DNA from: a virus
Lineage: Duplodnaviria > Caudoviricetes
Length of the DNA: 64,000 nucleotides
Reading direction: 5' to 3' (one strand)
IMG/VR virus record: IMGVR_UViG_3300043395_004688
Part shown: piece after piece, positions 1 through 64,000 of the stretch
How positions within the stretch are numbered: position 1 is the stretch's first letter
Layout of the letters: every line of letters begins with the position of its first letter
The notes under the pieces: generated by a model
Databases searched by the model: none
Seen by the model: only the letters and a program-made list of their open reading frames with translations
Told to the model about the DNA's origin: nothing
Translations under genes and position numbers: made by a program

Positions 1-1
1 C

Positions 2-3000
2 ATCAACTATAACAGCTCAACAGGTGTAATCAGCACCGACGCCGCAGTTCATAGTGTAAATGGTGCAACTGGCGTTGTAGTTCTTGATACAGATGATATC
101 ACCGAAGGTACTACAAATCTTTATCATACTGCTGCTCGTGCAAGAAGTTCTATCAGCTTAACTACCAGCGATAACACAGTATTAGCATATAACTCGGGCA
201 CTGGTGTGTTAACATTCACAAAGCCAGACACTGATGGTATCAGCGAAGGTTCAACAAATCTGTACTTTACAGATGCTCGCGCTCGTAGTGCTGTTTCAGT
301 GACTGGTGACCTAACATACAATTCTACAACTGGTGTGATTGGATTTGCTTTATCAAATCACGACACAGATGATTTGTCTGAAGGTTCAACAAATCTGTAC
401 TATACTGACAGTCGTGCCCGTAATGCTGTAAGCTTAACCACAGACGATGCCAATATCCTTGCTTATGATAACAGCACTGGTGTGTTTACTTTTGCAACTC
501 CAGATACAGATACCATTGGCGAAGGCTCAGTTAACCTTTACTACACAGACACTCGTGCTCGTAATGCAGTAAGTGCAACTGATGCTGGTGGCGATGGCTC
601 ATTTAGCTACGACAGCACAACAGGTGCATTCACATACACTGGTCCAAGTGCTAGTGAGGCTCGCGCTCATTTTTCAGCAAGTGATGCAGGTGGTGATGGC
701 TCATTCTCATATGATTCAGCCACAGGTACTTTCACATACACTGGTCCAAGTGCCAGCGAGGCTCGTGCTCACTTTTCAGCAAGTGATGCAGGTGGTGATG
801 GTTCATTCAGCTACGATAGTGCAACTGGTGTATTCACATACACTGGTCCAAATGCCAGTGAAGCTCGCGCTCACTTCTCAGCCAGCGATGCAGGCGGTGA
901 TGGCTCATTCAGCTACGACAGCGCAACTGGTGTATTCACATACACAGGTCCAAGTGCCAGCGAGGCTCGTGCTCACTTCAGTGCCGGTACAACTGGTACC
1001 GGTCACGGCGGCCTAAGCTATGACAACACAACTGGTGCATTTACTTTTGCTAAAGTAACAGCCGCAAATATTCGCGGTGAACTATCTGCAGGCAACGGTA
1101 TCAGTTATGACTCTGCAACTGGTGTAATTTCAGCCAATGCTTCGGCGTTAGATACAGATGATATTGCAGAAGGTTCATCAAATCTATACTTTACCGATGC
1201 TCGTGCTCGTGCAGCACTATCAGCTGGAACAGGTGTTAGCTACGACAATAGTACTGGCGTAATCAGTATTGGTCAATCTGTTGGCACAGCTGACAATGTT
1301 ACATTTGCTGATGTAACAGTTAGCGGTGATTTAACAGTTAATGGTACAGTAACAACTGTAAATTCAACAACAGTTGACATTGCTGATAAAAATCTAACCT
1401 TGGCAGTGGGTTCTGCAAATGCAGCCGCAGCCAATGGTGCTGGTATTACCGTTGCTGGCGCTAGCGCAACAATCACTTATGCTAGTGGCACAGACAGCTG
1501 GGATCTCAACAAGGATGTAAATGTTACAGGCGATGTAACAGCAACTACATTCAACGGAGACTTGGTAGGTGATGTAACTGGTACAGTAAGCGATATCAGC
1601 AACCATGACACAGATGATTTGTCTGAAGGTACAACAAACTTGTACTTCACAGACAGCCGTGCAAGAAATGCAGTAAGCGCCAATTTTGTCAGCGGTGATG
1701 GCAACTTCACTTATGACAGCGCAACCGGCGTGTTCAGTATGACAGGTCCAAGTGCAAGTGAAACTCGTGCTCACTTCTCAGCAAGTACTACAAGCGGTGA
1801 TGGTACACTGAGCTATGATAGTGCAACTGGTGCGTTCTCATTTGCTGGTCCTACAAACACTGAATATCGTGGAGCAGTGAGTGCCAATTTTGTAAGTGGC
1901 GATGGCAACTTTACATATGACAGCGCAACTGGCGTGTTCAGCATGACGGGTCCAAGTGCAAGTGAAACTCGTGCTCATTTTTCAGCAAGCACTACAAGCG
2001 GTGATGGTACACTGAGCTATGATAGTGCAACTGGTGCGTTCTCATTTGCTGGTCCAACTGACAGCGACTACCGAGGAGCAGTAAGTGCCTCGCACTCAAA
2101 TGCTGGAAATGCATATTCATTAGGTGACGACTTTACCTACGATAGTGCAACTGGTGTGTTCACTTATCAAAGTCCATTGATCAGTGAAATTCGCACAGTG
2201 GTTTCTGCAACAGATGCAGGTGGTGATGGATCATTTAGCTATGATAATCAGACCGGTGTATTCACATACACAGGTCCAAGTGCTAGCGATGCTCGTGCTC
2301 ACTTTTCAGCCACAGGCGACCTGACATACAACTCAGGTACAGGTGTGTTTGACTTTGCTTTGTCAAATCATGACACCGATGACCTAGCCGAAGGCGGAAG
2401 CAATTTGTACTTTACAAATGCTCGAGCTGCTGGTGCAGTAAGTTTAACCACAGATGACAACACAGTATTGGCCTATGATAGTACCACTGGTGTGTTCACA
2501 TTTAATCTTGGCAATGTAGACACTGACAAGGTTGCTGAAGGTTCAACAAATCTTTACCATACAGTGGCTCGTGCTAGAGGTGCGCTAAGTGCTGGTTCAA
2601 ACATCAACTACAATAGTTCGACTGGTGTTATCAGCACTGATGCCGCAGTTCACAGCGTCAACGGTGCAACCGGTGTAGTTACTTTAGATACAGATGATAT
2701 CAGTGAAGGTACTACAAACCTATACTTTACCGATGCTCGTGCAAGAAGTGCTATCAGCTTAACATCCGATGATGCTTCTATTCTTGCGTACAACGGTGGT
2801 ACTGGTGTACTTACATTTGTAACACCTGATACAGATGCAATCGACGAAGGTGCAACTAATCTGTACTACACAGATGGTCGTGCTGATGGTAGAATTGCTT
2901 TAGCAAGTATCAGAGACCTAGCCGATGTGGATGCAGATGATGCGCTACAGGACGGTTATACTCTAGTTTGGAGTGTGGCTCGTAACGAATTTGTTCCACA

Positions 3001-3295
3001 AAACGTTGCTGTTACAGCTACAACATTGAACTTTACTGGTGACGGTACAGAAACTAGCTTCAGCACAGGTGTTGAAGTATCAAGCATTGACAATACTCAA
3101 GTATTCGTTAACGGTTTGATTCAGGCACCAACATACTCTTACACATTGAGTACAGTTTCAAATGTAACAAGTATTGTGTTTGATACAGCACCAGAACTCA
3201 ACGATTACATTTTCGTTCGTGTAACATCAACAAGCAGCCTAACTGCTGGTGGTATTCTCAACGAAAGCAGTACCGTTGATGGTGGTTCATTCTAA
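2..3295 (+). CDS. Repetitive tail fibre / virion structural protein (5'-truncated)
   Basis: The frame is open from position 2 (INYNSSTGVISTDAAVHSVNG, which recurs near 2600), so the track start at 206 is internal. It has many TDD(L/I)xEGxxNLY(F/Y)TxARAR repeats typical of T4-like phage fibres. Confidence 0.85.
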   Translation: MNYNSSTGVISTDAAVHSVNGATGVVVLDTDDITEGTTNLYHTAARARSSISLTTSDNTVLAYNSGTGVLTFTKPDTDGISEGSTNLYFTDARARSAVSVTGDLTYNSTTGVIGFALSNHDTDDLSEGSTNLYYTDSRARNAVSLTTDDANILAYDNSTGVFTFATPDTDTIGEGSVNLYYTDTRARNAVSATDAGGDGSFSYDSTTGAFTYTGPSASEARAHFSASDAGGDGSFSYDSATGTFTYTGPSASEARAHFSASDAGGDGSFSYDSATGVFTYTGPNASEARAHFSASDAGGDGSFSYDSATGVFTYTGPSASEARAHFSAGTTGTGHGGLSYDNTTGAFTFAKVTAANIRGELSAGNGISYDSATGVISANASALDTDDIAEGSSNLYFTDARARAALSAGTGVSYDNSTGVISIGQSVGTADNVTFADVTVSGDLTVNGTVTTVNSTTVDIADKNLTLAVGSANAAAANGAGITVAGASATITYASGTDSWDLNKDVNVTGDVTATTFNGDLVGDVTGTVSDISNHDTDDLSEGTTNLYFTDSRARNAVSANFVSGDGNFTYDSATGVFSMTGPSASETRAHFSASTTSGDGTLSYDSATGAFSFAGPTNTEYRGAVSANFVSGDGNFTYDSATGVFSMTGPSASETRAHFSASTTSGDGTLSYDSATGAFSFAGPTDSDYRGAVSASHSNAGNAYSLGDDFTYDSATGVFTYQSPLISEIRTVVSATDAGGDGSFSYDNQTGVFTYTGPSASDARAHFSATGDLTYNSGTGVFDFALSNHDTDDLAEGGSNLYFTNARAAGAVSLTTDDNTVLAYDSTTGVFTFNLGNVDTDKVAEGSTNLYHTVARARGALSAGSNINYNSSTGVISTDAAVHSVNGATGVVTLDTDDISEGTTNLYFTDARARSAISLTSDDASILAYNGGTGVLTFVTPDTDAIDEGATNLYYTDGRADGRIALASIRDLADVDADDALQDGYTLVWSVARNEFVPQNVAVTATTLNFTGDGTETSFSTGVEVSSIDNTQVFVNGLIQAPTYSYTLSTVSNVTSIVFDTAPELNDYIFVRVTSTSSLTAGGILNESSTVDGGSF
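581..988 (+). repeat. Four tandem 102-bp (34-aa) repeats, DAGGDGSFSYDSxTGxFTYTGPxASEARAHFSAS
   Basis: GAT GCx GGx GGx GAT GGx units start at 581, 683, 785 and 887. Confidence 0.95.
1670..2077 (+). repeat. Two tandem 204-bp (68-aa) repeats within the fibre gene
   Basis: AVSANFVSGDGNFTYDSATG... starts at 1670 and 1874. The copies are near-identical at DNA level, and the unit is 2 x 34 aa. Confidence 0.9.
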
Positions 3296-3335
3296 GATGT
3301 TAAGTTAAATTAACAGTTTAGAACTATAGTGAACA

Positions 3336-3366
3336 GAAAGGGTGTAGCCTAGCTACACCCTTTTTC
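3336..3366 (+). terminator. Rho-independent terminator
   Basis: gggtgtagc-cta-gctacaccc followed by a T tract. Confidence 0.85.
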
Positions 3367-3408
3367 ACTAAATAGCTTACTGCTAAGAAGCAATAGGATT
3401 CTTTCTAA

Positions 3409-3909
3409 ATGCCAATTTTCCGCGGAAAAAATATAGTCAGTGCGGTCACCGACTATAAAGATAGTGTGAGATGCGCGACTCGCACAAATGTAAGCTTATC
3501 AAGTACAATTACAACAATTGACGGCGTAACGCTGGCCAATTTAGACCGAGTTCTTCTTGCTGGTCAAACACTTTCAAGCCAAAATGGCATTTATTCTTGG
3601 TCTTCTGGGTCGTCAACACTTTCTAGGGCACACGATGCTGATTCTGCATTCGAGCTAACTCCAGGAACACGGGTTTATGTTGAAGAAGGAGATACTTATG
3701 CTAGGACAAATTGGACTTTAATAACGCAGGGCGTTATTACTCCGGGGGTTACTAGCATTGTTTTTGCTAAAGAAAGCCATATTGGAACAGCAAATCTCAG
3801 CGGTACATACGGTGCCAGCGACAAAACCTTGCAGATTGTGCTGGATGAAACCGGTCAAATAACTAACATCACCGAAATTGACATCAGCGTTGATGGCGGC
3901 AGTTATTAA
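3409..3909 (+). CDS. Short tail-fibre-related structural protein
   Basis: SVRxAT...IDGVTL...RVLLAGQT...QNGIY module seen in phage fibre proteins. A TAAATA box lies at 3369. Confidence 0.65.
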   Translation: MPIFRGKNIVSAVTDYKDSVRCATRTNVSLSSTITTIDGVTLANLDRVLLAGQTLSSQNGIYSWSSGSSTLSRAHDADSAFELTPGTRVYVEEGDTYARTNWTLITQGVITPGVTSIVFAKESHIGTANLSGTYGASDKTLQIVLDETGQITNITEIDISVDGGSY

Positions 3910-4012
3910 ATTATTCCCCATAAAATAATTTTTTTCCTTGGGTCAACTAAATAAGAGTTGAAAGAAGAATCTCAATGACTCTTTTTGACCTAATTAGGGA
4001 GTACATACTCAA

Positions 4013-7000
4013 ATGGCCAATACGATTATTTTAAAGCGTAGTGCTACGCCTGGCAAAGTTCCAACAACTGCCCAGCTAGCACTAGGCGAAATTGCTATCA
4101 ACACATACGATGGTTTGATCTACATCAAGAAAGACAACGGCACACCTAGCGTTGTTCAAATCGGTGGTGTAACCAGTGTTAATGGCGAAACTGGTGCAGT
4201 AACAATTACATCAGACGATGTAAGCGACAGCGGTCAAACAAACAAATGGGCCAGCGCCAGCGTTGTTAGAGGACATCTAAGCGCAGGTACAGGTATCAGC
4301 TACAACAGCGGTACTGGTGTAATCAGCACAGCACAAAACCTAAGCACAGCAGGTAGCCCAACATTTGCTGGCATGACCTTAACTGGCGGTATCAGCAGTA
4401 TTGCTGGTAGCATTATTCCAAGTACAGATGTTACATATGACTTGGGTAGTCCAACCAAGCAGTGGAAAGATATCTATGTTGGTCCAGGTTCTTTGTATGT
4501 TAATGGACAGAAAGTTCTTCAAGACGATTCTGGTACAATTACATTCACTGCTGACACAGACGAAAATATTCGTATCAAGACACTTGGTACAGGTGTTTTA
4601 CAACTAGGTTCAAGCACAACAACATTACAAGTTGACAGCACATTACAGATGACTAGCGGTAAGCGTATTACTGATAGTGCAGGCGTTGCTGTTCAATTTG
4701 GCGATTCCATTAACATGAACGGTGACAAGATTATTAGTCTTGGAGCACCTAGTGCAAGTACTGATGCAGCCACAAAAGGTTATGTTGATACAACAGTTGC
4801 CGCAATCAGCACAAGCAGTATTTCACAAGGTAACTCAAACGTTACAGTAACAGATACAGGTACTGGTACAGTAACAGTCAGCGTTGACGGTAGCACAGCT
4901 CTTACAGTTGATGCCAATGGTGTAACAGTTGCTGGCAACTTTACAGTTAGCGGAACACAAACAGTTGTTAACTCAAACACAATCAACTTAGCTGACAACA
5001 TCATCACCCTAAACAGTGACCATACCGGTGCTCCAAGTCAGAACGCTGGTATTTTAATTGAGCGTGGTGATGAAGCTGATACACAGCTTCGTTGGAACGA
5101 AGGCAGTGATATATGGCAGTTCACAAACGATGGTGCAACATACTATCCAATGGCAACAAGCACAGATGTGTTGGCAGAAGGTTCAACAAATCTTTACCAT
5201 ACAACAGCTCGTGCTAGAGGTGCGTTAAGTGCTACCACAGCGTCAGGTGTAAGCTATAACAGCACAACTGGCGTAATCAGTCTTGGCAGTATTCCAAATA
5301 GCAGCTTGTCAAATAACAGCATTACAATCAATGGTACATCAACTGCACTAGGTGGAACTCGTACACTAGGTACAGATGATGTTGCTGAAGGTAGTACAAA
5401 TTTATATTTCTCAAATGCTCGTGCTCGTGGTGCAGTTAGCTTTACAGCTGGTAGCGGTGCCTACAACAGTACAACTGGTGTATTCACAATCCCAACTAAC
5501 ACTAACCAACTAACAAACGGTGCAAGCTTTATTACTCTAAGCAGCCTAAGTGCTGGTACAGGTATCAGCTACAATAGCAGTACCGGTGCTATCAGCACAA
5601 GTGCTATTCCAAATGCTAGCTTGTCAAACAGCTCAATCACAGTTAACAGCGCCAGCACCAGCCTAGGTGGCAGCGTAACATTGTTTGCAGGTACAACTAC
5701 TCTGCAAACAAGTAGCGCCAACCAAGCACTAACTGGTATTAGCTCTGTAACATTGCCTGGTTCAACAAGTGGTAGCGTTCAGGTAATTCCAGCCGCAGCC
5801 GCTGGTACAGGTACAGTATTAACACTTCCAGCTACAACTGGTACTGTGGTTACAACTGGCGATAGCGGTACTGTTACAAATACCATGTTGGCAGGCAGCA
5901 TTGCCAATGCTAAGTTGGCAAACAGTTCTGTTACAGTTGGTACAACAGCTATTGCACTAGGCGCAAGCTCAACTACACTGGCTGGATTAACAAGTGTTAC
6001 TTCAACAGGCTTTACTGGTGCATTGACTGGTAACGCAAGCACAGCCAGTGCATGGGCAAATGCTCGTACAATTACCTTAGGTGGCGATCTAAGTGGTAGC
6101 GTAAGCATTGATGGTAGTGCTAACGTAACATTGACAGCCACAGTAGCCGCTAACAGCGTTGCACTTGGTACAGACACAACTGGTAATTACATGGTTGATT
6201 TAACAGCCGGTACTGGTATTAGTATTACACATACACCAGGCGAAGGTAGTACAGCTACAATTACCAACAGCGGTGTTACAAGTGTTAACGGCTCAACTGG
6301 TGCAATTACCAGCGTAGCAAAAACAACCGACACACTTTATGTTGGTACTACAGCAGTTGGTCTTGCTCGCGCAAGTGCTAACCAAGCATTAACTGGTATT
6401 AGTAGCGTTGCAATGCCTGGTTCAACAAGTGGTACATTAACACTACAACCAGCAGCCGCAGCCGGAACCACAACAATTACTCTACCAGCTACAACTGGTA
6501 CAGTTATTACTTCTGGTGACACTGGTACAGTTACTAACACTATGCTTGCTGGTAGTATTGCCAATGCCAAGTTGGCAAACTCAAGTGTTACAGTTGGTAC
6601 AACAGCAATCAGTTTAGGTTCTAGTTCTACAACACTAGCCGGTTTAGCAAGCACAACATTCAGTGGTAGTACTAGTGGTACAATTCAATTAATTCCAGCC
6701 GCAGTAGCAGGTACAGGCACAGTATTAACAATGCCAGCAACAACTGGTACAGTAGTTACAACAGGCGACACTGGTACAGTCACTAACACAATGTTAGCAG
6801 GTAGTATTGCTAACGCAAAACTAGCAAACAGCGCAATTACAATCAATGGTACATCCACAGCGTTGGGTGGTAGCATTAGCGTTGGTACAGTAACAAGCGT
6901 TGCTGCTGGCAGCTACTTGACTGGTGGTACAATTACTGGTACAGGTACACTAGCAGTTGATGCTACAAACTTGAACACAGCAAGCAAAGTTGTTGCTCGT

Positions 7001-7480
7001 GATGCAAGTGGCAACTTTAGTGCTGGTACAATTACAGCTACATTGTCAGGTACAGCAACAGGCCTAGCTGGTACACCAAACATCACAGTTGGTACAATTA
7101 CATCTGGTGCTATTGCAGCAACTGGTAGTATCACAGCAACTGGTGAAATTACAGCTTACTTCTCCGACGAAAGATTGAAGACAGACATCAATCCTATCGA
7201 AGGTGCTCTTGACAAAGTTATGGCAATTGGTGGTTACACCTATAAGGCCAATGACCTAGCTCATGAGTTGGGAGTCGAGCGTTATGACAACCAAATTGGT
7301 TTACTTGCTCAAGAAGTTGAAGCAGTAATGCCAGAATTGGTAACCGAGTCAGGATTGGCTGGTTATAAGACCATTCGTTACGACAAGGTAGTATCAGTGC
7401 TAGTTCAAGCGATCAAAGAACAACAAGCAATGATCGAAGAACTTCGCCAAGAGGTGAAGAGCAGCAGAACTTTACACTAA
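4013..7480 (+). CDS. Long tail fibre with C-terminal intramolecular chaperone (peptidase S74)
   Basis: N-terminal ANTIILKRS...GEIAINT fibre motif, S/T/G-rich repeats, and C-terminal SDERLKTDI...IGLLAQEV...YDKVVSVLVQAIKEQQ. SD AGGGAG upstream. Confidence 0.9.
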   Translation: MANTIILKRSATPGKVPTTAQLALGEIAINTYDGLIYIKKDNGTPSVVQIGGVTSVNGETGAVTITSDDVSDSGQTNKWASASVVRGHLSAGTGISYNSGTGVISTAQNLSTAGSPTFAGMTLTGGISSIAGSIIPSTDVTYDLGSPTKQWKDIYVGPGSLYVNGQKVLQDDSGTITFTADTDENIRIKTLGTGVLQLGSSTTTLQVDSTLQMTSGKRITDSAGVAVQFGDSINMNGDKIISLGAPSASTDAATKGYVDTTVAAISTSSISQGNSNVTVTDTGTGTVTVSVDGSTALTVDANGVTVAGNFTVSGTQTVVNSNTINLADNIITLNSDHTGAPSQNAGILIERGDEADTQLRWNEGSDIWQFTNDGATYYPMATSTDVLAEGSTNLYHTTARARGALSATTASGVSYNSTTGVISLGSIPNSSLSNNSITINGTSTALGGTRTLGTDDVAEGSTNLYFSNARARGAVSFTAGSGAYNSTTGVFTIPTNTNQLTNGASFITLSSLSAGTGISYNSSTGAISTSAIPNASLSNSSITVNSASTSLGGSVTLFAGTTTLQTSSANQALTGISSVTLPGSTSGSVQVIPAAAAGTGTVLTLPATTGTVVTTGDSGTVTNTMLAGSIANAKLANSSVTVGTTAIALGASSTTLAGLTSVTSTGFTGALTGNASTASAWANARTITLGGDLSGSVSIDGSANVTLTATVAANSVALGTDTTGNYMVDLTAGTGISITHTPGEGSTATITNSGVTSVNGSTGAITSVAKTTDTLYVGTTAVGLARASANQALTGISSVAMPGSTSGTLTLQPAAAAGTTTITLPATTGTVITSGDTGTVTNTMLAGSIANAKLANSSVTVGTTAISLGSSSTTLAGLASTTFSGSTSGTIQLIPAAVAGTGTVLTMPATTGTVVTTGDTGTVTNTMLAGSIANAKLANSAITINGTSTALGGSISVGTVTSVAAGSYLTGGTITGTGTLAVDATNLNTASKVVARDASGNFSAGTITATLSGTATGLAGTPNITVGTITSGAIAATGSITATGEITAYFSDERLKTDINPIEGALDKVMAIGGYTYKANDLAHELGVERYDNQIGLLAQEVEAVMPELVTESGLAGYKTIRYDKVVSVLVQAIKEQQAMIEELRQEVKSSRTLH

Positions 7481-7508
7481 GATCTGGACACTAAAAGGAG
7501 ACTAAATT

Positions 7509-7703
7509 ATGGCAATCCTTCCAGCAACCGGATCAGCAAAAAGCTTTGGCCGAGTTAAAAAAGCCTACAGCAATATTGCTGCTGGCGCAGGACAAAATAT
7601 TGCTCTGCGTGGTACACTTGGTGCTTATCTTGGAGTCACTACAGGTTCTGTTAGTTTAAGCTCATTATTTGGTGGTCGTACTACACCATATAACGATGTT
7701 TAA
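7509..7703 (+). CDS. Small Gly/Ala-rich fibre-associated protein
   Basis: SD AAGGAG; lies directly after the S74 fibre and before a terminator. Confidence 0.7.
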   Translation: MAILPATGSAKSFGRVKKAYSNIAAGAGQNIALRGTLGAYLGVTTGSVSLSSLFGGRTTPYNDV

Positions 7704-7718
7704 TTAAAGTGCAAATTG

Positions 7719-7747
7719 GAAAAGGGGGCAATGCCCCCTTTTCTTTT
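7719..7747 (+). terminator. Rho-independent terminator
   Basis: gaaaagggggc-aat-gcccccttttc. Confidence 0.85.
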
Positions 7748-7802
7748 GGTTATCTCTGAAGCATTATAATTGATACATATAGGACAACAGGAGGTAATTA
7801 CG

Positions 7803-8339
7803 GTGCCACTTCAACAAAATGAAATTTTACACAATGCAAGAACGGTGCTAAAACAAGTTCCGTACCGCACAAATTTTGAACGCGAAAATTTTTTGTTTTC
7901 AAATCAATCAGGTCCTAGATTTTTAGTTGCTTTATGCAGAGACATTGAGTTTTTAAATGCAGAATATGCCAAGTCAGTTGCTGATTGGCAAAGAGATGCA
8001 ATCCTTGCAGAAATGAATATAATTGCTGCCAAAATTGCAGAAGTGCAAGAAAGTATCGGCGGAAACATTGCCAATGCTATTGAGGAAGCCGAAGCTGAAT
8101 ACTGGGTAGAAGAACTTTCTAGAAGAGCAGCAATAGAAGCATTGGTACAAAAGACCACTGCTGAAAATATGGCTCAATTGCTTAAACTTCCTGCAGAGCA
8201 TTACGAAGAAGCTATTACCAAGTGTCAGCATTTCTTAAATGTAATTGGTAAAGTTACCCGACACGCCGAAAGAAAAGCAAATCTTGCAAATGTTCCAACA
8301 TCAGCAATGACCGAACCCAACAATACTGACGCCGATTAA
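7803..8339 (+). CDS. Hypothetical helical protein (GTG start)
   Basis: AGGAGG lies just upstream of GTG 7803, with a TATAAT box further upstream. The track start at 7770 is probably too early. Confidence 0.7.
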   Translation: MPLQQNEILHNARTVLKQVPYRTNFERENFLFSNQSGPRFLVALCRDIEFLNAEYAKSVADWQRDAILAEMNIIAAKIAEVQESIGGNIANAIEEAEAEYWVEELSRRAAIEALVQKTTAENMAQLLKLPAEHYEEAITKCQHFLNVIGKVTRHAERKANLANVPTSAMTEPNNTDAD

Positions 8340-9004
8340 TGTTTGGAAAATCTTCTAAGAATTTATTTGACATTTACAATGCTCCTTTAAAGTTAAGTGA
8401 GCAGGTAGTGATATGTGTGCCAACCAATGGATTGGTACACGCTACCTTTACATATTGTTTGGTCAATGCTATTCGCTATACCGAAGCACAAGGTATACCA
8501 GTTATACTTGACATGGATGCAGGTACTGTATTAAGCAACCAACGCCAAGTATTGTTGGATACTGCTATTGATCTACATCAGGCTGATCACATCATGTGGT
8601 TTGACAGCGACATGACTTTCCCGGAAGATACTATAGTTAGACTGCTGGAACATAAAAAGGATGTAGTGTGTGCAACCTACTCTAAGAGAGTAGAACCATT
8701 TCATCCAACGGCATTTTATAACATAGATCCAGTGGAACCTGTAGATGTCACTGGTCACGGGCTTGTCCAAGTAAATTACACCGGTATGGGTTGTGTGCTA
8801 CATCGAGCATCCGTCATTGATCACATACCCAGTCCGCACTTTCCGCTAATATGGCATCCACCTACATCAACTTGGCAAGGCGAAGACATGGGCTTTTGTC
8901 AAGCTTTGACTAGCAATGGATTTGAAATTTGGTGCGACCTTGACCTCAGCCGGGTCATTGGTCATTTAGGTGTACAAGAGTTTTATGTGAATCAGGCAAG
9001 CTGA
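8339..9004 (+). CDS. Glycosyltransferase, GT-A/GT2-like
   Basis: VVICVP N-terminal strand, WFDSDM DxD motif, TGMGC, GEDMGFC and IGH C-terminal motifs. Confidence 0.85.
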   Translation: MFGKSSKNLFDIYNAPLKLSEQVVICVPTNGLVHATFTYCLVNAIRYTEAQGIPVILDMDAGTVLSNQRQVLLDTAIDLHQADHIMWFDSDMTFPEDTIVRLLEHKKDVVCATYSKRVEPFHPTAFYNIDPVEPVDVTGHGLVQVNYTGMGCVLHRASVIDHIPSPHFPLIWHPPTSTWQGEDMGFCQALTSNGFEIWCDLDLSRVIGHLGVQEFYVNQAS

Positions 9005-9377
9005 CAAAAAACGCACACCATCGGTTGATTTTTTTTAAGTTTACGCTAGCTGATATATGGTACTCAGGATAAGCTGGGTCATTAATAATTGTTCTAAACA
9101 TTGCCCCATCAAGTACAGTACTTTTTACCAATGATTTTTTTAATTCTATGTCACCAGTGATGCTATGTATCAAAGGGTGGTCCCAATGTGAATCTAAGAT
9201 CATTTTTCTTAGTTCTAGATACCATCGTTCTGTATAGCAAACTGATTCTTTATAAAGTTTGTTTAACCACGGATTATTCAGCCACGGTCTCCAGCAGTGA
9301 TAAAATTCCAGTTGCCGATGTGGCCCGTTATAGCTAATTGGTAGTTGGCGTTCGGGCTTAACTAACCTTATCATCAC
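8955..9377 (-). CDS. Hypothetical protein
   Basis: 140-aa ORF overlapping the Nudix stop codon, in the same minus-strand operon. Confidence 0.6.
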   Translation of the reverse strand: MMIRLVKPERQLPISYNGPHRQLEFYHCWRPWLNNPWLNKLYKESVCYTERWYLELRKMILDSHWDHPLIHSITGDIELKKSLVKSTVLDGAMFRTIINDPAYPEYHISASVNLKKINRWCAFFVSLPDSHKTLVHLNDQ

Positions 9378-9789
9378 ACAACAACCCTTCTAGTGCATTT
9401 TTAAAACCGCGACTACTAAACATTTTAGCTGTGTTTCGATGCAACGGTTGTGGCCAGCGCCATAAGTCAACCCAACAATACCCTGAACTTTCGTGGTCTA
9501 GTGTTGGAACAAATTCATCTTTACATAAGATTAGATAGCTTACATGTCTAAATCTATTATCTCTGCTGACAAAAGTGTAAACATGACTCATGGCCACGGT
9601 GTCCGGAACTCCAGGGTAACCAAGTTCTTCACAAAGTTCTCGTTTGAGACCATTGAGATCGCCTTCGTTAGAATTGAGTTTTCCACCCCATAGTCCCCAA
9701 GATAGTCCATATGACTCTTCAGGGCTTCTTAGTTGCATTAGTACTCGTCGAGTACTTTGACTGATAATTAATGCTCCAACTGCTCTCAT
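9358..9789 (-). CDS. Nudix hydrolase
   Basis: Nudix box GGKLNSNEGDLNGLKRELCEELG. Confidence 0.9.
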   Translation of the reverse strand: MRAVGALIISQSTRRVLMQLRSPEESYGLSWGLWGGKLNSNEGDLNGLKRELCEELGYPGVPDTVAMSHVYTFVSRDNRFRHVSYLILCKDEFVPTLDHESSGYCWVDLWRWPQPLHRNTAKMFSSRGFKNALEGLLCDDKVS

Positions 9790-9799
9790 AGTCTAATAG

Positions 9800-11140
9800 T
9801 TAGTTCACAATTCTCCAGTAGCCGTGATCAAAAATGCCTTCAACAGCAACTGACCAGTCATTGCCATCAAAGAATAATTTTTTCATGGTATTGGCATTCA
9901 CAGTATATGCTGTACCATTCACTGCACTGGCATCAAAGCTTACTACCCAATTTGAACCATTGTATTCAATGATGTCATTGGCCTCTGCAACCACAGTACC
10001 CCAGAATCCGTTTTGTGGAACGCTGTCAATTATCAAATATCTCTGCCCACTGGCAACTGGCGGAATAGTGCCATCGCCGGGCTTTCCTCGAGTAGGATCA
10101 ATAACACCGTTGATCATGCCAATAGTATTGGTTGGTAAAGTGGAATTGTCCATTTCGTAACTTAGTATATTGGGATTTCCACCGACCTGACTTACTTTAA
10201 GAATAACCTCTTGCGGATCATCAATGCTGCCCAGTTTAAGTCTAATTTCAGTGATACCATCATTGATACCGCCATAGTTGTCAAAGTGCAATTTCCAACT
10301 TAAATTCTCACCAGTCTCTGGATCAACAATAGTGTTGTCTTTGTTTAACAACTGTACATACTCACCGGTAACACGAATGTGCCTGTCTTTGAATGTAATC
10401 CATTGACGACTTTGAAAATTGCTGTTGATGATAATGTCGTCGATAAAGCCAAAGTCAGCACCAACATTGTTTAGAATACTGTGAATGAGAACTTGTCTCT
10501 TGACCTTTGCGGGAGGTGTAAGGAAGATAGGCAACTGAAAGATTAAACTAGCAACATCAATGATGTCGTCGGTGCCTTGAGGGATTGCCCTGGCCGTCCA
10601 TGTGATGTTAATTAACTCAACCACTGCCAAGCTAGTCCAGTCGTAAGGATTTTGGCTGCTTTGCAAGTTAACGCTGGGATTAAACAGCAACAAGATTTGT
10701 TCAAGCAGTTGAAGTTTTTGTTCCGTATTACTAGTCCATATGTCAACATTGATTGTTAAGTCATACGGAATAGGAGAATGTCTATCAAGCGAATATGTCT
10801 CGCCAACCTTATCTTGGTAGGTACCAGTGGCGTCATCATAAAGCTTTTCGTATATCTGAACCGTTTCTTGATAAGTCGGAGTCATTCTTCTTTCAGCATT
10901 AGGCAACAGTTCAGCAATGTAACAACTAATAGCCGGCACGCTTAGAATAGTGTTTTCACTGTTTTTGCGTAGAATGTGCTGACTCATGCGAGTTGTATCA
11001 CCGTAACGCACTGGTACTTGATGATAATGGTCGGCACCAGTGCCGTCTTTGCCCATCTTTACAGAAAAGCCACTGAACAAGCGCATAAACTGTAAGAGCC
11101 AGCGTCTAATTTGTTGATCATAAAAATATTGTTGACTCAT
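9800..11140 (-). CDS. gp15: Tail sheath stabiliser/terminator, gp15-like, with C-terminal extension
   Basis: N-terminal YFYDQQIRR...F..LFS motif, VPVRYG and IPY.L motifs; adjacent to neck genes. Confidence 0.75.
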   Translation of the reverse strand: MSQQYFYDQQIRRWLLQFMRLFSGFSVKMGKDGTGADHYHQVPVRYGDTTRMSQHILRKNSENTILSVPAISCYIAELLPNAERRMTPTYQETVQIYEKLYDDATGTYQDKVGETYSLDRHSPIPYDLTINVDIWTSNTEQKLQLLEQILLLFNPSVNLQSSQNPYDWTSLAVVELINITWTARAIPQGTDDIIDVASLIFQLPIFLTPPAKVKRQVLIHSILNNVGADFGFIDDIIINSNFQSRQWITFKDRHIRVTGEYVQLLNKDNTIVDPETGENLSWKLHFDNYGGINDGITEIRLKLGSIDDPQEVILKVSQVGGNPNILSYEMDNSTLPTNTIGMINGVIDPTRGKPGDGTIPPVASGQRYLIIDSVPQNGFWGTVVAEANDIIEYNGSNWVVSFDASAVNGTAYTVNANTMKKLFFDGNDWSVAVEGIFDHGYWRIVN

Positions 11141-12258
11141 TAGTTGTCTGCCTTGGGTTTTGGTTTAGTAAATACTTGACTCAATGGTTGACTGCTTGGT
11201 ACTGAAGATATATCTGTTCCAAATCCGTTGGCAGTTGTGCCGGCCGGATTTTGAATAAAGCTACCAGCATTAACAGTATTAGCTCGCCAGTCGGTAATTT
11301 CAACATCAAGAACTCTGTGCCATCTTGATCCTCGATAAGCAAACAGTCGATTAGGAGTAAAGTCAACACGAATAAACAAATCACCTTGATTGGGTTGACT
11401 AGGAAATGTTAACCCAGTTGGCACATCAGTGGTATCGCCGCGAGCTGCTGCCAATTCTCTAGTCATTACAGTATTGTCACTAATACCACCTGTTCGCATC
11501 ACATTGATAGCAGGAGTGTAAGTGGGCTCGTCGGGAGAATTGTTTGGATATCCTGCAGGATATCCTACACCTGGCGTAAACGACTCTGCACTTGCAAGTA
11601 TGGCTTTGTCAATTTTAATTTCAGTTTGATAAGTGCTTAGAGCATTCTTTAAGCTATCAGCATCCTCAGGATCGCCTAGTATGCTACGATACTCTTGTGC
11701 ATCATTAATTGGTGATACCTTAACACGCCACAAGTGTGGCCACCATGTTGGGCCAAAACCTTCTGCGGCGCGGCTTGCATCTTGCACAGCATAAAATTTG
11801 TTAATGCTTTTTGCAGTAGCATCTAGCAATAAGTCGTCGTTTAGGTGAGGAACTTCAACAACATCCCCTGCCATAAGTTTACGGCCCAAACGCTCTACCA
11901 TTTCATTGGTATGAAAGGTAATAAACAAAGTATCAGCATTTAAAAACAAACCAAATTGGCTTAGATCAAAATCCTGATCAGTTACATTGTAGGTGCCGCG
12001 CAATTCGTAAATAGTTGTGTCGTATACGCGGTCACGATTTTCCATAAACAACAGGTCCTGCATGTCTAGCTCGCTAATTTGGTCCTGCTCAGATAATTTT
12101 GGTCTTGCAGGATCACTACCATCTTCTGTAGCGGCAGGCCCAAGATACTTATGGATCAAAAAGGAAGTTCCGCCCGCACCAACGGCTTCACGGATCACAC
12201 GATCCTGATAAAAATAGTCTTTGGTTTTAGCGTTTTTCCACAGTGATAATTTTGGCAT
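11140..12258 (-). CDS. gp14: Neck protein, gp14-like
   Basis: Lies between gp13-like and gp15-like genes. DLSQFGLF..DTLFITFH and AGDVVEVPHL motifs; late TAAATA box at 12275-12280 (minus strand). Confidence 0.65.
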   Translation of the reverse strand: MPKLSLWKNAKTKDYFYQDRVIREAVGAGGTSFLIHKYLGPAATEDGSDPARPKLSEQDQISELDMQDLLFMENRDRVYDTTIYELRGTYNVTDQDFDLSQFGLFLNADTLFITFHTNEMVERLGRKLMAGDVVEVPHLNDDLLLDATAKSINKFYAVQDASRAAEGFGPTWWPHLWRVKVSPINDAQEYRSILGDPEDADSLKNALSTYQTEIKIDKAILASAESFTPGVGYPAGYPNNSPDEPTYTPAINVMRTGGISDNTVMTRELAAARGDTTDVPTGLTFPSQPNQGDLFIRVDFTPNRLFAYRGSRWHRVLDVEITDWRANTVNAGSFIQNPAGTTANGFGTDISSVPSSQPLSQVFTKPKPKADN

Positions 12259-12294
12259 ATTTGATCCTCAAGCTTATTTACCGTATCCTTTTGC

Positions 12295-12323
12295 TTGACA
12301 GCAAGTGTGAGAGAAGCTATAAT
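12295..12323 (+). promoter_or_regulatory. Perfect sigma70 promoter
   Basis: TTGACA-17 nt-TATAAT. Confidence 0.9.
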
Positions 12324-12357
12324 AGTCATATTGGATACATACTCTTAGGAGAGAACC

Positions 12358-13608
12358 ATGGCACTAGCAACTAAATCCGCACCTGTTAAGAGGGCCAAAA
12401 AGCCCATTGCCCGCAGTACTAGAACTGCGCCTGCTACCAAATACATGGCAGACGGCAAAACCAAGCTTCGGGCAATTAAAAGCATTGATGTAAAATACCT
12501 AGGAGATGAACCTTCTTGGGAGAACCAAGAGTCTTGGACTACAGAAGAGCTGAACTCGCGCTTGGGGCGAGCATTCAACTGGTACAATTACAATTGTGAT
12601 GGCAAAGATGCTCGTGAGTTCTTTGAGGATTGGTGCGCTATAACCCCGGGCTATGAGGAGTATCCAAAAAAGTTTAAACCATTGGCAGATTGGCACCTTG
12701 GCTCTACACTGGGCTTCCGTTGCAGGATGTTTATGGCCGGACTTAAGGTAAAAGATCCGGAAAAAGACCTGGCATTTATTAATAAACGCATTGCAGAGTG
12801 CGAAGAAATGCTGACAAAGCAAAAGCCTGCAAAAGCAGAGCCGTCGGCTACTGAAGTAGAAACAAAGAAAGAAACCATTCAGGACCGCCTGCGTGAAAAG
12901 TTTAGTGAAGTAGTAGGCGAAATTGAAGGAGCCATTGACGAATACTTTGACAGCAAGAAGGAGTTTGACACTTACAAATTCTTGCAAGCGTCGGGCCTAC
13001 CGGCACAATTTGCCGCAAAGATTCCAGAAATATATCAGCGTCATATTGCTGAACTGGAAGAATACCTCGAAGGTAAGTGCCCGCAATTGCTTGAAGGTTA
13101 CAAGCACCTTGGCAAGCGAGGTGCCAAGGATGCAATCAAATTTTACCAAAGCATCATTGACGGAGCCAATGCATACAAGACTGCAAAAATTGCAACCCGT
13201 GCCAAGCCTAAGCGCAAGCCAGTGTCACCTGAAAAGCTGGTTAGAAATCTAAAGTATCTCAAAGAGTTCCCTGAGCTCAAGCTTAACAGTATTGATCCGC
13301 GAGACATTATTGGCTGCACTGAGCTCTGGGTCTATAACACTAAGACTCGCAAGCTAGGCAGATTCCATGCCAATACACATGGTGATATGGTAATCACTAG
13401 CTTGGGCGTTAAAGGTAGTGCTATTACTGGCTTTAGCGAAACGCTGAGTGTTTGCAAAACTCTACGCAAGCCACAGGAAGTACTAGATAGGTTTAAAGTG
13501 TCCGGAAAGCCACAACTACGCAAGTTTATGGACCCTATCAAGAGCGTAGAAACCAAGCTAAAAGCCCGCATTAGTCCAGAAACTATCTTGCTCCGCGTTA
13601 TCAAGTAA
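12358..13608 (+). CDS. Conserved T4-like phage hypothetical (early/middle) protein
   Basis: 416 aa; SD AGGAG; conserved-looking C-terminus LWVYNTKTRKLG...TLRKP. Confidence 0.8.
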   Translation: MALATKSAPVKRAKKPIARSTRTAPATKYMADGKTKLRAIKSIDVKYLGDEPSWENQESWTTEELNSRLGRAFNWYNYNCDGKDAREFFEDWCAITPGYEEYPKKFKPLADWHLGSTLGFRCRMFMAGLKVKDPEKDLAFINKRIAECEEMLTKQKPAKAEPSATEVETKKETIQDRLREKFSEVVGEIEGAIDEYFDSKKEFDTYKFLQASGLPAQFAAKIPEIYQRHIAELEEYLEGKCPQLLEGYKHLGKRGAKDAIKFYQSIIDGANAYKTAKIATRAKPKRKPVSPEKLVRNLKYLKEFPELKLNSIDPRDIIGCTELWVYNTKTRKLGRFHANTHGDMVITSLGVKGSAITGFSETLSVCKTLRKPQEVLDRFKVSGKPQLRKFMDPIKSVETKLKARISPETILLRVIK

Positions 13609-13651
13609 GTTTTGCCAAGGTGTCTCCGGTAAATACTATCGGAGACACCAC

Positions 13652-14407
13652 ATGGCAGATACTACTCAAAGAAACAAAGCTCAAAAGTTCATTGAACTAA
13701 GCCTCGGCGGAGGCATGGTAGATGTTGAACTTGATAAAGAGCACTATGATATGGCTATTGATAAAGCCGTGTCTAAATACCGCCAGCGCAGTAGTCGCGC
13801 AGTTGAAGAAAGTTTTATGGTTCTAACTCTAGAGCCTGAAGTCAATGAATATGTGCTTCCTGACGAAGTAATTGAAGTCAGAAATGTCTATAGACAAAAC
13901 AGCGGTGGCGTGAGCTCAGGTGGGTCTGGTGCCACTGGTTTTGATCCTTTTGAAGCTGGCTATTTGAACATGTATTTGTTGAGCTATGCTAAAGCAGGAC
14001 GAGCAACAACATTTGAATTATACATGGGACATCGAGAACTTTTGGCCACAATGTTTGGTGCCTATGTAACTTATAATTTTTCAAATACTTCAAAAAGATT
14101 GTCGTTGCACAGACGATTTAATTCTGAAGAGCAAATAATTATTCACACCTACAATTATAGACCTGATGAAGAGTTGTTAGCAGACACCAGCTCTGCGCCA
14201 TGGATCAAAGACTATGCACTAGCACACGCTAAAATGATGCTAGGACAAGCTCGAAGCAAGTTTGCTCAACTAGCGGGTCCTCAGGGTGGTGTACAGCTCA
14301 ATGGAGCCGACTTGATCACACAAGCACAGGCCGAATTAGAAAAGCTTGAAGAAGATCTTAAGACTTACGCCGAAGGCGGAACACCTCTAGGCTTTATATT
14401 TGGATAA
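13652..14407 (+). CDS. gp13: Neck protein gp13-like
   Basis: LGGGMVDVELD...WIKDYALAHAKMMLGQARSKF...GGVQLNG pattern of gp13. Confidence 0.85.
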   Translation: MADTTQRNKAQKFIELSLGGGMVDVELDKEHYDMAIDKAVSKYRQRSSRAVEESFMVLTLEPEVNEYVLPDEVIEVRNVYRQNSGGVSSGGSGATGFDPFEAGYLNMYLLSYAKAGRATTFELYMGHRELLATMFGAYVTYNFSNTSKRLSLHRRFNSEEQIIIHTYNYRPDEELLADTSSAPWIKDYALAHAKMMLGQARSKFAQLAGPQGGVQLNGADLITQAQAELEKLEEDLKTYAEGGTPLGFIFG

Positions 14408-14415
14408 TTGGTAAC

Positions 14416-14445
14416 TTGACATTATGTTGGCTTTTTTGCTAATAT
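14416..14445 (+). promoter_or_regulatory. sigma70-like promoter giving a leaderless dNMP kinase mRNA
   Basis: TTGACA-18-TAATAT with the ATG at 14451, 5 nt after the -10 box; no SD. Confidence 0.6.
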
Positions 14446-14450
14446 AGTGC

Positions 14451-15074
14451 ATGACAAAACAAATTATTGGCGTATGCGGTTTTATTGGATCTGGCAAAGA
14501 TACAGCCGCAGATTATCTTGTAAACTTTCACGAGTTCCGACGCGATTCGTTTGCATCCACTCTTAAAGATGCTGTAGCCGCAGTATTTGGTTGGGACAGA
14601 GAACTCCTGGAAGGGCGAACCAAAGAAGCCCGATCATGGCGAGAGCAAGTAGATCCGTGGTGGGCTAAAAAGCTTGACATGCCAGAACTGACTCCTCGTT
14701 GGGTCCTACAATACTGGGGCACAGAAGTATGTCGCAAAGGCTTTCATGATGACATCTGGATTGCCAGCTTAGAAGCTCGATTGCGTAGCAGCAAAGACAA
14801 CATTGTTATCAGTGACTGTCGGTTTCCAAATGAAATCAAAGCCATCAAAGAAGCAGGTGGGCAGGTGATTTGGGTACAGCGAGGTCAACTACCTAGTTGG
14901 CATATTATGGCAGCTAATGCCAACAAGGGTGATGCAGTTGCAGCCGCTAAGTTAAAACAGCTGGGTATCCATGCCAGCGAAACAGCCTGGGTTGGCACAA
15001 AGTTTGATCATGTGATTGATAACAATGGCAGCATTGATCAGCTATATTTGCAGTTGAAAACGGTTGTCCAGTAA
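14451..15074 (+). CDS. Deoxynucleoside monophosphate kinase (T4 gp1-like)
   Basis: GFIGSGKD P-loop, FA..LKD, TPRWVLQYWGTEV and SDCRFPNE motifs. Confidence 0.92.
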   Translation: MTKQIIGVCGFIGSGKDTAADYLVNFHEFRRDSFASTLKDAVAAVFGWDRELLEGRTKEARSWREQVDPWWAKKLDMPELTPRWVLQYWGTEVCRKGFHDDIWIASLEARLRSSKDNIVISDCRFPNEIKAIKEAGGQVIWVQRGQLPSWHIMAANANKGDAVAAAKLKQLGIHASETAWVGTKFDHVIDNNGSIDQLYLQLKTVVQ

Positions 15075-15182
15075 AAAGCAAATCTAACATATTTCAATAA
15101 ATAGGTCCTCTTTTACCGTAATCTGCTAAATATCTTCAAGAAGGGTACGAAAATCCCTTAGAATGAATACGGAGATATTTAT

Positions 15183-17564
15183 ATGGCTCAGCTAGTTTCC
15201 CCAGGCGTAAGTGTTAGCATTATTGATGAAAGTGCTTATGCATCAGCTGGTAACGGAACGGTTCCTGTTATTGTGTTGGCCACCCGAGCCAACAAAACAG
15301 CACCTGACGGTTCTACAGCACTTTATACAACAGCACCTTACATTAAAAAGCCGCTACTGCTTACAAGTCAAAGAGAATTGGCGCAGTTATACGGCGAACC
15401 AGAATTTACCATTGTTGATGGTACACCAATTCACGGTCACGAACTAAACGAATACGGTTTGTTGGCAGCATATTACTACCTAGGTATTGCCAATCGCGCA
15501 ATCCTAGTTCGCGCAGATTTAAAGATGGAAGAATTGGAGCCAAGCGAAACTGCTCCAGCAGGTCCTCCTACCAACAACCAATACTGGGTAGAAAGCGATG
15601 TAACATCATGGGGTATTTTTGAATACTCAGGAACTGCTTGGGTATCCAAAGCAGTTACAGTATCCAATGGTGTACCGGGTGTCAGCACCGGCAGCAACGG
15701 TCAATATGCCGTAGATGTTTCAAATGCCTTGTTTGAGTTTTACAAGAAAGTCAGCGGAGTATGGAAAAAAGTTACTTCAAGTGACCTTTCTCAAACTGTC
15801 AATGTTGGTCCACACTACAATGTTCCAACTGGTTCTGTAGCCGGTGATGTGTGGTTTAAGACAACAACTCCTAATGCAGGTTTTAACCTTAAGCTGAAGA
15901 AGTACAATGCAACATCTGAAAGCTGGACTGTACAAGCAATTGGACCAGGCAAGATTGACATGTTGGTTGCATATGAAGATAATGCCACTGCATCAGCTGC
16001 GTTTGGTGCAGGTTTAAGCACTAACGACATTTATGTTCAAACAGCAGATCCAAATGCCGCAGCTTTTACAATCAAGCGTTATACAGGCAGTACTTGGATT
16101 AGCTTGGAACCTAGTGTTTCTGCCACTGCTCCAACTGGTGCAATTCCTGATGGCAAACTATGGTACGATGCCGGTGATACTGTTGACATGTACATCAAAG
16201 ATACTGTTGGTGGAGTACCAACTTGGAAGCCTGTTTCCAGCGTAACAGTAAACACTGAAGAACCAGGTACACCAAGCCAAGGAGATGTTTGGATTGATAC
16301 CAATGACATGGCAAACTATCCTGTTATTAAATTTTATGATGGTTCAGATTGGGTAACACGCGACAACGCAGACCAAACAACCGAAAACGGATGCTTGTTC
16401 GTTGACCTAACTGCCACAGCAGGTGACACCAGCGGTGTTGCAGGTGGTGCAACACCAATGGACGATGAAACACCAAATCCTGCTTATTATCCAGACGACA
16501 TGCTGTTATGGAATCATGCAGTAAGCTCAGGTAATGTCAAGCGTTGGAATGCCACAGAAGAGTTCTGGCAAACAGAATCTGGTAACATTGATTCAGGACC
16601 AAAAGCTGGTTCACCTTACATGTTTGAAAAGGCTCAGCGTCGTGTAGTTGTCAAGCGTCTACAGGAAGCATTGGCTGATAACGAAGAACTTCGTGCAGAA
16701 ACACTAACATTCAACATCATTGCCACACCTGGCTATGTTGAGTGCTTGGACGAAATGATTACATTGAATGTGGATCGTAAGGAAACTGCATTTGTAATCG
16801 CTGACACACCAATGAAGCTTTCAAGCAGAATGAGCGATGTTACAACATGGGCAAATGGTACCAACGCTGGTACTAACGGAGCAGATGGACTGGTAACACG
16901 CAACGGCGGAGCAGCAATTTACTACCCAAGCTGCTTGTCAACTGACTTATCAGGTAACGATGTAGCTGTACCAGCAAGCCATGCAGTATTGCGCGGTATT
17001 GCTTACAATGACTTGGTTAGCTATCCATGGTTTGCACCAGCTGGTCTAACACGCGGTGCTCTAAGCGGTATCAGCAACCTAGGCCTAGTAAATTCAGAAA
17101 ATGAGTTTATGCCAGTCGCGCTAAACCAAGGGCAGAGAGATACTCTGTACTTGAAGAAGATCAACCCAATGGTCAACTTCCCAGGACAAGGTCTGTACAT
17201 TTGGGGTCAAAAGACTCTGTATCCAGCAGACTCTGCACTTGATCGTGTAAACGTTGGACGACTATTGGCTTACTTGCGCGAAAGATTTGATGTTATTGCT
17301 CGTCCGTTCATCTTTGAACCAAACGACAAGCGCACAAGAGATCGCGTAGTAGCAGTATTCAACGGCTTTATGGAAGACTTGTTTGTTAAGAGAGCCGTAT
17401 ACGACTTCTTGGTAGTATGTGATGAAACAAACAACACACCAGCAAGAATTGATAGAAACGAACTGTACATTGATGTGGCAATTGAGCCAGTTAAAGCCGC
17501 AGAATTCATCTACATTCCTGTTAGAGTGGTTAACACTGGCGCGATTGCCGGTGGTACACGCTAA
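15183..17564 (+). CDS. gp18: Tail sheath protein
   Basis: SPGVSVSIIDES N-terminus; PWFAPAGLTRG, WGQKTL and RVNVGRL; C-terminal IDVAIEPVKAAEFI. Confidence 0.95.
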   Translation: MAQLVSPGVSVSIIDESAYASAGNGTVPVIVLATRANKTAPDGSTALYTTAPYIKKPLLLTSQRELAQLYGEPEFTIVDGTPIHGHELNEYGLLAAYYYLGIANRAILVRADLKMEELEPSETAPAGPPTNNQYWVESDVTSWGIFEYSGTAWVSKAVTVSNGVPGVSTGSNGQYAVDVSNALFEFYKKVSGVWKKVTSSDLSQTVNVGPHYNVPTGSVAGDVWFKTTTPNAGFNLKLKKYNATSESWTVQAIGPGKIDMLVAYEDNATASAAFGAGLSTNDIYVQTADPNAAAFTIKRYTGSTWISLEPSVSATAPTGAIPDGKLWYDAGDTVDMYIKDTVGGVPTWKPVSSVTVNTEEPGTPSQGDVWIDTNDMANYPVIKFYDGSDWVTRDNADQTTENGCLFVDLTATAGDTSGVAGGATPMDDETPNPAYYPDDMLLWNHAVSSGNVKRWNATEEFWQTESGNIDSGPKAGSPYMFEKAQRRVVVKRLQEALADNEELRAETLTFNIIATPGYVECLDEMITLNVDRKETAFVIADTPMKLSSRMSDVTTWANGTNAGTNGADGLVTRNGGAAIYYPSCLSTDLSGNDVAVPASHAVLRGIAYNDLVSYPWFAPAGLTRGALSGISNLGLVNSENEFMPVALNQGQRDTLYLKKINPMVNFPGQGLYIWGQKTLYPADSALDRVNVGRLLAYLRERFDVIARPFIFEPNDKRTRDRVVAVFNGFMEDLFVKRAVYDFLVVCDETNNTPARIDRNELYIDVAIEPVKAAEFIYIPVRVVNTGAIAGGTR

Positions 17565-17586
17565 ATAGCACTGAGGAGAATTCAAA

Positions 17587-18201
17587 ATGGCAGTCAATTT
17601 AGACAAATTTAATGTACCAGGCGGAGCCGACGGTGTTTTGGTTCAACCAAAGCTTTCTTATAGATTTAGAGTTACTCTGATAAGCTTTGGTTCCAACGCA
17701 GAAACTCAGCAGCTAACAAGCCAAGTTGTAAGCGTTAGCAGACCCAGTCTCACACACGACGATGTGGTTGTTGATGTTTACAACTCAAGAATCTTCTTGG
17801 CCGGTAAGCACACCTGGGATCCTATTACGCTAACAGTTCGTGATGATGTAACAGGTGGTGTTGCCAGGGCTATTGCAAGTCAAATTCAAAAGCAAGTTGA
17901 TCACGCTGATCAGGCCAGTGCTAAATCAGGTAGCGGTTACAAGTTTGAAGTGAAAATTGAAAACTTAGACGGTTCAAATCCTGCCACCGGCGAGGGCGTA
18001 CTTGATGTGTGGCACCTTGGTGGTTGTTATATTCAAAACGTAAACTACGGCGAAAATAACTATGCAACCAGCGATCCGTTACAGATTACAATCGCTATCA
18101 AGTATGATAATGCAAATCATTACCTAGGCGAAGAATCTGAAGCATTACTAGAAGGCGGCGTAGGTACGCCATCTGATCCAGCTTCACAGTCTGGCGGTTA
18201 A
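17587..18201 (+). CDS. gp19: Tail tube protein
   Basis: Follows the sheath gene; KLSYRFRV, VSRPSL, AGKHTWDPITLTVRDD. Confidence 0.9.
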   Translation: MAVNLDKFNVPGGADGVLVQPKLSYRFRVTLISFGSNAETQQLTSQVVSVSRPSLTHDDVVVDVYNSRIFLAGKHTWDPITLTVRDDVTGGVARAIASQIQKQVDHADQASAKSGSGYKFEVKIENLDGSNPATGEGVLDVWHLGGCYIQNVNYGENNYATSDPLQITIAIKYDNANHYLGEESEALLEGGVGTPSDPASQSGG

Positions 18202-18266
18202 TATAAACTGAAGCTTTAATAAAAGTGATAAGTAAGTGTAAGCAAACTGCTTGCCCTTACATAGAT

Positions 18267-18292
18267 GAAAAGGGCGAGAAATCGCCCTTTTC
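18267..18292 (+). terminator. Rho-independent terminator (GNRA loop)
   Basis: gaaaagggcga-gaaa-tcgcccttttc. Confidence 0.85.
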
Positions 18293-18311
18293 TATTGGAG
18301 CAAAATTGTAG

Positions 18312-19754
18312 ATGACTTATAGTAATACAGCAACTAAAAGAATAATGTCAGGCATTCAGTCTCACGGAAGTGGGATTGGACTGGGCGAAAACTTCCCTTA
18401 TTTAAAATATGCATGGGAACTTTATGTTCGAGATACCGACGGCAAAGGAAACCTATTAATAGGATTACCACCATTGGTTGCAAAAACAGTTGAACTTCCC
18501 CGTTGGAGCACCGACACACAATTGATAAATGTCTATAATCACAAAACAATTGTCCAGACAAAATTCAATTGGGAGCCAATTACTATTAGTTTTTATGATC
18601 AGATCAACAAGTCAGCTGAATGCTTGATTTGGCATTTTGTAAAAGCACAATTTGATGCGCCCGACGGTAGTAAAGCACCCAAGCACAAAGATCTTGACCT
18701 AGAAATCCGTATGAAAAATCTCAGCGGGCCTAGCGCACAAGATAAGGTATACAAGCTAAAAAAAGCCTACATTGTTGATGCTCAGCACGATACCTTAGAC
18801 TATTCTACCAGTGATGTTGTTCTTTGGACTGTTACTGTTAGATATGAAGAATTAGAAATAGATGACTGTGACTTTAAAGGACCAGCACCAGTGGCTGCAA
18901 CCGGCGTAGCTCGACAACCAAGACCCGCCCCGCAAAGAAGAGAAGATAGAAGAACAACCAGTTCAAACTTCACTCCTCAGACTCAGCAAAGAATACCACC
19001 AGATGCTAGAACAGAAACCGAACCTAATCGTTGGGTGGAAGCTGGTGGCCTAGAAACAGCAGGTGGCGCAGCCTACGGAAATCCAACATTGCTGCGTCAA
19101 GGCGAAAGAATTCGTAGAAACAGAGAAGAACAAGCACGACTAAGAAGAGAGCGCGAAGCACAAAACCCACCAGGTCCAAGCGTTGGCGAGCGCATTAGAA
19201 ATTTCTTTAGTTGGCCATCTCGCAATCAAACCAATGCACCCGGAGGAACAGGCTCCTCAATGGAAGCAGAAGGATTTAGCGTTCCACCAGGTGCAACAAG
19301 CAATCCCAGCACTGGACCAAATACTCCGGCAACAACAAATCGCCAACCACAAAGACCACTGACTTCCACACAGCGAACTGTCATAGAAAACGAACGCGAA
19401 AGTATGCGTAATGCAAACTTTAACCCAGCATGGAAAGAAGCTTATATAAGAAACCTTGAACAAAATCCTCCGGTTACTGATAGTGCTCAGTCTGCTGCCG
19501 CAGCAAGACGCATTGCTGAAGCTCGAGCGTCAGCCGAACATCCACGATATCCAAGTCAGGTCAGAGTAACAAGAACCGATGGATCAAGTGTTACTACTAA
19601 TCGAGAATCTGCACCTGCTCCTGTTCGCAATGGCAGCGAAGTTCAGCGCACACGACCTAACGATGTTCGAGGAAACGAAGCAGTTGAAAGACAGCAAAGA
19701 CTAGAGCAGCAAAATAGAAATAGATCAACACCGTCTACACCACCCGGTGGCTAA
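18312..19754 (+). CDS. Tube-like baseplate/tail-tube initiator (gp54/gp48-like) with a long low-complexity C-terminal tail
   Basis: The N-terminal ~180 aa resemble the tube fold (VELPRW...NWEPITISFYD). The remainder is R/Q/N/P/T-rich. Confidence 0.65.
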   Translation: MTYSNTATKRIMSGIQSHGSGIGLGENFPYLKYAWELYVRDTDGKGNLLIGLPPLVAKTVELPRWSTDTQLINVYNHKTIVQTKFNWEPITISFYDQINKSAECLIWHFVKAQFDAPDGSKAPKHKDLDLEIRMKNLSGPSAQDKVYKLKKAYIVDAQHDTLDYSTSDVVLWTVTVRYEELEIDDCDFKGPAPVAATGVARQPRPAPQRREDRRTTSSNFTPQTQQRIPPDARTETEPNRWVEAGGLETAGGAAYGNPTLLRQGERIRRNREEQARLRREREAQNPPGPSVGERIRNFFSWPSRNQTNAPGGTGSSMEAEGFSVPPGATSNPSTGPNTPATTNRQPQRPLTSTQRTVIENERESMRNANFNPAWKEAYIRNLEQNPPVTDSAQSAAAARRIAEARASAEHPRYPSQVRVTRTDGSSVTTNRESAPAPVRNGSEVQRTRPNDVRGNEAVERQQRLEQQNRNRSTPSTPPGG

Positions 19755-19768
19755 CAAGGAAACATCAC

Positions 19769-20059
19769 ATGGCAGAATACAAGACAATATCGCAAGTTGA
19801 ATTTGATAAATCAACACAAAGAATTACTTCGCTGGGACTAAGCCGAGTATCTGCTGAAAACATAGTCTTATCTTTTTGGAAAATTTCTCAGGACCTAGAT
19901 TTAGACTTTAAAAAATTTTTAGATGCTAGCATTGTTGATGGTCAGCTAGATGTTGACCAACGAGTACTAGATTATATTAACAAAACATTACCACCTACAA
20001 TTCGTTATAGAAAAGACACTCTTAGCAAAGCATCTAATCTTGTATTGCGTGAACTATAA
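19769..20059 (+). CDS. Hypothetical structural-module protein
   Basis: 96 aa; SD AAGGA; coupled to gp4. Confidence 0.6.
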   Translation: MAEYKTISQVEFDKSTQRITSLGLSRVSAENIVLSFWKISQDLDLDFKKFLDASIVDGQLDVDQRVLDYINKTLPPTIRYRKDTLSKASNLVLREL

Positions 20060-20508
20060 TGGCCAGAAGTTACTCGCAAGGGTTTTATACGCTAATCCAT
20101 CCAGAAAAATATGTAGGATCTGGAACTCCAAAATATCGCAGTGGTTGGGAACTAACTTTTATGCGATTTTGTGATAACCATCCTAGTGTGATTAGCTGGG
20201 CCAGTGAAAATGTAAGAATACCTTACAAGAATCCTTTCACTGGCAGAGACACATTTTATGTTCCTGATTTTTTTGTAGTTTATCAAAACGGTGCTGGCCG
20301 CCAAGCCGAGCTCATTGAAATCAAGCCCAAAGGGCAAACAGTTATGGAACATGCTCGCAGTCAACAAGAAAAGGCTGCTGTGGCGCTTAACATGGTAAAA
20401 TGGCAAGCTGCACAGATATGGTGCAAGCGCATGGGTGCTAAATTTAGAGTATTAACAGAAGAAGATATCTACAATAATACTAATCCCACTAAGAAGCAGC
20501 GCAAATAG
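20059..20508 (+). CDS. gp4: Head completion nuclease (T4 gp4-like)
   Basis: YRSGWE..FM..CD, YVPDF and IEIKP (TnsA-like PD-(D/E)xK). Confidence 0.9.
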   Translation: MARSYSQGFYTLIHPEKYVGSGTPKYRSGWELTFMRFCDNHPSVISWASENVRIPYKNPFTGRDTFYVPDFFVVYQNGAGRQAELIEIKPKGQTVMEHARSQQEKAAVALNMVKWQAAQIWCKRMGAKFRVLTEEDIYNNTNPTKKQRK

Positions 20509-20521
20509 TCATAAGTAGTTC

Positions 20522-21034
20522 ATGACTAAAAAATTAGAAGAGGTATTTGGTTTTCCATCTATTGAGGAAACTAACCTCGAACTGAACACTCAAGCAGAAG
20601 CACAAGTTCCTGAAGAAATTCAACGCGAGCTAGAAACTGCTGCGGCTACAATTGACATGGCAAATCGTGTTGATATAGCTCTCCCAACAGTAACTGACAT
20701 GTCTAGTGCTGAACGCGAATTAGACAGTTTAGCTAGCAAAGCACAGGAACAGAGTGAACGCTTAATGGATTTAGGATTTAATGTTGACGACAGGAATGCT
20801 GGTAAAATCTTTGAAGTGGCTGCACAGTTATTAAAAACAGCAGTAGATGCAAAAACTGCCAAGCTTGAAAAGAAGCTCAAAATGGTTGAACTGCAACTAC
20901 GCAAAGCTCGCCTAGACAGCGACAAAAAAGAAAATCCAGACAATAATGTACTTGATGCAACAGACAATGGCGTAGTTGGCAATCGCAATGACATTGTAAA
21001 AGCCATCCTAAAGAGTGTGGGTAATAATAAATAG
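20522..21034 (+). CDS. Terminase small subunit-like
   Basis: Helical protein, RNAGKIFEVAAQLLKTA; lies upstream of TerL. Confidence 0.6.
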   Translation: MTKKLEEVFGFPSIEETNLELNTQAEAQVPEEIQRELETAAATIDMANRVDIALPTVTDMSSAERELDSLASKAQEQSERLMDLGFNVDDRNAGKIFEVAAQLLKTAVDAKTAKLEKKLKMVELQLRKARLDSDKKENPDNNVLDATDNGVVGNRNDIVKAILKSVGNNK

Positions 21035-21054
21035 TCACATGAGAGGATTTAATT

Positions 21055-21660
21055 ATGCCCAGTTTATTAGAATACATTAATCAACTACAGCGAGAACATC
21101 GTTATCGCGTAAAAATGATATTCTCACCTTCTGAAAAGCAACTTGAAGTACTAGAGCGACACATGAAAAAATACGACGCTCTTGAGGTTAGCCGCCCAGA
21201 AAAGCTCATGTTACAATCAAAGCCAATGGATTTCCCGCAGTACGCAGGGCATGAAGTTGTTATTGTTGATGTAGTAACTCGTTTACCAGTTAGCCATCCA
21301 ACTTTGGAAGCAGAATTGCGCGGCTTGCTTTTTGTTCCAGAAGGAACACTACGAGTTATTGGTCGCGATGAGCCAAGTGAGAAAGAAGCAAACGAAAAGA
21401 AAACAGCACCAATTACAGGCACAGACTACACTGAAGCCGAAGCAAACGCAATTTCACCGGACCAAGTTGCAGGCGACAAATACAATCAAAATCTTTTAAA
21501 AGACTTAGATGCTGCTCGCAAAGATGTCAAGGCTGGAATTGTCAAATCAGAAGCCAAGTCTGAATCCAAAGATGCTGGACCAGACTTTGAGGCAAAGCAG
21601 AGTGCAAGTCCGCTGAGTGGTGCTAAAAACCCCAAGATGCCAAAAGGAGATAAAAAATGA
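21055..21660 (+). CDS. Hypothetical virion protein
   Basis: 201 aa; SD GAGG; TAAATA box at 21028. Confidence 0.7.
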   Translation: MPSLLEYINQLQREHRYRVKMIFSPSEKQLEVLERHMKKYDALEVSRPEKLMLQSKPMDFPQYAGHEVVIVDVVTRLPVSHPTLEAELRGLLFVPEGTLRVIGRDEPSEKEANEKKTAPITGTDYTEAEANAISPDQVAGDKYNQNLLKDLDAARKDVKAGIVKSEAKSESKDAGPDFEAKQSASPLSGAKNPKMPKGDKK

Positions 21661-22724
21661 GCAATCCAAGAGACGACTCAGATGGCGTTGAACTACATGG
21701 TAGTTTCAATGTCAAACAATTTGCTGAAATGTTAGGCTTGGATCCCAGCGATACAACCCGTTTGGCTAATTTTATTCGCAAACATAAGTCAGGACAGCGT
21801 CCTAGTTATCAAGAGGTAGGCTCTGCTGCCAAGGCCTTTATTGGCCTGGTAGATGCTCCTCAGGATATTACCAACAAAGCAGCTCTTATGTTGAGAAGAG
21901 TTGATGCTGAAAAGTATCATCAGAAACAAGAAAGTGTTCAAGCAGTAGCAGAAGGCATTCGAATGGCCAAAGAAGGCATAGAAGAATGTTGGAATGACAT
22001 GGAGGGTCAAGCAATGACACAAGACAACGCAGGCGAGCAAATGTCAGTAACAATTTCTATGCCAGGCAAGAATATCAGTGTTACTACAGACAGCGCCGAT
22101 GAAATTGGAAATATCCTACGCCTGGCAGGCATTAATGTAGGCGGTGTAGCATCAGGAGATGTAGATGGTGACGGCGATCATGACATGGCCGACCACAACG
22201 CAGAAGCACCAACCGGTGAACCAGCTGTGCTATATGTTGGTGCCGGTGATGCCCAACCTGCAATGCCTAGCGAAGTTCCTGGCGATGTAGATGGTGACGG
22301 CGACCATGACATGTCTGATCATAAAGCAGAAATGTCCGACGACAAAGAACCAAAAGAATCAGCTAAACCAGATTTCACTGATGTTGACAATGACGGCAAC
22401 GAAAAAGAATCTTGGGAAGATGCAGAAGAAGACAAGGACGAAGCCAAGAACGAGTCCATTCGTATTCTAGCTCTTGCTGGTCTCGACGAAAGCAAGCTGA
22501 TGAACAGCCCAGCTGGTACATCAATGGATGAACCAAAGGTGTTTGATAACTTGCCTAGTGAAAAAGGCACAGGCGCAGGCAAGCCAGACTACGGTACACG
22601 CCAAAGTAACATGGGCGGCGAAAACCCAATGGCCCTACACAGCTTAGATATGGAAGAATCATTCCAGGCTGCTATGGGCGAGTACAGAAAGTTTGTTGCT
22701 GAAAATATTAGCAAGAAAAAGTAA
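21657..22724 (+). CDS. Acidic probable head-internal protein with DxDxDG motifs
   Basis: GDVDGDGDHDM twice and DVDNDG once; several xxE-(S/G/A) putative cleavage sites. Confidence 0.65.
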   Translation: MSNPRDDSDGVELHGSFNVKQFAEMLGLDPSDTTRLANFIRKHKSGQRPSYQEVGSAAKAFIGLVDAPQDITNKAALMLRRVDAEKYHQKQESVQAVAEGIRMAKEGIEECWNDMEGQAMTQDNAGEQMSVTISMPGKNISVTTDSADEIGNILRLAGINVGGVASGDVDGDGDHDMADHNAEAPTGEPAVLYVGAGDAQPAMPSEVPGDVDGDGDHDMSDHKAEMSDDKEPKESAKPDFTDVDNDGNEKESWEDAEEDKDEAKNESIRILALAGLDESKLMNSPAGTSMDEPKVFDNLPSEKGTGAGKPDYGTRQSNMGGENPMALHSLDMEESFQAAMGEYRKFVAENISKKK

Positions 22725-22739
22725 GCAAGGAGGCCGGCC

Positions 22740-24290
22740 TTGGCCTTAGAAAATGTTTTTGTAAAATCACCTTTTAAAGTAGAAAAGTTCACGGACGACA
22801 ACGTCCGTGAGCTTGCCTTGTGCGCTCAAGATCCTGTATACTTCATTGACAACTATTGTTGGGTTCAGCATCCCATTCGAGGCAAGGTCAAGTTTGAACT
22901 TTACGACTATCAAAAAGAACTAATAAATTGCTATCACGAAAATCGCTATAGTATCAACATGCTTGGGCGACAGATGGGCAAGACTGCCTGTGCGGCTGCT
23001 TATCTAGTGTGGTATGCTATGTTTATACCAGATAGCACAATTCTCATTGCCGCACACAAGTTTGCTGGTGCTCAAGAAATTATGCAAAGGGTTCGTTATA
23101 CCTATGAAACATTGCCTCATTGGTTGAAGGCCGGTGCTACCAGTTACAACAAAGGTAGCATTGACTTTGACAACGGTTCGCGCATTGTATCAACTACCAC
23201 AACTGAAACAACTGCTCGCGGTATGAGTTTGTCACTGATCTACTTAGACGAGTTTGCATTCGTTAAACCAAGAATTGCCAGCGAGTTTTGGACTTCTATT
23301 TCACCAACACTATCAACTGGTGGTAAGTGTATTATTACAAGTACACCCAACCAAGACGATGATCAGTTTGCTAGAATTTGGAAAGACGCTACAAAGAACA
23401 TTGACGAGTACGGAAACACTACCAAGATTGGTCGTAACGGATTCTCTCACATCAAGTTCATATGGAGTGCTCATCCAGAGCGTGACGAAGTATGGGCTCA
23501 GGTAGAAAGAAGCAAGATTGGTGAAGAAAGATTCTTGCGCGAACACGAATGTGAATTTATTATTGCTGATGAGACCTTGGTAAATTCTATGAAGTTGGTT
23601 ACCATGGAAAGCCGAGATCCTAGCAGCAAGCTTGGGCAAGTTCGTATTTTTAAATATCCGCAGCCTCAAGGAGCCTATGTTATAGGATGGGATCCTAGCT
23701 TAGGAACTGGAGGAGATCCGGCAGCTATTCAAGTTTTCAAACTGCCTGAACTAGAGCAAATTGCTGAGTGGCAACACAACAAAACTGATGTGCAAGGTCA
23801 GCTTAGAACACTAGTTGAAATTTTAAAATGGCTCAAAGACGAAACTCGAGGCACAGCCGAGCTATACTGGAGTGTGGAAAACAACACCATAGGTGAAGCA
23901 GCACTTATTAGCATACGCGAATACGGCGAGCAAAACATTCCGGGCACATTTGTCCAAGAAATTCGAAGAGCAGGACAGAGTCGCGGTCGCCGGGGATTCA
24001 ACACAACGCATAAAGCTAAAATTACAGCCTGTATGCGACTTAAGAACTATGTTGAAAGCGACAAAATGACCATTTACAGTCATAATCTACTGCGCGAACT
24101 CAAGAACTTTATTGCCCGGGGCGCAAGCTTTGCAGCCAAAGATGGTGAAACAGACGATCTAGTAATGGCAACCATCCTAATGCTCCGCATAGTAGAAGTA
24201 GTAATGACCTGGGACGCTAACACCTATGACAGGCTGGTAAATGCAGGTTCTGAGGAAGTTCTAAAGCCCATGCCAATAGGCTTCTTGTAA
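22740..24290 (+). CDS. gp17: Terminase large subunit
   Basis: GRQMGKT Walker A, LIYLDEFAF Walker B, ITSTPN coupling motif, RNase H-like GWDPS, ENN and DDLVMA. TTG start after AGGAGG. Confidence 0.97.
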   Translation: MALENVFVKSPFKVEKFTDDNVRELALCAQDPVYFIDNYCWVQHPIRGKVKFELYDYQKELINCYHENRYSINMLGRQMGKTACAAAYLVWYAMFIPDSTILIAAHKFAGAQEIMQRVRYTYETLPHWLKAGATSYNKGSIDFDNGSRIVSTTTTETTARGMSLSLIYLDEFAFVKPRIASEFWTSISPTLSTGGKCIITSTPNQDDDQFARIWKDATKNIDEYGNTTKIGRNGFSHIKFIWSAHPERDEVWAQVERSKIGEERFLREHECEFIIADETLVNSMKLVTMESRDPSSKLGQVRIFKYPQPQGAYVIGWDPSLGTGGDPAAIQVFKLPELEQIAEWQHNKTDVQGQLRTLVEILKWLKDETRGTAELYWSVENNTIGEAALISIREYGEQNIPGTFVQEIRRAGQSRGRRGFNTTHKAKITACMRLKNYVESDKMTIYSHNLLRELKNFIARGASFAAKDGETDDLVMATILMLRIVEVVMTWDANTYDRLVNAGSEEVLKPMPIGFL

Positions 24291-24302
24291 CTAAATACAC
24301 AC

Positions 24303-25154
24303 ATGTCAACGATTACCGATATTTCCAAAGAAATTGCTGCTGCTGTTGCCGGAGTTAGCCACGATGCTAATTTCAAGGATTCTGACGGCAACGATACCCT
24401 ACAGCAAGAACAAGCAACTTATTTGTATTTGCCAAAGTTTGGCATGATGGTTTTTATTAATCATGAAAACAGCGATGTTGAAATTTGGTATGATCCTGTA
24501 AAAACAGACGATGAATGGCTTGCAAATAATTTTAAGCCAATGCTAGAAGCTATTGCCCGTCGTTATTTGTATGGAACCAGCGTTCGTAGCTATGAAGGTG
24601 ATATTAAACCAAAACAGCTAAGTCATAGAACTGAGGTAACCGAAAGCCGTAACAGTTTAAAAATCAGCTACCACCCATTGGGAGATACTCAAATTAGAGT
24701 AGCTCATACCAAGTCAATTACTGAAGAAAAGCCAGGTGCTCGTAGTCGAAACATCAAGGCAGTATTCATTGAGAAAGATGGAGAGCGTTTTCGCTTCCCT
24801 TATAATCATTTGATGGGTGCTCGTGTTATGGGCTTGCATGTTGAAAGCGGTGGCAGACCTTGGGACGATCTTGGTGAGAAGATCTTAGAAATTAGCCGTC
24901 GTCGCCGAGAAATCATGGAACTGCTACGCTGGTCAAAGAAACTTGAAGAAACTGACCACATTACAGAAATTAAAAAGCGTGGCAAAGATGAAGTCTTTAT
25001 GATTCGTCGTATGATGGAGCGAGCAGCTCGTACCGGCGACTTATCTGAAATCCGTGAATTTCAACTACCTGCAAAAGACAAAATGATTGAACAATCAATG
25101 GTCAGCGAAGCAGTTGGCGAGCTCAGTGATTCACTAAGCAAATTACTAAGTTAA
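24303..25154 (+). CDS. Hypothetical late protein
   Basis: 283 aa; TAAATA box 5 nt before the ATG. Confidence 0.7.
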   Translation: MSTITDISKEIAAAVAGVSHDANFKDSDGNDTLQQEQATYLYLPKFGMMVFINHENSDVEIWYDPVKTDDEWLANNFKPMLEAIARRYLYGTSVRSYEGDIKPKQLSHRTEVTESRNSLKISYHPLGDTQIRVAHTKSITEEKPGARSRNIKAVFIEKDGERFRFPYNHLMGARVMGLHVESGGRPWDDLGEKILEISRRRREIMELLRWSKKLEETDHITEIKKRGKDEVFMIRRMMERAARTGDLSEIREFQLPAKDKMIEQSMVSEAVGELSDSLSKLLS

Positions 25155-25157
25155 TTT

Positions 25158-25183
25158 AAAAAGCCCCTTAAAAGGGGCTTTTT
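25158..25183. terminator. Bidirectional terminator
   Basis: aaaaagcccc-ttaaaa-ggggcttttt between convergent genes. Confidence 0.9.
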
Positions 25184-25184
25184 A

Positions 25185-25274
25185 TTACACCAATCGTTCT
25201 ATACAGATAAAGTTGTTATTCCAGCTAGCATCAATTACACGAACACCATTTAGTGATACACCTTGTATTATCAT
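25185..25274 (-). CDS. 29-aa [32 protein letters not shown] (absent from the track)
   Basis: Translated by hand. ATGA overlap with the collagen fibre stop, and a double TAA stop just before the terminator. Confidence 0.55.
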
Positions 25275-27748
25275 ACTAGTCGTTCAATAGAAATCATATT
25301 GTTGGCGTAGCCGGGACCTATCACAAACGAGATGCGCCAGGCTAGTCCAGCACCGGTGTCATTGATAGTCCAAGTGCCACTGTCGCCTGCAACGGTAAAG
25401 TTGTTGACAGCGTTCAAGTAAGCAGGAGTTGTTGTTACACTCAATGGTGACACGCTGGTAATATTAGTGCCACCTATTGTACCGGCAGCATTGTAGACGC
25501 TAGATCCGTATACAGAGTAAGTTCCGCTAACAGTTGATACCTGCAAACTGCGATTGCCTGATGTTGGTATTCTTGCTCGTAGATTACCTAATGTGACATC
25601 AACACCTGCGTTGACGAACCCACTCGCTCTGTTATTCAGTAGTGTACCTACTCCTGTTGCGGCTATTGATAGATCAATATAAGCACCTCTATAGTTGCTG
25701 CCATTTTCATAAATTCTAACTCTATCTACATACTGATCAATAACAACATTACTGCCACTTAGGCTAGAATTAGGTGATTTAGCTAATTGTACTTCGCCGC
25801 CCTCGTTGGCACTGGCATTTGTAGAAACTAAAGTATTTCCGCTGACCGCGCCGGTTGCAGTGATAGTGCTAACAGAACCTAATGTTACTGTAGGATTGAT
25901 TTGGGTGACTTCCATATGAGCATAGTCACCCGAAACCTCAATAGTATTGCCTGTTGTTTGGCGTAATTCATAAGTTGTATTCGAGCTAGGTGATACTATA
26001 GCTTTAGCATTATTAGTTGTGCCTATTGCACCAGGAGCACTAACAACTTCGCTGAAACCTTCTACACCGACATAAGCACCGTTAGTCACATCATACCAAC
26101 GGAACATACCCCAGGTACTACTGGAAACAAATCTTCCTATAATGGCTTCAAGTTTGTATGTGTGGCCACCAGTGAGTCTGACTTGTGTATTGCTGATCTT
26201 GTTGATTAAATTACCATTACTGTTTAATGTTGTTTGGAAGTTAATGGGTTGACCTATTCCAATCCCACTTTGGGTGGCGTTATTTTTTGCGAATAGATAA
26301 CTGCTGTTTATCAGTCCAGTGGCTGTAAGTGCTTCACCGTTGAGTGTAATACTGCCGGCATCGATGCTTGTTAAACCAGTAAATGAAGTTGGCTTGTTGG
26401 TTAGATCATCGTAGTCTCCACTGGTCGCTACTGTGGCCAATGTTGGAGTATTTGCAATTTGACTATATTGTATATTAGGAATATCACGACCATCAACATT
26501 AATACGATTGCCAGGACCCAAGTCAGTCCAATAAGTTGTATTTGATGTTGGCAAACTTTCATTGTCATAATTTGCCACAAATATATTACCGTTGTCATAA
26601 ACCACATCGCCGGCCAAATAACGAGTACCATCGGCAATAGTATGATTCACTGTCCATTGTGGTGCAGACCTAATTATAGTTGGGGTATTAGTTAGATCAT
26701 TGTAATCACCGCTAAATGGTGCAGGCAAATCGCCGAGGGTAATAAACCCGGCGCTATTAGTTAATTGATTAGTATCCGTAGGAATAGTCGGAGTGTTGGT
26801 TAAGTCATTATAGTCGCCAGTATAGGCTGTGGTTTGAATTGTGTAATCTGGAAATACTAAAGTTCCATTAGTCTTAAGTTGCCAAAAGTTTCCAGAATCA
26901 AGTGTTCCTAATAATAAATCAACACCAGCATTACTAAACATCTGCGCTGTGCCATACTGCGAAGTTGGCACTTTGATATAGCCTTGTGCTTCTAAGGTAA
27001 AGTTATAGCTGCCGTTAGTAAGCTGATTAGTACTGGCAGAAATTATTGGCTTGTTTGTTAGGTCATTGTAATCACCACTGAATGGTGCTGGCACATCTGC
27101 TAGGGTAATAAAACCACTATCGTTTGTTAATTGATTCGTTGAAGTTGGTATTGAGGGTTTGTTGGTTAGGTCATTATAATCACCGCTAAATGTACCATCA
27201 CCTGCTGCCCATGTCAAATTGCCTACGCCATCATTTTTTAAATATCCAAAAGCATCTGCTGGTAAATTTGCAGCGCCATCTGCTCCAGCTGGACCTTGTT
27301 CGCCTGTATCTCCTTTGGGTCCTTGTGGTCCCTGTGGACCTGTTTCACCTGTATCTCCCTTAGGTCCTTGTGGACCTGTAGCACCTGTTTCACCTGTATC
27401 TCCCTTAGGTCCTTGTGGACCTGTAGCACCTGTTTCACCGGTATCTCCTTTGGGTCCTGGTGCGCCATCTGCTCCAGCTGGACCTGTTTCACCGGTATCT
27501 CCTTTAGGTCCTGGTGCGCCATCTGCTCCAGCTGGACCTGTGGCACCTGTAGCACCTGTTTCACCAGTATCACCTTTTGGTCCCTGCGCCCCGATTCCTC
27601 CTCCGCCAATTAAAGTACCACCGGCAACAGTACCGTCATGATAATAAAGATTACCATTTCTATAGGTGATCTCACCAAGTCTTCCGTAGTGGGTCGATGG
27701 GTTTGCTTCGTTAACCTTAAAGGTTAGAATTTTTCGAAAAGCAGTCAT
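25271..27748 (-). CDS. Collagen-like fibre/decoration protein
   Basis: 36 Gly-X-Y triplets, five GDY(N/D)DLTN(K/T)P repeats, a CBM5/12-like segment and a beta-sandwich C-terminal region. TAAATA box at 27785-27790 (minus strand). Confidence 0.85.
27269..27592 (-). repeat. Collagen Gly-X-Y repeat (GPKGDTGET / GPAGADGAP units)
   Basis: 36 consecutive triplets counted in the translation. Confidence 0.95.
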
Positions 27749-27933
27749 ATTGTATCCTTTGCATCAGCAATGTAGCTATTTTCATATTTACCGTTATTTG
27801 GCGAAATTGGCTATTGCTTTTTGTCTGCGGTCATAAGTACAATACAACACATGCAAAGACAATCTGAGCATGAGTTGTTTGGCTCACTAAGAGACTAACA
27901 CTAATAATGGCTAATATATAAAGGAAAAACATT

Positions 27934-28923
27934 ATGGCTTCTCTAGCAGAAATCCGCGCTCGCCTAGCCGAGCAGGCAGCAAAATCCGGTGGTTCTAATA
28001 CCGGTACCGGTGACAACGCAATTTTCGCACACTGGAACATCCCCGAAGGTACATCCGCATCAATTCGTTTCCTCCCAGACGGCGACGATTCCAACACATT
28101 TTTCTGGCGTGAGCGTCAGATGATGCGTTTTGAGTTCGCTGGTGTTAAGGGCGGCGACGAAAACAAAAAGGTTGTAGTCCAGGTTCCTTGCGTTGAAATG
28201 TGGGGCGAGACTTGCCCTGTACACGCACAAATCCGTCCTTGGTTTAAGGATCCTAACATGGAGTCTTTGGGCCGTAAGTATTGGAAGAAGCGTAGTTATG
28301 TGTTCCAGGGCTTTGTTGTAAACAGCCCCATTGAGGAACAAAACACTCCAGAAAATCCTATTCGTAGGTTTATCATCAGTCCTCAGATCTTTACCATCAT
28401 CAAGCAGGCACTAATGGATCCTGAGATGGAAGAACTGCCAACTGATTATCAGCGTGGTACCGACTTCCGTTTGAACAAGACCCAGAAGGGTGGCTATGCT
28501 GACTACTCTACCAGCTCATGGGCTCGTAAGGAGCGTGGTCTAAACGAAACCGAGTTGCAGGCTATTGCAACTCACGGCTTGTTCAACTTGAACGACTTCA
28601 TGCCCAAGCGTCCGGGTGTAGACGAAGTTCGTGCCATCGTTGAGATGTTTGAAGCATCTGTAGATGGTCAGTTGTATGATCCAGATCGTTGGAGCAAGTT
28701 CTATCGCCCAACCGGCGTGCAGTTGGCTGGTTCGTCTACAGCTTCCAAGACTGATGACGATGTAGATGAAGATACGCCTGCGCCAGTGGCTTCCAAGCCA
28801 GTAGCGGCCCCTGCGTCAAAGCCTGCGGCACCAGTTGCTACAGCGGCAGCACCAGCAGCCGAGGGTGGAGCCAAGCCCAGCGTTGATGATATCCTTAAGA
28901 TGATTCGTAGCCGTCAGACCTAA
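27934..28923 (+). CDS. gp32: Single-stranded DNA-binding protein
   Basis: IRFLPD, CVEMWGETCPV, YWKKRSYVFQ and YADYSTS motifs; A/P-rich linker. Confidence 0.9.
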   Translation: MASLAEIRARLAEQAAKSGGSNTGTGDNAIFAHWNIPEGTSASIRFLPDGDDSNTFFWRERQMMRFEFAGVKGGDENKKVVVQVPCVEMWGETCPVHAQIRPWFKDPNMESLGRKYWKKRSYVFQGFVVNSPIEEQNTPENPIRRFIISPQIFTIIKQALMDPEMEELPTDYQRGTDFRLNKTQKGGYADYSTSSWARKERGLNETELQAIATHGLFNLNDFMPKRPGVDEVRAIVEMFEASVDGQLYDPDRWSKFYRPTGVQLAGSSTASKTDDDVDEDTPAPVASKPVAAPASKPAAPVATAAAPAAEGGAKPSVDDILKMIRSRQT

Positions 28924-28937
28924 TTGACACTACACAA

Positions 28938-28961
28938 GGAGGGTAGATGATTCTACCCTCC
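28938..28961 (+). other. Strong intergenic hairpin without a U tract
   Basis: ggagggtaga-tgat-tctaccctcc between gp32 and uvsX; possible mRNA stabiliser or processing site. Confidence 0.6.
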
Positions 28962-28986
28962 TCATCATTAATAAAGGATAGATATC

Positions 28987-30081
28987 ATGGTTCAAAAAGC
29001 ATTTGATGTAAGTAAATTTAGAAAGAGCCTGACCAAGGCTGTGCCTGGCATGAGCTCAGGCTTCAACGATCCAAGAGACTGGATCAGTACTGGTAATCAC
29101 ACTCTCAACTACCTTATGACCGGCGACTTCAATCGCGGCATTCCACTGGGTAAGGTTACCATGTTTGCTGGTGAATCCGGCGCAGGCAAGAGTTACATCT
29201 GTTCGGGTAACCTTGTAAAGAACGCACAAGCACAGGGTATTCTCCCAGTGATCCTTGACAGCGAAAACGCACTGGACGAAGACTGGTTGCGAGCATTGGG
29301 TATTGACACAGCACCTGACAAGTTGATGCGCTTTGGTGTCAGCATGATCGATGAAGTGGCCAAGTTCATTTCAGAATTCATGAAGGAATACAAGGACGCA
29401 TATGGCGAGATGCCATACGAAGACCAGCAAAAGGTCTTGTTTGTTATTGACTCTGTGGGTATGTTGCTGACTCCTACCGACATCAACCAGTTTGAAGCCG
29501 GTGACATGAAAGGCGACATGGGTCGTAAGGCCAAGGCACTGACTGCCCTGATCAAGAACACCGTAAACAGGATTGCACCGCACCCAGTAGGGTTGGTTGT
29601 TACTAACCACACATACGCAAGCCAAGACATGTTTGACCCAGATGACAAGATTACTGGTGGACAGGGTTTTATCTATGCATCGAGTATGGTAGTGGCCATG
29701 CGTAAGCTCAAGTTGAAGACTGATGCTGACGGCAACAAGACTTCAACTGTAAATGGTATTCGTGCCGCATGTAAGATTATGAAAACTCGCTATTCAAAGC
29801 CATTTGAAAGTGTGCAGGTTGAAATTCCTTACTCCACAGGTATGGATCCTTATTCAGGTCTTGTTGACTTGTTTGAAGCTCGCGGCTGGTTGAAAAAGGA
29901 AGGCAACAAGCTGTCCTACACTACGCTAGACGGCGAAGTAATTAAGGAATTCCGTAAAGGCTACACAGATGAAATTCTCGATGTGATCATGAAGGATGTG
30001 GTTGCTCGCGGAACTGACATGGCTTACCAAGGGGCTATTAGTCCTAATGGTGAAGCTGACGCTGCTCCAATCGAAGAGTAA
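28987..30081 (+). CDS. uvsX: RecA-like recombinase
   Basis: GESGAGKS Walker A, DSENA, VIDSVG and NHTY. Confidence 0.95.
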   Translation: MVQKAFDVSKFRKSLTKAVPGMSSGFNDPRDWISTGNHTLNYLMTGDFNRGIPLGKVTMFAGESGAGKSYICSGNLVKNAQAQGILPVILDSENALDEDWLRALGIDTAPDKLMRFGVSMIDEVAKFISEFMKEYKDAYGEMPYEDQQKVLFVIDSVGMLLTPTDINQFEAGDMKGDMGRKAKALTALIKNTVNRIAPHPVGLVVTNHTYASQDMFDPDDKITGGQGFIYASSMVVAMRKLKLKTDADGNKTSTVNGIRAACKIMKTRYSKPFESVQVEIPYSTGMDPYSGLVDLFEARGWLKKEGNKLSYTTLDGEVIKEFRKGYTDEILDVIMKDVVARGTDMAYQGAISPNGEADAAPIEE

Positions 30082-30086
30082 TCAGC

Positions 30087-30467
30087 ATGTCTGATGACCA
30101 TGAAACATGGTTACGGGAACAAGGTGCAAGGATTGTTGGGAAGCAGTCCTTTCGCCGCTATATCCTAGACCGTATGCCAGTTAATTATACAGCTACGGAT
30201 ATGATGGCCACTGTGAATACTGTTGACGATTACCTCTATCATCTCGAAGTTCCTGCCGCTTTACTGGAGCGTTGGAGTAGGAACAGTAGACAATTAAAGC
30301 ATTTAATAGAGTTAGCAGACAGATACAATTCATCACCGGTGACTGAATATGCAAAAGGTGTTGAACGACACCAAGAGTTACTGCGCGAAAATCCAATGTA
30401 CAAAGAAGCCTGGCGAGAATTTCAGTCCATTAGAGCCTTGCTTGGTGAAAATACATATTGGCCTTAA
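30087..30467 (+). CDS. Hypothetical protein
   Basis: 126-aa ORF directly after uvsX. Confidence 0.7.
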   Translation: MSDDHETWLREQGARIVGKQSFRRYILDRMPVNYTATDMMATVNTVDDYLYHLEVPAALLERWSRNSRQLKHLIELADRYNSSPVTEYAKGVERHQELLRENPMYKEAWREFQSIRALLGENTYWP

Positions 30468-30491
30468 CACAAATTTTTGCTATACTGTACT

Positions 30492-30971
30492 ATGTTTAAA
30501 AAACTCATGCAACGCCTGGATCGTCATAGAGTCATTCTTGACAGGCAATCCAATGAACCATACCTTGAAAGATACTATCTTTTCCTTAAGGATAGAAAAT
30601 GGTTCCCTTTCAATGTGTTTTTGCATAAGTTCCTTAAAAGCGATCCGGATGATGTACATGATCACCCATGGCCGTATGCCACTTTAATTCTTCGTGGCGG
30701 ATACTACGAATGGACTCCCAAGTTTGACCACACCGGGAAAAAGATCGGCGAAGTACAACACTGGCGAGGCCCTGGACATTTTCGTACATGCGGCGCCGAA
30801 AGCTATCATAGGATTGAACTTGATCCTAGCGTAGAATGTTGGACATTGTTTATGCCGGGTCCTCAAAAGCGCGAGTGGGGATTCTTAGTGTCCAGCAAAG
30901 GACAAGATCGCTGGATACACAATGAAATATACCTGACTAAAAAGGCTAAACAAGAGAACTTGGATTACTAA
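30492..30971 (+). CDS. Cupin-fold protein
   Basis: HDHPW...LRGGYYE...YHRIEL...WTLF motifs. The likely leaderless ATG is 5 nt after TATACT (30481-30486). Confidence 0.75.
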   Translation: MFKKLMQRLDRHRVILDRQSNEPYLERYYLFLKDRKWFPFNVFLHKFLKSDPDDVHDHPWPYATLILRGGYYEWTPKFDHTGKKIGEVQHWRGPGHFRTCGAESYHRIELDPSVECWTLFMPGPQKREWGFLVSSKGQDRWIHNEIYLTKKAKQENLDY

Positions 30972-30986
30972 GTATCCAGTACTAAT

Positions 30987-31253
30987 TTGTACGCCAACTA
31001 TGGAGAGATGATAATGCAAGACATGGGTGTAATGATAGCGCAAATGTGGCTATCCCTAAAACCGTATATTGACAAGAAGGAAAGGTCAGAAGCAGCAGTG
31101 GCCTTTCTAAGAAGTTGTGAGGATTTTGTTGATCTGGAAGCAATCAGAGAAGAAGCAACAGATGATGCCGACAGCGCATTACTAGGTGCCTTTGCTGAGT
31201 TACTAGGCGAAGATCCTGACGAAGAAGATCACGATTACAACGAGGAATACTGA
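30987..31253 (+). CDS. Small acidic hypothetical protein
   Basis: Acidic C-terminus; immediately upstream of uvsY. Confidence 0.65.
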   Translation: MYANYGEMIMQDMGVMIAQMWLSLKPYIDKKERSEAAVAFLRSCEDFVDLEAIREEATDDADSALLGAFAELLGEDPDEEDHDYNEEY

Positions 31254-31714
31254 TGAGCCAGTGGTATAGGAAGGTAGCACAAGATATTGGAAATCTTCCT
31301 GACTGCATTGCCTATTTTGAAAACCAATTAATTGAAGCTCGTGGTGAGCTCAAAATGATTGGTAGTTTAGAACGGGCCAGCAGAGAAATGCCAGGCATTG
31401 TTGAGTATCGTTTCAACCAGCTTCAAGAAATTGAAGCCATTCTTGAACACCTGAATATCGAACTTCGCAAACTTCGTAGTGCCAAGTTCCGTCAATTTAC
31501 GGAACACTACAATAGAACTCTTAGCAGTCGTGACGCAGAGAAGTATGTAGATGGCGAACCAGAGGTTGCAGACATGGACAGTATTGTCAATGAATTTGCT
31601 CTAGTAAGAAACAAGTTCATTGGCCTTACCAAGGCCATTGATAGTAAACAGTTTCAAATTAATAATGTTACTAAATTGCGAGTTGCAGGCTTAGAAGATG
31701 TAGAACTGCGATAG
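31253..31714 (+). CDS. uvsY: Recombination mediator
   Basis: YNRTLSSRDAEKYVDGE...KQFQINNVTKLRVAG pattern. Confidence 0.85.
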   Translation: MSQWYRKVAQDIGNLPDCIAYFENQLIEARGELKMIGSLERASREMPGIVEYRFNQLQEIEAILEHLNIELRKLRSAKFRQFTEHYNRTLSSRDAEKYVDGEPEVADMDSIVNEFALVRNKFIGLTKAIDSKQFQINNVTKLRVAGLEDVELR

Positions 31715-31810
31715 TTAGCAAATACTAACTTTTAGGCCCAAAAGTGTTGCAAAAAAGCCACATTTTTGGGCTATTTTTGTGGCAAAAAAGCCACAAAAAA
31801 TCTGCTTACA

Positions 31811-31823
31811 AATCAATGACTTA
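31811..31823 (+). promoter_or_regulatory. IHF consensus site
   Basis: AATCAATGACTTA is an exact match to WATCAANNNNTTR, with an upstream A tract. Confidence 0.7.
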
Positions 31824-31832
31824 CAAACCCCC

Positions 31833-31989
31833 TAAAAACTGTCAAAAAACGGTTGACCTTTGAGCCCAGATCCAGCATAATAAGAACATGATGCAAAACA
31901 AGGCCCAAAAACAGCAAGTGTTGTATGTGTGCAACATTGCTAAAAACCGTCAAAAAACGGTTGACCTTTGAGCCCTGTTACTGCATAAT
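31833..31989 (+). promoter_or_regulatory. Two tandem duplicated sigma70-type early promoters
   Basis: 35-bp repeat at 31833-31867 and 31941-31975 with 1 mismatch. Each copy is TTGACC-17-CATAAT with an A-rich UP element. Confidence 0.9.
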
Positions 31990-32026
31990 AGATATTGTGT
32001 TAAACATTCCACGCAAAGGAAACAAC

Positions 32027-33082
32027 ATGTCAGCTTATATCACTATCCGCAACGGTTCCTACCGTAACTTCAACATCTCCAATCAGACATTCCAGCTTGT
32101 TGCCGACTACAAGGAAGGCACCAAGGGTGGCTATGTTACTGTTATTGCCGATGAAACTTTGGGCGAGTTTGCAGGACGCGAAGTTCGCGTCAAGGTTGAC
32201 TCCATGCGCGATGTTGTGCCGGCCAGTGCCGCCGAGTGTGCTACCAACAGCATCGACGCTAATTATAATGCACCCAAGCGAAAGGAACCCAAAGTGCAAG
32301 AGACTGACGAGCAGGCCATTGAACGCATTCGTGAGCGTTTTGACATCCTTGAGGAAATGACCGAGGGTGCTGTGGACGGCTCGGTTCGTGCTATGATTGT
32401 TGTTGGCCCTCCGGGTGTGGGCAAGAGCTTTGGTGTCGAGAAGGTACTGGACAAGGCTTCTATGTTCGACAAGATCGGTGGTAAGCGTCCTCGCTACGAA
32501 GTGGTTAAGGGTGCTATGAGTGCCATTGGCTTGTACTGCAAGCTTTACAATTACTCTGACGCCGGCAATGTGCTGGTGTTTGACGACTGCGACAGCGTTC
32601 TGCTTGATGACTTGAGCTTGAACATTCTCAAGGCTGCTCTGGACTCTAGCAAGAAGCGCACCATCTGCTGGAACACTGACAGCCGTATGCTTCGTAGCGA
32701 AGGTGTGCCGGACCGCTTTGAGTTCAAGGGCTCGGCCATCTTCATCACCAATATCAAGTTTGAGCATGTTAAGAGTGCCAAGCTTAAGGATCACCTTGGT
32801 GCGCTGGAAAGCCGTTGCCACTATCTGGATCTAACGCTGGATACCACCCGCGACAAGATGCTTCGCATCAAGCAGATTATGATGGACGGTATGCTGGACC
32901 ATTATGACTTTGCTGACGGTGTCAAAGAAGAACTCTACGAGTATGTTGACACCAACAAAGATCGTCTGCGCGAGCTGAGCCTGCGTACTGTGATTAAGAT
33001 TGCTGACTTGCGTAAGATGGTTGGTGAAGGCGACAAGTGGAAGCGTCTTGCAGAGACCACTGTGATGAAGCGCGGCGAATAA
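32027..33082 (+). CDS. AAA+-type P-loop ATPase
   Basis: GPPGVGKS Walker A, VLVFDDCD Walker B, IFITN sensor and ALESRC arginine finger. SD AAAGGA before ATG 32027. Confidence 0.9.
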   Translation: MSAYITIRNGSYRNFNISNQTFQLVADYKEGTKGGYVTVIADETLGEFAGREVRVKVDSMRDVVPASAAECATNSIDANYNAPKRKEPKVQETDEQAIERIRERFDILEEMTEGAVDGSVRAMIVVGPPGVGKSFGVEKVLDKASMFDKIGGKRPRYEVVKGAMSAIGLYCKLYNYSDAGNVLVFDDCDSVLLDDLSLNILKAALDSSKKRTICWNTDSRMLRSEGVPDRFEFKGSAIFITNIKFEHVKSAKLKDHLGALESRCHYLDLTLDTTRDKMLRIKQIMMDGMLDHYDFADGVKEELYEYVDTNKDRLRELSLRTVIKIADLRKMVGEGDKWKRLAETTVMKRGE

Positions 33083-33146
33083 GTTACCCCTGCCGTGTGC
33101 GTAACGGGCAATGTCAATAAGACCCGTTTCGATAAGGAGTTTTAAA

Positions 33147-34187
33147 ATGCGTAAGATGGCAACAATGCGACAAATTGATGAAGTCCGTCCCATTGAAGGT
33201 GCGGATGCCATTGAGTGTGCAGTAGTTGGTGGATGGACAGTAGTTACCAAGAAGGGCGAATTCAAGCCCGGGGATGTGGCAATCTACTGTGAAATTGACA
33301 GCTGGATCCCCCATGAGCTTGCACCGTTCCTTAGCCGAGGACAGGAGCCTCGCGAGTTTGAAGGTGTACGTGGTGAACGCCTGCGTACTGTAAAGCTTCG
33401 TGGACAATTAAGCCAAGGCCTACTGCTCAATTATTGGGATTACCCTGCGGTGGTCAACGAGTTTCATAAGACTCGCTTGGCCAGCAATGAACCATTCGAT
33501 GTCAGCGAGCTTCTAGGAATTAAGAAGTACGAGCCGCCTGTTCCGGCTCAGCTTGCCGGGGAAGTCAAAGGATTGTTTCCTGGTTGGTTGCAAAAGACAG
33601 ATCAGGAGCGTATCCAGAATCTTTCTAGCGAGCTAGCACATTGGATCAGCGAGTCTCATGCTTGGGAAATGACCGAAAAGCTTGACGGCAGTTCAATGAC
33701 CGTGTATCTTAACAACGGTGAATTTGGTGTATGCAGTCGCAATCTTGAGCTCAAGCCCAATGCAGAAAACTCTCTGTGGAAGGTTGCCGTCAAGGACAAT
33801 CTAGAAAGCAAACTGCGAGCAGAAGGCCGCAATCTTGCCCTGCAAGGTGAGTTGGTAGGAGAAGGCATTCAAGGCAATCCTTACAAGCTTCGCGGACAAG
33901 CTTACTATGTGTTTGACATCTACGACATTGATCGCGGGTGCTATTTTACTCCTGAGGAGCGAAAGGCATTGGTTACCAAGCACGGCATTGCTCATGTGCC
34001 TGTGCTAGGAACCTTGGTAATGGACAAGTCAACTACCATTGCTGACTTGCTAAAGATTGCCGAAGGCAAGAGTGTAATGGGAGATATCAATGGTCCTGAA
34101 CGAGAAGGCCTGGTCTTTAAGAGCAAACAGTTTCAGTGCTCATTCAAGGCCATTTCAAATCGTTTTCTATTAAAGACTAGCGGTTAA
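33147..34187 (+). CDS. RNA ligase, DRB0094 family
   Basis: N-terminal OB-like domain; motifs EKLDG, QGE, VFDI, EGLVFK and FKAISN. SD AAGGAG. Confidence 0.92.
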   Translation: MRKMATMRQIDEVRPIEGADAIECAVVGGWTVVTKKGEFKPGDVAIYCEIDSWIPHELAPFLSRGQEPREFEGVRGERLRTVKLRGQLSQGLLLNYWDYPAVVNEFHKTRLASNEPFDVSELLGIKKYEPPVPAQLAGEVKGLFPGWLQKTDQERIQNLSSELAHWISESHAWEMTEKLDGSSMTVYLNNGEFGVCSRNLELKPNAENSLWKVAVKDNLESKLRAEGRNLALQGELVGEGIQGNPYKLRGQAYYVFDIYDIDRGCYFTPEERKALVTKHGIAHVPVLGTLVMDKSTTIADLLKIAEGKSVMGDINGPEREGLVFKSKQFQCSFKAISNRFLLKTSG

Positions 34188-34228
34188 CACCAACTGGCTG
34201 ACTATTTGCGTGGAATGCAGTTGGTGGG

Positions 34229-34257
34229 GAAAGGGCTCTTAGGAGCCCTTTCTTTTT
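34229..34257 (+). terminator. Rho-independent terminator
   Basis: gaaagggctc-tta(g)-gagccctttc followed by a T tract. Confidence 0.85.
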
Positions 34258-34392
34258 GGCCATGGTATGGACAAATTACCTATTTTAAAATCATGGTTTT
34301 TGTGCTAAGTATAAGCTCTCCCAAAGAACGACTTTGAGTGTTATGGTAATGTGTATCGTATACATTGCCTGCATTAATTGCTATAATAAGTC

Positions 34393-35850
34393 ATGCCAGG
34401 AATATGTCGACTAGAAATCCGTGACGAAGTAAACATCAAGTTTCATGACTTGGATGCATCAACACGCCGAAGATGCGAAGCTAAACTAAAATACCAACTG
34501 CCTTATGCATACCATGTGCCTGCCTTTAGGTTAGGAAGGTGGGATGGTAAGGTTGGTTTCTTTACAACGGCCGGTGCCACATATCTAAATCTATTGGATC
34601 GGGTACTGCCAATCTTAGACGAAGAAGGTTGGCGAATTGAAATTGAAGATCGTAGACTTGTACACAATTTCAATTTTGCAGAAGTTACCGAGGACACCTT
34701 TAGCCATATTGTTTGGCCCAAAGGTCACCCTGCAGAAGGTCAGCCTATCAAGATACGCGACTATCAAGTAGAGTGTATTAACAGGTTTCTTGCCAACCCA
34801 CATGGGGTGCAAGAGATTGCAACTGGTGCTGGCAAGACGCTTATGACAGCCGCTATGAGTTTGTGTTGCGAACCCTATGGGCGCACAATTGTTATCGTTC
34901 CTAACAAGGATCTTGTAAGACAGACTCATGCAGACTATGTGAACATGGGGCTAGATGTTGGTGTGTACTTTGGGGATGAAAAGGATCTAGGACACACTCA
35001 TACTATTGCTACTTGGCAAAGCATCAACTCGCTAATTAAAAGGCACAAAGAAGGTCTTAGCGAAGTTGGTGTAAGTGCATTAACAGATGATTTGATTGCT
35101 GTTATTGTTGACGAAGTACACATGGCCAAGGCCGATGTGCTTAGAACTTTGCTGACTGGGCCCTTTGCTAATGTACCAATTCGTTGGGGACTAACTGGTA
35201 CGGTTCCCAAAGAAGAACACGAGTATATCAGCCTAATTGCAAGCTTGGGGCAAGTGTTACACAGGCTGCAAGCCAGCGAGCTTCAAGATATAGGTGTGCT
35301 TAGTAACTGCCATGTTAAAGTATTGCAGTTTGACGATAAGGTTGATTACAAAACCTATCAGGAAGAACTGACATATCTAACTACCAACGAGCGCAGAATC
35401 GACGAGTTAGCACGAACCATTGATGCTATCAGTCAAGGCGGCAATACTCTAGTATTGGTAGATAGAATCACCTGCGGTAAAATGCTAGCAGAGCGATTAG
35501 CCGACAGCGTTTTTGTCAGCGGCAATATGAAAAGCAAAGACAGAAAGGAAGAATACGATGAGGTCACTGTCAGCGATAATAAGATCATTATTGCGACCTA
35601 CGGTGTCGCCGCTGTTGGTATTAATATTCCTCGCATTTTTAATCTTGTTCTTGTCGAACCTGGTAAGAGTTTTGTACGAGTTATCCAAAGTATTGGGCGC
35701 GGCATAAGAAAAGCACAGGACAAGGATTTTGTTCAAATCTGGGACATCACATCAACAGCAAAGTTTGCAAAAAGACATTTGGCTAAGCGCAAAAAGTTTT
35801 ATGAGGAAGCAAACTATCCCTACCAAACAGAAAAGGTTTTGTATAAATGA
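34393..35850 (+). CDS. uvsW: SF2 DNA helicase
   Basis: IRDYQ, ATGAGKT, DEVH, GLTGT and IQSIGR. Extended -10 TGCTATAAT lies 5 nt before the ATG. Confidence 0.93.
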   Translation: MPGICRLEIRDEVNIKFHDLDASTRRRCEAKLKYQLPYAYHVPAFRLGRWDGKVGFFTTAGATYLNLLDRVLPILDEEGWRIEIEDRRLVHNFNFAEVTEDTFSHIVWPKGHPAEGQPIKIRDYQVECINRFLANPHGVQEIATGAGKTLMTAAMSLCCEPYGRTIVIVPNKDLVRQTHADYVNMGLDVGVYFGDEKDLGHTHTIATWQSINSLIKRHKEGLSEVGVSALTDDLIAVIVDEVHMAKADVLRTLLTGPFANVPIRWGLTGTVPKEEHEYISLIASLGQVLHRLQASELQDIGVLSNCHVKVLQFDDKVDYKTYQEELTYLTTNERRIDELARTIDAISQGGNTLVLVDRITCGKMLAERLADSVFVSGNMKSKDRKEEYDEVTVSDNKIIIATYGVAAVGINIPRIFNLVLVEPGKSFVRVIQSIGRGIRKAQDKDFVQIWDITSTAKFAKRHLAKRKKFYEEANYPYQTEKVLYK

Positions 35851-36353
35851 ATATTCTAACAGTTAACAATTTAGCCTACGACTTGGATCGTTTGCCTCAA
35901 GAAATTGACGAAGATCTGCGTTACGGTGTACTTGACTACAGCAATCCTGCTGATGTAGACTATGTATTTGTGCCTTTGGTATTCCTCGAAAGCTTTAGTT
36001 GTCCGGCAGCAGTACTGCGTATTGGTGAATACGAAGTTAAGGTTCCGTTGGATTGGTCATTGATTATCGGTGAACCAGATCACGGAGAGCCCGAAGTCAT
36101 CAGCATCATGAGTCTTAACGATCGTGGCTTCAGCACCTTTGTGTTTAACCCTATCAACGGCTACAAGCCCAGCTGGCAAAAGGTTGAAGTTGTAAACATT
36201 TATCAAGAAGTCAAATGGTATGTGCCCAAGCTTAAATTTGGTCACATACTAGCAGTACCACTAGAAAAGAAAGATAATCCCATGTGCGCTTTCTTTCTCA
36301 AAGAAGTAAACAAGGTGCCTGAAGTACTTGACTTAAACAAGATTTGGTTTTAA
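35847..36353 (+). CDS. Hypothetical beta-rich protein (possibly degenerate Hint-like fold)
   Basis: ATGA overlap with uvsW; see findings. Confidence 0.65.
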   Translation: MNILTVNNLAYDLDRLPQEIDEDLRYGVLDYSNPADVDYVFVPLVFLESFSCPAAVLRIGEYEVKVPLDWSLIIGEPDHGEPEVISIMSLNDRGFSTFVFNPINGYKPSWQKVEVVNIYQEVKWYVPKLKFGHILAVPLEKKDNPMCAFFLKEVNKVPEVLDLNKIWF

Positions 36354-36362
36354 TATTAGCGC

Positions 36363-36851
36363 ATGGCAACAAAAAAGAAAACCAGCACAGCCGCATACAA
36401 AGTGCCCATCGATCAGGTGATGGCTGCGGTAGACCTGCGAAATGGCGATTACTATTCCAAGTTGTCTGATGAGGATCGCAAGTCCGTAAACACTTTTATG
36501 GCTCAAAGATGGGCAAGTCAGGTACAAGGAAGCAGAGAAATTCAAGAGCACTATCTTGTTACCATAAACGACCTATCCAACATTGACTACATTGCTACCA
36601 CCAGTCAGCATGATGAAATGCGTTGGCGTGTGATTGCCTTATGTGGTCTTGGTTCCAAGCTTAGACATGAATTTATTCCTCCCAAGGGTCAAAAGAAAGA
36701 CAAGTTAACTGCCTGGTTAATTGAACGATTCCCATCGCTGGCAGACGAGGAAATTGAGCTGTTTCGAGAAATCAACGGCGATGATTTTCTAGAAGATATG
36801 GCCAGAGCTCAAAACCTTAGTGATAAAGATATCAAAGAATTGTTTAAATAA
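36363..36851 (+). CDS. Clamp-loader small subunit (gp62-like), tentative
   Basis: FMAQRWAS...N.LSN...RHEFI pattern resembles the phage clamp loader A subunit. Confidence 0.5.
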   Translation: MATKKKTSTAAYKVPIDQVMAAVDLRNGDYYSKLSDEDRKSVNTFMAQRWASQVQGSREIQEHYLVTINDLSNIDYIATTSQHDEMRWRVIALCGLGSKLRHEFIPPKGQKKDKLTAWLIERFPSLADEEIELFREINGDDFLEDMARAQNLSDKDIKELFK

Positions 36852-37544
36852 ATGACTACGGAATATAAATGTAAATTTTGTAACAAGTCATTCACCAGAG
36901 AGCGTACTTTAAGCAGCCATATGTGCGAAAAGAAGCGTCGCTGGATGAACAAGGATGAAGCTGAAAGTAGGATTGGATTTAGTGTGTGGCTAGACTTTTT
37001 AAAGTATGTGAGCCCACACACTAAAAAGACCAAGACATTTGAAGATTTTGTTCGTAGTCCTGACTATTTGGCTTTTATCAAATTTGCTAATTACTTGATA
37101 GACTTGAAACCATACGAATGCGATAAGTTTATTAACTGGCTGTTTAAGATGGGTGTGAGATTAGGCGATTGGCAGAAGCCAGGAACCTATCAACTTTACA
37201 TCCAAGAGGCATCAAAAAAAGAAAGTGCAGCCAGAGCATTAGAAAGAACCATCTTGGTTATGCAGGAATGGGGATTGAGTACTGGTAATGACTGGAGAAC
37301 CTTTTTTGAAAAGGTGTCACCAGTTACCGGAATGAATATGATAACCATGGGCAAGATCAGTCCTTGGATTATATATTCAACAGACTCTGCTCAAAATCTC
37401 ATTGATCGTATGGAACCAGGACAAGTAACAATAGTTACTAAACATGTGGATACGGAATGGTGGAAAAGAAAACTGAACAAAGAGCCCAAAGAAGTGACCT
37501 GGATCAACACAATGATGCAGCAGGCCCTCAGTATGAGTCCTTAG
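36852..37544 (+). CDS. Hypothetical protein with an N-terminal C2HC zinc finger
   Basis: YKCKFCNKSFTRERTLSSHMC. Confidence 0.75.
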   Translation: MTTEYKCKFCNKSFTRERTLSSHMCEKKRRWMNKDEAESRIGFSVWLDFLKYVSPHTKKTKTFEDFVRSPDYLAFIKFANYLIDLKPYECDKFINWLFKMGVRLGDWQKPGTYQLYIQEASKKESAARALERTILVMQEWGLSTGNDWRTFFEKVSPVTGMNMITMGKISPWIIYSTDSAQNLIDRMEPGQVTIVTKHVDTEWWKRKLNKEPKEVTWINTMMQQALSMSP

Positions 37545-37660
37545 AACGCAGGTTGTTGGAGTTCATTGAAAAACTTGACAAGTTGACCCTAGAACTCAGC
37601 GAAATCAAACAACAGCAAAAACTACTGACAGACATGATTAAAAATGATAAATCAGCCTGA
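37457..37660 (+). CDS. Small coiled-coil protein overlapping the upstream gene by 88 nt
   Basis: Heptad LERRLLEFIEKLDKLTLELSEIKQQQ fills the gap to the next gene; start position uncertain. Confidence 0.55.
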   Translation: MVEKKTEQRAQRSDLDQHNDAAGPQYESLERRLLEFIEKLDKLTLELSEIKQQQKLLTDMIKNDKSA

Positions 37661-38243
37661 CATTGACATTGACTTTGCCAATAGAGAACAGATCCTCAGT
37701 TTGCTGAAACATGTTCCTGCAATGCAAGGATCCAATGGTAGCAAGCAAAAGCACAAGACTGGCGTGTATTTTCATCCAGTGCCGGTCAATCCCTATACAG
37801 GTTGGTGCAGCCTTGACTACGAAGCAGCCGAACAACTGGGATTTTTTAAAGTTGACTTATTAAATGTAAACTTGTATCAACGAGTCCAAAGCAAAGAGCA
37901 TTTGGATAAGCTTGCCAATCAGGAGCCGGTATGGGAACTTTTACAACAAGAGGAATTCGTCGATCTGTTATTTCATTTGAACGGGCATGGGGATGTTCTG
38001 AAGAGGACTTGCCCTACTTCCGTGGAACAATTAGCTGCCGTCCTAGCGATGATCCGCCCCGCCAAGAGATACCTGATTGGGAAACCCTGGACGACGATTA
38101 TGAAGGAAGTGTGGACGAAGCCTAAGAATGGTGAGTATTACTTTAAAAAGGCTCACGCTGTAGCTTATGCAGTTGCAATCGTGGCGCAGATGAATTTGAT
38201 TTGCGAAGAATTTGTACTTTTTAAAAGTACGAATCAGCTCTAA
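37644..38243 (+). CDS. Minimal family-C (DnaE/Pol III alpha-like) polymerase core
   Basis: PDIDIDF, HKTGVY, GFFKVDLL, LAMIRP and FKKAHAVAY match the order of DnaE motifs. Confidence 0.85.
   Translation: MINQPDIDIDFANREQILSLLKHVPAMQGSNGSKQKHKTGVYFHPVPVNPYTGWCSLDYEAAEQLGFFKVDLLNVNLYQRVQSKEHLDKLANQEPVWELLQQEEFVDLLFHLNGHGDVLKRTCPTSVEQLAAVLAMIRPAKRYLIGKPWTTIMKEVWTKPKNGEYYFKKAHAVAYAVAIVAQMNLICEEFVLFKSTNQL
37931..38125 (+). CDS. Overprinted 64-aa acidic-tailed protein nested in the mini-DnaE gene (-1 frame)
   Basis: AGGAG at 37921-37925, 5 nt before the ATG. Stop-avoiding synonymous codons in the host frame. Confidence 0.65.
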   Translation: MGTFTTRGIRRSVISFERAWGCSEEDLPYFRGTISCRPSDDPPRQEIPDWETLDDDYEGSVDEA

Positions 38244-38614
38244 GACATCTTTCTAATAAGGCTAATTTGTCGCCGTTTAGTTCGCTTGGTAATCACATTT
38301 GTCAGACTAGTTTGATGCCCGTACAGCATTTCAAAGTCTTTGGTGCTAAAAGTTTTGAGGATATATGAAAACCGACGCATGGGCTCTTTGAGCACAATAT
38401 TAATAGGGATTAGGCGGTTTGATCCCCACCACCATTCTTCTCCACATTCAATGAATGCAGTTTTGTCATCGTCGCCTTTTAGCTGGTTGTAGACATACAT
38501 TGTGACCACAGTTTGGTCACTGTTTTGTACAATTCCAACCAATTCGCTGTCGCCGTAGCGCACCAAGCTCATAAAAGGAAAGCGTTCTAGAAATTCTTTT
38601 AGCTTACTATCCAT
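38240..38614 (-). CDS. Conserved hypothetical late protein
   Basis: TAAGTA box at 38621-38626 (minus strand), 6 nt before the ATG. Confidence 0.7.
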   Translation of the reverse strand: MDSKLKEFLERFPFMSLVRYGDSELVGIVQNSDQTVVTMYVYNQLKGDDDKTAFIECGEEWWWGSNRLIPINIVLKEPMRRFSYILKTFSTKDFEMLYGHQTSLTNVITKRTKRRQISLIRKMS

Positions 38615-38662
38615 CGTCTTTACTTACCTTTTATTTGTCTAGCGGTCATGCTAAATAATGAT

Positions 38663-39460
38663 ATGGCTACTTTAAACACAACTATTCCAACAGCTTCTCT
38701 TAACTACGCTGGTGCGGGCACCGGGCATAGTCTGACACGACATGCACCGAGCTACACTGATCAACGCATAGTTTGGTTTAAAGGTGTGGATAATCTATTA
38801 GATCTTACCGTTACAGGAACAGATCGTAGACCTGTAAGTTTATTGAATAAAGAATTAACAGTCACCCTATGGGATACCACAACAGGAACTACAATTTTTC
38901 GACGCCGAGCTATTGCCACCGTTCCAGAAAATGGACAAGCCAGACTAACTGTTTTTGCCAGAGATTTAATGACCACACCCAGCGGAATTTACAAGTTAGG
39001 TGCTACCTTTGTTGATGGCAACGGTTTAGAAACTGCCCTAACTTGGAATAGAGCAATGCAAGCTGGATTTGACATTGAAATCAAAGACGAAGTAATTCCA
39101 ACTAGCAGAACCACAGTTGCAGTTGACTCTTGGACTAACTCCGGCGGCAATTATTTTTCCAGTGCTGTAAACGGACCCAGTTTTTATCGCAAAGATTCGA
39201 GTCTGTTTTCGGTGGCCTTGTACGCAACCAACTATACTGGCACCGTCAAAATACAAGGCACACTGGATGAGGTGGTGACCGGAAACACTCTTTGGGCAGA
39301 CCTAAAGCCACAAGATGCCAGTTCGCCTATACTAACACTCACTGGCTATACTGGCATTGACCCATACAACTATTATGGTAGTGTTCGTTGGTTAAGAACT
39401 GTTCGCGCCGACAGCTCAAGCAACGCTGGAACTCTTGACAAAATCCTAATTAGAGTGTAA
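38663..39460 (+). CDS. Probable structural protein (Ig-like/BppU-like beta domains)
   Basis: Beta-rich, S/T-rich; TAAATA box at 38652, 5 nt before ATG 38663. Confidence 0.6.
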   Translation: MATLNTTIPTASLNYAGAGTGHSLTRHAPSYTDQRIVWFKGVDNLLDLTVTGTDRRPVSLLNKELTVTLWDTTTGTTIFRRRAIATVPENGQARLTVFARDLMTTPSGIYKLGATFVDGNGLETALTWNRAMQAGFDIEIKDEVIPTSRTTVAVDSWTNSGGNYFSSAVNGPSFYRKDSSLFSVALYATNYTGTVKIQGTLDEVVTGNTLWADLKPQDASSPILTLTGYTGIDPYNYYGSVRWLRTVRADSSSNAGTLDKILIRV

Positions 39461-39472
39461 ACTAGCTCTATA

Positions 39473-40441
39473 ATGAGTCTAGTTGAAACTACTCTACGGT
39501 CCCACCTACCTGCATTAAAACCTAGCTCGTCTGGCTGGCTCAGCATGAACTGTCCGGTTTGTGTGCAAAATGGCCAGCCCAGGCCTGACACTCGTTATCG
39601 AGGCGGCTTTAGATTTGACACAGACAAAGTAGGTTATCATTGCTTTAACTGTGGATTCACCACAGGATGGAGGCCTGGTCAACGACTTGGCATCAAGCTG
39701 ATCAAGCTCATGCGAGCTGTTGGCATTGATGAAGGCGAAATCCAGCGTTTAAAAATACAGCTTTGGGACCAAGTAGTACCGGATGAAGTTAGCATTGAAG
39801 AGCCATTCAAAAAGCCAGATTGGCCAGAAATACAATGGCCCTGGACAGTAAGAGATTTAACACTTGAAGCCGCAGAATATCTTGACAGCAGAGGCGTGTT
39901 AGAACTTAGCGACTGGTATACAAGTGCAAGTCCTCTGCAAAGTATGGACAGTCGTGTTATATTGCCTTATACCAGCGATGGCAAGATTGTAGGATATAGT
40001 GCTCGTTGGATTGGCAATGTGCCAGATAAGAAAACTGCAAAGATGATTAGCAGTAGACCTCCAAGCTTTGTATTCAACCTAGATCATCAAAGCCAACAGC
40101 GTAAGTACACAATAGTAACAGAAGGCGAATATGATGCATTGACGCTGGATGGTGTTGCAATTATGACCAATGAAATTAGCCCCGAACAAGCTAAAATCAT
40201 TGAGGACATTGATAATGAACCTGTTGTTTTGCCTGACCGCGATCGTGCCGGAATGACCTTGGCTTTACAAGCAGCCGAACTGGGATGGAGTGTGAGTTTT
40301 CCAGAGTGGCCAGATGGCATTAAGGATGCTAACGAGGCTGCACAACAATTTGGAAGAGCTGCCACACTACAAAGCGTGATTATGGCAATTGAACCTAGTC
40401 CGCTAAAGATTAAATTACTAGCAAGGCGGTGGTGTGTTTGA
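39473..40441 (+). CDS. DNA primase (gp61-like)
   Basis: Zn motif CPVC...HCFNC; Toprim TEGEYDAL and PDRD; KDANE. Confidence 0.92.
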   Translation: MSLVETTLRSHLPALKPSSSGWLSMNCPVCVQNGQPRPDTRYRGGFRFDTDKVGYHCFNCGFTTGWRPGQRLGIKLIKLMRAVGIDEGEIQRLKIQLWDQVVPDEVSIEEPFKKPDWPEIQWPWTVRDLTLEAAEYLDSRGVLELSDWYTSASPLQSMDSRVILPYTSDGKIVGYSARWIGNVPDKKTAKMISSRPPSFVFNLDHQSQQRKYTIVTEGEYDALTLDGVAIMTNEISPEQAKIIEDIDNEPVVLPDRDRAGMTLALQAAELGWSVSFPEWPDGIKDANEAAQQFGRAATLQSVIMAIEPSPLKIKLLARRWCV

Positions 40442-40631
40442 AGTTAGAATAGATTGGAAACTAGGTCAAGACACAGAGGAATGGTGGAATCAAGCCTGTG
40501 CTTGGGTCTTAGAAGAATTTGGACTACCGGGCAGTTGCTACAACATAAGGTTCACAGAAAATTACATGATTTTTGATTTTGATAATAAAGAAGATGCTGT
40601 AACAATGATGTTGCGATGGGGGAAAAATTAA
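40434..40631 (+). CDS. Small hypothetical protein
   Basis: 65 aa, coupled between the primase and helicase genes. Confidence 0.65.
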   Translation: MFEVRIDWKLGQDTEEWWNQACAWVLEEFGLPGSCYNIRFTENYMIFDFDNKEDAVTMMLRWGKN

Positions 40632-42118
40632 TGGCAGACGAAGCTAAGAACTACGGGCATGATATACAACAACTGTTTTTATCGTTTTTGATCAGTAATC
40701 GAGATCTGGCTGCTCGTTGTCAGAATGTGTTAGAGCCGGAACACTTTGATCGCAGGCTCAGAGCTGCTGCCGAGTTTATTAAAACCTATATCAACGAACA
40801 CGGCAACATTCCTGATGCCATACAGATCAAGGCATCAACAAATATTGAATTAACTGACCTAGGTGACCGAGCACATGAACATAGCTCGTGGTTCTTGGAT
40901 GAGTTTGAGGGCTTTGCCAGACATAAGGCATTGGAGAAGGCTATTCTCCAAAGCGCCGACTTGCTGGATAAGAGCCAGTATGGTGCAGTAGAAAAGCTAA
41001 TCAAAGATGCAGTTCAGGTTGGACTACCAAAGACTTTTGGCACAGATTACTTTGCAGATCCCCAAGGGCGACTAACCGCACTAAAAGATAACAACGGCCA
41101 GTTGAGCACTGGTTGGAAGACACTGGACGATAAGTTGTATGGTGGTTTTAATAGAGGCGAACTAAACATCTTTGCAGGTGCATCAGGTGCAGGTAAAAGT
41201 TTGTTCTTACAAAATCTTGCGCTTAACTGGGCAATGACTGGCCTTAACACAGTTTACTTTAGTCTTGAATTGAGTGAAGGACTGTGTAGTATGCGTATGG
41301 ATGCAATGCTAACAGACACACCAACTCGCGAAGTGTTTAAGCGGCTTGAAGATGTCGATCTCAAAGTTAGAATGAGTGGTAAGAAGGCCGGAGTACTGCA
41401 AATTGTACAGCTGACCAACGGCATTACAGCCAACGACATCTTGGCATGGGTGCGCGAGTTCCAAACACAGCGCAAAATCAAAGTAGATGCTATCTTGGTT
41501 GACTACTTGGATTTGATGATGCCAGCAAGTCAAAAGATCAGTGTTAGTGATATGTTTGTTAAGGACAAGCTGGTAGCAGAAGAATTGCGTAACTTGGTTG
41601 TCAGCGAACAGTTATTGTTGGCAACAGCTAGCCAGTTGAATCGTAGTGCAGTTGAAAGCGTGGAGTTTGACCACTCTATGATTGCCGGTGGACTTAGTAA
41701 GATTCAAACTGCGGACAATGTGTTTGGTATTTACAGTACACCTGCAATGAGAGAGCGTTGCATGGTGCAGATCCAGTTTATGAAAACTCGTAGTTCTAGC
41801 GCAGTTGGGCAAAAGATTGATCTAAGTTTTAATCCAGATACTCTGCGTATATCTGACGCTGCCGATGACAGCAATGCTAATGTTAGCAAAGCATCAGATG
41901 TATACGAAAGAATCAAACAAAGGTCAAATGTAGGAACTACTGTGAATACAGGATCTTCGGCTTCGGCTCCTTGGGAGAAGCCCACTGGAACTCATGCTTG
42001 GGAAAAGCCAATGAATAATTCTGGAGCAGAAAAAGCTGAACAGCGTTCCAGTACTGCACCAGTGGCCACCAGTGTTCAACGAGCAGCCTTGGCTAAAATT
42101 GTAACGAGAGAAATCTAA
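40631..42118 (+). CDS. gp41: Replicative DnaB-like helicase
   Basis: GASGAGKS, SLE, VDYLDLM, TASQLNR and KTRSS. Confidence 0.95.
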   Translation: MADEAKNYGHDIQQLFLSFLISNRDLAARCQNVLEPEHFDRRLRAAAEFIKTYINEHGNIPDAIQIKASTNIELTDLGDRAHEHSSWFLDEFEGFARHKALEKAILQSADLLDKSQYGAVEKLIKDAVQVGLPKTFGTDYFADPQGRLTALKDNNGQLSTGWKTLDDKLYGGFNRGELNIFAGASGAGKSLFLQNLALNWAMTGLNTVYFSLELSEGLCSMRMDAMLTDTPTREVFKRLEDVDLKVRMSGKKAGVLQIVQLTNGITANDILAWVREFQTQRKIKVDAILVDYLDLMMPASQKISVSDMFVKDKLVAEELRNLVVSEQLLLATASQLNRSAVESVEFDHSMIAGGLSKIQTADNVFGIYSTPAMRERCMVQIQFMKTRSSSAVGQKIDLSFNPDTLRISDAADDSNANVSKASDVYERIKQRSNVGTTVNTGSSASAPWEKPTGTHAWEKPMNNSGAEKAEQRSSTAPVATSVQRAALAKIVTREI

Positions 42119-42119
42119 T

Positions 42120-42551
42120 TTATTTTGGCTCGTATTTAGAAACCATTGGTTCTTCTTCAGTAGCACCAAGTTCTGGTTTTACATCAGCTGCAATATCAGC
42201 TTCGTCTTCCTCAGCTGATACATTAAAATCACGGATGTCGCTACGCATTCTCTGGATCAATGAGTTATCACTGGCAATGATGTCAGCCATGCTAGCAAAA
42301 GCCGCAGTCAATAGCTTGGATTCAGCAAAGGTAATTGGCTGCTCTGCTGATAATTTGTTCAAAACCTGCATAAAGCGACTCTGTAGCTCATCACTGACCA
42401 GTGGCTTTAGAGCCAGCTTTAAGCGGGCAAGTTCGCTGGCATTGATTTCATGTCCAGGCTCGCCAGTATCGGCATTGGTATCAAGTTCGCTGATCTGTGC
42501 TAAACGCTCGGCTAGCGCACGAATTTCTTTTGCACCTGTTGAAAGTTGCAT
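42120..42551 (-). CDS. Hypothetical late protein
   Basis: SD AGGAG; minus-strand ATAAATA box. Confidence 0.7.
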   Translation of the reverse strand: MQLSTGAKEIRALAERLAQISELDTNADTGEPGHEINASELARLKLALKPLVSDELQSRFMQVLNKLSAEQPITFAESKLLTAAFASMADIIASDNSLIQRMRSDIRDFNVSAEEDEADIAADVKPELGATEEEPMVSKYEPK

Positions 42552-42573
42552 GAGTTGAGTCTCCTAATAAGTT

Positions 42574-42589
42574 TATTTATGCATAAATA
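42574..42589. promoter_or_regulatory. Back-to-back late promoter boxes forming a 16-bp perfect palindrome
   Basis: TATTTATGCATAAATA between divergent genes. Confidence 0.75.
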
Positions 42590-42599
42590 GAGTATCATC

Positions 42600-42851
42600 A
42601 TGAGAAAACAAACCCGCAGCATTTTAGACGAAATTACCGGCTTAGTACCCAAGCAAGACAAGCATTTTCTTGTGGAAAGTCTAGCTGTGCAAGCCATTGC
42701 GCGAATTATCAACCTAACGGAAGTAATTCACCAAAATTATCCGCAGCACCAAGCCGACGAACTAATTCGTAGACTACAACTGGCCATCAAAAATGGTGAT
42801 CCAGCTAAGTTTACTCGCGGTGTACGATCTATCAAGGAAAACGAACAGTGA
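42600..42851 (+). CDS. Hypothetical protein
   Basis: 83 aa; first gene after the palindromic promoter. Confidence 0.7.
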   Translation: MRKQTRSILDEITGLVPKQDKHFLVESLAVQAIARIINLTEVIHQNYPQHQADELIRRLQLAIKNGDPAKFTRGVRSIKENEQ

Positions 42852-44032
42852 AAGTAACTGAGTTAAAACGCACACCACTTGAAGAAGGCTTTATTGATAA
42901 CCTAGTAGGTAAAGCAATTGGTATGTCCGGCGGCGACGGTATTACCGGCTTTATTAGAAGTTTACAAGGCGAAGGTGCCGCATTAAAGAAACTAGCTGAT
43001 GCTATTGAAGTGGGTCTGGTAGGCGAGCTTCGCAAGCAAGCCGGACAAAACTTTGCCAAGATACAAAGAGATCAAGTACCGTTGCCTTTAACTGCAATGA
43101 TCAAGCTTGGGTTGAAATCTGCCGAAGCAGTATCGTCTAAAGAAACCGGCACAGCCACAGCCGCTGGCACAACTAGTTCAGATCCTGTGAGTGCTGCTCA
43201 AATTGCCGAGCTTATTAAAAACAACAAGCGTTCTGTGGTTACTGTGGCCGGTGGCGGAGTAAATGCCATTGTTGACGCAATTGTACAGGTGGCTGGCGGA
43301 GCCGAAGCAACAGCCATTGAAAACTTAAAATATGAAAAGGCACTTGACGGTATTTGCTTGTCTCTTGCCGCAGCCACTATCATAGCCACTGGCGAGGATC
43401 TAAGCGAAACACCATTTAAAATGGATCCTGAACTCAAGCAAAAATTTGAAGAGCTTGGCGCACAGATATTAGATATTCTATTAGATCCAGCAAACGGACT
43501 AAAGCAGAATCAAGATTTCATAGACAACATTAAAAACTTAATCATTGTTCATTATCTCAATGAGCGTATTAGAAAGAGATATGCGGTAATGACTGCTGCT
43601 CAACTAACTGAGTTGATATCAAAAACACCAGTTATTTTGACTCCTGGTGAGTATAAGAGATTTTTATCACAGCATAATCCGACAGGCATTCAATCAGACC
43701 CATTAAATGCAGTAATTAATTCCGTAACAGAAGCCGTACAAGGACAATTTAAAATTTGGTTACAATTGGCAGCTGATGAAGCAGCCACAGGAAGAAAGCC
43801 ACAACAATCTTTAAACTTGTACACAGAATGGGCTAGAACTGTGATCAAGATGCTTGATCAAAGCAAGTACGGATCTGCTCCTGCTCCTACTGCTCCTACT
43901 GCACCCGGAGAGCCAGAAGCCAACCCACTTGATGATGCAGGAAAATTCGTTGAGGAGTTGGAAAAACATTTGGCCTCTGGTGGAACAATTACACCCGAAC
44001 AGTTAGCTATACTCAAGGAATTAATGAAATGA
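42848..44032 (+). CDS. Probable capsid-internal/ejection protein
   Basis: MKVTEL...PLEE-G N-terminus; Ala/Gly-rich hydrophobic helices. Confidence 0.6.
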   Translation: MKVTELKRTPLEEGFIDNLVGKAIGMSGGDGITGFIRSLQGEGAALKKLADAIEVGLVGELRKQAGQNFAKIQRDQVPLPLTAMIKLGLKSAEAVSSKETGTATAAGTTSSDPVSAAQIAELIKNNKRSVVTVAGGGVNAIVDAIVQVAGGAEATAIENLKYEKALDGICLSLAAATIIATGEDLSETPFKMDPELKQKFEELGAQILDILLDPANGLKQNQDFIDNIKNLIIVHYLNERIRKRYAVMTAAQLTELISKTPVILTPGEYKRFLSQHNPTGIQSDPLNAVINSVTEAVQGQFKIWLQLAADEAATGRKPQQSLNLYTEWARTVIKMLDQSKYGSAPAPTAPTAPGEPEANPLDDAGKFVEELEKHLASGGTITPEQLAILKELMK

Positions 44033-47000
44033 AATTAAAAGAAGTCAACACAGTACAACGACAAAAGCTTTATGAAGGACTTGTGTATAGCAGACAAATT
44101 CTTGCTGAGTCAGTTAGTGGCCTCACTGAAGATCAAACCAGAGTTGTAAATTACATATACAATCAATTTACTCCACTGATTCATGCAATGCTGACGGAAG
44201 CACCGCTGACCAAGGCACAAGTTGATCAGATTTTTCAAGGTATTGAAAGTGGCGCAGTAGCCGCTGGTAACAATAGAACACTAATTGGTAAAGGCGTTGA
44301 TTATGCCAAAGAAGCAAACAAGATTGCAGATCAGTTTGGCGAATGGCTACAAACAACCACTCCAGTCCAAGCCGCAGATCAAAAATTTGAAAAACTGAAA
44401 AAAACTATTAAGACCTCTTTGGGCGACGATAGCAGAGTCATGAAGGGTATTAACAGCTTAGGACAATGGGCCAAAGATAACCCAGGTACTTCAGCAGCCG
44501 TAATTGGTTTAATGACAGTGATTGCCAGCATTGCTGGTAGTCCAGCAGCTGGTACAGTTGTTGCACTTGTGCTTAGAAGTGCTTTAGAACTAGTCAAAGG
44601 CGAAAAGCTATCTACCGCAGTTGGACGAGGTCTTAAGACTTATGCCATTACTTGGTTGGCAGGTCAGGCCCTAGAATTGGTCAAGGACGGCATCTTGGCA
44701 GTATTTGACCGCATTGCTGATATCTATAAGATTACCACAAACATTACACCAGTAAATGATGTTATTGGTGATGTGAACATGATGGTAGAAGTCAACGGTC
44801 GTTCTTATATTGATGTCAGCAACATGCCAATGTTTAAAGCTGACTATGAAGTACTGGACAACCTAAGAGACCAAGTATTTCAATCAGCAGAAAGAGATGC
44901 CGCAGCCTTTGCATCAGCACATCAGGCCTTTTATGCAAAGTTAGCCGAAGTCAGTACAGCAGAGTATGCAGCCAAATTGGCAGCGGCAGCTCAGCAGTCC
45001 GGTGAGACACTATCTAATGTTGCTGTCTTTGACACAGTACGAGACGGTATTAATGGTGTTGGTGATGCCATAATTGCACTTGGACAAGGCGCAGCCGCAG
45101 CCGCATCTGCCATGCCTGGTGACAAAAAAGACGCTGAAAAGCCAGAAGAAAAGGGCACAGCGTTTGACACAGAGAAGGACAAAGAAAAAAGCGGACCAGG
45201 TAATCGCAAGGTTGGTGACATTGTTCAGTTTGGTGCCGCTGGTGATCCAAGTAGTGCTCAATGGACTGGTGAAGCCGGCAAAGAATGGGAATTATTAGGC
45301 GGCGCCCTCTTTGACAGAATCATCGATGATCCATCAACAGATCGAGTGAATAACATACAGCGCGACACATCAAGGAAAGTGCATAGGTTGTTCATCGACA
45401 AGGATAGTGCTAAAAAATTATTCACCTTGGAAAGCAGAAGGCTTGCTCCGGGTAAGCAATTTGCCGTGTTTGAAGCTATTCAGTATATCTATGAAAATCC
45501 AGCAGTACTAACTCAAATCCAAACCAGTGCCAGCAAGTTGTTGCAAAAGCTTGCAGTCAAGGGTGGCAATATTACCAATAAGGTAACAGCAGATAAACTT
45601 AGACAGGCTTGGGAAAAGGCCGGCAGTCCAATGGACAGTGAAGATTTACATGACTTTTTGACTGGGCAAGGAGTTGATTCAGCAATAGTGGCAAAAACAT
45701 ACGAAGTCTTAGGCCACGCAGCACCAACACAGAATGTCAAACGAGTCAGTCCACCAAAGAAAGATGATACAAAGTCTGGCGAGGGAACACCAACTGATAC
45801 TAAACCAGCTGACGGCAAGTCAGCTGATACCACTGCAACTACTACATCAACTACTCCAACAACAGAGCCAACAACTCCTACTACAACAACCACTCCAACC
45901 AGCGACACCACAGCCACAACAACTACATCAACTACACCAACTTCTGCTGAACCGGCTGCTCTTAAAAATCTAGCAGCAAATGTAAAAGCATTCAAAGACA
46001 AAGGCGGTGCGCTGCCAGATGATGTAAAGGCCAGATTACAAGCTCTCATTTCTAAAGCAGAAGCAACACCTGCACCTAAAGAAAGTGTACAAGTCGTCAA
46101 AAAATCTTTGACAGAAGCGGTTGCTCGTGGTCGTCAGCAGGTAATGCTCACTGAAGCAAAGGCTCGCATCGACCATCCTGAAGATCTAGTTTTTGAAGAA
46201 GGTTCAGCCGGTGCCCGTCGTGCATTAGAGGCCATTGTTCATACTGCAAAGAATCCAAGTACAGCCACAGTCAAATGGGACGGAACTCCTGCTATTATAT
46301 TTGGTCGAGATGATCAGGGATTTATTCTAACAGATAAGTCAGGATTTGGTGCCAAGAAATATGATGGTATGGCTCGCAGTAGCACAATGTTTAGAGATAT
46401 GCTGTACAATCGCAAGCCCGACGAGCCAGGTAGACTTGAGTATTCCACACAGTTGGCCAAACTATTCCCTATGTTGGAAAAGATGGTACCAGTTAAATTC
46501 CGTGGATTTATTCAAGGCGATGTGATGTGGATGAATCCACTGGAAGAACACAACGGCGTATTTGAGATTCAACCTCTCAAGGTAAAGTACACCATTGATG
46601 CCAGCAGTGACCTAGGTAAGAAGATTAAAAAGAGTCAAGCTGGTATTGTGGTACACAGCTACTTCTCTGATAAAACCGAAGAAGAGCCTAGAGCAATGTC
46701 TCCTGCAGAAATTGAATCATTGAAAACAAGTCCAGGCTTAATGGTACTGAGTCCAGTGATGCAGGTGAGATCTGAGGCATTTGAATTGCCCAAGGCCGAC
46801 ATTGAAAAAGTACAACAGTTTATTCAATCCAAGGGTCCAGCCATTGATCGCTTGCTGGATAACATGACTGTTAGCTCAATGAAAATTTCTAACCTACCAG
46901 ATATTTTCAAGAGCTTCTTGAATTTTAAAGCTTACCAAGGCAAGGATGGATTTGTCCAACAAGAATTCCTTAACTGGCTGAACAGTCCAGACAGTAAGCT

Positions 47001-47253
47001 GACAGCCAACAAGTTACAAAATGTCATGGCACATTTAGAAAAGAACAAGGCTGGGTTTGACGCAGTATTTAAATTGGCCAATGCTTTGGTTAATTTAAAA
47101 TATCTACTCAAGGCTCAGCTAGATGCACACGCTAGTCAGAATAACTCTGTGCTTGCAACAGTTAAAGGCCAGTCAGGGCACGAAGGCTTTGTGGCAGATA
47201 CACCGCACGGTAAAATTAAATTAGTTAATCGTCCTGTGTTTATGAAAAAGTAA
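44029..47253 (+). CDS. 1074-aa probable internal head polyprotein with a C-terminal ligase-like (DUF6267-like) domain
   Basis: Multiple LxE-(A/G/S) sites, a hydrophobic segment and a T/P linker, then HPED, KWDG, QGD, EGFV and KLV motifs. Confidence 0.7.
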   Translation: MKLKEVNTVQRQKLYEGLVYSRQILAESVSGLTEDQTRVVNYIYNQFTPLIHAMLTEAPLTKAQVDQIFQGIESGAVAAGNNRTLIGKGVDYAKEANKIADQFGEWLQTTTPVQAADQKFEKLKKTIKTSLGDDSRVMKGINSLGQWAKDNPGTSAAVIGLMTVIASIAGSPAAGTVVALVLRSALELVKGEKLSTAVGRGLKTYAITWLAGQALELVKDGILAVFDRIADIYKITTNITPVNDVIGDVNMMVEVNGRSYIDVSNMPMFKADYEVLDNLRDQVFQSAERDAAAFASAHQAFYAKLAEVSTAEYAAKLAAAAQQSGETLSNVAVFDTVRDGINGVGDAIIALGQGAAAAASAMPGDKKDAEKPEEKGTAFDTEKDKEKSGPGNRKVGDIVQFGAAGDPSSAQWTGEAGKEWELLGGALFDRIIDDPSTDRVNNIQRDTSRKVHRLFIDKDSAKKLFTLESRRLAPGKQFAVFEAIQYIYENPAVLTQIQTSASKLLQKLAVKGGNITNKVTADKLRQAWEKAGSPMDSEDLHDFLTGQGVDSAIVAKTYEVLGHAAPTQNVKRVSPPKKDDTKSGEGTPTDTKPADGKSADTTATTTSTTPTTEPTTPTTTTTPTSDTTATTTTSTTPTSAEPAALKNLAANVKAFKDKGGALPDDVKARLQALISKAEATPAPKESVQVVKKSLTEAVARGRQQVMLTEAKARIDHPEDLVFEEGSAGARRALEAIVHTAKNPSTATVKWDGTPAIIFGRDDQGFILTDKSGFGAKKYDGMARSSTMFRDMLYNRKPDEPGRLEYSTQLAKLFPMLEKMVPVKFRGFIQGDVMWMNPLEEHNGVFEIQPLKVKYTIDASSDLGKKIKKSQAGIVVHSYFSDKTEEEPRAMSPAEIESLKTSPGLMVLSPVMQVRSEAFELPKADIEKVQQFIQSKGPAIDRLLDNMTVSSMKISNLPDIFKSFLNFKAYQGKDGFVQQEFLNWLNSPDSKLTANKLQNVMAHLEKNKAGFDAVFKLANALVNLKYLLKAQLDAHASQNNSVLATVKGQSGHEGFVADTPHGKIKLVNRPVFMKK

Positions 47254-47262
47254 AGGTGTATA

Positions 47263-48048
47263 ATGGAAAACGAACAAGACAACAGTTTTAGTTTTATTAG
47301 AGAAAATTGTAACGAAAGTAAAATGTTTCGTAACAATTACCTGTCTCAACTGACTCTTAGAGACACAGCCGATAGTGTGTTTCTTAACATGCTAACATTG
47401 TATATGTTGAGTGCAGAGTTTGAAACTCGTCCTTTTGCTCAAGACTATGCCAGACGAACACTGATGTTTGGAAATTTTGCACTACCAAGAGTGGGCGGTA
47501 CTGACTTGTATCAGGGATTGCACATTTTGCTTAATCCAAACGGTGATGCAGCCGGGAGACTCAAAGCCTCGGAACAAAATAAAGCATTGGCTGCTCAACT
47601 CAAAACCAACAGCAAATTGGTCAGACTATTTCTTAAAGGTATTGCCGACGGCACCTTAGATCGAGTTGCTGCCATTCGTATCATGTATAGACTTGAAGGA
47701 CAAATGGCCATTGATATCAGCAACTACAAGAGCCTGCGTAGACTTATGACAGATTGGGAAAATCAAACCACATATCAAAAACAAATGTGTGTAACCAGAC
47801 TGCTTCAATATTATAGAATCCGAGGTCGTCGTAGCGAACTATTGCCAGTGTTAGAAGCACTAGCTCGTAACAAAGGCTTAGAGTTAACAGATGTAGCCAA
47901 CGCCGAACTAGCAGCCATTGGTGCAGGCGGCATTGTAGGTTCCAGATCAGGCAACGGGTTTCTTTCAACCATAGCCAAAGTTGCCGCAGGTGCTGCAATT
48001 GGAGCAGCACTAGGACATGCTATTTTTAAAACTGATAGTTCCAAATGA
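47263..48048 (+). CDS. Hypothetical virion protein with C-terminal glycine-zipper helix
   Basis: KVAAGAAIGAALGHAIF C-terminus. Confidence 0.65.
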   Translation: MENEQDNSFSFIRENCNESKMFRNNYLSQLTLRDTADSVFLNMLTLYMLSAEFETRPFAQDYARRTLMFGNFALPRVGGTDLYQGLHILLNPNGDAAGRLKASEQNKALAAQLKTNSKLVRLFLKGIADGTLDRVAAIRIMYRLEGQMAIDISNYKSLRRLMTDWENQTTYQKQMCVTRLLQYYRIRGRRSELLPVLEALARNKGLELTDVANAELAAIGAGGIVGSRSGNGFLSTIAKVAAGAAIGAALGHAIFKTDSSK

Positions 48049-48455
48049 CAGACAAAAAATCTTACATGCTTCCGGGCAAGCACCTTGGAGCCGACCCAGA
48101 GTTTTTTACTGCTTGGACTCTCTATGACATCAGCCCAACCAGCCCAGAAAATCTCACAAGGCTAATGACCATTATAGCCAATAGAGGACAACCGTTGTTG
48201 GCCGGTATAGAGATTATTGAATCGCAGGATTTAACAGATGGATATTTTGGCACAGAATACAATGGAGTTCACAGAGTCTGTTGCTTAAAGTGGATTGCCA
48301 GTGGCATTGCACAAATGACCGAAGAAACCTTAATGAAAGATGCCGAAGGCATAGTAATGCAACTCAGCAAGCACGATACTGTTAAATTGCCCGGAAAAAT
48401 TATCACATCAGGACCCCAAACAAACACCTTTTTTATTAGGCACGATTCTTTTTAA
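48045..48455 (+). CDS. Hypothetical protein
   Basis: 136-aa coupled ORF. Confidence 0.65.
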   Translation: MTDKKSYMLPGKHLGADPEFFTAWTLYDISPTSPENLTRLMTIIANRGQPLLAGIEIIESQDLTDGYFGTEYNGVHRVCCLKWIASGIAQMTEETLMKDAEGIVMQLSKHDTVKLPGKIITSGPQTNTFFIRHDSF

Positions 48456-48593
48456 TTTGGCTAAATATACAGTAAATTTAACATCCGTTATAACAACTCA
48501 CCCTGGCTCCAAAATTTGAACTAAACAATACACTCAAAGCACGATGCTTTGCTGTGTAATTTTACATTGGAAAATAACGGAGTTTACCAGGGC

Positions 48594-48887
48594 ATGGCCG
48601 CTACGAAAATAACGGAAAGTACCAGTCTTGAAATGCACGTTGAACTGTGTGCAGAAAGGTACAATCGCTTAGAAGAAAAATTTGAGCTAGTTGAAACTAG
48701 ACTTGATAATCTTCATAGAGATTTTAATTCATTCAAATCTGAAAATTCCAAAAACATGGCTGATATCAAGACCATGCTATCCAATGCAAAAGATGAAAAG
48801 TTCAAGGTTATGGTAACTGTGACCGGTACAGTAATTGTTAGCTTAATTGGCTTGCTTGGTTACCTTCTAACACATTTGCCAAAATGA
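48594..48887 (+). CDS. Coiled-coil plus C-terminal TM protein (XhlA-like/holin-like)
   Basis: Heptad repeats, then VMVTVTGTVIVSLIGLLGYLL; GGAG at 48579. Confidence 0.6.
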   Translation: MAATKITESTSLEMHVELCAERYNRLEEKFELVETRLDNLHRDFNSFKSENSKNMADIKTMLSNAKDEKFKVMVTVTGTVIVSLIGLLGYLLTHLPK

Positions 48888-49150
48888 AAATAGTAGTAGA
48901 AGCCAAGATTGTATGGGCCCGTAAAGGCAAAAAAATAGCTAGAAAAGTGCGTTGTACTTCTGGACGACGCAAAGGTAGAGTTGTAAGTTCTGCTAGTAGT
49001 TGCAGTAAAAAAGTTGACATTAAAAAGAGGATGCAGTTTAAGCGTACCAAAGCTAGGATGCGTGGCCGCATTATCATGAAAACCAGAAGAACCAAAAAGT
49101 TTAATCCTTTGAGCAAAAGAGTAACCAGATTAAACAAAAGAAGACGCTAA
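48884..49150 (+). CDS. Highly basic small protein
   Basis: Extremely K/R-rich 88 aa, with a single Glu near the N-terminus. Confidence 0.7.
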   Translation: MKIVVEAKIVWARKGKKIARKVRCTSGRRKGRVVSSASSCSKKVDIKKRMQFKRTKARMRGRIIMKTRRTKKFNPLSKRVTRLNKRRR

Positions 49151-49170
49151 ATAGATTACTGGAGAACACA

Positions 49171-49794
49171 ATGAAATTTAACGATATTACATCAACCAAT
49201 CCGGCCCAGGCAGCAAAAAAGGCTTTGCGTAAAGAAAGCATTGAAGTAGCTGATCTAGGTGGCCGTCGCCTACGCGAAGAACTTCAACGTGTAAACGAAG
49301 AAATTGACACACTGGCCAGTAAGGGCGGTGAAGCATATACTAGGGCAATCCTTCACAGAGAAATCTACGAAGATATGGCCAAAGTTGATGCGGTAATCTT
49401 TGAAGCTGATTTAGACGACGAAAATATTGAGCAAGCAGAAGTTGTCATCGCTGCCCGTGCAATGAATAACGAATTTCAATCCATGATTGAAGATGTTGCT
49501 GACATGCTAGGCAGCGACATGATTACTTTAGTAGATCAAATCAAAGCTCGCTTTGGTGATGCTGCTGGTGAACAATATGCACAAACAGTCAAGACTGCAC
49601 TAGAAGGTGCAATTGATACCCTAACACAAACCAAAGACAGCCTAGATGGCGCTATTTCAGGATTGACTGGACCAGCACCAGCAGCCGAGCCGGCAGCACC
49701 TGCTGCTGACGCCGCAGCGGCTCCTATCTTCCCAAGTAGTAGTGGCCCAGAAGCCGAAGCCACTGGACGGGAGATTAAGAGTGACGCTGCTTGA
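49171..49794 (+). CDS. Acidic helical probable head-core protein
   Basis: MKFNDI N-terminus; LRKE-S and VIFE-A sites; late box at 49148; SD GGAG. Confidence 0.65.
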   Translation: MKFNDITSTNPAQAAKKALRKESIEVADLGGRRLREELQRVNEEIDTLASKGGEAYTRAILHREIYEDMAKVDAVIFEADLDDENIEQAEVVIAARAMNNEFQSMIEDVADMLGSDMITLVDQIKARFGDAAGEQYAQTVKTALEGAIDTLTQTKDSLDGAISGLTGPAPAAEPAAPAADAAAAPIFPSSSGPEAEATGREIKSDAA

Positions 49795-50122
49795 ACTAGT
49801 TAAAGCTGATCAGGGTTTTGCTAATGCTGTAAAGATGCTGATCATTCGTGGTCAGAATCAAGGCCAGTCTAAAATTCTGATGAAAGACATGATTGCCTCA
49901 TTGAACAAAATGGGTTTCAGTGCTGGTGGTCAGGTCAATGCTATACGAGAACTAGTGGCCACATTCAAGGCAAAAAATGATAAACTAATTTCTGATGTTA
50001 ATAACGACGAAATTACACTGACAACAGTTCCTTCGGCAGATACACAAGATCAAGCAGAACTAAACAAGATTGAAATCAGCAAAGATGCAACTGCCGCAGC
50101 AATGAAGGAACTAGGACTATGA
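49781..50122 (+). CDS. Hypothetical protein (GTG start)
   Basis: GGAG upstream of GTG 49781; MTLLELV start. Confidence 0.6.
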   Translation: MTLLELVKADQGFANAVKMLIIRGQNQGQSKILMKDMIASLNKMGFSAGGQVNAIRELVATFKAKNDKLISDVNNDEITLTTVPSADTQDQAELNKIEISKDATAAAMKELGL

Positions 50123-50466
50123 GTAGATTAATGTTAACTGCTGGCGAAGCCAGAACCAAAGCTCTGCAGGATCTTATAGTTTTACGCGAAGTTCGTGACC
50201 TAGAAGAATTTATTCTAATAGAATCAGCAGCCGGAGGATACCAAGTCATTGTATCTACAACAACAACCATGGCAAAGAATGCTGCCGACACCGGCTATGC
50301 ACTAGCAGCCGAATATTACGATGTATGGGTTGGCGCTAGCGATGACAGGGCCAAGTCTTTGCAAATGGCTAAGGTAGTACAATACTTCACCGACCTTGGT
50401 TATACAGTTGATCGCCAGACCAACTCAACTACCCAGACCACATTTCAATGGGTCATTTCTTGGTGA
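50119..50466 (+). CDS. Hypothetical protein
   Basis: 115-aa coupled ORF. Confidence 0.65.
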   Translation: MSRLMLTAGEARTKALQDLIVLREVRDLEEFILIESAAGGYQVIVSTTTTMAKNAADTGYALAAEYYDVWVGASDDRAKSLQMAKVVQYFTDLGYTVDRQTNSTTQTTFQWVISW

Positions 50467-50507
50467 CATATAGTCATTGACTTGTGTAGCAAATCTTGCT
50501 ATACTAA

Positions 50508-51230
50508 ATGACAATGACAACTTATAATCCTAAATTCAACTATCAAAAATTAGCTAGATCTGAAGGTGCTACTAGACTTTATACTACACCTGATGGCGAC
50601 CGGCTCCCCTCTGTAACCACAATTCTAGACAAGACCAAGTCTGAAGAAAAGAAAGCCGCGCTAGCACAATGGCGAGCCAGGGTTGGAGAAGAACAAGCTC
50701 AAAAAATCACAACCGAAGCCGCCAATCGTGGAACTCGGATGCACACCTACCTTGAAAGATACATCAAGGAAGGAGCAATGCCACAAAAAGGATCCAATCC
50801 TTTCAGCTGGCCCAGTTATGCAATGGCTCAAGAAGTCATTGACAAGGGCTTGATTAATGTTAGCGAGATTTGGGGAGTTGAGGTACCTCTGTACTTTCCG
50901 GGCTTGTACGCAGGAACTACAGATGGTGCGGGCATACATCTAAATGAAGAAGCTATCCTAGACTACAAGCAAACCAACAAGCCCAAAAAGCGCGAGTGGA
51001 TTGAAGACTATTTCATTCAACTCTGCGCTTATGCAGAAGCACATAACGAATTACATGGCACTTGCATTAAAAAAGGCGTTGTGCTAATGTGTGTTAAACC
51101 CGAACTAGATCAGGATCACAACATTGTTGGTAAACCAGAATATCAAGAATTTGTACTTGAAGGAGCAGACTTCAGGTACTACACTGATCAATGGCTCAGG
51201 CGTGTCGAGCAGTATTACAAATTAGTGTAA
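50508..51230 (+). CDS. PD-(D/E)xK exonuclease (Cas4/lambda-exo-like)
   Basis: LPSVTTIL, RGTRMH, EVPL, AGTTDG, LDYKQ and QLCAY. Promoter TTGACT-17-TATACT at 50477-50505. Confidence 0.88.
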   Translation: MTMTTYNPKFNYQKLARSEGATRLYTTPDGDRLPSVTTILDKTKSEEKKAALAQWRARVGEEQAQKITTEAANRGTRMHTYLERYIKEGAMPQKGSNPFSWPSYAMAQEVIDKGLINVSEIWGVEVPLYFPGLYAGTTDGAGIHLNEEAILDYKQTNKPKKREWIEDYFIQLCAYAEAHNELHGTCIKKGVVLMCVKPELDQDHNIVGKPEYQEFVLEGADFRYYTDQWLRRVEQYYKLV

Positions 51231-51269
51231 ACGATATCAACTTAACAAACACCGCAAATAAATATCAAC

Positions 51270-51716
51270 GTGGAAGCCCGCAACTTAGATCATTGGTTCT
51301 CAGATAGGCAAAGTCGCTTACTGGCTTGGAGAGAGTGGAGAGAACAGTTATCTACACTTTCTGACAACGACCTTTACAACGAAATTGCACAATGGTGGAA
51401 GTTTGTACCCTTGGTAAACAAAACTTTTGACCCTTGGCGTATGGAGACTTGGCCTAATCCCTGGGATCTAGTTGCTGGCGGAAGCTTTTGCCCTAGTGCC
51501 CAAGGCCTAGGCATTTTTTATTCTTTAGTGTTAGCTCGTATCGATTGCGAGCTAATACTAGCAATTGTTGACAATAAAGCTAGACTACTAGTAATTTTAC
51601 CAGATAAAAAGATTTTAAATTACATAGATGGCGAAGTAGTTGACATTGAAAAAACTGATTTGCAAATTTTGAAAGTATGGGCTCCTAGCGATATGACTAG
51701 GCTGGTTAAACTGTAA
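51270..51716 (+). CDS. Hypothetical protein, possibly transglutaminase/papain-like
   Basis: WPNPWDLV...FCPSAQGLGIFYSL motif; late box at 51259. Confidence 0.55.
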   Translation: MEARNLDHWFSDRQSRLLAWREWREQLSTLSDNDLYNEIAQWWKFVPLVNKTFDPWRMETWPNPWDLVAGGSFCPSAQGLGIFYSLVLARIDCELILAIVDNKARLLVILPDKKILNYIDGEVVDIEKTDLQILKVWAPSDMTRLVKL

Positions 51717-51775
51717 AGATATTGCGTCACCCACCTTGGTTAAGTAAGAAACTTACTACTCCAGGGAGAACAACA

Positions 51776-54103
51776 ATGGATCAATTGGTAGAACTTATGA
51801 GCAAGAGCACAATTAATGTAATTAAGAGAGACGGTAGAAAAGAACCGCTAGATATTAATAAAATTCATATCATGGTTGAGGAAGCCTGCGAAGGCTTAGC
51901 TGGAGTAAGTGTAAGTCAAATCGAAATGAATGCTGACTTGCAATTCATTGATGGTATCACAACTGCTGATATTCAAGAAATTCTCATTCGCAGCGCCAGC
52001 GACCTAATCAGCTTAGAAAAGCCTAACTATCAGTTTGCGGCTGCAAGACTCTTGCTCTACGGACTACGCAAGGATGTATTTGGTCAGTTTGACTATATTC
52101 CTTTGTACGACTTGGTCAAACTAAATGTTGACCGCGGAGTGTACGATGCTGAACTGTTGACTCAATACACAGAAGCTGAATGGCGTCAGCTAGATGTGTA
52201 TATCAATCATCAAAGAGACTTGGACTTTACCTATGCTGGTATGCGCCAAGTAGTAGACAAATATCTAGTTCAGGATCGTAGCAGTGGTCGTGTGTACGAG
52301 ACTCCTCAGTACATGTACATGATGATTGCCGCTACCTTGTTTGCAACCTATCCTGCTGATAAGAGACTAACTTATATTCGCCGTTACTATGACGCCATTT
52401 CTACTTTCAAAATCAACATTCCAACTCCAGTGATGAGCGGTGTGCGTACACCTATCCGTCAGTTTGCAAGTTGTGTTCTAGTTGATGTTGACGACACGCT
52501 TCCTTCAATCTTTAATAGTTCTACCGCAGTTGGATATTACATTGCACAGAGAGCAGGTATTGGTCTCAATGTAGGCCGCATTCGTGCTATCAATTCTAAG
52601 ATTCGTGGAGGTGAAGTAGCACACACAGGTGTTATTCCCTTCTTAAAGGTCTATGAGTCTGTGGTGCGTAGTTGCACACAAAACGGTGTGCGCGGTGGTA
52701 GCGCCACTGTGCATTTTCCAATTTGGCACAAAGAGATCGAAGACATCATTGTATTAAAGAACAACAAAGGCACCGAAGATAACCGTGTCCGTAAGCTAGA
52801 CTATTCAATTCAACTCAGTAAGTTATTCTATGAAAGATTGCTCACTGATGGCAACATCAGCTTGTTTAGTCCTCACGATGTACCAGATCTCTATGAAGCC
52901 TTTGGCAACAATGATGTCTTTGACAGTCTGTATGTAAAGTACGAAAACGACTCAAAGATTTCTAAAAAGGTTGTCAAAGCCATGCACCTCTTTAGCGAAC
53001 TACTAAAAGAAAGGGCAGAAACTGGTCGTGTTTATATCATGAACATTGACCACTGCAACAGTCATAGCAGTTTTACTGACATGGTCCGTATGAGCAATCT
53101 TTGCCAAGAGATTACTTTGCCTACAGATCCTATTCAATCTCTAGACGATGCCAATGGTGAGATTGCTCTGTGTATTCTCAGCGCCATTAATGTTGGCAAT
53201 CTCCGTGAATTGGATGACTTGAAAAACCTATGTGACCTTGCTGTTCGTGCTCTAGATCAGATCATTGACTATCAACGGTATCCGGTATTGGCAGCAGAGC
53301 GTAGTACCAAGGCTCGCCGTAGTCTTGGTGTTGGCTATATTGGGTTGGCTCATTATCTTGCTAAGAAAGGATTGAAGTATAGTGATCCAGATGCTGCTCG
53401 CGCAGTCAATCGTTTGACAGAAGCATTTCAGTATTATTTGATCAAGGCCAGTGTCAATCTTGCCAAAGAAACAGCACCGTGTGAATTGTTTAGCCGTACA
53501 AAATATGCCAATGGAGTACTGCCAGTAGACACCTATAAGCGTGACATTGACGAATTCCTTGGCAATGAACTGCATTATGATTGGGAAGCACTACGCAAGG
53601 AAGTGTTGGCACACGGCATGCGTCATAGCACTTTGAGCGCACAGATGCCCAGCGAATCAAGTTCGGTAGTATCTAATGAAACCAACGGCATTGAGCCACC
53701 TCGAGCAGCTATGAGCACCAAGAAGTCCAAGAAAGGACCTCTAAAGCAAATTGTTCCACAATACGGTAGCTTAAAAAATAACTACTCTTATCTCTACGAA
53801 GATGGTGTCAACGAAGGCTATATCCGTATTGTTGCAGCAATGCAGAAATATTTTGATCAATCGATTTCCGGTAACTGGTCGTACAATCCAAAACATTATC
53901 CTAACAACGAAGTACCAATGAGCGTGATGTTCAATGATCTTCTAACTACATACAAGTTGGGCTGGAAAACCAGTTACTACCATAATACCTACGACATGAA
54001 GGGCGAGGATGAAGAAGCTATTGTAATTGAGCAAGCACCTATGCTAAAATTAAGCAACACAGTAGTAGACAACGACGAAGCCTGCGAAGCCTGTACCATA
54101 TAA
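51776..54103 (+). CDS. nrdA: Ribonucleotide reductase class Ia alpha subunit
   Basis: ATP cone (VIKRDG), SCVL, SNLCQEI, MPSESSS and C-terminal CEACTI; SD AGGGAG. Confidence 0.97.
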   Translation: MDQLVELMSKSTINVIKRDGRKEPLDINKIHIMVEEACEGLAGVSVSQIEMNADLQFIDGITTADIQEILIRSASDLISLEKPNYQFAAARLLLYGLRKDVFGQFDYIPLYDLVKLNVDRGVYDAELLTQYTEAEWRQLDVYINHQRDLDFTYAGMRQVVDKYLVQDRSSGRVYETPQYMYMMIAATLFATYPADKRLTYIRRYYDAISTFKINIPTPVMSGVRTPIRQFASCVLVDVDDTLPSIFNSSTAVGYYIAQRAGIGLNVGRIRAINSKIRGGEVAHTGVIPFLKVYESVVRSCTQNGVRGGSATVHFPIWHKEIEDIIVLKNNKGTEDNRVRKLDYSIQLSKLFYERLLTDGNISLFSPHDVPDLYEAFGNNDVFDSLYVKYENDSKISKKVVKAMHLFSELLKERAETGRVYIMNIDHCNSHSSFTDMVRMSNLCQEITLPTDPIQSLDDANGEIALCILSAINVGNLRELDDLKNLCDLAVRALDQIIDYQRYPVLAAERSTKARRSLGVGYIGLAHYLAKKGLKYSDPDAARAVNRLTEAFQYYLIKASVNLAKETAPCELFSRTKYANGVLPVDTYKRDIDEFLGNELHYDWEALRKEVLAHGMRHSTLSAQMPSESSSVVSNETNGIEPPRAAMSTKKSKKGPLKQIVPQYGSLKNNYSYLYEDGVNEGYIRIVAAMQKYFDQSISGNWSYNPKHYPNNEVPMSVMFNDLLTTYKLGWKTSYYHNTYDMKGEDEEAIVIEQAPMLKLSNTVVDNDEACEACTI

Positions 54104-54111
54104 TAGGAAAT

Positions 54112-55215
54112 TTGATGACCGTAACAGTTTTTAACAAAGAAAAAATTGATTTCACCAAACAGCCTATGTTCTTTGGTGAAGCCCTCAATGCCCAAAGGTT
54201 TGATACCTTCAAGTATCCAGTATTTGACAAGCTGACTCAAACTCAGCTTGGTTATTTCTGGCGTCCTGAGGAAGTCAGCTTACAAAAGGATCGCAGTGAC
54301 TATCTAGACTTTCGCGATGAGCAGAAGTTTATCTTTACTGCTAACCTCAAATACCAGATTCTGCTAGACAGCGTTCAAGGACGAGCACCGGCAATGGCAT
54401 TTATGCCTTATTGCAGTCTACCTGAGCTTGAAGGTTGCATGAATGCCTGGCAGTTTTTTGAAAACATTCACAGCCGCAGTTATACACATATCATTAAGAA
54501 TGTGTATTCAAATCCCACTGAAGTATTTGACACCATGCTCGACGATGAAAAAATTATTGCTCGAGCCAAAAGTGTAACCAAAGCGTATGACGAGTTTATC
54601 AATGCTGCCCAGCTATATGAAGTCACCGGCAAGGGCTCGCTTCAAGATGTTAAGAAAAAGCTATTCTTGGCTATGGTCAATGTTAACGCTCTAGAAGCAC
54701 TTCGATTCTATGTAAGCTTTGCTTGTAGTTTTGCCTTTGGCGAGCTAAAGAAGATGGAAGGTTCGGCCAAGATCATTAGCCTTATTGCTCGTGACGAAAG
54801 TCAACATCTAAGCATTACCAGTCACATCATTAAGAATTGGCTCAAAGGTGATGATCCTGAAATGGAAAAGATTGCCAACGAAAATCTTTCTGCCATTGGC
54901 GAGATTTATGATCTAGTGGTTGAAGAAGAAAAAGATTGGGCTAATTATCTTTTTAGCCGTGGTGCCATTGTTGGCTTAAATGAAAAACTATTGCACCAAT
55001 ACATTGAATACATAGCTAATCGTAGACTCAAAGGGCTAGGTCTTGAAGCTAGGTACGAGCGTAGTGCCAATGATAATCCTTTGCCATGGACAGAACACTG
55101 GACCAGTAGTAAGGGATTACAAGTAGCACCACAGGAAACAGAAATTGAGTCCTATGTCATTGGAGGAATCAAGCAAGATGTCAATAGAAACACCTTCGCT
55201 GGATTCAAACTCTGA
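54112..55215 (+). CDS. nrdB: Ribonucleotide reductase class Ia beta subunit
   Basis: FWRPEEV, ENIHSRSY, LEALRFY, ARDESQH and APQETEI. Confidence 0.97.
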   Translation: MMTVTVFNKEKIDFTKQPMFFGEALNAQRFDTFKYPVFDKLTQTQLGYFWRPEEVSLQKDRSDYLDFRDEQKFIFTANLKYQILLDSVQGRAPAMAFMPYCSLPELEGCMNAWQFFENIHSRSYTHIIKNVYSNPTEVFDTMLDDEKIIARAKSVTKAYDEFINAAQLYEVTGKGSLQDVKKKLFLAMVNVNALEALRFYVSFACSFAFGELKKMEGSAKIISLIARDESQHLSITSHIIKNWLKGDDPEMEKIANENLSAIGEIYDLVVEEEKDWANYLFSRGAIVGLNEKLLHQYIEYIANRRLKGLGLEARYERSANDNPLPWTEHWTSSKGLQVAPQETEIESYVIGGIKQDVNRNTFAGFKL

Positions 55216-55462
55216 AGTAAGCGAACTTTATACCATGCAGTTTTGCGAATCTTGCAAGACTGCTATTCGTAAATTACACGAAGCTGGTTATGAGTTTGTG
55301 ATTTACGATGTAACTAAAATTGGTACTCGGCGAGTGTTTGAAGTATGGAAGCATCGACTAGGGCATAATCCAAATTTAGTTCCACAGTTTTGGTACAAAG
55401 GACAATACATAGGCGGTAGTCCAGCAATTGATAAATTTTTAAAGGAAAACAATGCTTCTTAA
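55178..55462 (+). CDS. Glutaredoxin-like protein
   Basis: CESC, VPQFW and YIGG motifs; GGAGG upstream; overlaps the nrdB end. Confidence 0.8.
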   Translation: MSIETPSLDSNSEVSELYTMQFCESCKTAIRKLHEAGYEFVIYDVTKIGTRRVFEVWKHRLGHNPNLVPQFWYKGQYIGGSPAIDKFLKENNAS

Positions 55463-55772
55463 TATTAGAAAACCAGGTGATACTGTTTCACTAAAAATGA
55501 GTTCAGGTGAAGAACTTATTGGAACATACAAGGGCGATGATGCTACCAGCTATATCATTGATAGACCGGTGTCATTGACAGCTGGTCCAAATGGAAAACC
55601 AGCTTTGGTTCCATATCTTATGACAGTTAATCCACAGAATGCTAGAGATATCGCATTCAATAAATCTTTAGTAGTTTGCGTTGCAACTACTGAAAAAGAA
55701 TTGGCCACACAGTATTCTTCAGCAATGAGTGGAATAGTAGCGGCACCAGCTGGATTGAGGCTTGATGCATGA
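55452..55772 (+). CDS. Sm-like (LSm/Hfq-fold) small protein
   Basis: VSLKMSSGEELIG...IIDRP...LVPYL pattern typical of phage Sm-like proteins. Confidence 0.55.
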   Translation: MLLNIRKPGDTVSLKMSSGEELIGTYKGDDATSYIIDRPVSLTAGPNGKPALVPYLMTVNPQNARDIAFNKSLVVCVATTEKELATQYSSAMSGIVAAPAGLRLDA

Positions 55773-56746
55773 CACGGCCAGTACATAGACTAGGAGACAT
55801 CAACGAGTGCGGCGGTGAAATTACAGAAGTAATACAAGGCACCGTATACGCCAATAATCTCTTGGTTAGTATTGACGGCAGTGATGTTGAAAGCGATCAA
55901 ACAGCTAATGGAAGCCAAACTGTTTTTATAAACGGTATACCAGTTAACCGAGAAGGCGACGAGGACGAAAGTGGCTGTGCTAGAGCCGAAGGAAGTCCAA
56001 ATGTATTTGTTGGGGATACGGCTTTTGGTTCTCCTCCGCGAGCACCCAGATCGGCTTTGTTTGTTAAGCCACCAACCCCAATAGCAGCCGATCAGAGTCC
56101 ATATCGCAGAACTGCGCCTCCTCCTACACGAGCCCAGAATGTACAAGCAGGTACTGCGCCCAATAATCCAGGAGTTGCAGACACACCTCCTATTCAAGAC
56201 CAACCGGTTACTCAATGCGAACCAGGCAAGCCCAATGTACTAGGCTTCCTAAGCAGGTGCCTTGAAGAAGCAAAAAATGGAACCTGGCGGGAAACTGGGC
56301 AAGGTGGTCGTCCAAGTAATCCAAACATTATCAATATGTGGAGAGACATTGGTATAACATACTATACCAGTGATCAGACACCGTGGTGTGCAGGATTTGT
56401 TTGCTTTGCCATGAAACAAAGCGGAATGAAATACATTAGAGATGCCAATGCTTTTAGTGTTGCAAACAAGTTAGGCAGCGGTAGCGTTGACCCAAACTAT
56501 AAAACAGTACCATTAAGCGAGATGAAAGCAGGAGATCTTGTATTATGGGGATCTGGTCATGTCAGCTTTTGCTACACAGCAAATAATGGTAGATATACCT
56601 TTGTTGGAGGCAATCAAATGCCTGGTCGAGCGGCTACACCACCGGTTAGAGACCCCAACAACGACGGGGATGTTACCATAAGTTACCCAGGTGGCTGGGT
56701 GCCTAGTTTAGGTGGTATTACCAAGGTGGTACGCTTAGATTGTTAA
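55769..56746 (+). CDS. PAAR-like spike tip fused to a CHAP/NlpC-P60-type amidase
   Basis: PVHRLGD...GSQTVFING.PV.R.GD...GSPNVFVG; P-rich linker; PWCAGFV...GHVSF...GGNQ. Confidence 0.8.
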   Translation: MTRPVHRLGDINECGGEITEVIQGTVYANNLLVSIDGSDVESDQTANGSQTVFINGIPVNREGDEDESGCARAEGSPNVFVGDTAFGSPPRAPRSALFVKPPTPIAADQSPYRRTAPPPTRAQNVQAGTAPNNPGVADTPPIQDQPVTQCEPGKPNVLGFLSRCLEEAKNGTWRETGQGGRPSNPNIINMWRDIGITYYTSDQTPWCAGFVCFAMKQSGMKYIRDANAFSVANKLGSGSVDPNYKTVPLSEMKAGDLVLWGSGHVSFCYTANNGRYTFVGGNQMPGRAATPPVRDPNNDGDVTISYPGGWVPSLGGITKVVRLDC

Positions 56747-56781
56747 ACAAAGCCTTCCATAAATACATGGGAGGCTTTTTA

Positions 56782-57447
56782 ATGTGTGATGCAAAACCAG
56801 CCGGATCCGGCAATGTACTAACTACACCCAGCGGTGTACCATACTATGCTGACAATAAAGCTCAGCGAGCTGGCGAAACTGCTGCAATGGGCCCAGGCGC
56901 AGGCGAGGCTACGCAGCCACCAGGTGGTGATCAGCCTCCTACAGATTTAACAGACTGCACAACCTACACTGACGCCCAATGGGACACAGGATGCAGTGAA
57001 AAATTCAAGTTTGCTCACATGAATAGAAAGCCACAAGGAGGTAGCTGTTCAGAAGCCGAAGTAGCTTGTAACTGGCAAAAGCTTTGCCAAAATATACTTG
57101 ACAAAGTTAAAACACAGTTCCCGGGCATGACAATTAGTTCAGGGTTTAGACCGTCATCTTATGATAGAGAATTAGGCGGAAGCGGAAACGGTGATCATAC
57201 TTACGGCAAGGCTGCAGACATACAGCTTGGTGGTGAAGAAGGTGCTAAACAACTTTTTAAATTTATTGGTAGCAGCGGTTTACCATATAGCCAACTAATT
57301 TATGAAGGAAGATGGGTTCATGTAGCCTACAACGGCGCCAGCCCAGCAAGTGTAGCAGTATTGGTTACTAGAACTGGCAGAGCACCTTATCAAAATGGTG
57401 GCGGTCGTGCTGGATCTGCTCTGCCTCCTGACCTTAGATGGGCATAA
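56782..57447 (+). CDS. Peptidase M15A (Zn peptidoglycan peptidase)
   Basis: ISSGFR, HTYGKAADI and WVHVAY; GGAGG before ATG 56782. Confidence 0.85.
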   Translation: MCDAKPAGSGNVLTTPSGVPYYADNKAQRAGETAAMGPGAGEATQPPGGDQPPTDLTDCTTYTDAQWDTGCSEKFKFAHMNRKPQGGSCSEAEVACNWQKLCQNILDKVKTQFPGMTISSGFRPSSYDRELGGSGNGDHTYGKAADIQLGGEEGAKQLFKFIGSSGLPYSQLIYEGRWVHVAYNGASPASVAVLVTRTGRAPYQNGGGRAGSALPPDLRWA

Positions 57448-57457
57448 GTAAGAGACT

Positions 57458-59278
57458 ATGGCAATTATTCCAGTTATACCCGGTGTACAAGTTGCAACCA
57501 AAGGGATTCTCAATAAGCCACTAAAGGACATTATTTGTGCTTTGCTTTTTGGTGGCCTGGCAAACATGCTCAAAGGACCTCTTTTGTGTATCCAAGCCGA
57601 CCTTGACAAGTTGATCACAGAAAACACTGGCCTACCGGGCATTAAAGATTTACAAAACGAACTGAAAGAATTAAAAAACGAACTCAAGGCTGCTGAAGAT
57701 CTGGCAGGAATCAAAGATACCCTGAATCGCATCAATGGTGCAATTGCTGAAGTTCAAAGTCTGTTGGCACTTGATGGTCTTTGTAAAATTCCAATGAAGG
57801 CTCCAAAGATACCAGATGTACTGGGACAAATCATTGATGCTGAATTTGCAGAAATGAATTCAATTTTAAAAGACATTGGAAGACTGGCCAAGCCGCAACT
57901 TTGCTTAAATGGAGATGGTGGAATTAACACTGGTAGTTATAATCCAGAAAGCATCTTGGGTAGCATACAAAAGCATGGCGGCCGCATGGCAGATATTCCC
58001 GGACAAAAAGTCAACGGATTGCTAAACAGAGTTAAAGGTATTAGAACTGCCTTAAACAAGTCAATCAATCGTCAATTGTTCCCTGACTTTAGACACAAAA
58101 CAAATTTGGTAACAGGCAAGCCATATGTGCCAGGACAAACTTTTGCTCAAGCCGGTTTAGTACCTGCTGGTGCATCAAATGCAAATACACCAGTGCCAGT
58201 CATTACCATGGCACCACCACCACCCTTATCAAATCAATGGAACGGTCCTTATCCACCATCCGAAACGCCAAATCTAAAAGAAGCCACAAATCAAGCCAAT
58301 GCAATAGTAGGTAATGTACGGAAGACAGCAAGCTATCCTGTCAAGACAGATGGCATTGTTACTACAAATATTTGGCCAGGGCTAGTTGGTCCTGAAGTTT
58401 ATGCCTTGGCAGTAACAGCACTAACACCACAGGATCCATTCTTTGCTCAGCAAGATCCTATCTACGATTACTGCGGAAAACTAATAGGCTATGAGTCCAC
58501 AGTGATTACAGGTGATCCAGCTGACGATGTTGGTGATCCAATCTTAGATGCAGAACTAAATCCTCCAGTAACCAACTTTAATTTTGTCTGGATACAAGAT
58601 CGTCAATGCTGGGGTGTTACCGGTGTTCAAAGCGAACAAATTATCAATGGCAGAAAAGACACATATCTAAACGCCAATCCAACTGTTGAATTAAGACGCG
58701 GTTATAGTCATACATTTGGCGTACCCAGTTCTGACATCGGTGGCTTTGTAGTCAACGGCGAAACAGTTAACCCTGCTTCAATAGCCCCTGAATTTTATAT
58801 TTGTTATGTCAATGCAGACCTAACGCCTAGACTACAAGACGGCAAAGTAGTAAAGTTTAATCTTGGGCTGAGCAGACTAGAAACATTTGAGTTATTAGAC
58901 GATGCCAATGGTATTGCTGGCAGCGAAGGTCTAGAAAGAAGATTAAACAACCCATTGGGAACCAACATTTACTTCCAAGCCGAAAATAAAGTTTACACAG
59001 GCGAAGAACCGCCTAATGCACCCAATGAAGAAGTGTGGTGGTTCCATCCAATAACCTGCGTGACTAAACGATGGGTTCTAAATAGATATACTGATGCCAG
59101 CGACCCAGACACATTTGGCGATGTCATTGATGGCAGCGGCCAATGGGTTGAAGTCACACAACAGGAACGCGAAGACCGCTGGTTTGGTTCTAGCAATATT
59201 GCCAATGACCCACATGTAAACTATCTTGCTTACAGCAACGAAGATGGAACAATTTTTGGATTGCTGAAGTTTGTTTAA
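57458..59278 (+). CDS. Large hypothetical late protein
   Basis: 606 aa; TAAGTA box at 57445; N-terminal coiled coil. Confidence 0.7.
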   Translation: MAIIPVIPGVQVATKGILNKPLKDIICALLFGGLANMLKGPLLCIQADLDKLITENTGLPGIKDLQNELKELKNELKAAEDLAGIKDTLNRINGAIAEVQSLLALDGLCKIPMKAPKIPDVLGQIIDAEFAEMNSILKDIGRLAKPQLCLNGDGGINTGSYNPESILGSIQKHGGRMADIPGQKVNGLLNRVKGIRTALNKSINRQLFPDFRHKTNLVTGKPYVPGQTFAQAGLVPAGASNANTPVPVITMAPPPPLSNQWNGPYPPSETPNLKEATNQANAIVGNVRKTASYPVKTDGIVTTNIWPGLVGPEVYALAVTALTPQDPFFAQQDPIYDYCGKLIGYESTVITGDPADDVGDPILDAELNPPVTNFNFVWIQDRQCWGVTGVQSEQIINGRKDTYLNANPTVELRRGYSHTFGVPSSDIGGFVVNGETVNPASIAPEFYICYVNADLTPRLQDGKVVKFNLGLSRLETFELLDDANGIAGSEGLERRLNNPLGTNIYFQAENKVYTGEEPPNAPNEEVWWFHPITCVTKRWVLNRYTDASDPDTFGDVIDGSGQWVEVTQQEREDRWFGSSNIANDPHVNYLAYSNEDGTIFGLLKFV

Positions 59279-59322
59279 CCCTAACCCACATTATCTGGTT
59301 GGCCTTTTGAAAAATAGCTAAC

Positions 59323-59353
59323 TTGACAATACTAGGCAACTGTAGTATAAATA
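59323..59353 (+). promoter_or_regulatory. Dual sigma70/late promoter for tmRNA
   Basis: TTGACA-17-TATAAA, where the -10 box is also TATAAATA. Confidence 0.85.
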
Positions 59354-59358
59354 TCTTT

Positions 59359-59634
59359 ATTGCTGTATGAAGCAACGAAAAAGGTGTTCTGGACGCCGGG
59401 GCAGTACCGGCCAGGTCCACCATAAGCATATTGGACAAATGGATACAACTAATATGCTTATGATGGGCCTGAACTAGGATCGACAGGGCAATGAGTATTG
59501 AAGTGGACAGCAGGGTAGGCGATGACCCTAAATCAAGCAAACTCAATAATTGCAAACGACAATTATTACTCTGAGGATCTACGCCTAGCGGCGTAACCCA
59601 GCGGGGCAGGAAAGGCCTTGTAACCCAACAAACC
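59359..59634 (+). ncRNA. ssrA: Two-piece (circularly permuted) tmRNA
   Basis: T-arm and CAGGTCC-ACCA (ends 59422), then a hairpin intervening segment, then GGGCCTG (59465) with a G3-U pair and GGATCGAC. Tag ANDNYYSEDLRLAA* at 59552-59596. Confidence 0.93.
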
Positions 59635-59662
59635 AAGAAAGCCCACTTCGGTGGGCTTTCTT
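59635..59662 (+). terminator. tmRNA terminator
   Basis: aagaaagcccac-ttcg-gtgggctttctt. Confidence 0.9.
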
Positions 59663-59677
59663 AGTGTAAATACCTAT

Positions 59678-60649
59678 ATGAGAAAATTCTTCTGTCCTGC
59701 GCCCTGGCGTTCAATTTATTATCATGTTGACAAAGCAGCAGTATGTTGTGTCAGTGCTAAGAAATTTAGCATGACACCAATGCAATTTGTTAACAGTGAT
59801 TATCTCAAAGAGCTAAGGCAAAAATTTTTAAACGAGGAATTTGACGACACCTGTATTACCTGCAAACGCTTAGAGGACGCAGGTTTACAAAGTGTTAGAC
59901 AGCACATGGTTGGGCTATATGGAGAGAACATAACTTCTACTATAGATTACATGGAACTACGGACCAGCAATCTTTGTAATTTTCAATGTAAGATGTGCAA
60001 TGCAGAGTCAAGTTCATTGATTGCAAACGAAGTTTTTAACATAACAGATGAAAACTTCAATGAAATATTACTAATTGCTCAAAATTTAAAAACTCTAGTG
60101 CTCACTGGTGGCGAACCAATGCTGATAAAGCATTACTATGAGTTATTAGATCATTTAGCAATGCTTGGCAAACCAGATCTCAACCTACGCATATACACAA
60201 ATGCCAGCGTATACAATCCAATTTTTATAGAAAAGATTTTGAAGTTCAACACTAGGCTACATTTAAGCATTGACGCAGTAGGTGACACAGCAGTTGCACA
60301 ACGAACTGGGACCAACTGGACAGTAGTCAACGAAAATGTCAATAAGTTTTTAGAGCTTCCAATCCGTATTCAATTCCATACCACTCTGACCACAATATCA
60401 TTGTCAGACATTCATTCTTTGGCAAAGTATTTTTTTGATATAGCAACTAAAAAACCATCATGCACTTTTAATATTCATACAGCACGCCGGCCAGCACACT
60501 TGTCTGTGTTTAACATCGACAAAGACGAAATCCCAAAAACTGTTGAAAGCATTGATGCTGCATTAGAGATTCTTACTTTACCAAATTTTAACCAGTTTAG
60601 AAATCAACTGATATCTTGCCGCCGCGCCATAACTGCCAAACTCAAATAA
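59678..60649 (+). CDS. Radical SAM protein with N-terminal SPASM/Twitch-like Cys cluster
   Basis: CNFQCKMC, GGEP and YTN motifs; N-terminal CPAPW...CC...C..C. Confidence 0.88.
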   Translation: MRKFFCPAPWRSIYYHVDKAAVCCVSAKKFSMTPMQFVNSDYLKELRQKFLNEEFDDTCITCKRLEDAGLQSVRQHMVGLYGENITSTIDYMELRTSNLCNFQCKMCNAESSSLIANEVFNITDENFNEILLIAQNLKTLVLTGGEPMLIKHYYELLDHLAMLGKPDLNLRIYTNASVYNPIFIEKILKFNTRLHLSIDAVGDTAVAQRTGTNWTVVNENVNKFLELPIRIQFHTTLTTISLSDIHSLAKYFFDIATKKPSCTFNIHTARRPAHLSVFNIDKDEIPKTVESIDAALEILTLPNFNQFRNQLISCRRAITAKLK

Positions 60650-60726
60650 GACAAGTTGCCAATTTTTTCTTGACATTGCCAATGTCTTGTGTTAGAATAT
60701 AAAATGACTTGTAAAGCGGATTTTTT

Positions 60727-61281
60727 ATGGCAATAGAAAGCAAGACTTGGATCACCAGCGACATCCATTTTTATCACCACAATATCTTAAAGTATTGTGC
60801 TGACTCGCGCCCCTACAGCGATGCCACGGAAATGAATGAGGTGATTGTTAGTCAATGGAATGCTATAATCAGTCCTATTGATCGAGTTTACATTCTAGGT
60901 GATGTTGCATTTGCAGATGCTCAAAGGTCTGCTCGTATTGTCAACAGGTGCTTTGGTGAAAAGATTTTAATTACAGGAAATCATGATACCAAAAATCTCA
61001 ATGACTATAACTACAGGTCTTGTTTTTCTCAAATTCACAATTACCTAACTGTGAATCACAAGGGAACTTTTGTAGTAATGTTCCATTATCCAATTTGGGA
61101 ATGGGACCAAATGCATCAAGGTTCGGTACACTTTCATGGTCACTTGCATGGTCGTCCACATGGAATTCAAGGACGCATCATGGATGTAGGCATGGATCTC
61201 AATGGGTGTACTCCGTTTTTGTTAGATGATGTGGTAAAACAGGCTCTACAGCAGCCTATACGCCAACATTATGCAAGGTAG
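60727..61281 (+). CDS. Calcineurin-like metallophosphoesterase
   Basis: SDIH, LGD, GNHD, HYP and HGHLH. Promoter TTGACA-17-TAGAAT at 60670-60698. Confidence 0.92.
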   Translation: MAIESKTWITSDIHFYHHNILKYCADSRPYSDATEMNEVIVSQWNAIISPIDRVYILGDVAFADAQRSARIVNRCFGEKILITGNHDTKNLNDYNYRSCFSQIHNYLTVNHKGTFVVMFHYPIWEWDQMHQGSVHFHGHLHGRPHGIQGRIMDVGMDLNGCTPFLLDDVVKQALQQPIRQHYAR

Positions 61282-61359
61282 TTTGGAAATTACCCAGCAA
61301 AAATCGTGGTAAATACTAGTATGCAGTTTCCACTGCATTTTTTAAAGGAAATTAAACTA

Positions 61360-61923
61360 ATGAAGAAGCTATTTGTAATTGCGGCACTTGCCGTAGCCAC
61401 TCTGAGTGGTCAGGCTATTGCAGCCGATTCCGTTACCTTGGAAGGTCAATCCATTCAGGGTCGTGATGGTGCTGCTGATGCCAAAAACTTTAACATGACT
61501 GTTCGTAGAGACATCAACTCTATTCTAAGTGGACATGTTCAAGCTAGTGGCACACAGACTGACACTACAAATGCACTGACAAATCGACTAGAGGCTGGCC
61601 TAACAGCTTCCATCAAGCTTGTTGGTCCATTCAGTGGGTACACAACAGTCGCAGCCGGTGAAGCGTTTAGAGCTGTGGGCAACTACAGTTACTATTCTGT
61701 GGAGCCTGGCGTTCGTGCTGCCCTTGGTGCTGGCCTTTCGGCCCATGCTGGTTATCGCTATCGTGCTGCCTTTGATAGCGCCATTGCTGATACTACCAGT
61801 ACAGCTCGCGTAGGTCTGTCTTATGCCATTACCAAGCAAGACAGCATTGGTGTTCGCTATGACAGAGTCATGCAAGATGCCAAGCAAGATGTTTTTGCAT
61901 TGAACTACACTCGTAGTTTCTAA
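61360..61923 (+). CDS. Outer-membrane beta-barrel protein
   Basis: Signal peptide MKKLFVIAALAVATLSGQAIA, amphipathic strands and C-terminal LNYTRSF. Confidence 0.85.
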   Translation: MKKLFVIAALAVATLSGQAIAADSVTLEGQSIQGRDGAADAKNFNMTVRRDINSILSGHVQASGTQTDTTNALTNRLEAGLTASIKLVGPFSGYTTVAAGEAFRAVGNYSYYSVEPGVRAALGAGLSAHAGYRYRAAFDSAIADTTSTARVGLSYAITKQDSIGVRYDRVMQDAKQDVFALNYTRSF

Positions 61924-61950
61924 GCCAATCTAAATTAGATTAGTTTAGCC

Positions 61951-61983
61951 AAAGCCACCGTAACTGGTGGCTTTGTTCTTTTT
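61951..61983 (+). terminator. Rho-independent terminator
   Basis: aaagccacc-gtaact-ggtggcttt followed by a T-rich tail. Confidence 0.75.
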
Positions 61984-62043
61984 ATGCACAGTAAGTATAG
62001 TGCATAGACATTAGTCGTGCAACACACTCACAGGAGAAATAAA

Positions 62044-62316
62044 ATGAGTAACTCAACTCAAGCCACAAATGGCTACATGATTCGTTTGGAAGTGCTAAAG
62101 ATGGCACTGGGAATTGTTGAACAAGAATTCCACACCAAGCGAGATGTTATCCAATCTCAATTTCAAATGGCCGTTGACTTTGCGCGAGCAAAGGCCAACG
62201 CACAAGGCTATTCGGATGTTGAATTCCCAACCCAACCGGAATTGCCAGCGTTTCCAACGCCAGAAGAAATTAAGAACAAGGCCAGTGAATTGTACCAATT
62301 CATAACCACAAAGTAA
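62044..62316 (+). CDS. Hypothetical protein
   Basis: SD AGGAG; IRLEVLKMA...FPTPEEI..KASELYQFI is a recurrent phage motif. Confidence 0.75.
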   Translation: MSNSTQATNGYMIRLEVLKMALGIVEQEFHTKRDVIQSQFQMAVDFARAKANAQGYSDVEFPTQPELPAFPTPEEIKNKASELYQFITTK

Positions 62317-62424
62317 TGTAGCCATAAGGGGTCTATGTGGTAACATATCATATAGACTTCCTAGCAGACTAATGTTATAATGATATCAGCATCACAAAGT
62401 GATGTATAAGAAAAGGAAACTAAA

Positions 62425-62703
62425 ATGTTGAAGAAGTTCGATGAAACCACCAAGCAGTATAAGCTGTTCCGTGCTCTTGTAATTAACGGTGAGTCTCTCA
62501 CCGAAGCCGCTATCCAGAAGCGTTTTGGCATCAAGAACCCTACCGCTACAATCAGCCAGATTCGTCAGCGTGGTTATGCTGTTTATGCTAACAGCCGTAA
62601 GGCTGGCAACGGCGTTCAGGTTACTGAATACCGTCATGGTGAAGCCAGCCGCAAGATGGTTGCTCTTGCTTATAAGGCACAGAGCATGGGCATCACAGTC
62701 TAA
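62425..62703 (+). CDS. Small winged-HTH DNA-binding protein
   Basis: LTEAAIQKRFGIKNPTATISQIRQRGY; GC3-rich codons; own promoter and terminator. Confidence 0.75.
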   Translation: MLKKFDETTKQYKLFRALVINGESLTEAAIQKRFGIKNPTATISQIRQRGYAVYANSRKAGNGVQVTEYRHGEASRKMVALAYKAQSMGITV

Positions 62704-62733
62704 TATAGTAGCTCAAGCTATTAATTAGACAAG

Positions 62734-62764
62734 AAAGGCTCGCTGGCAACAGCGAGCTTTTTTC
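62734..62764 (+). terminator. Rho-independent terminator
   Basis: ggctcgctg-gcaa-cagcgagct followed by a T tract. Confidence 0.85.
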
Positions 62765-62804
62765 TTAGGTTGACAATGATTTTTCTTTAGGGTAAAATAC
62801 TAGT

Positions 62805-63023
62805 ATGAAGAAGTTGGAAATTGACAAAGAAACAGCGGACCGCATTACGGTCCTCAACCTCAAAGACTATCGTTCTTATCTTAAGAAGGAGTTGTCTGAA
62901 TGGAAGAAGAATCCTCATTCTGATGACAATCCTACTGGTGTATGGATGCACCCAGAAGATGTCAGCGGTAACATTCTCAGAATAGAAGCACTAAATTTGA
63001 TTATTAAAGACTACGGAGCGTAA
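62805..63023 (+). CDS. Hypothetical early protein (leaderless)
   Basis: TTGACA-17-TAAAAT at 62770-62798, with the ATG 6 nt downstream. Confidence 0.75.
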   Translation: MKKLEIDKETADRITVLNLKDYRSYLKKELSEWKKNPHSDDNPTGVWMHPEDVSGNILRIEALNLIIKDYGA

Positions 63024-63024
63024 C

Positions 63025-63618
63025 ATGAATCAAGATTTAGATACAAAATTGTGTACTGACTTTCCTAAAATTTTTCGTGATCGAAATGCACCAATGACCC
63101 AAACTTGTATGTGCTGGGGATTTGATCACGGAGATGGTTGGTATAATATTATTAGAAATGCTTGCTCACTGATTCAAAGCCACATTGACTGGACTAGAAA
63201 TGATCGCGCTCGTACACTGAGGTTTAATCGTGCTCTGCGTCAGGCCATTGCTGGTAACCGCGCAGCCTTGATGCGTTTTTATTCCACGGGCGGCCGCAAA
63301 CCCAGCGAATGGTTTTTGAATCAGATTGAAGAAGAAATTGCAGAGAAAAAATTTCGTAAGGTAAAGCCTGCATGTCCACAAGTTGTAGCAACACAAATCA
63401 AAGAAAAATTTGGCACTTTGCGTTTTTACTACAACGGTGGTGATGACATGGTTGACGGAGTAGTGCGTATGGCCGAAGCGATGTCTGCCGTAACCTGTGA
63501 AACCTGCGGCAATGAAGGCAAAACTCGTAGTGGTGGATGGATCCGTACACTCTGTGACGAACACGAAAAGGCTTATCAAGAACGCAATGGTATTGCTGTA
63601 GGTGACGACAATGAGTAA
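63025..63618 (+). CDS. Conserved phage hypothetical protein
   Basis: CWGF...DGW...QIKEKFGTLRFYY...TCETCG...GWIRTLC. Confidence 0.8.
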   Translation: MNQDLDTKLCTDFPKIFRDRNAPMTQTCMCWGFDHGDGWYNIIRNACSLIQSHIDWTRNDRARTLRFNRALRQAIAGNRAALMRFYSTGGRKPSEWFLNQIEEEIAEKKFRKVKPACPQVVATQIKEKFGTLRFYYNGGDDMVDGVVRMAEAMSAVTCETCGNEGKTRSGGWIRTLCDEHEKAYQERNGIAVGDDNE

Positions 63619-63832
63619 AATTAATTGGGAACTGTGTGGTGCAATCACAGCATTGTGTGTTTGCGTGTATATGTTGTTTACAATTCCAATGCCTAGCTAT
63701 AGAGTATACGACTGCAGGATAGCAGAGATTAGTCCTGACTTTCCACTAAAGGCCAAGGAAGAATGTAGGAAACAGTATGCCAACACCAGGTGGAACCCTA
63801 TAGCACCTGCTCAAGCCAGCGAAGAAAAATGA
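63611..63832 (+). CDS. Small membrane-anchored hypothetical protein
   Basis: N-terminal TM helix; YDCRIAEISPDFP motif. Confidence 0.65.
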   Translation: MSKINWELCGAITALCVCVYMLFTIPMPSYRVYDCRIAEISPDFPLKAKEECRKQYANTRWNPIAPAQASEEK

Positions 63833-64000
63833 AAACTGTATTTTATAAAAAGGTTGGTCGTCGATATGTTCCGGTAAGTGAGTACGACTCGCAACTGTGC
63901 GATGCCTTTCCCAAAGGCGATCACTTGGTTCAATGTTATCCAGGTGGAAGTCTGCGGAGGTTCAATGTTAATCCTAAGCTTGCACCAATGATTGCGGCTG
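63829..64000 (+). CDS. Hypothetical protein (3'-truncated)
   Basis: ATGA overlap; MKTVFYKKVGRRYVPVSEYD... is open to the window end. Confidence 0.65.
   Translation, partial: MKTVFYKKVGRRYVPVSEYDSQLCDAFPKGDHLVQCYPGGSLRRFNVNPKLAPMIAA

Follow-up and report, generated by a model that had tools for sequence, protein, structure and literature searches.

A 199-residue protein of an environmental jumbo phage is probably one chain of a two-chain minimal polymerase III alpha

The closest described counterpart of the protein analyzed here is a minimal Pol III alpha from group 2.2 jumbo phages, in which the enzyme is split between two distant genes and coexists with a family B polymerase (Iyer, Anantharaman, Krishnan, Burroughs and Aravind 2021, PMC7824862). 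According to Iyer et al., the split enzyme may cooperate with the family B enzyme, either in the synthesis of one strand or in repair. In addition, gp316 of the phage Atu_ph07 has been named Pol III alpha (PMC6102473). As for the activity of the split enzyme, the literature search returned genome annotations and the description in PMC7824862, and no biochemistry or genetics were found for either subunit. Below, the chain that begins at the PDxDxDF motif is referred to as the C-half, and the chain that carries the GRGS motif is referred to as the N-half. The C-half family and its split nature have been known since 2021, and the ORF described here is one more environmental member. The apparent novelty of a “one-sixth-size DnaE” is thereby removed, the protein being half an enzyme from a published and widespread jumbo-phage family.

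The window, that is, the whole stretch of 64,000 nucleotides that was analyzed, sits in a 177,701-bp IMG/VR contig with an estimated completeness of about 53%. An open frame with an ATG start at positions 37644-38243 (+) encodes a protein of 199 aa, and the strand opposite to it is full of stops. Based on the ORF, a match to PHROG 11778, the predicted fold and the dN/dS values, this gene was assigned to the putative C-terminal (Mg2+- and template-binding) subunit of a split minimal Pol III alpha. The protein begins with MINQ, so that the PDIDIDF motif (residues 5-11, positions 37656-37676, +) stands only four residues after the start; its D6 and D8 are the counterparts of the two catalytic aspartates in the DnaE PDxDxDF motif. 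The HKTGVY motif (residues 37-42, positions 37752-37769, +) corresponds to the palm strand that carries HAGGV in DnaE. It is followed by GFFKVDLL (residues 66-73), in which KVDLL (residues 69-73, positions 37848-37862, +) aligns with the KMDFL segment of DnaE1 and contains the conserved lysine K69 and the third catalytic aspartate, D71. Two finger motifs are located in the C-terminal part. The first is IRPAKR (residues 137-142, positions 38052-38069, +), which overlaps LAMIRP (residues 134-139), resembles DnaE LYRPG and aligns with DnaE1 residues about 660-663. The second is FKKAHAVAY (residues 167-175, positions 38142-38168, +), which resembles DnaE FNKSHAxAY and aligns with DnaE1 residues 772-788.

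A single-sequence search of the PDB gave three weak but collinear segments of similarity with Mycobacterium tuberculosis DnaE1, namely, residues 413-424, 565-663 and 772-787, which match residues 4-15, 52-140 and 162-177 of the C-half, respectively. The collinearity of the motifs with those of DnaE is far beyond chance. The original prediction of a 199-aa ORF with DnaE motifs in DnaE order was thus borne out by the ORF, the DnaE1 collinearity, the PHROG 11778 match and the fold described below.

The last 17 nt of a 67-aa ORF (37457-37660, +) coincide with the start of the C-half gene, and no obvious Shine-Dalgarno sequence was seen ahead of the ATG at 37644. Taken together, this arrangement suggests that translation of the C-half may be coupled to that of the overlapping ORF. 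A similar small ORF overlaps the start of the C-half homologue in Sinorhizobium phage Phosso. A further frame of 64 aa (37931-38125, +) is nested in the C-half gene in its +2 frame. It stays open in relatives with at least 77% identity and contains five stops in a 76%-identical relative (L043), and it is therefore probably a by-product of codon composition and not a gene.

The PHROG 11778 profile, annotated as “DNA polymerase”, matches residues 5-189 of the C-half with an E-value of 4.3e-61 over profile positions 7-194 of 197. When a profile of 37 homologues was compared with the PDB, DnaE was the sole match (E 7e-4). In the Pfam search, the C-half did not match PF07733 (DNA_pol3_alpha), and a sub-threshold finger match was obtained (14.3 bits vs. 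a cut-off of 22). 3D modeling with AlphaFold, using the alignment of 37 homologues, gave a model with a pLDDT of 90.5 and a pTM of 0.81, in which residues 24-30 and 33-42 form strands. According to the Foldseek comparison with the PDB, the best 15 matches are all Pol III alpha (best probability 1.0), and PolC (3f2b) ranks 18th. The VIA-align program gave Z-scores of 9.8 for PolC (3f2b), 9.3 for Taq (3e0d), 9.2 for M. tuberculosis (5lew) and 9.0 for Escherichia coli (2hnh), with an rmsd of 3.9-4.4 A for these four. Over the Pol III alpha and PolC structures, Z ranged from 9.8 to 8.7 and rmsd from 3.9 to 4.7 A, with 186-197 residues aligned. The first unrelated chain had a Z of only 3.5, and Pol III alpha and PolC are the sole strong structural matches. 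The superposition on the E. coli and Taq DnaE palms, which had been proposed along with the original prediction, was thus carried out, with the Z-scores of 9.0 and 9.3 given above.

According to the model, the fold of the C-half is the second half of a C-family (Pol-beta-like) palm together with a reduced finger. Residues 1-199 of the model cover about 397-814 of E. coli alpha and 458-886 of Taq; in the solved enzymes, the ~200 residues of the C-half correspond to a stretch of about 390-430, and no part of the C-half aligns past residue about 830 of E. coli alpha. The domain names and the approximate E. coli domain boundaries follow Lamers et al. 2006. Between the PDxDxDF motif and the HAGGV strand, the C-half has about 25 residues vs. 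about 140 in DnaE1, which indicates that the thumb insert is gone. About 110 residues are deleted from the finger relative to the solved enzymes. The PHP, thumb, distal finger, clamp-binding, HhH and OB parts are all lacking, as is the GRGS segment of the palm. The description of the protein as a reduced DnaE-type core without PHP, thumb, clamp-binding and OB domains is therefore upheld by the structure alignment.

The missing palm segment is found in the N-half, a protein of about 170 aa that carries the GRGS (NTP-binding) motif, which is invariant in the N-half family. With PF07733, N-halves score above the cut-off over profile positions 18-94; in PHROG, their match is family 11127. In Atu_ph07, gp316 has a length of 177 aa and ends with GVGRGSCVSSYILYIIGVHKVNSIKYDLDFSEFLE, which is the GS-motif segment of DnaE located immediately ahead of PDxDxDF. 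The N-half profile maps to residues 322-392 of E. coli alpha and 386-454 of Taq, and the C-half begins at about residues 397-401 of E. coli alpha. The split point is thus at about 392/398 of E. coli alpha, inside the palm, and separates its nucleotide-binding half from its metal-binding half. N-halves end at …EFLK/R, and C-halves begin with M..PDIDIDF. Inspection of these termini revealed no extra residues that could belong to intein pieces, and trans-splicing by a split intein was rejected on this basis.

The complex of the two chains was modeled for the C-half, with its 37-homologue alignment, and the N-half of G007 (P0003), with an alignment of its own. G007 is a complete 372-kb relative, the own C-half of which is 56% identical to the C-half studied here. 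The pair scored 0.90 in three runs, while the best of three controls scored 0.00; since the pair is heterologous and the model may recall the palm of single-chain DnaE, the score shows compatibility, not binding. Of 80 solved complexes, 58 reached this mark, as did 2 of 110 mismatched pairs. On the side of the C-half, the predicted interface comprises residues 3 and 5-12 (the PDIDIDF strand), 65-68, 73 and 75; on the side of the G007 N-half, it comprises residues 130-143, which make up the GRGS stretch, and residues 166-169 at the C-terminus. In the model, this interface is as expected of a palm rebuilt across the cut.

Considering the above data, the C-half is likely the C-terminal subunit of a two-subunit minimal Pol III alpha of the type present in group 2.2 (Rak2/PA5oct/Atu_ph07-like) jumbo phages. 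We infer that the C-half alone would be inactive and that it would dock onto the separately encoded ~170-aa N-half, which would contribute the initial half of the palm together with the GRGS loop, where the incoming nucleotide would be held by its triphosphate. The C-terminus of the N-half (…EFLK/R) would abut the N-terminus of the C-half, so that one active site would be built from two chains, and the heterodimer would catalyze two-metal, templated nucleotide addition with D6, D8 and D71 as metal-binding residues. Since a thumb, a clamp-binding motif and an exonuclease are lacking, the heterodimer should be distributive. The search for a gp43-like polymerase elsewhere on the contig, suggested with the original prediction, was successful: an 881-aa ORF of the same contig encodes a family B polymerase that is 45-47% identical to the polymerase of Atu_ph07. 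In the phage, the heterodimer would assist the family B replicase as an auxiliary enzyme. Its likeliest roles may be to extend short primers or pass them on at the primase-helicase, or else to fill gaps and take part in repair, although the choice of an exact role is speculation.

A more ambitious possibility is that the two-chain mini-DnaE serves as a working second replicative polymerase, which either takes over primers at the primase-helicase and passes them to the family B enzyme or makes one of the strands; Iyer et al. had already considered this. We consider this doubtful, though worth keeping in view. If true, it would mean a mixed replisome with B-family and C-family polymerases, the logic of which would be comparable to that of DnaE and PolC in Firmicutes.

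The proposed pairing of the C-half with a separately encoded N-half can be compared with the distribution of both genes. Using tblastn, the C-half was found in 96 isolate phage records, all of which are jumbo phages of the Rak2, PBECO4, PA5oct, Atu_ph07, SCTP-2 or Phosso type. The closest isolate homologue belongs to Sinorhizobium phage Phosso (54% identity), and a megablast search with 8 kb against the phage collection revealed no near-identical isolate genome. In IMG/VR, relatives of the C-half occur at 160 or more loci (at least). The counts of N-half and C-half among the isolates are close to each other: 34/34 for Escherichia, 11/11 for Pseudomonas, 10/11 for Klebsiella, 8/8 for Erwinia and 9/8 for Salmonella phages. 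The N-half is present in Phosso, Atu_ph07, PA5oct, K64-1 and SCTP-2, as well as in five complete IMG/VR relatives. In PA5oct, SCTP-2, a Vibrio phage, K64-1, Atu_ph07 and G007, the genes that come next after it are a small ORF, a GroES-like gene and an RFC/gp44 clamp loader. Among 14 large IMG/VR records that were chosen for having the N-half, nine contain the C-half; for the N-half-holding IMG/VR records with a completeness of at least 90%, the proportion is 5/6.

The two genes are always far apart, with 140-230 kb between them in complete relatives. The distance is about 224 kb in Phosso and about 182 kb in Atu_ph07, and in G007 the genes lie near 70 kb and 218 kb. One record, G008 (359 kb, estimated completeness 94%), has an N-half at C1:108189-108695, and no C-half was found in it by protein search or by search with the 37-sequence profile. 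The C-half of G008 may lie in the missing 6% of the genome; otherwise, this record would be a true exception to the co-occurrence.

The N-half was also searched for on the 177.7-kb contig itself. It was found there neither with the Atu_ph07 N-half, tblastn, phmmer and a GRGS motif scan of all ORFs, nor with a 5-sequence or a 31-sequence profile in hmmsearch. G001, which at 280 kb (about 79% complete) is the nearest of the large relatives, likewise yielded no N-half. In relatives, the N-half is flanked by the GroES-like gene, the RFC clamp loader and further genes of that neighbourhood; all of these gave zero matches on the 177.7-kb contig, and synteny with Atu_ph07 stops short of the N-half region. 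Given that the contig represents about half of a genome and that the genes flanking the N-half are missing from it as well, the absence of the N-half is uninformative. Searches of the contig for other DnaE parts, namely, PF07733, the PHP domain (PF02811) and a DnaQ-type exonuclease (PF00929), all gave no match.

A 203-kb record with an N-half and no C-half, G015, was considered as the rest of the same genome. This candidate was rejected as a distant relative, the family B polymerase being only 53% identical; moreover, G015 and the contig share almost no nucleotide similarity. Two short stretches outside the window, G000:C1:138-208 and 2230-2307, are shared with G015 (96% and 83% identical, respectively), and their size and conservation suggest that they are tRNA genes.

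These results bear on the possibility that the C-half, at least in this lineage, is a self-sufficient stripped nucleotidyltransferase with no other DnaE piece, which might even be template-independent. Such an enzyme would agree with the failure to find the N-half on the contig or in G001 and with the confident folding of the modeled C-half monomer by itself. However, the absence of a gene from a contig that is about 53% complete and devoid of the N-half flanking genes carries no weight, whereas the two halves are found together in the isolates and the complete records. In addition, the C-half lacks the GRGS segment that binds the triphosphate, the predicted complex has a strong score (0.90), and the preserved finger motifs speak for synthesis on a template; template independence finds no support in these results. 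Self-sufficiency of the C-half thus appears improbable. The original prediction of a stand-alone, complete nucleotidyltransferase is not supported, as the GRGS palm segment is encoded by a separate and distant gene in every complete two-gene relative examined. DnaE fragments elsewhere in the genome, forming a split conventional Pol III alpha, had been named as a finding that would speak against it; in spirit, this is what the N-half of the relatives represents, although the split enzyme is minimal and not a conventional Pol III alpha.

The gene neighbourhood of the C-half was analyzed next to its distribution. A UvsW-like SF2 helicase (34393-35850, +; Pfam ResIII, DEAD and Helicase_C; PHROG 16) forms the upstream anchor and occupies the same position in Phosso and RaK2. 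It is separated from the C-half by three conserved genes of unknown function (PHROGs 11279, 11758 and 11058). The C-half is directly followed by a small minus-strand gene (38240-38614, −; PHROG 11637, function unknown), an equivalent of which follows the C-half homologue in Phosso and RaK2. After a virion-protein-like gene come a gp61-type DNA primase (39473-40441, +; Toprim_2; PHROG 47) and a DnaB/gp41-type replicative helicase (40616-42118, +; DnaB_C; PHROG 19). The order of uvsW, C-half, minus-strand gene, virion gene, primase and DnaB is kept in Phosso and RaK2. The location of the C-half in a T4-like replication module is therefore confirmed with respect to UvsW, primase and DnaB, but the supposed clamp-loader-like neighbour is an AAA ATPase of PHROG 1250 and not an RFC/gp44 protein.

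This AAA ATPase (31925-33082, +; PHROG 1250, E 2e-83; other AAA matches sub-threshold) and, after it, an RNA ligase (33111-34187, +; PHA02142 OB-fold N-domain; RNA_ligase, E 1.2e-32; PHROG 968) are both located directly upstream of the UvsW-like helicase. The PHROG 11058 protein (E 4.5e-62), encoded just upstream of the C-half at 36852-37544 (+), has a length of 230 aa and, at its N-terminus, a zinc finger of the C2H2 type (CKFCNKSFTRERTLSSHMC; weak Pfam matches).

Many nucleotidyltransferases that do not serve replication have the Pol-beta fold. The C-half, alone or with the N-half, could accordingly be imagined as a nucleotidyltransferase of this fold that is not a replicase or repair polymerase and acts, for example, in the tailing or modification of nucleic acid ends or in making a nucleotide signal for a phage-host conflict, and the RNA ligase gene 3.5 kb upstream would be in keeping with such a function, to which none of the analyses points directly. 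We regard it as highly improbable, because the nearest relatives in both sequence and structure are C-family replicases only, the finger motifs of DnaE have been kept and do not vary, the C-half is fixed in the uvsW-primase-DnaB module, and the N-half stands beside a clamp loader.

Conservation of individual residues was assessed in the alignment of 37 homologues, with identities down to 35%. Invariant in all of them are D6, D8, D10, K69 and D71, as well as the finger residues R138, P139, K141, F167, H171 and Y175; H37, G40 and L73 are invariant in the same alignment. In 37/37 aligned homologues, the start is located 0-4 residues ahead of PDxDxDF, i.e., the split point is conserved. The dN/dS of the C-half gene, calculated by the Nei-Gojobori method against nine relatives (76-94% identity), was 0.04-0.12, the most distant comparison being saturated at synonymous sites. 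These substitution patterns indicate that the gene is functional and that its catalytic residues are under strong purifying selection, and the view that the catalytic aspartates are conserved without signs of decay stands. Relics usually lose catalytic residues first. We therefore give hardly any credence to a catalytically dead relic kept for an accessory role, structural or regulatory, in the replisome, an idea that the extreme reduction of the C-half might invite, given the invariance of the metal-binding aspartates, K69 and the finger residues and the low dN/dS.

Judging by the models, no C-family polymerase core is known that is smaller than this two-chain one, which would be assembled from proteins of about 170 and 200 aa. 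Establishing what the split enzyme does would reveal what a C-family active site requires at a minimum and would show whether a phage replisome can combine B-family and C-family polymerases. To the 2021 description, the present analysis adds the fold, a heterodimer prediction with controls, the invariance of residues, dN/dS and the exact split point, as well as the fixed gene neighbourhoods of both halves and hundreds of environmental members.

Among known systems, the C-half resembles most closely Phosso gp437, RaK2 ORF124 and the homologues of Atu_ph07 and PA5oct in its length, its start at PDxDxDF and its motifs, with 36-54% identity. The order of uvsW, C-half, primase and DnaB and the presence of a family B polymerase in the genome are likewise shared with group 2.2 phages. 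Unlike the isolates, the phage described here represents an environmental (IMG/VR) lineage with no more than 54% identity to them, and the N-half was not found on its contig, a fragment that covers about 53% of the genome.

Another type of reduced enzyme is the single-chain phage DnaE without PHP (PHROG 405/11165 type), represented by P0004 of G003. The C-half has in common with it a C-family core devoid of PHP and a location in a replication module. In P0004 (548 aa; PF07733 E 1.8e-43), the GS motif, PDVDIDF, a thumb-sized insert and a fuller finger are all present in one chain. This protein was considered as an unsplit ancestor of the C-half and rejected, the similarity being marginal (BLASTP E 0.003), which points to a separate lineage. 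In G003, a related 155-kb jumbo-phage contig, a C-half is encoded at L078:6001-6549, and the P0004 gene is located directly after the DnaB helicase gene (L090:133-1779, −, equal to about 12744-14390 of G003:C1); two different reduced C-family polymerases thus appear to be encoded by one phage.

As for the cellular enzymes, the C-half shares with Pol III alpha and PolC (2hnh, 2hpi, 3e0d, 5lew and 3f2b) the order of the motifs and the fold of the second palm half and proximal finger. It differs from them in its length (199 aa vs. >1000 aa) and in the palm, which is cut between the GRGS segment and PDxDxDF. In comparison with canonical Pol III alpha, the C-half remains below the PF07733 cut-off, and PHP was not found anywhere on the contig.

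Follow-up and report, generated by a model that had tools for sequence, protein, structure and literature searches.

A probable overprinted gene for a small acidic protein within the minimal Pol III alpha-like polymerase gene of uncultured, mainly freshwater jumbo phages

The stretch of DNA analyzed here (the window, 64,000 nt) is part of a 177.7-kb IMG/VR virus record with a CheckV completeness of 53%, from which we infer a phage genome of approximately 330 kb, that is, of the jumbo class. Parts or all of the window are found in 20 public runs, most of which are labeled as freshwater metagenomes. The locus under study consists of a polymerase gene (hereafter, the host gene) and a second open reading frame (ORF) nested within it on the same strand, preceded by a Shine-Dalgarno (SD) sequence of its own. 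The features of the locus are the following:

37644..38243, + strand: host gene, a minimal C-family (Pol III alpha-like) polymerase module of 199 aa (profile, structure, literature)
37921..37925, + strand: SD sequence AGGAG, 5 nt before the nested ATG, provided by the host codons CAG-GAG (Gln-Glu) (sequence, homologues)
37931..38125, + strand: nested, probably overprinted ORF of 64 codons plus the stop codon TAA (38123-38125), in the -1 frame (conservation, stop avoidance, codon usage)
37931..38032, + strand: N-terminal part of the nested ORF, about 34 codons, with the strongest synonymous suppression in the host frame (observed/expected 0.64, z = -6.6)
38033..38075, + strand: variable linker of the nested protein, over the most conserved motif of the host, AVLAMIRPAKRY (observed/expected 0.95-0.99)
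38076..38122, + strand: region coding for the acidic tail of the nested protein, DWETLDDDYEGSVDEA, where host third positions are G-rich (G at 57% of third positions, charge, observed/expected 0.79-0.81)

The host protein contains the motifs PDIDIDF, KVDLL, FHLNG, MIRPAK, and FKKAHA. Among the PHROGs, it matches phrog_11778, annotated as ‘DNA polymerase’ (E = 4e-61), and, weakly, the central part of phrog_405, the family of full-length Pol III alpha. A profile derived from 48 homologues is colinear with Mycobacterium tuberculosis DnaE1 (PDB 5lew): PDIDIDF aligns with DnaE1 residues 413-425, the site of the catalytic Asp pair, and is followed, in order, by the equivalents of the DnaE1 elements K-x-D-F/L-L, FQLDG, ALYRPG, and FNKSHA. 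The AF2 model of the host protein is confident (pLDDT 91), and each of its best 18 matches in a Foldseek search against the PDB is a Pol III alpha or a PolC. According to Iyer et al. 2021 (PMC7824862), this family is a minimal form of Pol III alpha that is specific to phages, belongs to the group 2.2 jumbo phages, is split into two separately encoded proteins, and is present alongside a family B polymerase. The gene, referred to as mini-DnaE in an initial reading of the window made from the letters alone (the sequence-only reading), is thus the already known minimal C-family polymerase module of these phages. A search of the 177.7-kb record (53% complete) for the N-terminal half of the split polymerase with PF07733 returned no match. 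The gene order around the host gene, comprising the mini polymerase, a convergent small gene, a ‘virion structural protein’, a primase, and DnaB, is shared with the cultured phages RaK2, PA5oct, Atu_ph07, Phosso, 121Q, XaC1, SCTP-2, and a Vibrio phage. A single product of the polymerase gene was described for group 2.2 phages (PMC7824862), among which RaK2, PA5oct, Atu_ph07, and 121Q share both the family and the synteny with our locus, and each of the nine annotated phage records that we examined likewise gives a single product, with no annotation of a nested ORF.

The layout of the nested ORF could be confirmed to the letter: AGGAG at 37921-37925 is followed by CCGGT and then by the ATG at 37931, which opens 64 codons in the -1 frame, such that each nested codon begins on position 3 of a host codon. 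The peculiarities of the overlap to which the sequence-only reading had drawn attention were also found. All three Gly codons of the host are GGG and three of the five Thr codons are ACG, although genome-wide these codons make up only 5% of Gly and 3-4% of Thr codons, respectively. A stop codon arises in the nested frame only when a host codon ending in T is followed by a codon starting with AA, AG, or GA; the seven junctions named as avoiding such stops are present, and we counted an eighth, TTG-AAC. Finally, Asp and Glu account for 11 of the last 26 residues of the nested product. An open frame in this one genome is, nevertheless, weak evidence. When the amino-acid sequence encoded in this genome was resampled synonymously under the phage codon usage, the frame stayed open with a probability of about 5%, and there are 37 ORFs of at least 40 aa within the surrounding 6 kb. 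That the nested ORF goes beyond chance follows from its top codon usage score and from the comparative data, which are decisive. We calculated a codon log-odds score that contrasts true coding frames with -1 frames of 184 genes, with stop codons excluded. The score of the nested frame (0.233) lies above that of each of the 2,699 further -1-frame windows in the 177.7-kb genome (z = 3.9; maximum 0.134) and corresponds to the 40th percentile of true coding windows, whereas the host frame within the overlap reaches only the 4.6th percentile of the coding windows.

Two sets of homologues were collected for the comparative analysis. Set 1 was obtained by scanning IMG/VR with the host protein (80 loci listed, 55-100% identity, 62 unique sequences), and set 2 by a scan seeded with the deepest-branching member, which contributed 80 more of at least 588 relatives (66 unique sequences). 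The sequence-only reading had pointed to three properties that a genuine gene should display in homologues, namely, an open -1 frame, a conserved SD and ATG, and reduced synonymous variation in the polymerase frame, and all three were observed. In a codon alignment, 57 of the 62 unique homologues of set 1 share the start column and 62-71 codons without a stop; in set 2, 60 of 66 do so. Altogether, no stops are found in 117 of the 128 unique sequences, although the identity of the host proteins among ORF-bearing homologues ranges from 100% down to approximately 55%, and the nested proteins of the two sets jointly comprise 108 distinct sequences, most often of 67 aa. Synonymous resampling with the codon usage of each locus predicts 3.3 stops per sequence and a median probability of an open frame of 0.018. 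The homologous stretch contains 3-5 stops in the sequences of set 1 that lost the ORF and 3-8 stops in cultured outgroups, mostly without the ATG. The way in which stops are avoided is most apparent at individual codon junctions. In ORF-bearing sequences, host codons end in T at only 2 of the 464 stop-creating junctions inside the overlap (0.4%), compared to 43% at safe junctions inside the overlap and 48% at the same type of junction outside it; in ORF-lost sequences, the frequency at stop-creating junctions inside the overlap is 40%.

In a maximum-likelihood tree of the host protein that included the metagenomic sequences and cultured jumbo phages, the former make up a single clade (support 100/98), with the latter outside. 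All deep branches of the metagenomic clade carry the nested ORF, which is absent from the eight cultured relatives, with only a 50-codon frame starting with GTG in Phosso. Within the clade, the tree contains at least three losses (L037 together with L038, L018/L019, and L039), and further losses occurred in set 2 (L140/L143, L141, L167, and L161). The loss in L018 looks recent, judging by a single TGA at nested codon 8 with the rest of the frame still open and the acidic tail eroding. A search of 1.84 billion proteins with a profile of the nested protein recovered about 45 clusters of 61-71 aa, all of which represent this same ORF, presumably as called by metagenome pipelines, and no stand-alone homologue. 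One protein, P0016 (357 aa, with the nested sequence at the C-terminus), was considered as a non-overlapping fusion and rejected, because its 3.1-kb source contig is chimeric, with a tape-measure gene fused to the middle of a mini-polymerase gene. A six-frame HMM search over all loci, including their flanks and the ORF-lost loci, and over the genome detected a single copy only. The single copy and the lack of a stand-alone homologue in these searches point to de novo birth by overprinting. To judge from the tree, the ORF arose a single time, at the base of a clade that is uncultured and apparently from freshwater, and was lost repeatedly thereafter.

Synonymous variation in the host frame was assessed in 27 phylogenetically independent pairs of sequences, taking as the expectation the gene-wide rate of each pair per degeneracy class; this is a pairwise method of our own rather than Synplot2 or FRESCo. 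Within the overlap, 322 synonymous differences were observed against 423 expected (0.76, z = -6.2), whereas the observed/expected ratio in the flanks is 1.10-1.14. The dip starts at the nested start codon and ends at the nested stop codon, with the lowest window at 0.59, and has an internal structure: the ratio is 0.64 in the first ~34 nested codons, 0.95 in the linker of ~15 codons, and 0.81 in the last ~16 codons. After removal of the stop-creating junctions, the same three segments yield 0.66 (z = -5.4), 0.99, and 0.79. Because the suppression outlasts this removal, selection appears to act on the nested amino acids and not just on the openness of the frame; in the linker, where the nested residues vary, there is no synonymous suppression. 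Contigs of distant relatives from DNA metagenomes cross-map, over the 2.5 kb compared, only at 37926-38150, which fits with the overlap being the part of the locus that is most conserved at the nucleotide level.

The acidic tail reveals what dual coding costs the host gene. The third position of a host codon is the first position of a nested codon, so that the G-ending codons GGG and ACG yield nested GAN codons, that is, Asp or Glu. In the window, the host codons TGG-ACG-ACG-ATT are read in the nested frame as G-AC, G-AC, and G-AT (Asp-Asp-Asp), and ATT-GGG-AAA as TGG-GAA (Trp-Glu); the common synonyms at the tail codons would replace these residues by Asn, Tyr, Lys, or Gln or introduce a stop. 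The proposal that the rare host codons are a product of dual coding is borne out by the homologues: in the tail columns, G occupies the third position in 57% of codons in ORF-bearing sequences and in 30% in ORF-lost ones, compared to 16-20% in the remainder of the gene. Over the 25 C-terminal residues, the net charge averages -5.3 in the clade, whereas the outgroups read about +1 in this frame, indicating that the acidic tail, with its aromatic-studded pattern DWE-x-LDDDYEGS-x-DE, is a derived and selected feature. The N-terminal charge, by contrast, is +3.1 in the clade and already about +2 in the same frame of the outgroups, so the basic N-terminus is partly imposed by the host sequence. The median pI of the nested protein family is 4.45.

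These observations bear on the alternative that survives best, according to which selection maintains the act of translating the frame or a nucleotide element, such as an RNA structure or a regulatory site, and the peptide is without function; translation might, for instance, tune ribosome traffic or the stability of the mRNA of the polymerase gene. The predicted disorder of the product, the fast divergence of the nested sequence (25-38% identity between clade members), and its dispensability in several lineages would all sit well with such a scenario. We nevertheless consider it improbable, given that the length of 62-71 codons is held in all 108 distinct sequences, that the synonymous suppression that persists without the stop-creating junctions follows the conserved peptide segments rather than the linker, that a derived acidic tail is bought with rare host codons, and that there is no Rfam match over 37400-38700.

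The initiation signals are retained in nearly all ORF-bearing copies. Ahead of the nested ATG, at a spacing of 5 nt, most homologues carry AGGAG, AAGGAG, or TAAGGAG, formed by CAG or AAG followed by GAG, whereas host lineages with Thr-Glu at this site have GGAG, derived from ATG-GAG, 11 nt upstream instead; a recognizable SD is missing in only three ORF-bearing sequences. In the rest of the gene, CAG and GAG each represent about one third of the Gln and Glu codons. The nested ATG itself consists of the last base of the codon preceding a conserved Trp of the host and the TG of the TGG codon. In nearly all ORF-bearing sequences, this preceding codon is GTA, TTA, CTA, or ATA, and genome-wide, A-ending codons account for 30-41% of Val and Leu usage and for 15% of Ile usage. 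No sequence has an earlier start codon in the open stretch than the one in the ATG column, and many homologues have a -1-frame stop just two codons upstream of it. The genes of the phage itself show an enrichment of G at -12 to -8, with AGGA upstream of 49 of the 184 genes, and 15 of the 38 genomic AGGAG-N3-9-ATG sites coincide with called gene starts. In ORF-lost copies, the ATG has usually changed to TTG or GTG, and in two ORF-lost lineages the SD has decayed to CAA-GAG or CAA-GAA.

An SD-like sequence in a Pol III-related gene also brings to mind dnaX, where the -1 frameshift signal includes such a sequence upstream. By analogy, AGGAG could act as the stimulator of a programmed -1 frameshift that produces a trans-frame protein with an N-terminal polymerase part and the acidic tail, and fusions of the host and nested frames do occur in metagenome protein catalogues (P0022, P0034, P0045, and P0052). 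However, these fusions vary in their junction, one of them carries a deletion, and they look like indel errors or mutants. Furthermore, a conserved X_XXY_YYZ heptamer is lacking (in no column do more than 6 of the 57 sequences have one), and a start codon fixed in one column, which is the first in the open stretch throughout and is preceded in many homologues by a nearby -1-frame stop, is at odds with frameshifting, which we regard as very unlikely. The last alternative, a chance open frame conserved as a by-product of the conserved polymerase protein, could draw on the ~5% probability of an open frame in this genome and on the abundance of short alternative-frame ORFs, but is effectively refuted by the stop avoidance, the resampling, and the second homologue set: similarly conserved host proteins in outgroups and ORF-lost lineages come with 3-8 stops in this frame, and the number of stop-free sequences, each with a probability of about 0.02, is incompatible with chance.

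Collectively, the comparative data make it highly probable that 37931-38125 is a real second protein-coding gene, overprinted inside the 199-aa polymerase gene of an uncultured, mainly freshwater jumbo phage. The alignments show that selection has kept its frame, start codon, ribosome-binding site, and length across a deep clade of more than 100 distinct sequences. Under this interpretation, ribosomes would initiate internally on the polymerase mRNA at AGGAG-N5-ATG and synthesize a protein of about 64-67 aa, predicted to be disordered, with an Arg-rich N-terminal half and a derived acidic tail, for which the host gene would pay in rare G-ending codons (GGG, ACG). The repeated losses seen in the tree show that the nested gene is dispensable in some lineages. 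The nested ORF must be co-transcribed with the replication module. The sole metatranscriptome that holds the phage, a run which may contain DNA, has contigs on the flanking genes and none over the nested ORF.

The nested product has no matches in Pfam, PHROGs, or the ESM Atlas, and its AF2 model is of low confidence (pLDDT 48.6), which leaves no anchor for a function. Its predicted disorder is usual for young overprinted proteins (PMC8227390). The conserved features are a basic, non-hydrophobic N-terminus (MG-T-TRR), an N-terminal half rich in Arg, a short stretch of hydrophobic character (SVISF, with IISRRR in other branches), and an acidic tail studded with Trp and Tyr. Prediction of a complex between the host and nested proteins, each with its own alignment, gave a score of 0.00, which speaks neither for nor against binding. 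The polymerase gene is intact and conserved in the ORF-lost lineages and in all outgroups; hence, the polymerase does not need the nested protein, which is not an obligatory subunit. Thus, of the proposals in the sequence-only reading, the co-selected overprinted gene stands, whereas a two-component unit with the polymerase is doubtful, and the intact polymerases of the ORF-lost lineages and cultured relatives speak against an obligatory one. The comparison with the tail of single-stranded DNA-binding proteins (SSB) did not hold for the very end of the protein either: the acidic run is kept, but the length and residues of the terminus vary (DEA, DEAREW, DETRE, DKTN). Tentatively, the product may be a dispensable accessory factor, produced along with the replication genes, that uses its acidic tail to cover the surface of a phage or host protein at which DNA or an SSB tail would bind, a reading that we hold possible, if short of likely. 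It is doubtful, by comparison, that this de novo-born protein serves the split minimal Pol III alpha as a regulatory or tethering subunit, with the tail placed on the DNA-binding cleft or linking the enzyme to SSB, the clamp, or the primase-helicase. Since both proteins would be made from the same mRNA, the dose of such a subunit would track that of the polymerase, and, if true, this would be a case of a young gene recruited into a replisome.

Genes of this nested kind are already known, as exemplified by Rz1 in Rz and by E in D of phiX174, and the present case is an unusually well documented one. To our knowledge, well-supported overprinted genes in large dsDNA phages are few. The closest parallel in layout is Rz1 of phage lambda, which is likewise a whole gene inside another one, on the same strand and in a different frame, with its own ribosome-binding site and start codon, in a tailed dsDNA phage. 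However, Rz1 is a lipoprotein with a signal sequence and a lipobox and works with Rz in lysis, whereas the nested protein lacks both a hydrophobic segment and a lipobox and is encoded within a replication gene. With the overprinted genes E (in D), K, and B of phiX174 and L of MS2 (PMC8227390), it shares the apparent de novo origin within an older gene and a distribution narrower than that of the host gene, as well as the predicted disorder of the product and the reduced synonymous variation in the older frame. In contrast to these small phages, the phage considered here is a jumbo phage, for which genome compression is no obvious driver. As a rule of thumb, the ancestral frame has a more genome-like codon usage than the novel one; in this locus, the relationship is reversed, with the young frame being the more genome-like and the old frame faring worse. 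The dnaX gene of the bacterial Pol III holoenzyme (tau/gamma) resembles our locus in the use of the -1 frame of a replication gene and in the upstream SD-like element, yet here an ATG is conserved and the -1 frame extends over 62-71 codons rather than ending at a quick stop. Finally, acidic tails and surfaces are found in E. coli SSB (DDDIPF), T7 gp2.5, and T4 gp32 and in DNA mimics, such as Ocr, Arn, and some anti-CRISPRs. The likeness to them is one of composition only: the nested protein is small, has its Asp/Glu and aromatic residues near the C-terminus, and is encoded among replication genes, and it has no OB fold and no confident fold.

The locus amounts to a natural experiment of gene birth, with more than 100 divergent copies, an origin that can be placed at the base of a clade, and the ancestral state preserved in outgroups. 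In several independent losses, stops, the start codon, and the SD decay together. The locus is thereby well suited to the study of protein birth within a highly constrained enzyme gene, where the price paid by the older gene, in rare codons, can be followed base by base to Asp and Glu codons of the new frame. There is also a practical side to the finding, as standard annotation misses a conserved gene in widespread jumbo phages which, in the runs examined, are mostly from freshwater. For the biology of these phages, a small acidic protein encoded within the replication module may help to understand the role of the split minimal Pol III alpha.

The 177.7-kb IMG/VR record from which the window is taken is classified in that database as a provirus, with an estimated completeness of 53% (CheckV). 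However, its gene content, which includes a tail sheath, terminase, ribonucleotide reductase (RNR), DnaB, primase and mini Pol III, together with its relatives, suggests that the record is part of a jumbo myovirus of lytic type rather than a provirus. The gene of the mini polymerase, a minimal C-family (Pol III alpha-like) module, has the following neighbours.

36852-37544, plus strand: phrog_11058 gene (230 aa), directly upstream of the mini polymerase
38240-38614, minus strand: phrog_11637 gene (124 aa, function unknown), convergent with the mini-polymerase gene
38648-39460, plus strand: gene for a "virion structural protein" (named from the annotation of relatives), after the mini polymerase and before the primase

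Residues 5-25 of the phrog_11058 protein give a sub-threshold match to a C2H2 zinc finger. This protein or its neighbours might conceivably be the N-terminal half that is missing from the split polymerase. On the other side, the phrog_11637 and mini-polymerase genes overlap by 4 nt at their 3′ ends in the window, and the same convergence is annotated in RaK2, PA5oct, Phosso, Atu_ph07, 121Q, XaC1, SCTP-2, Hallingskeid and a Vibrio phage. In every relative examined, the "virion structural protein" gene holds this same position amid the replication genes; the protein product of its PA5oct counterpart has been detected by ESI-MS/MS.

A 357-aa public-catalogue protein (P0016; L090:1918-2991) ending in the nested sequence is ruled out as a genuine fusion: in its source, a 3,127-bp ENA metagenome contig, the middle of a mini-polymerase gene is joined to a tape-measure gene from another type of phage, and the protein is therefore an assembly chimera. 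Four further catalogue proteins (P0022, P0034, P0045 and P0052) switch between the host and nested frames, at different points, and most likely stem from indel errors or from naturally occurring frameshift mutations in the gene. Summed contig depth in two DNA metagenomes (X4 and X8) is 2- to 20-fold higher at 37926-38150 than in the flanks, because this interval is the only part to which contigs from related phages align.

In Sinorhizobium phage Phosso (L083:2486-3061), one of the cultured outgroups, the corresponding -1 frame starts at a GTG, stays open over 50 codons and lacks the acidic tail. Chance composition probably explains this open frame, but it illustrates the sort of raw material from which the nested ORF could have arisen.
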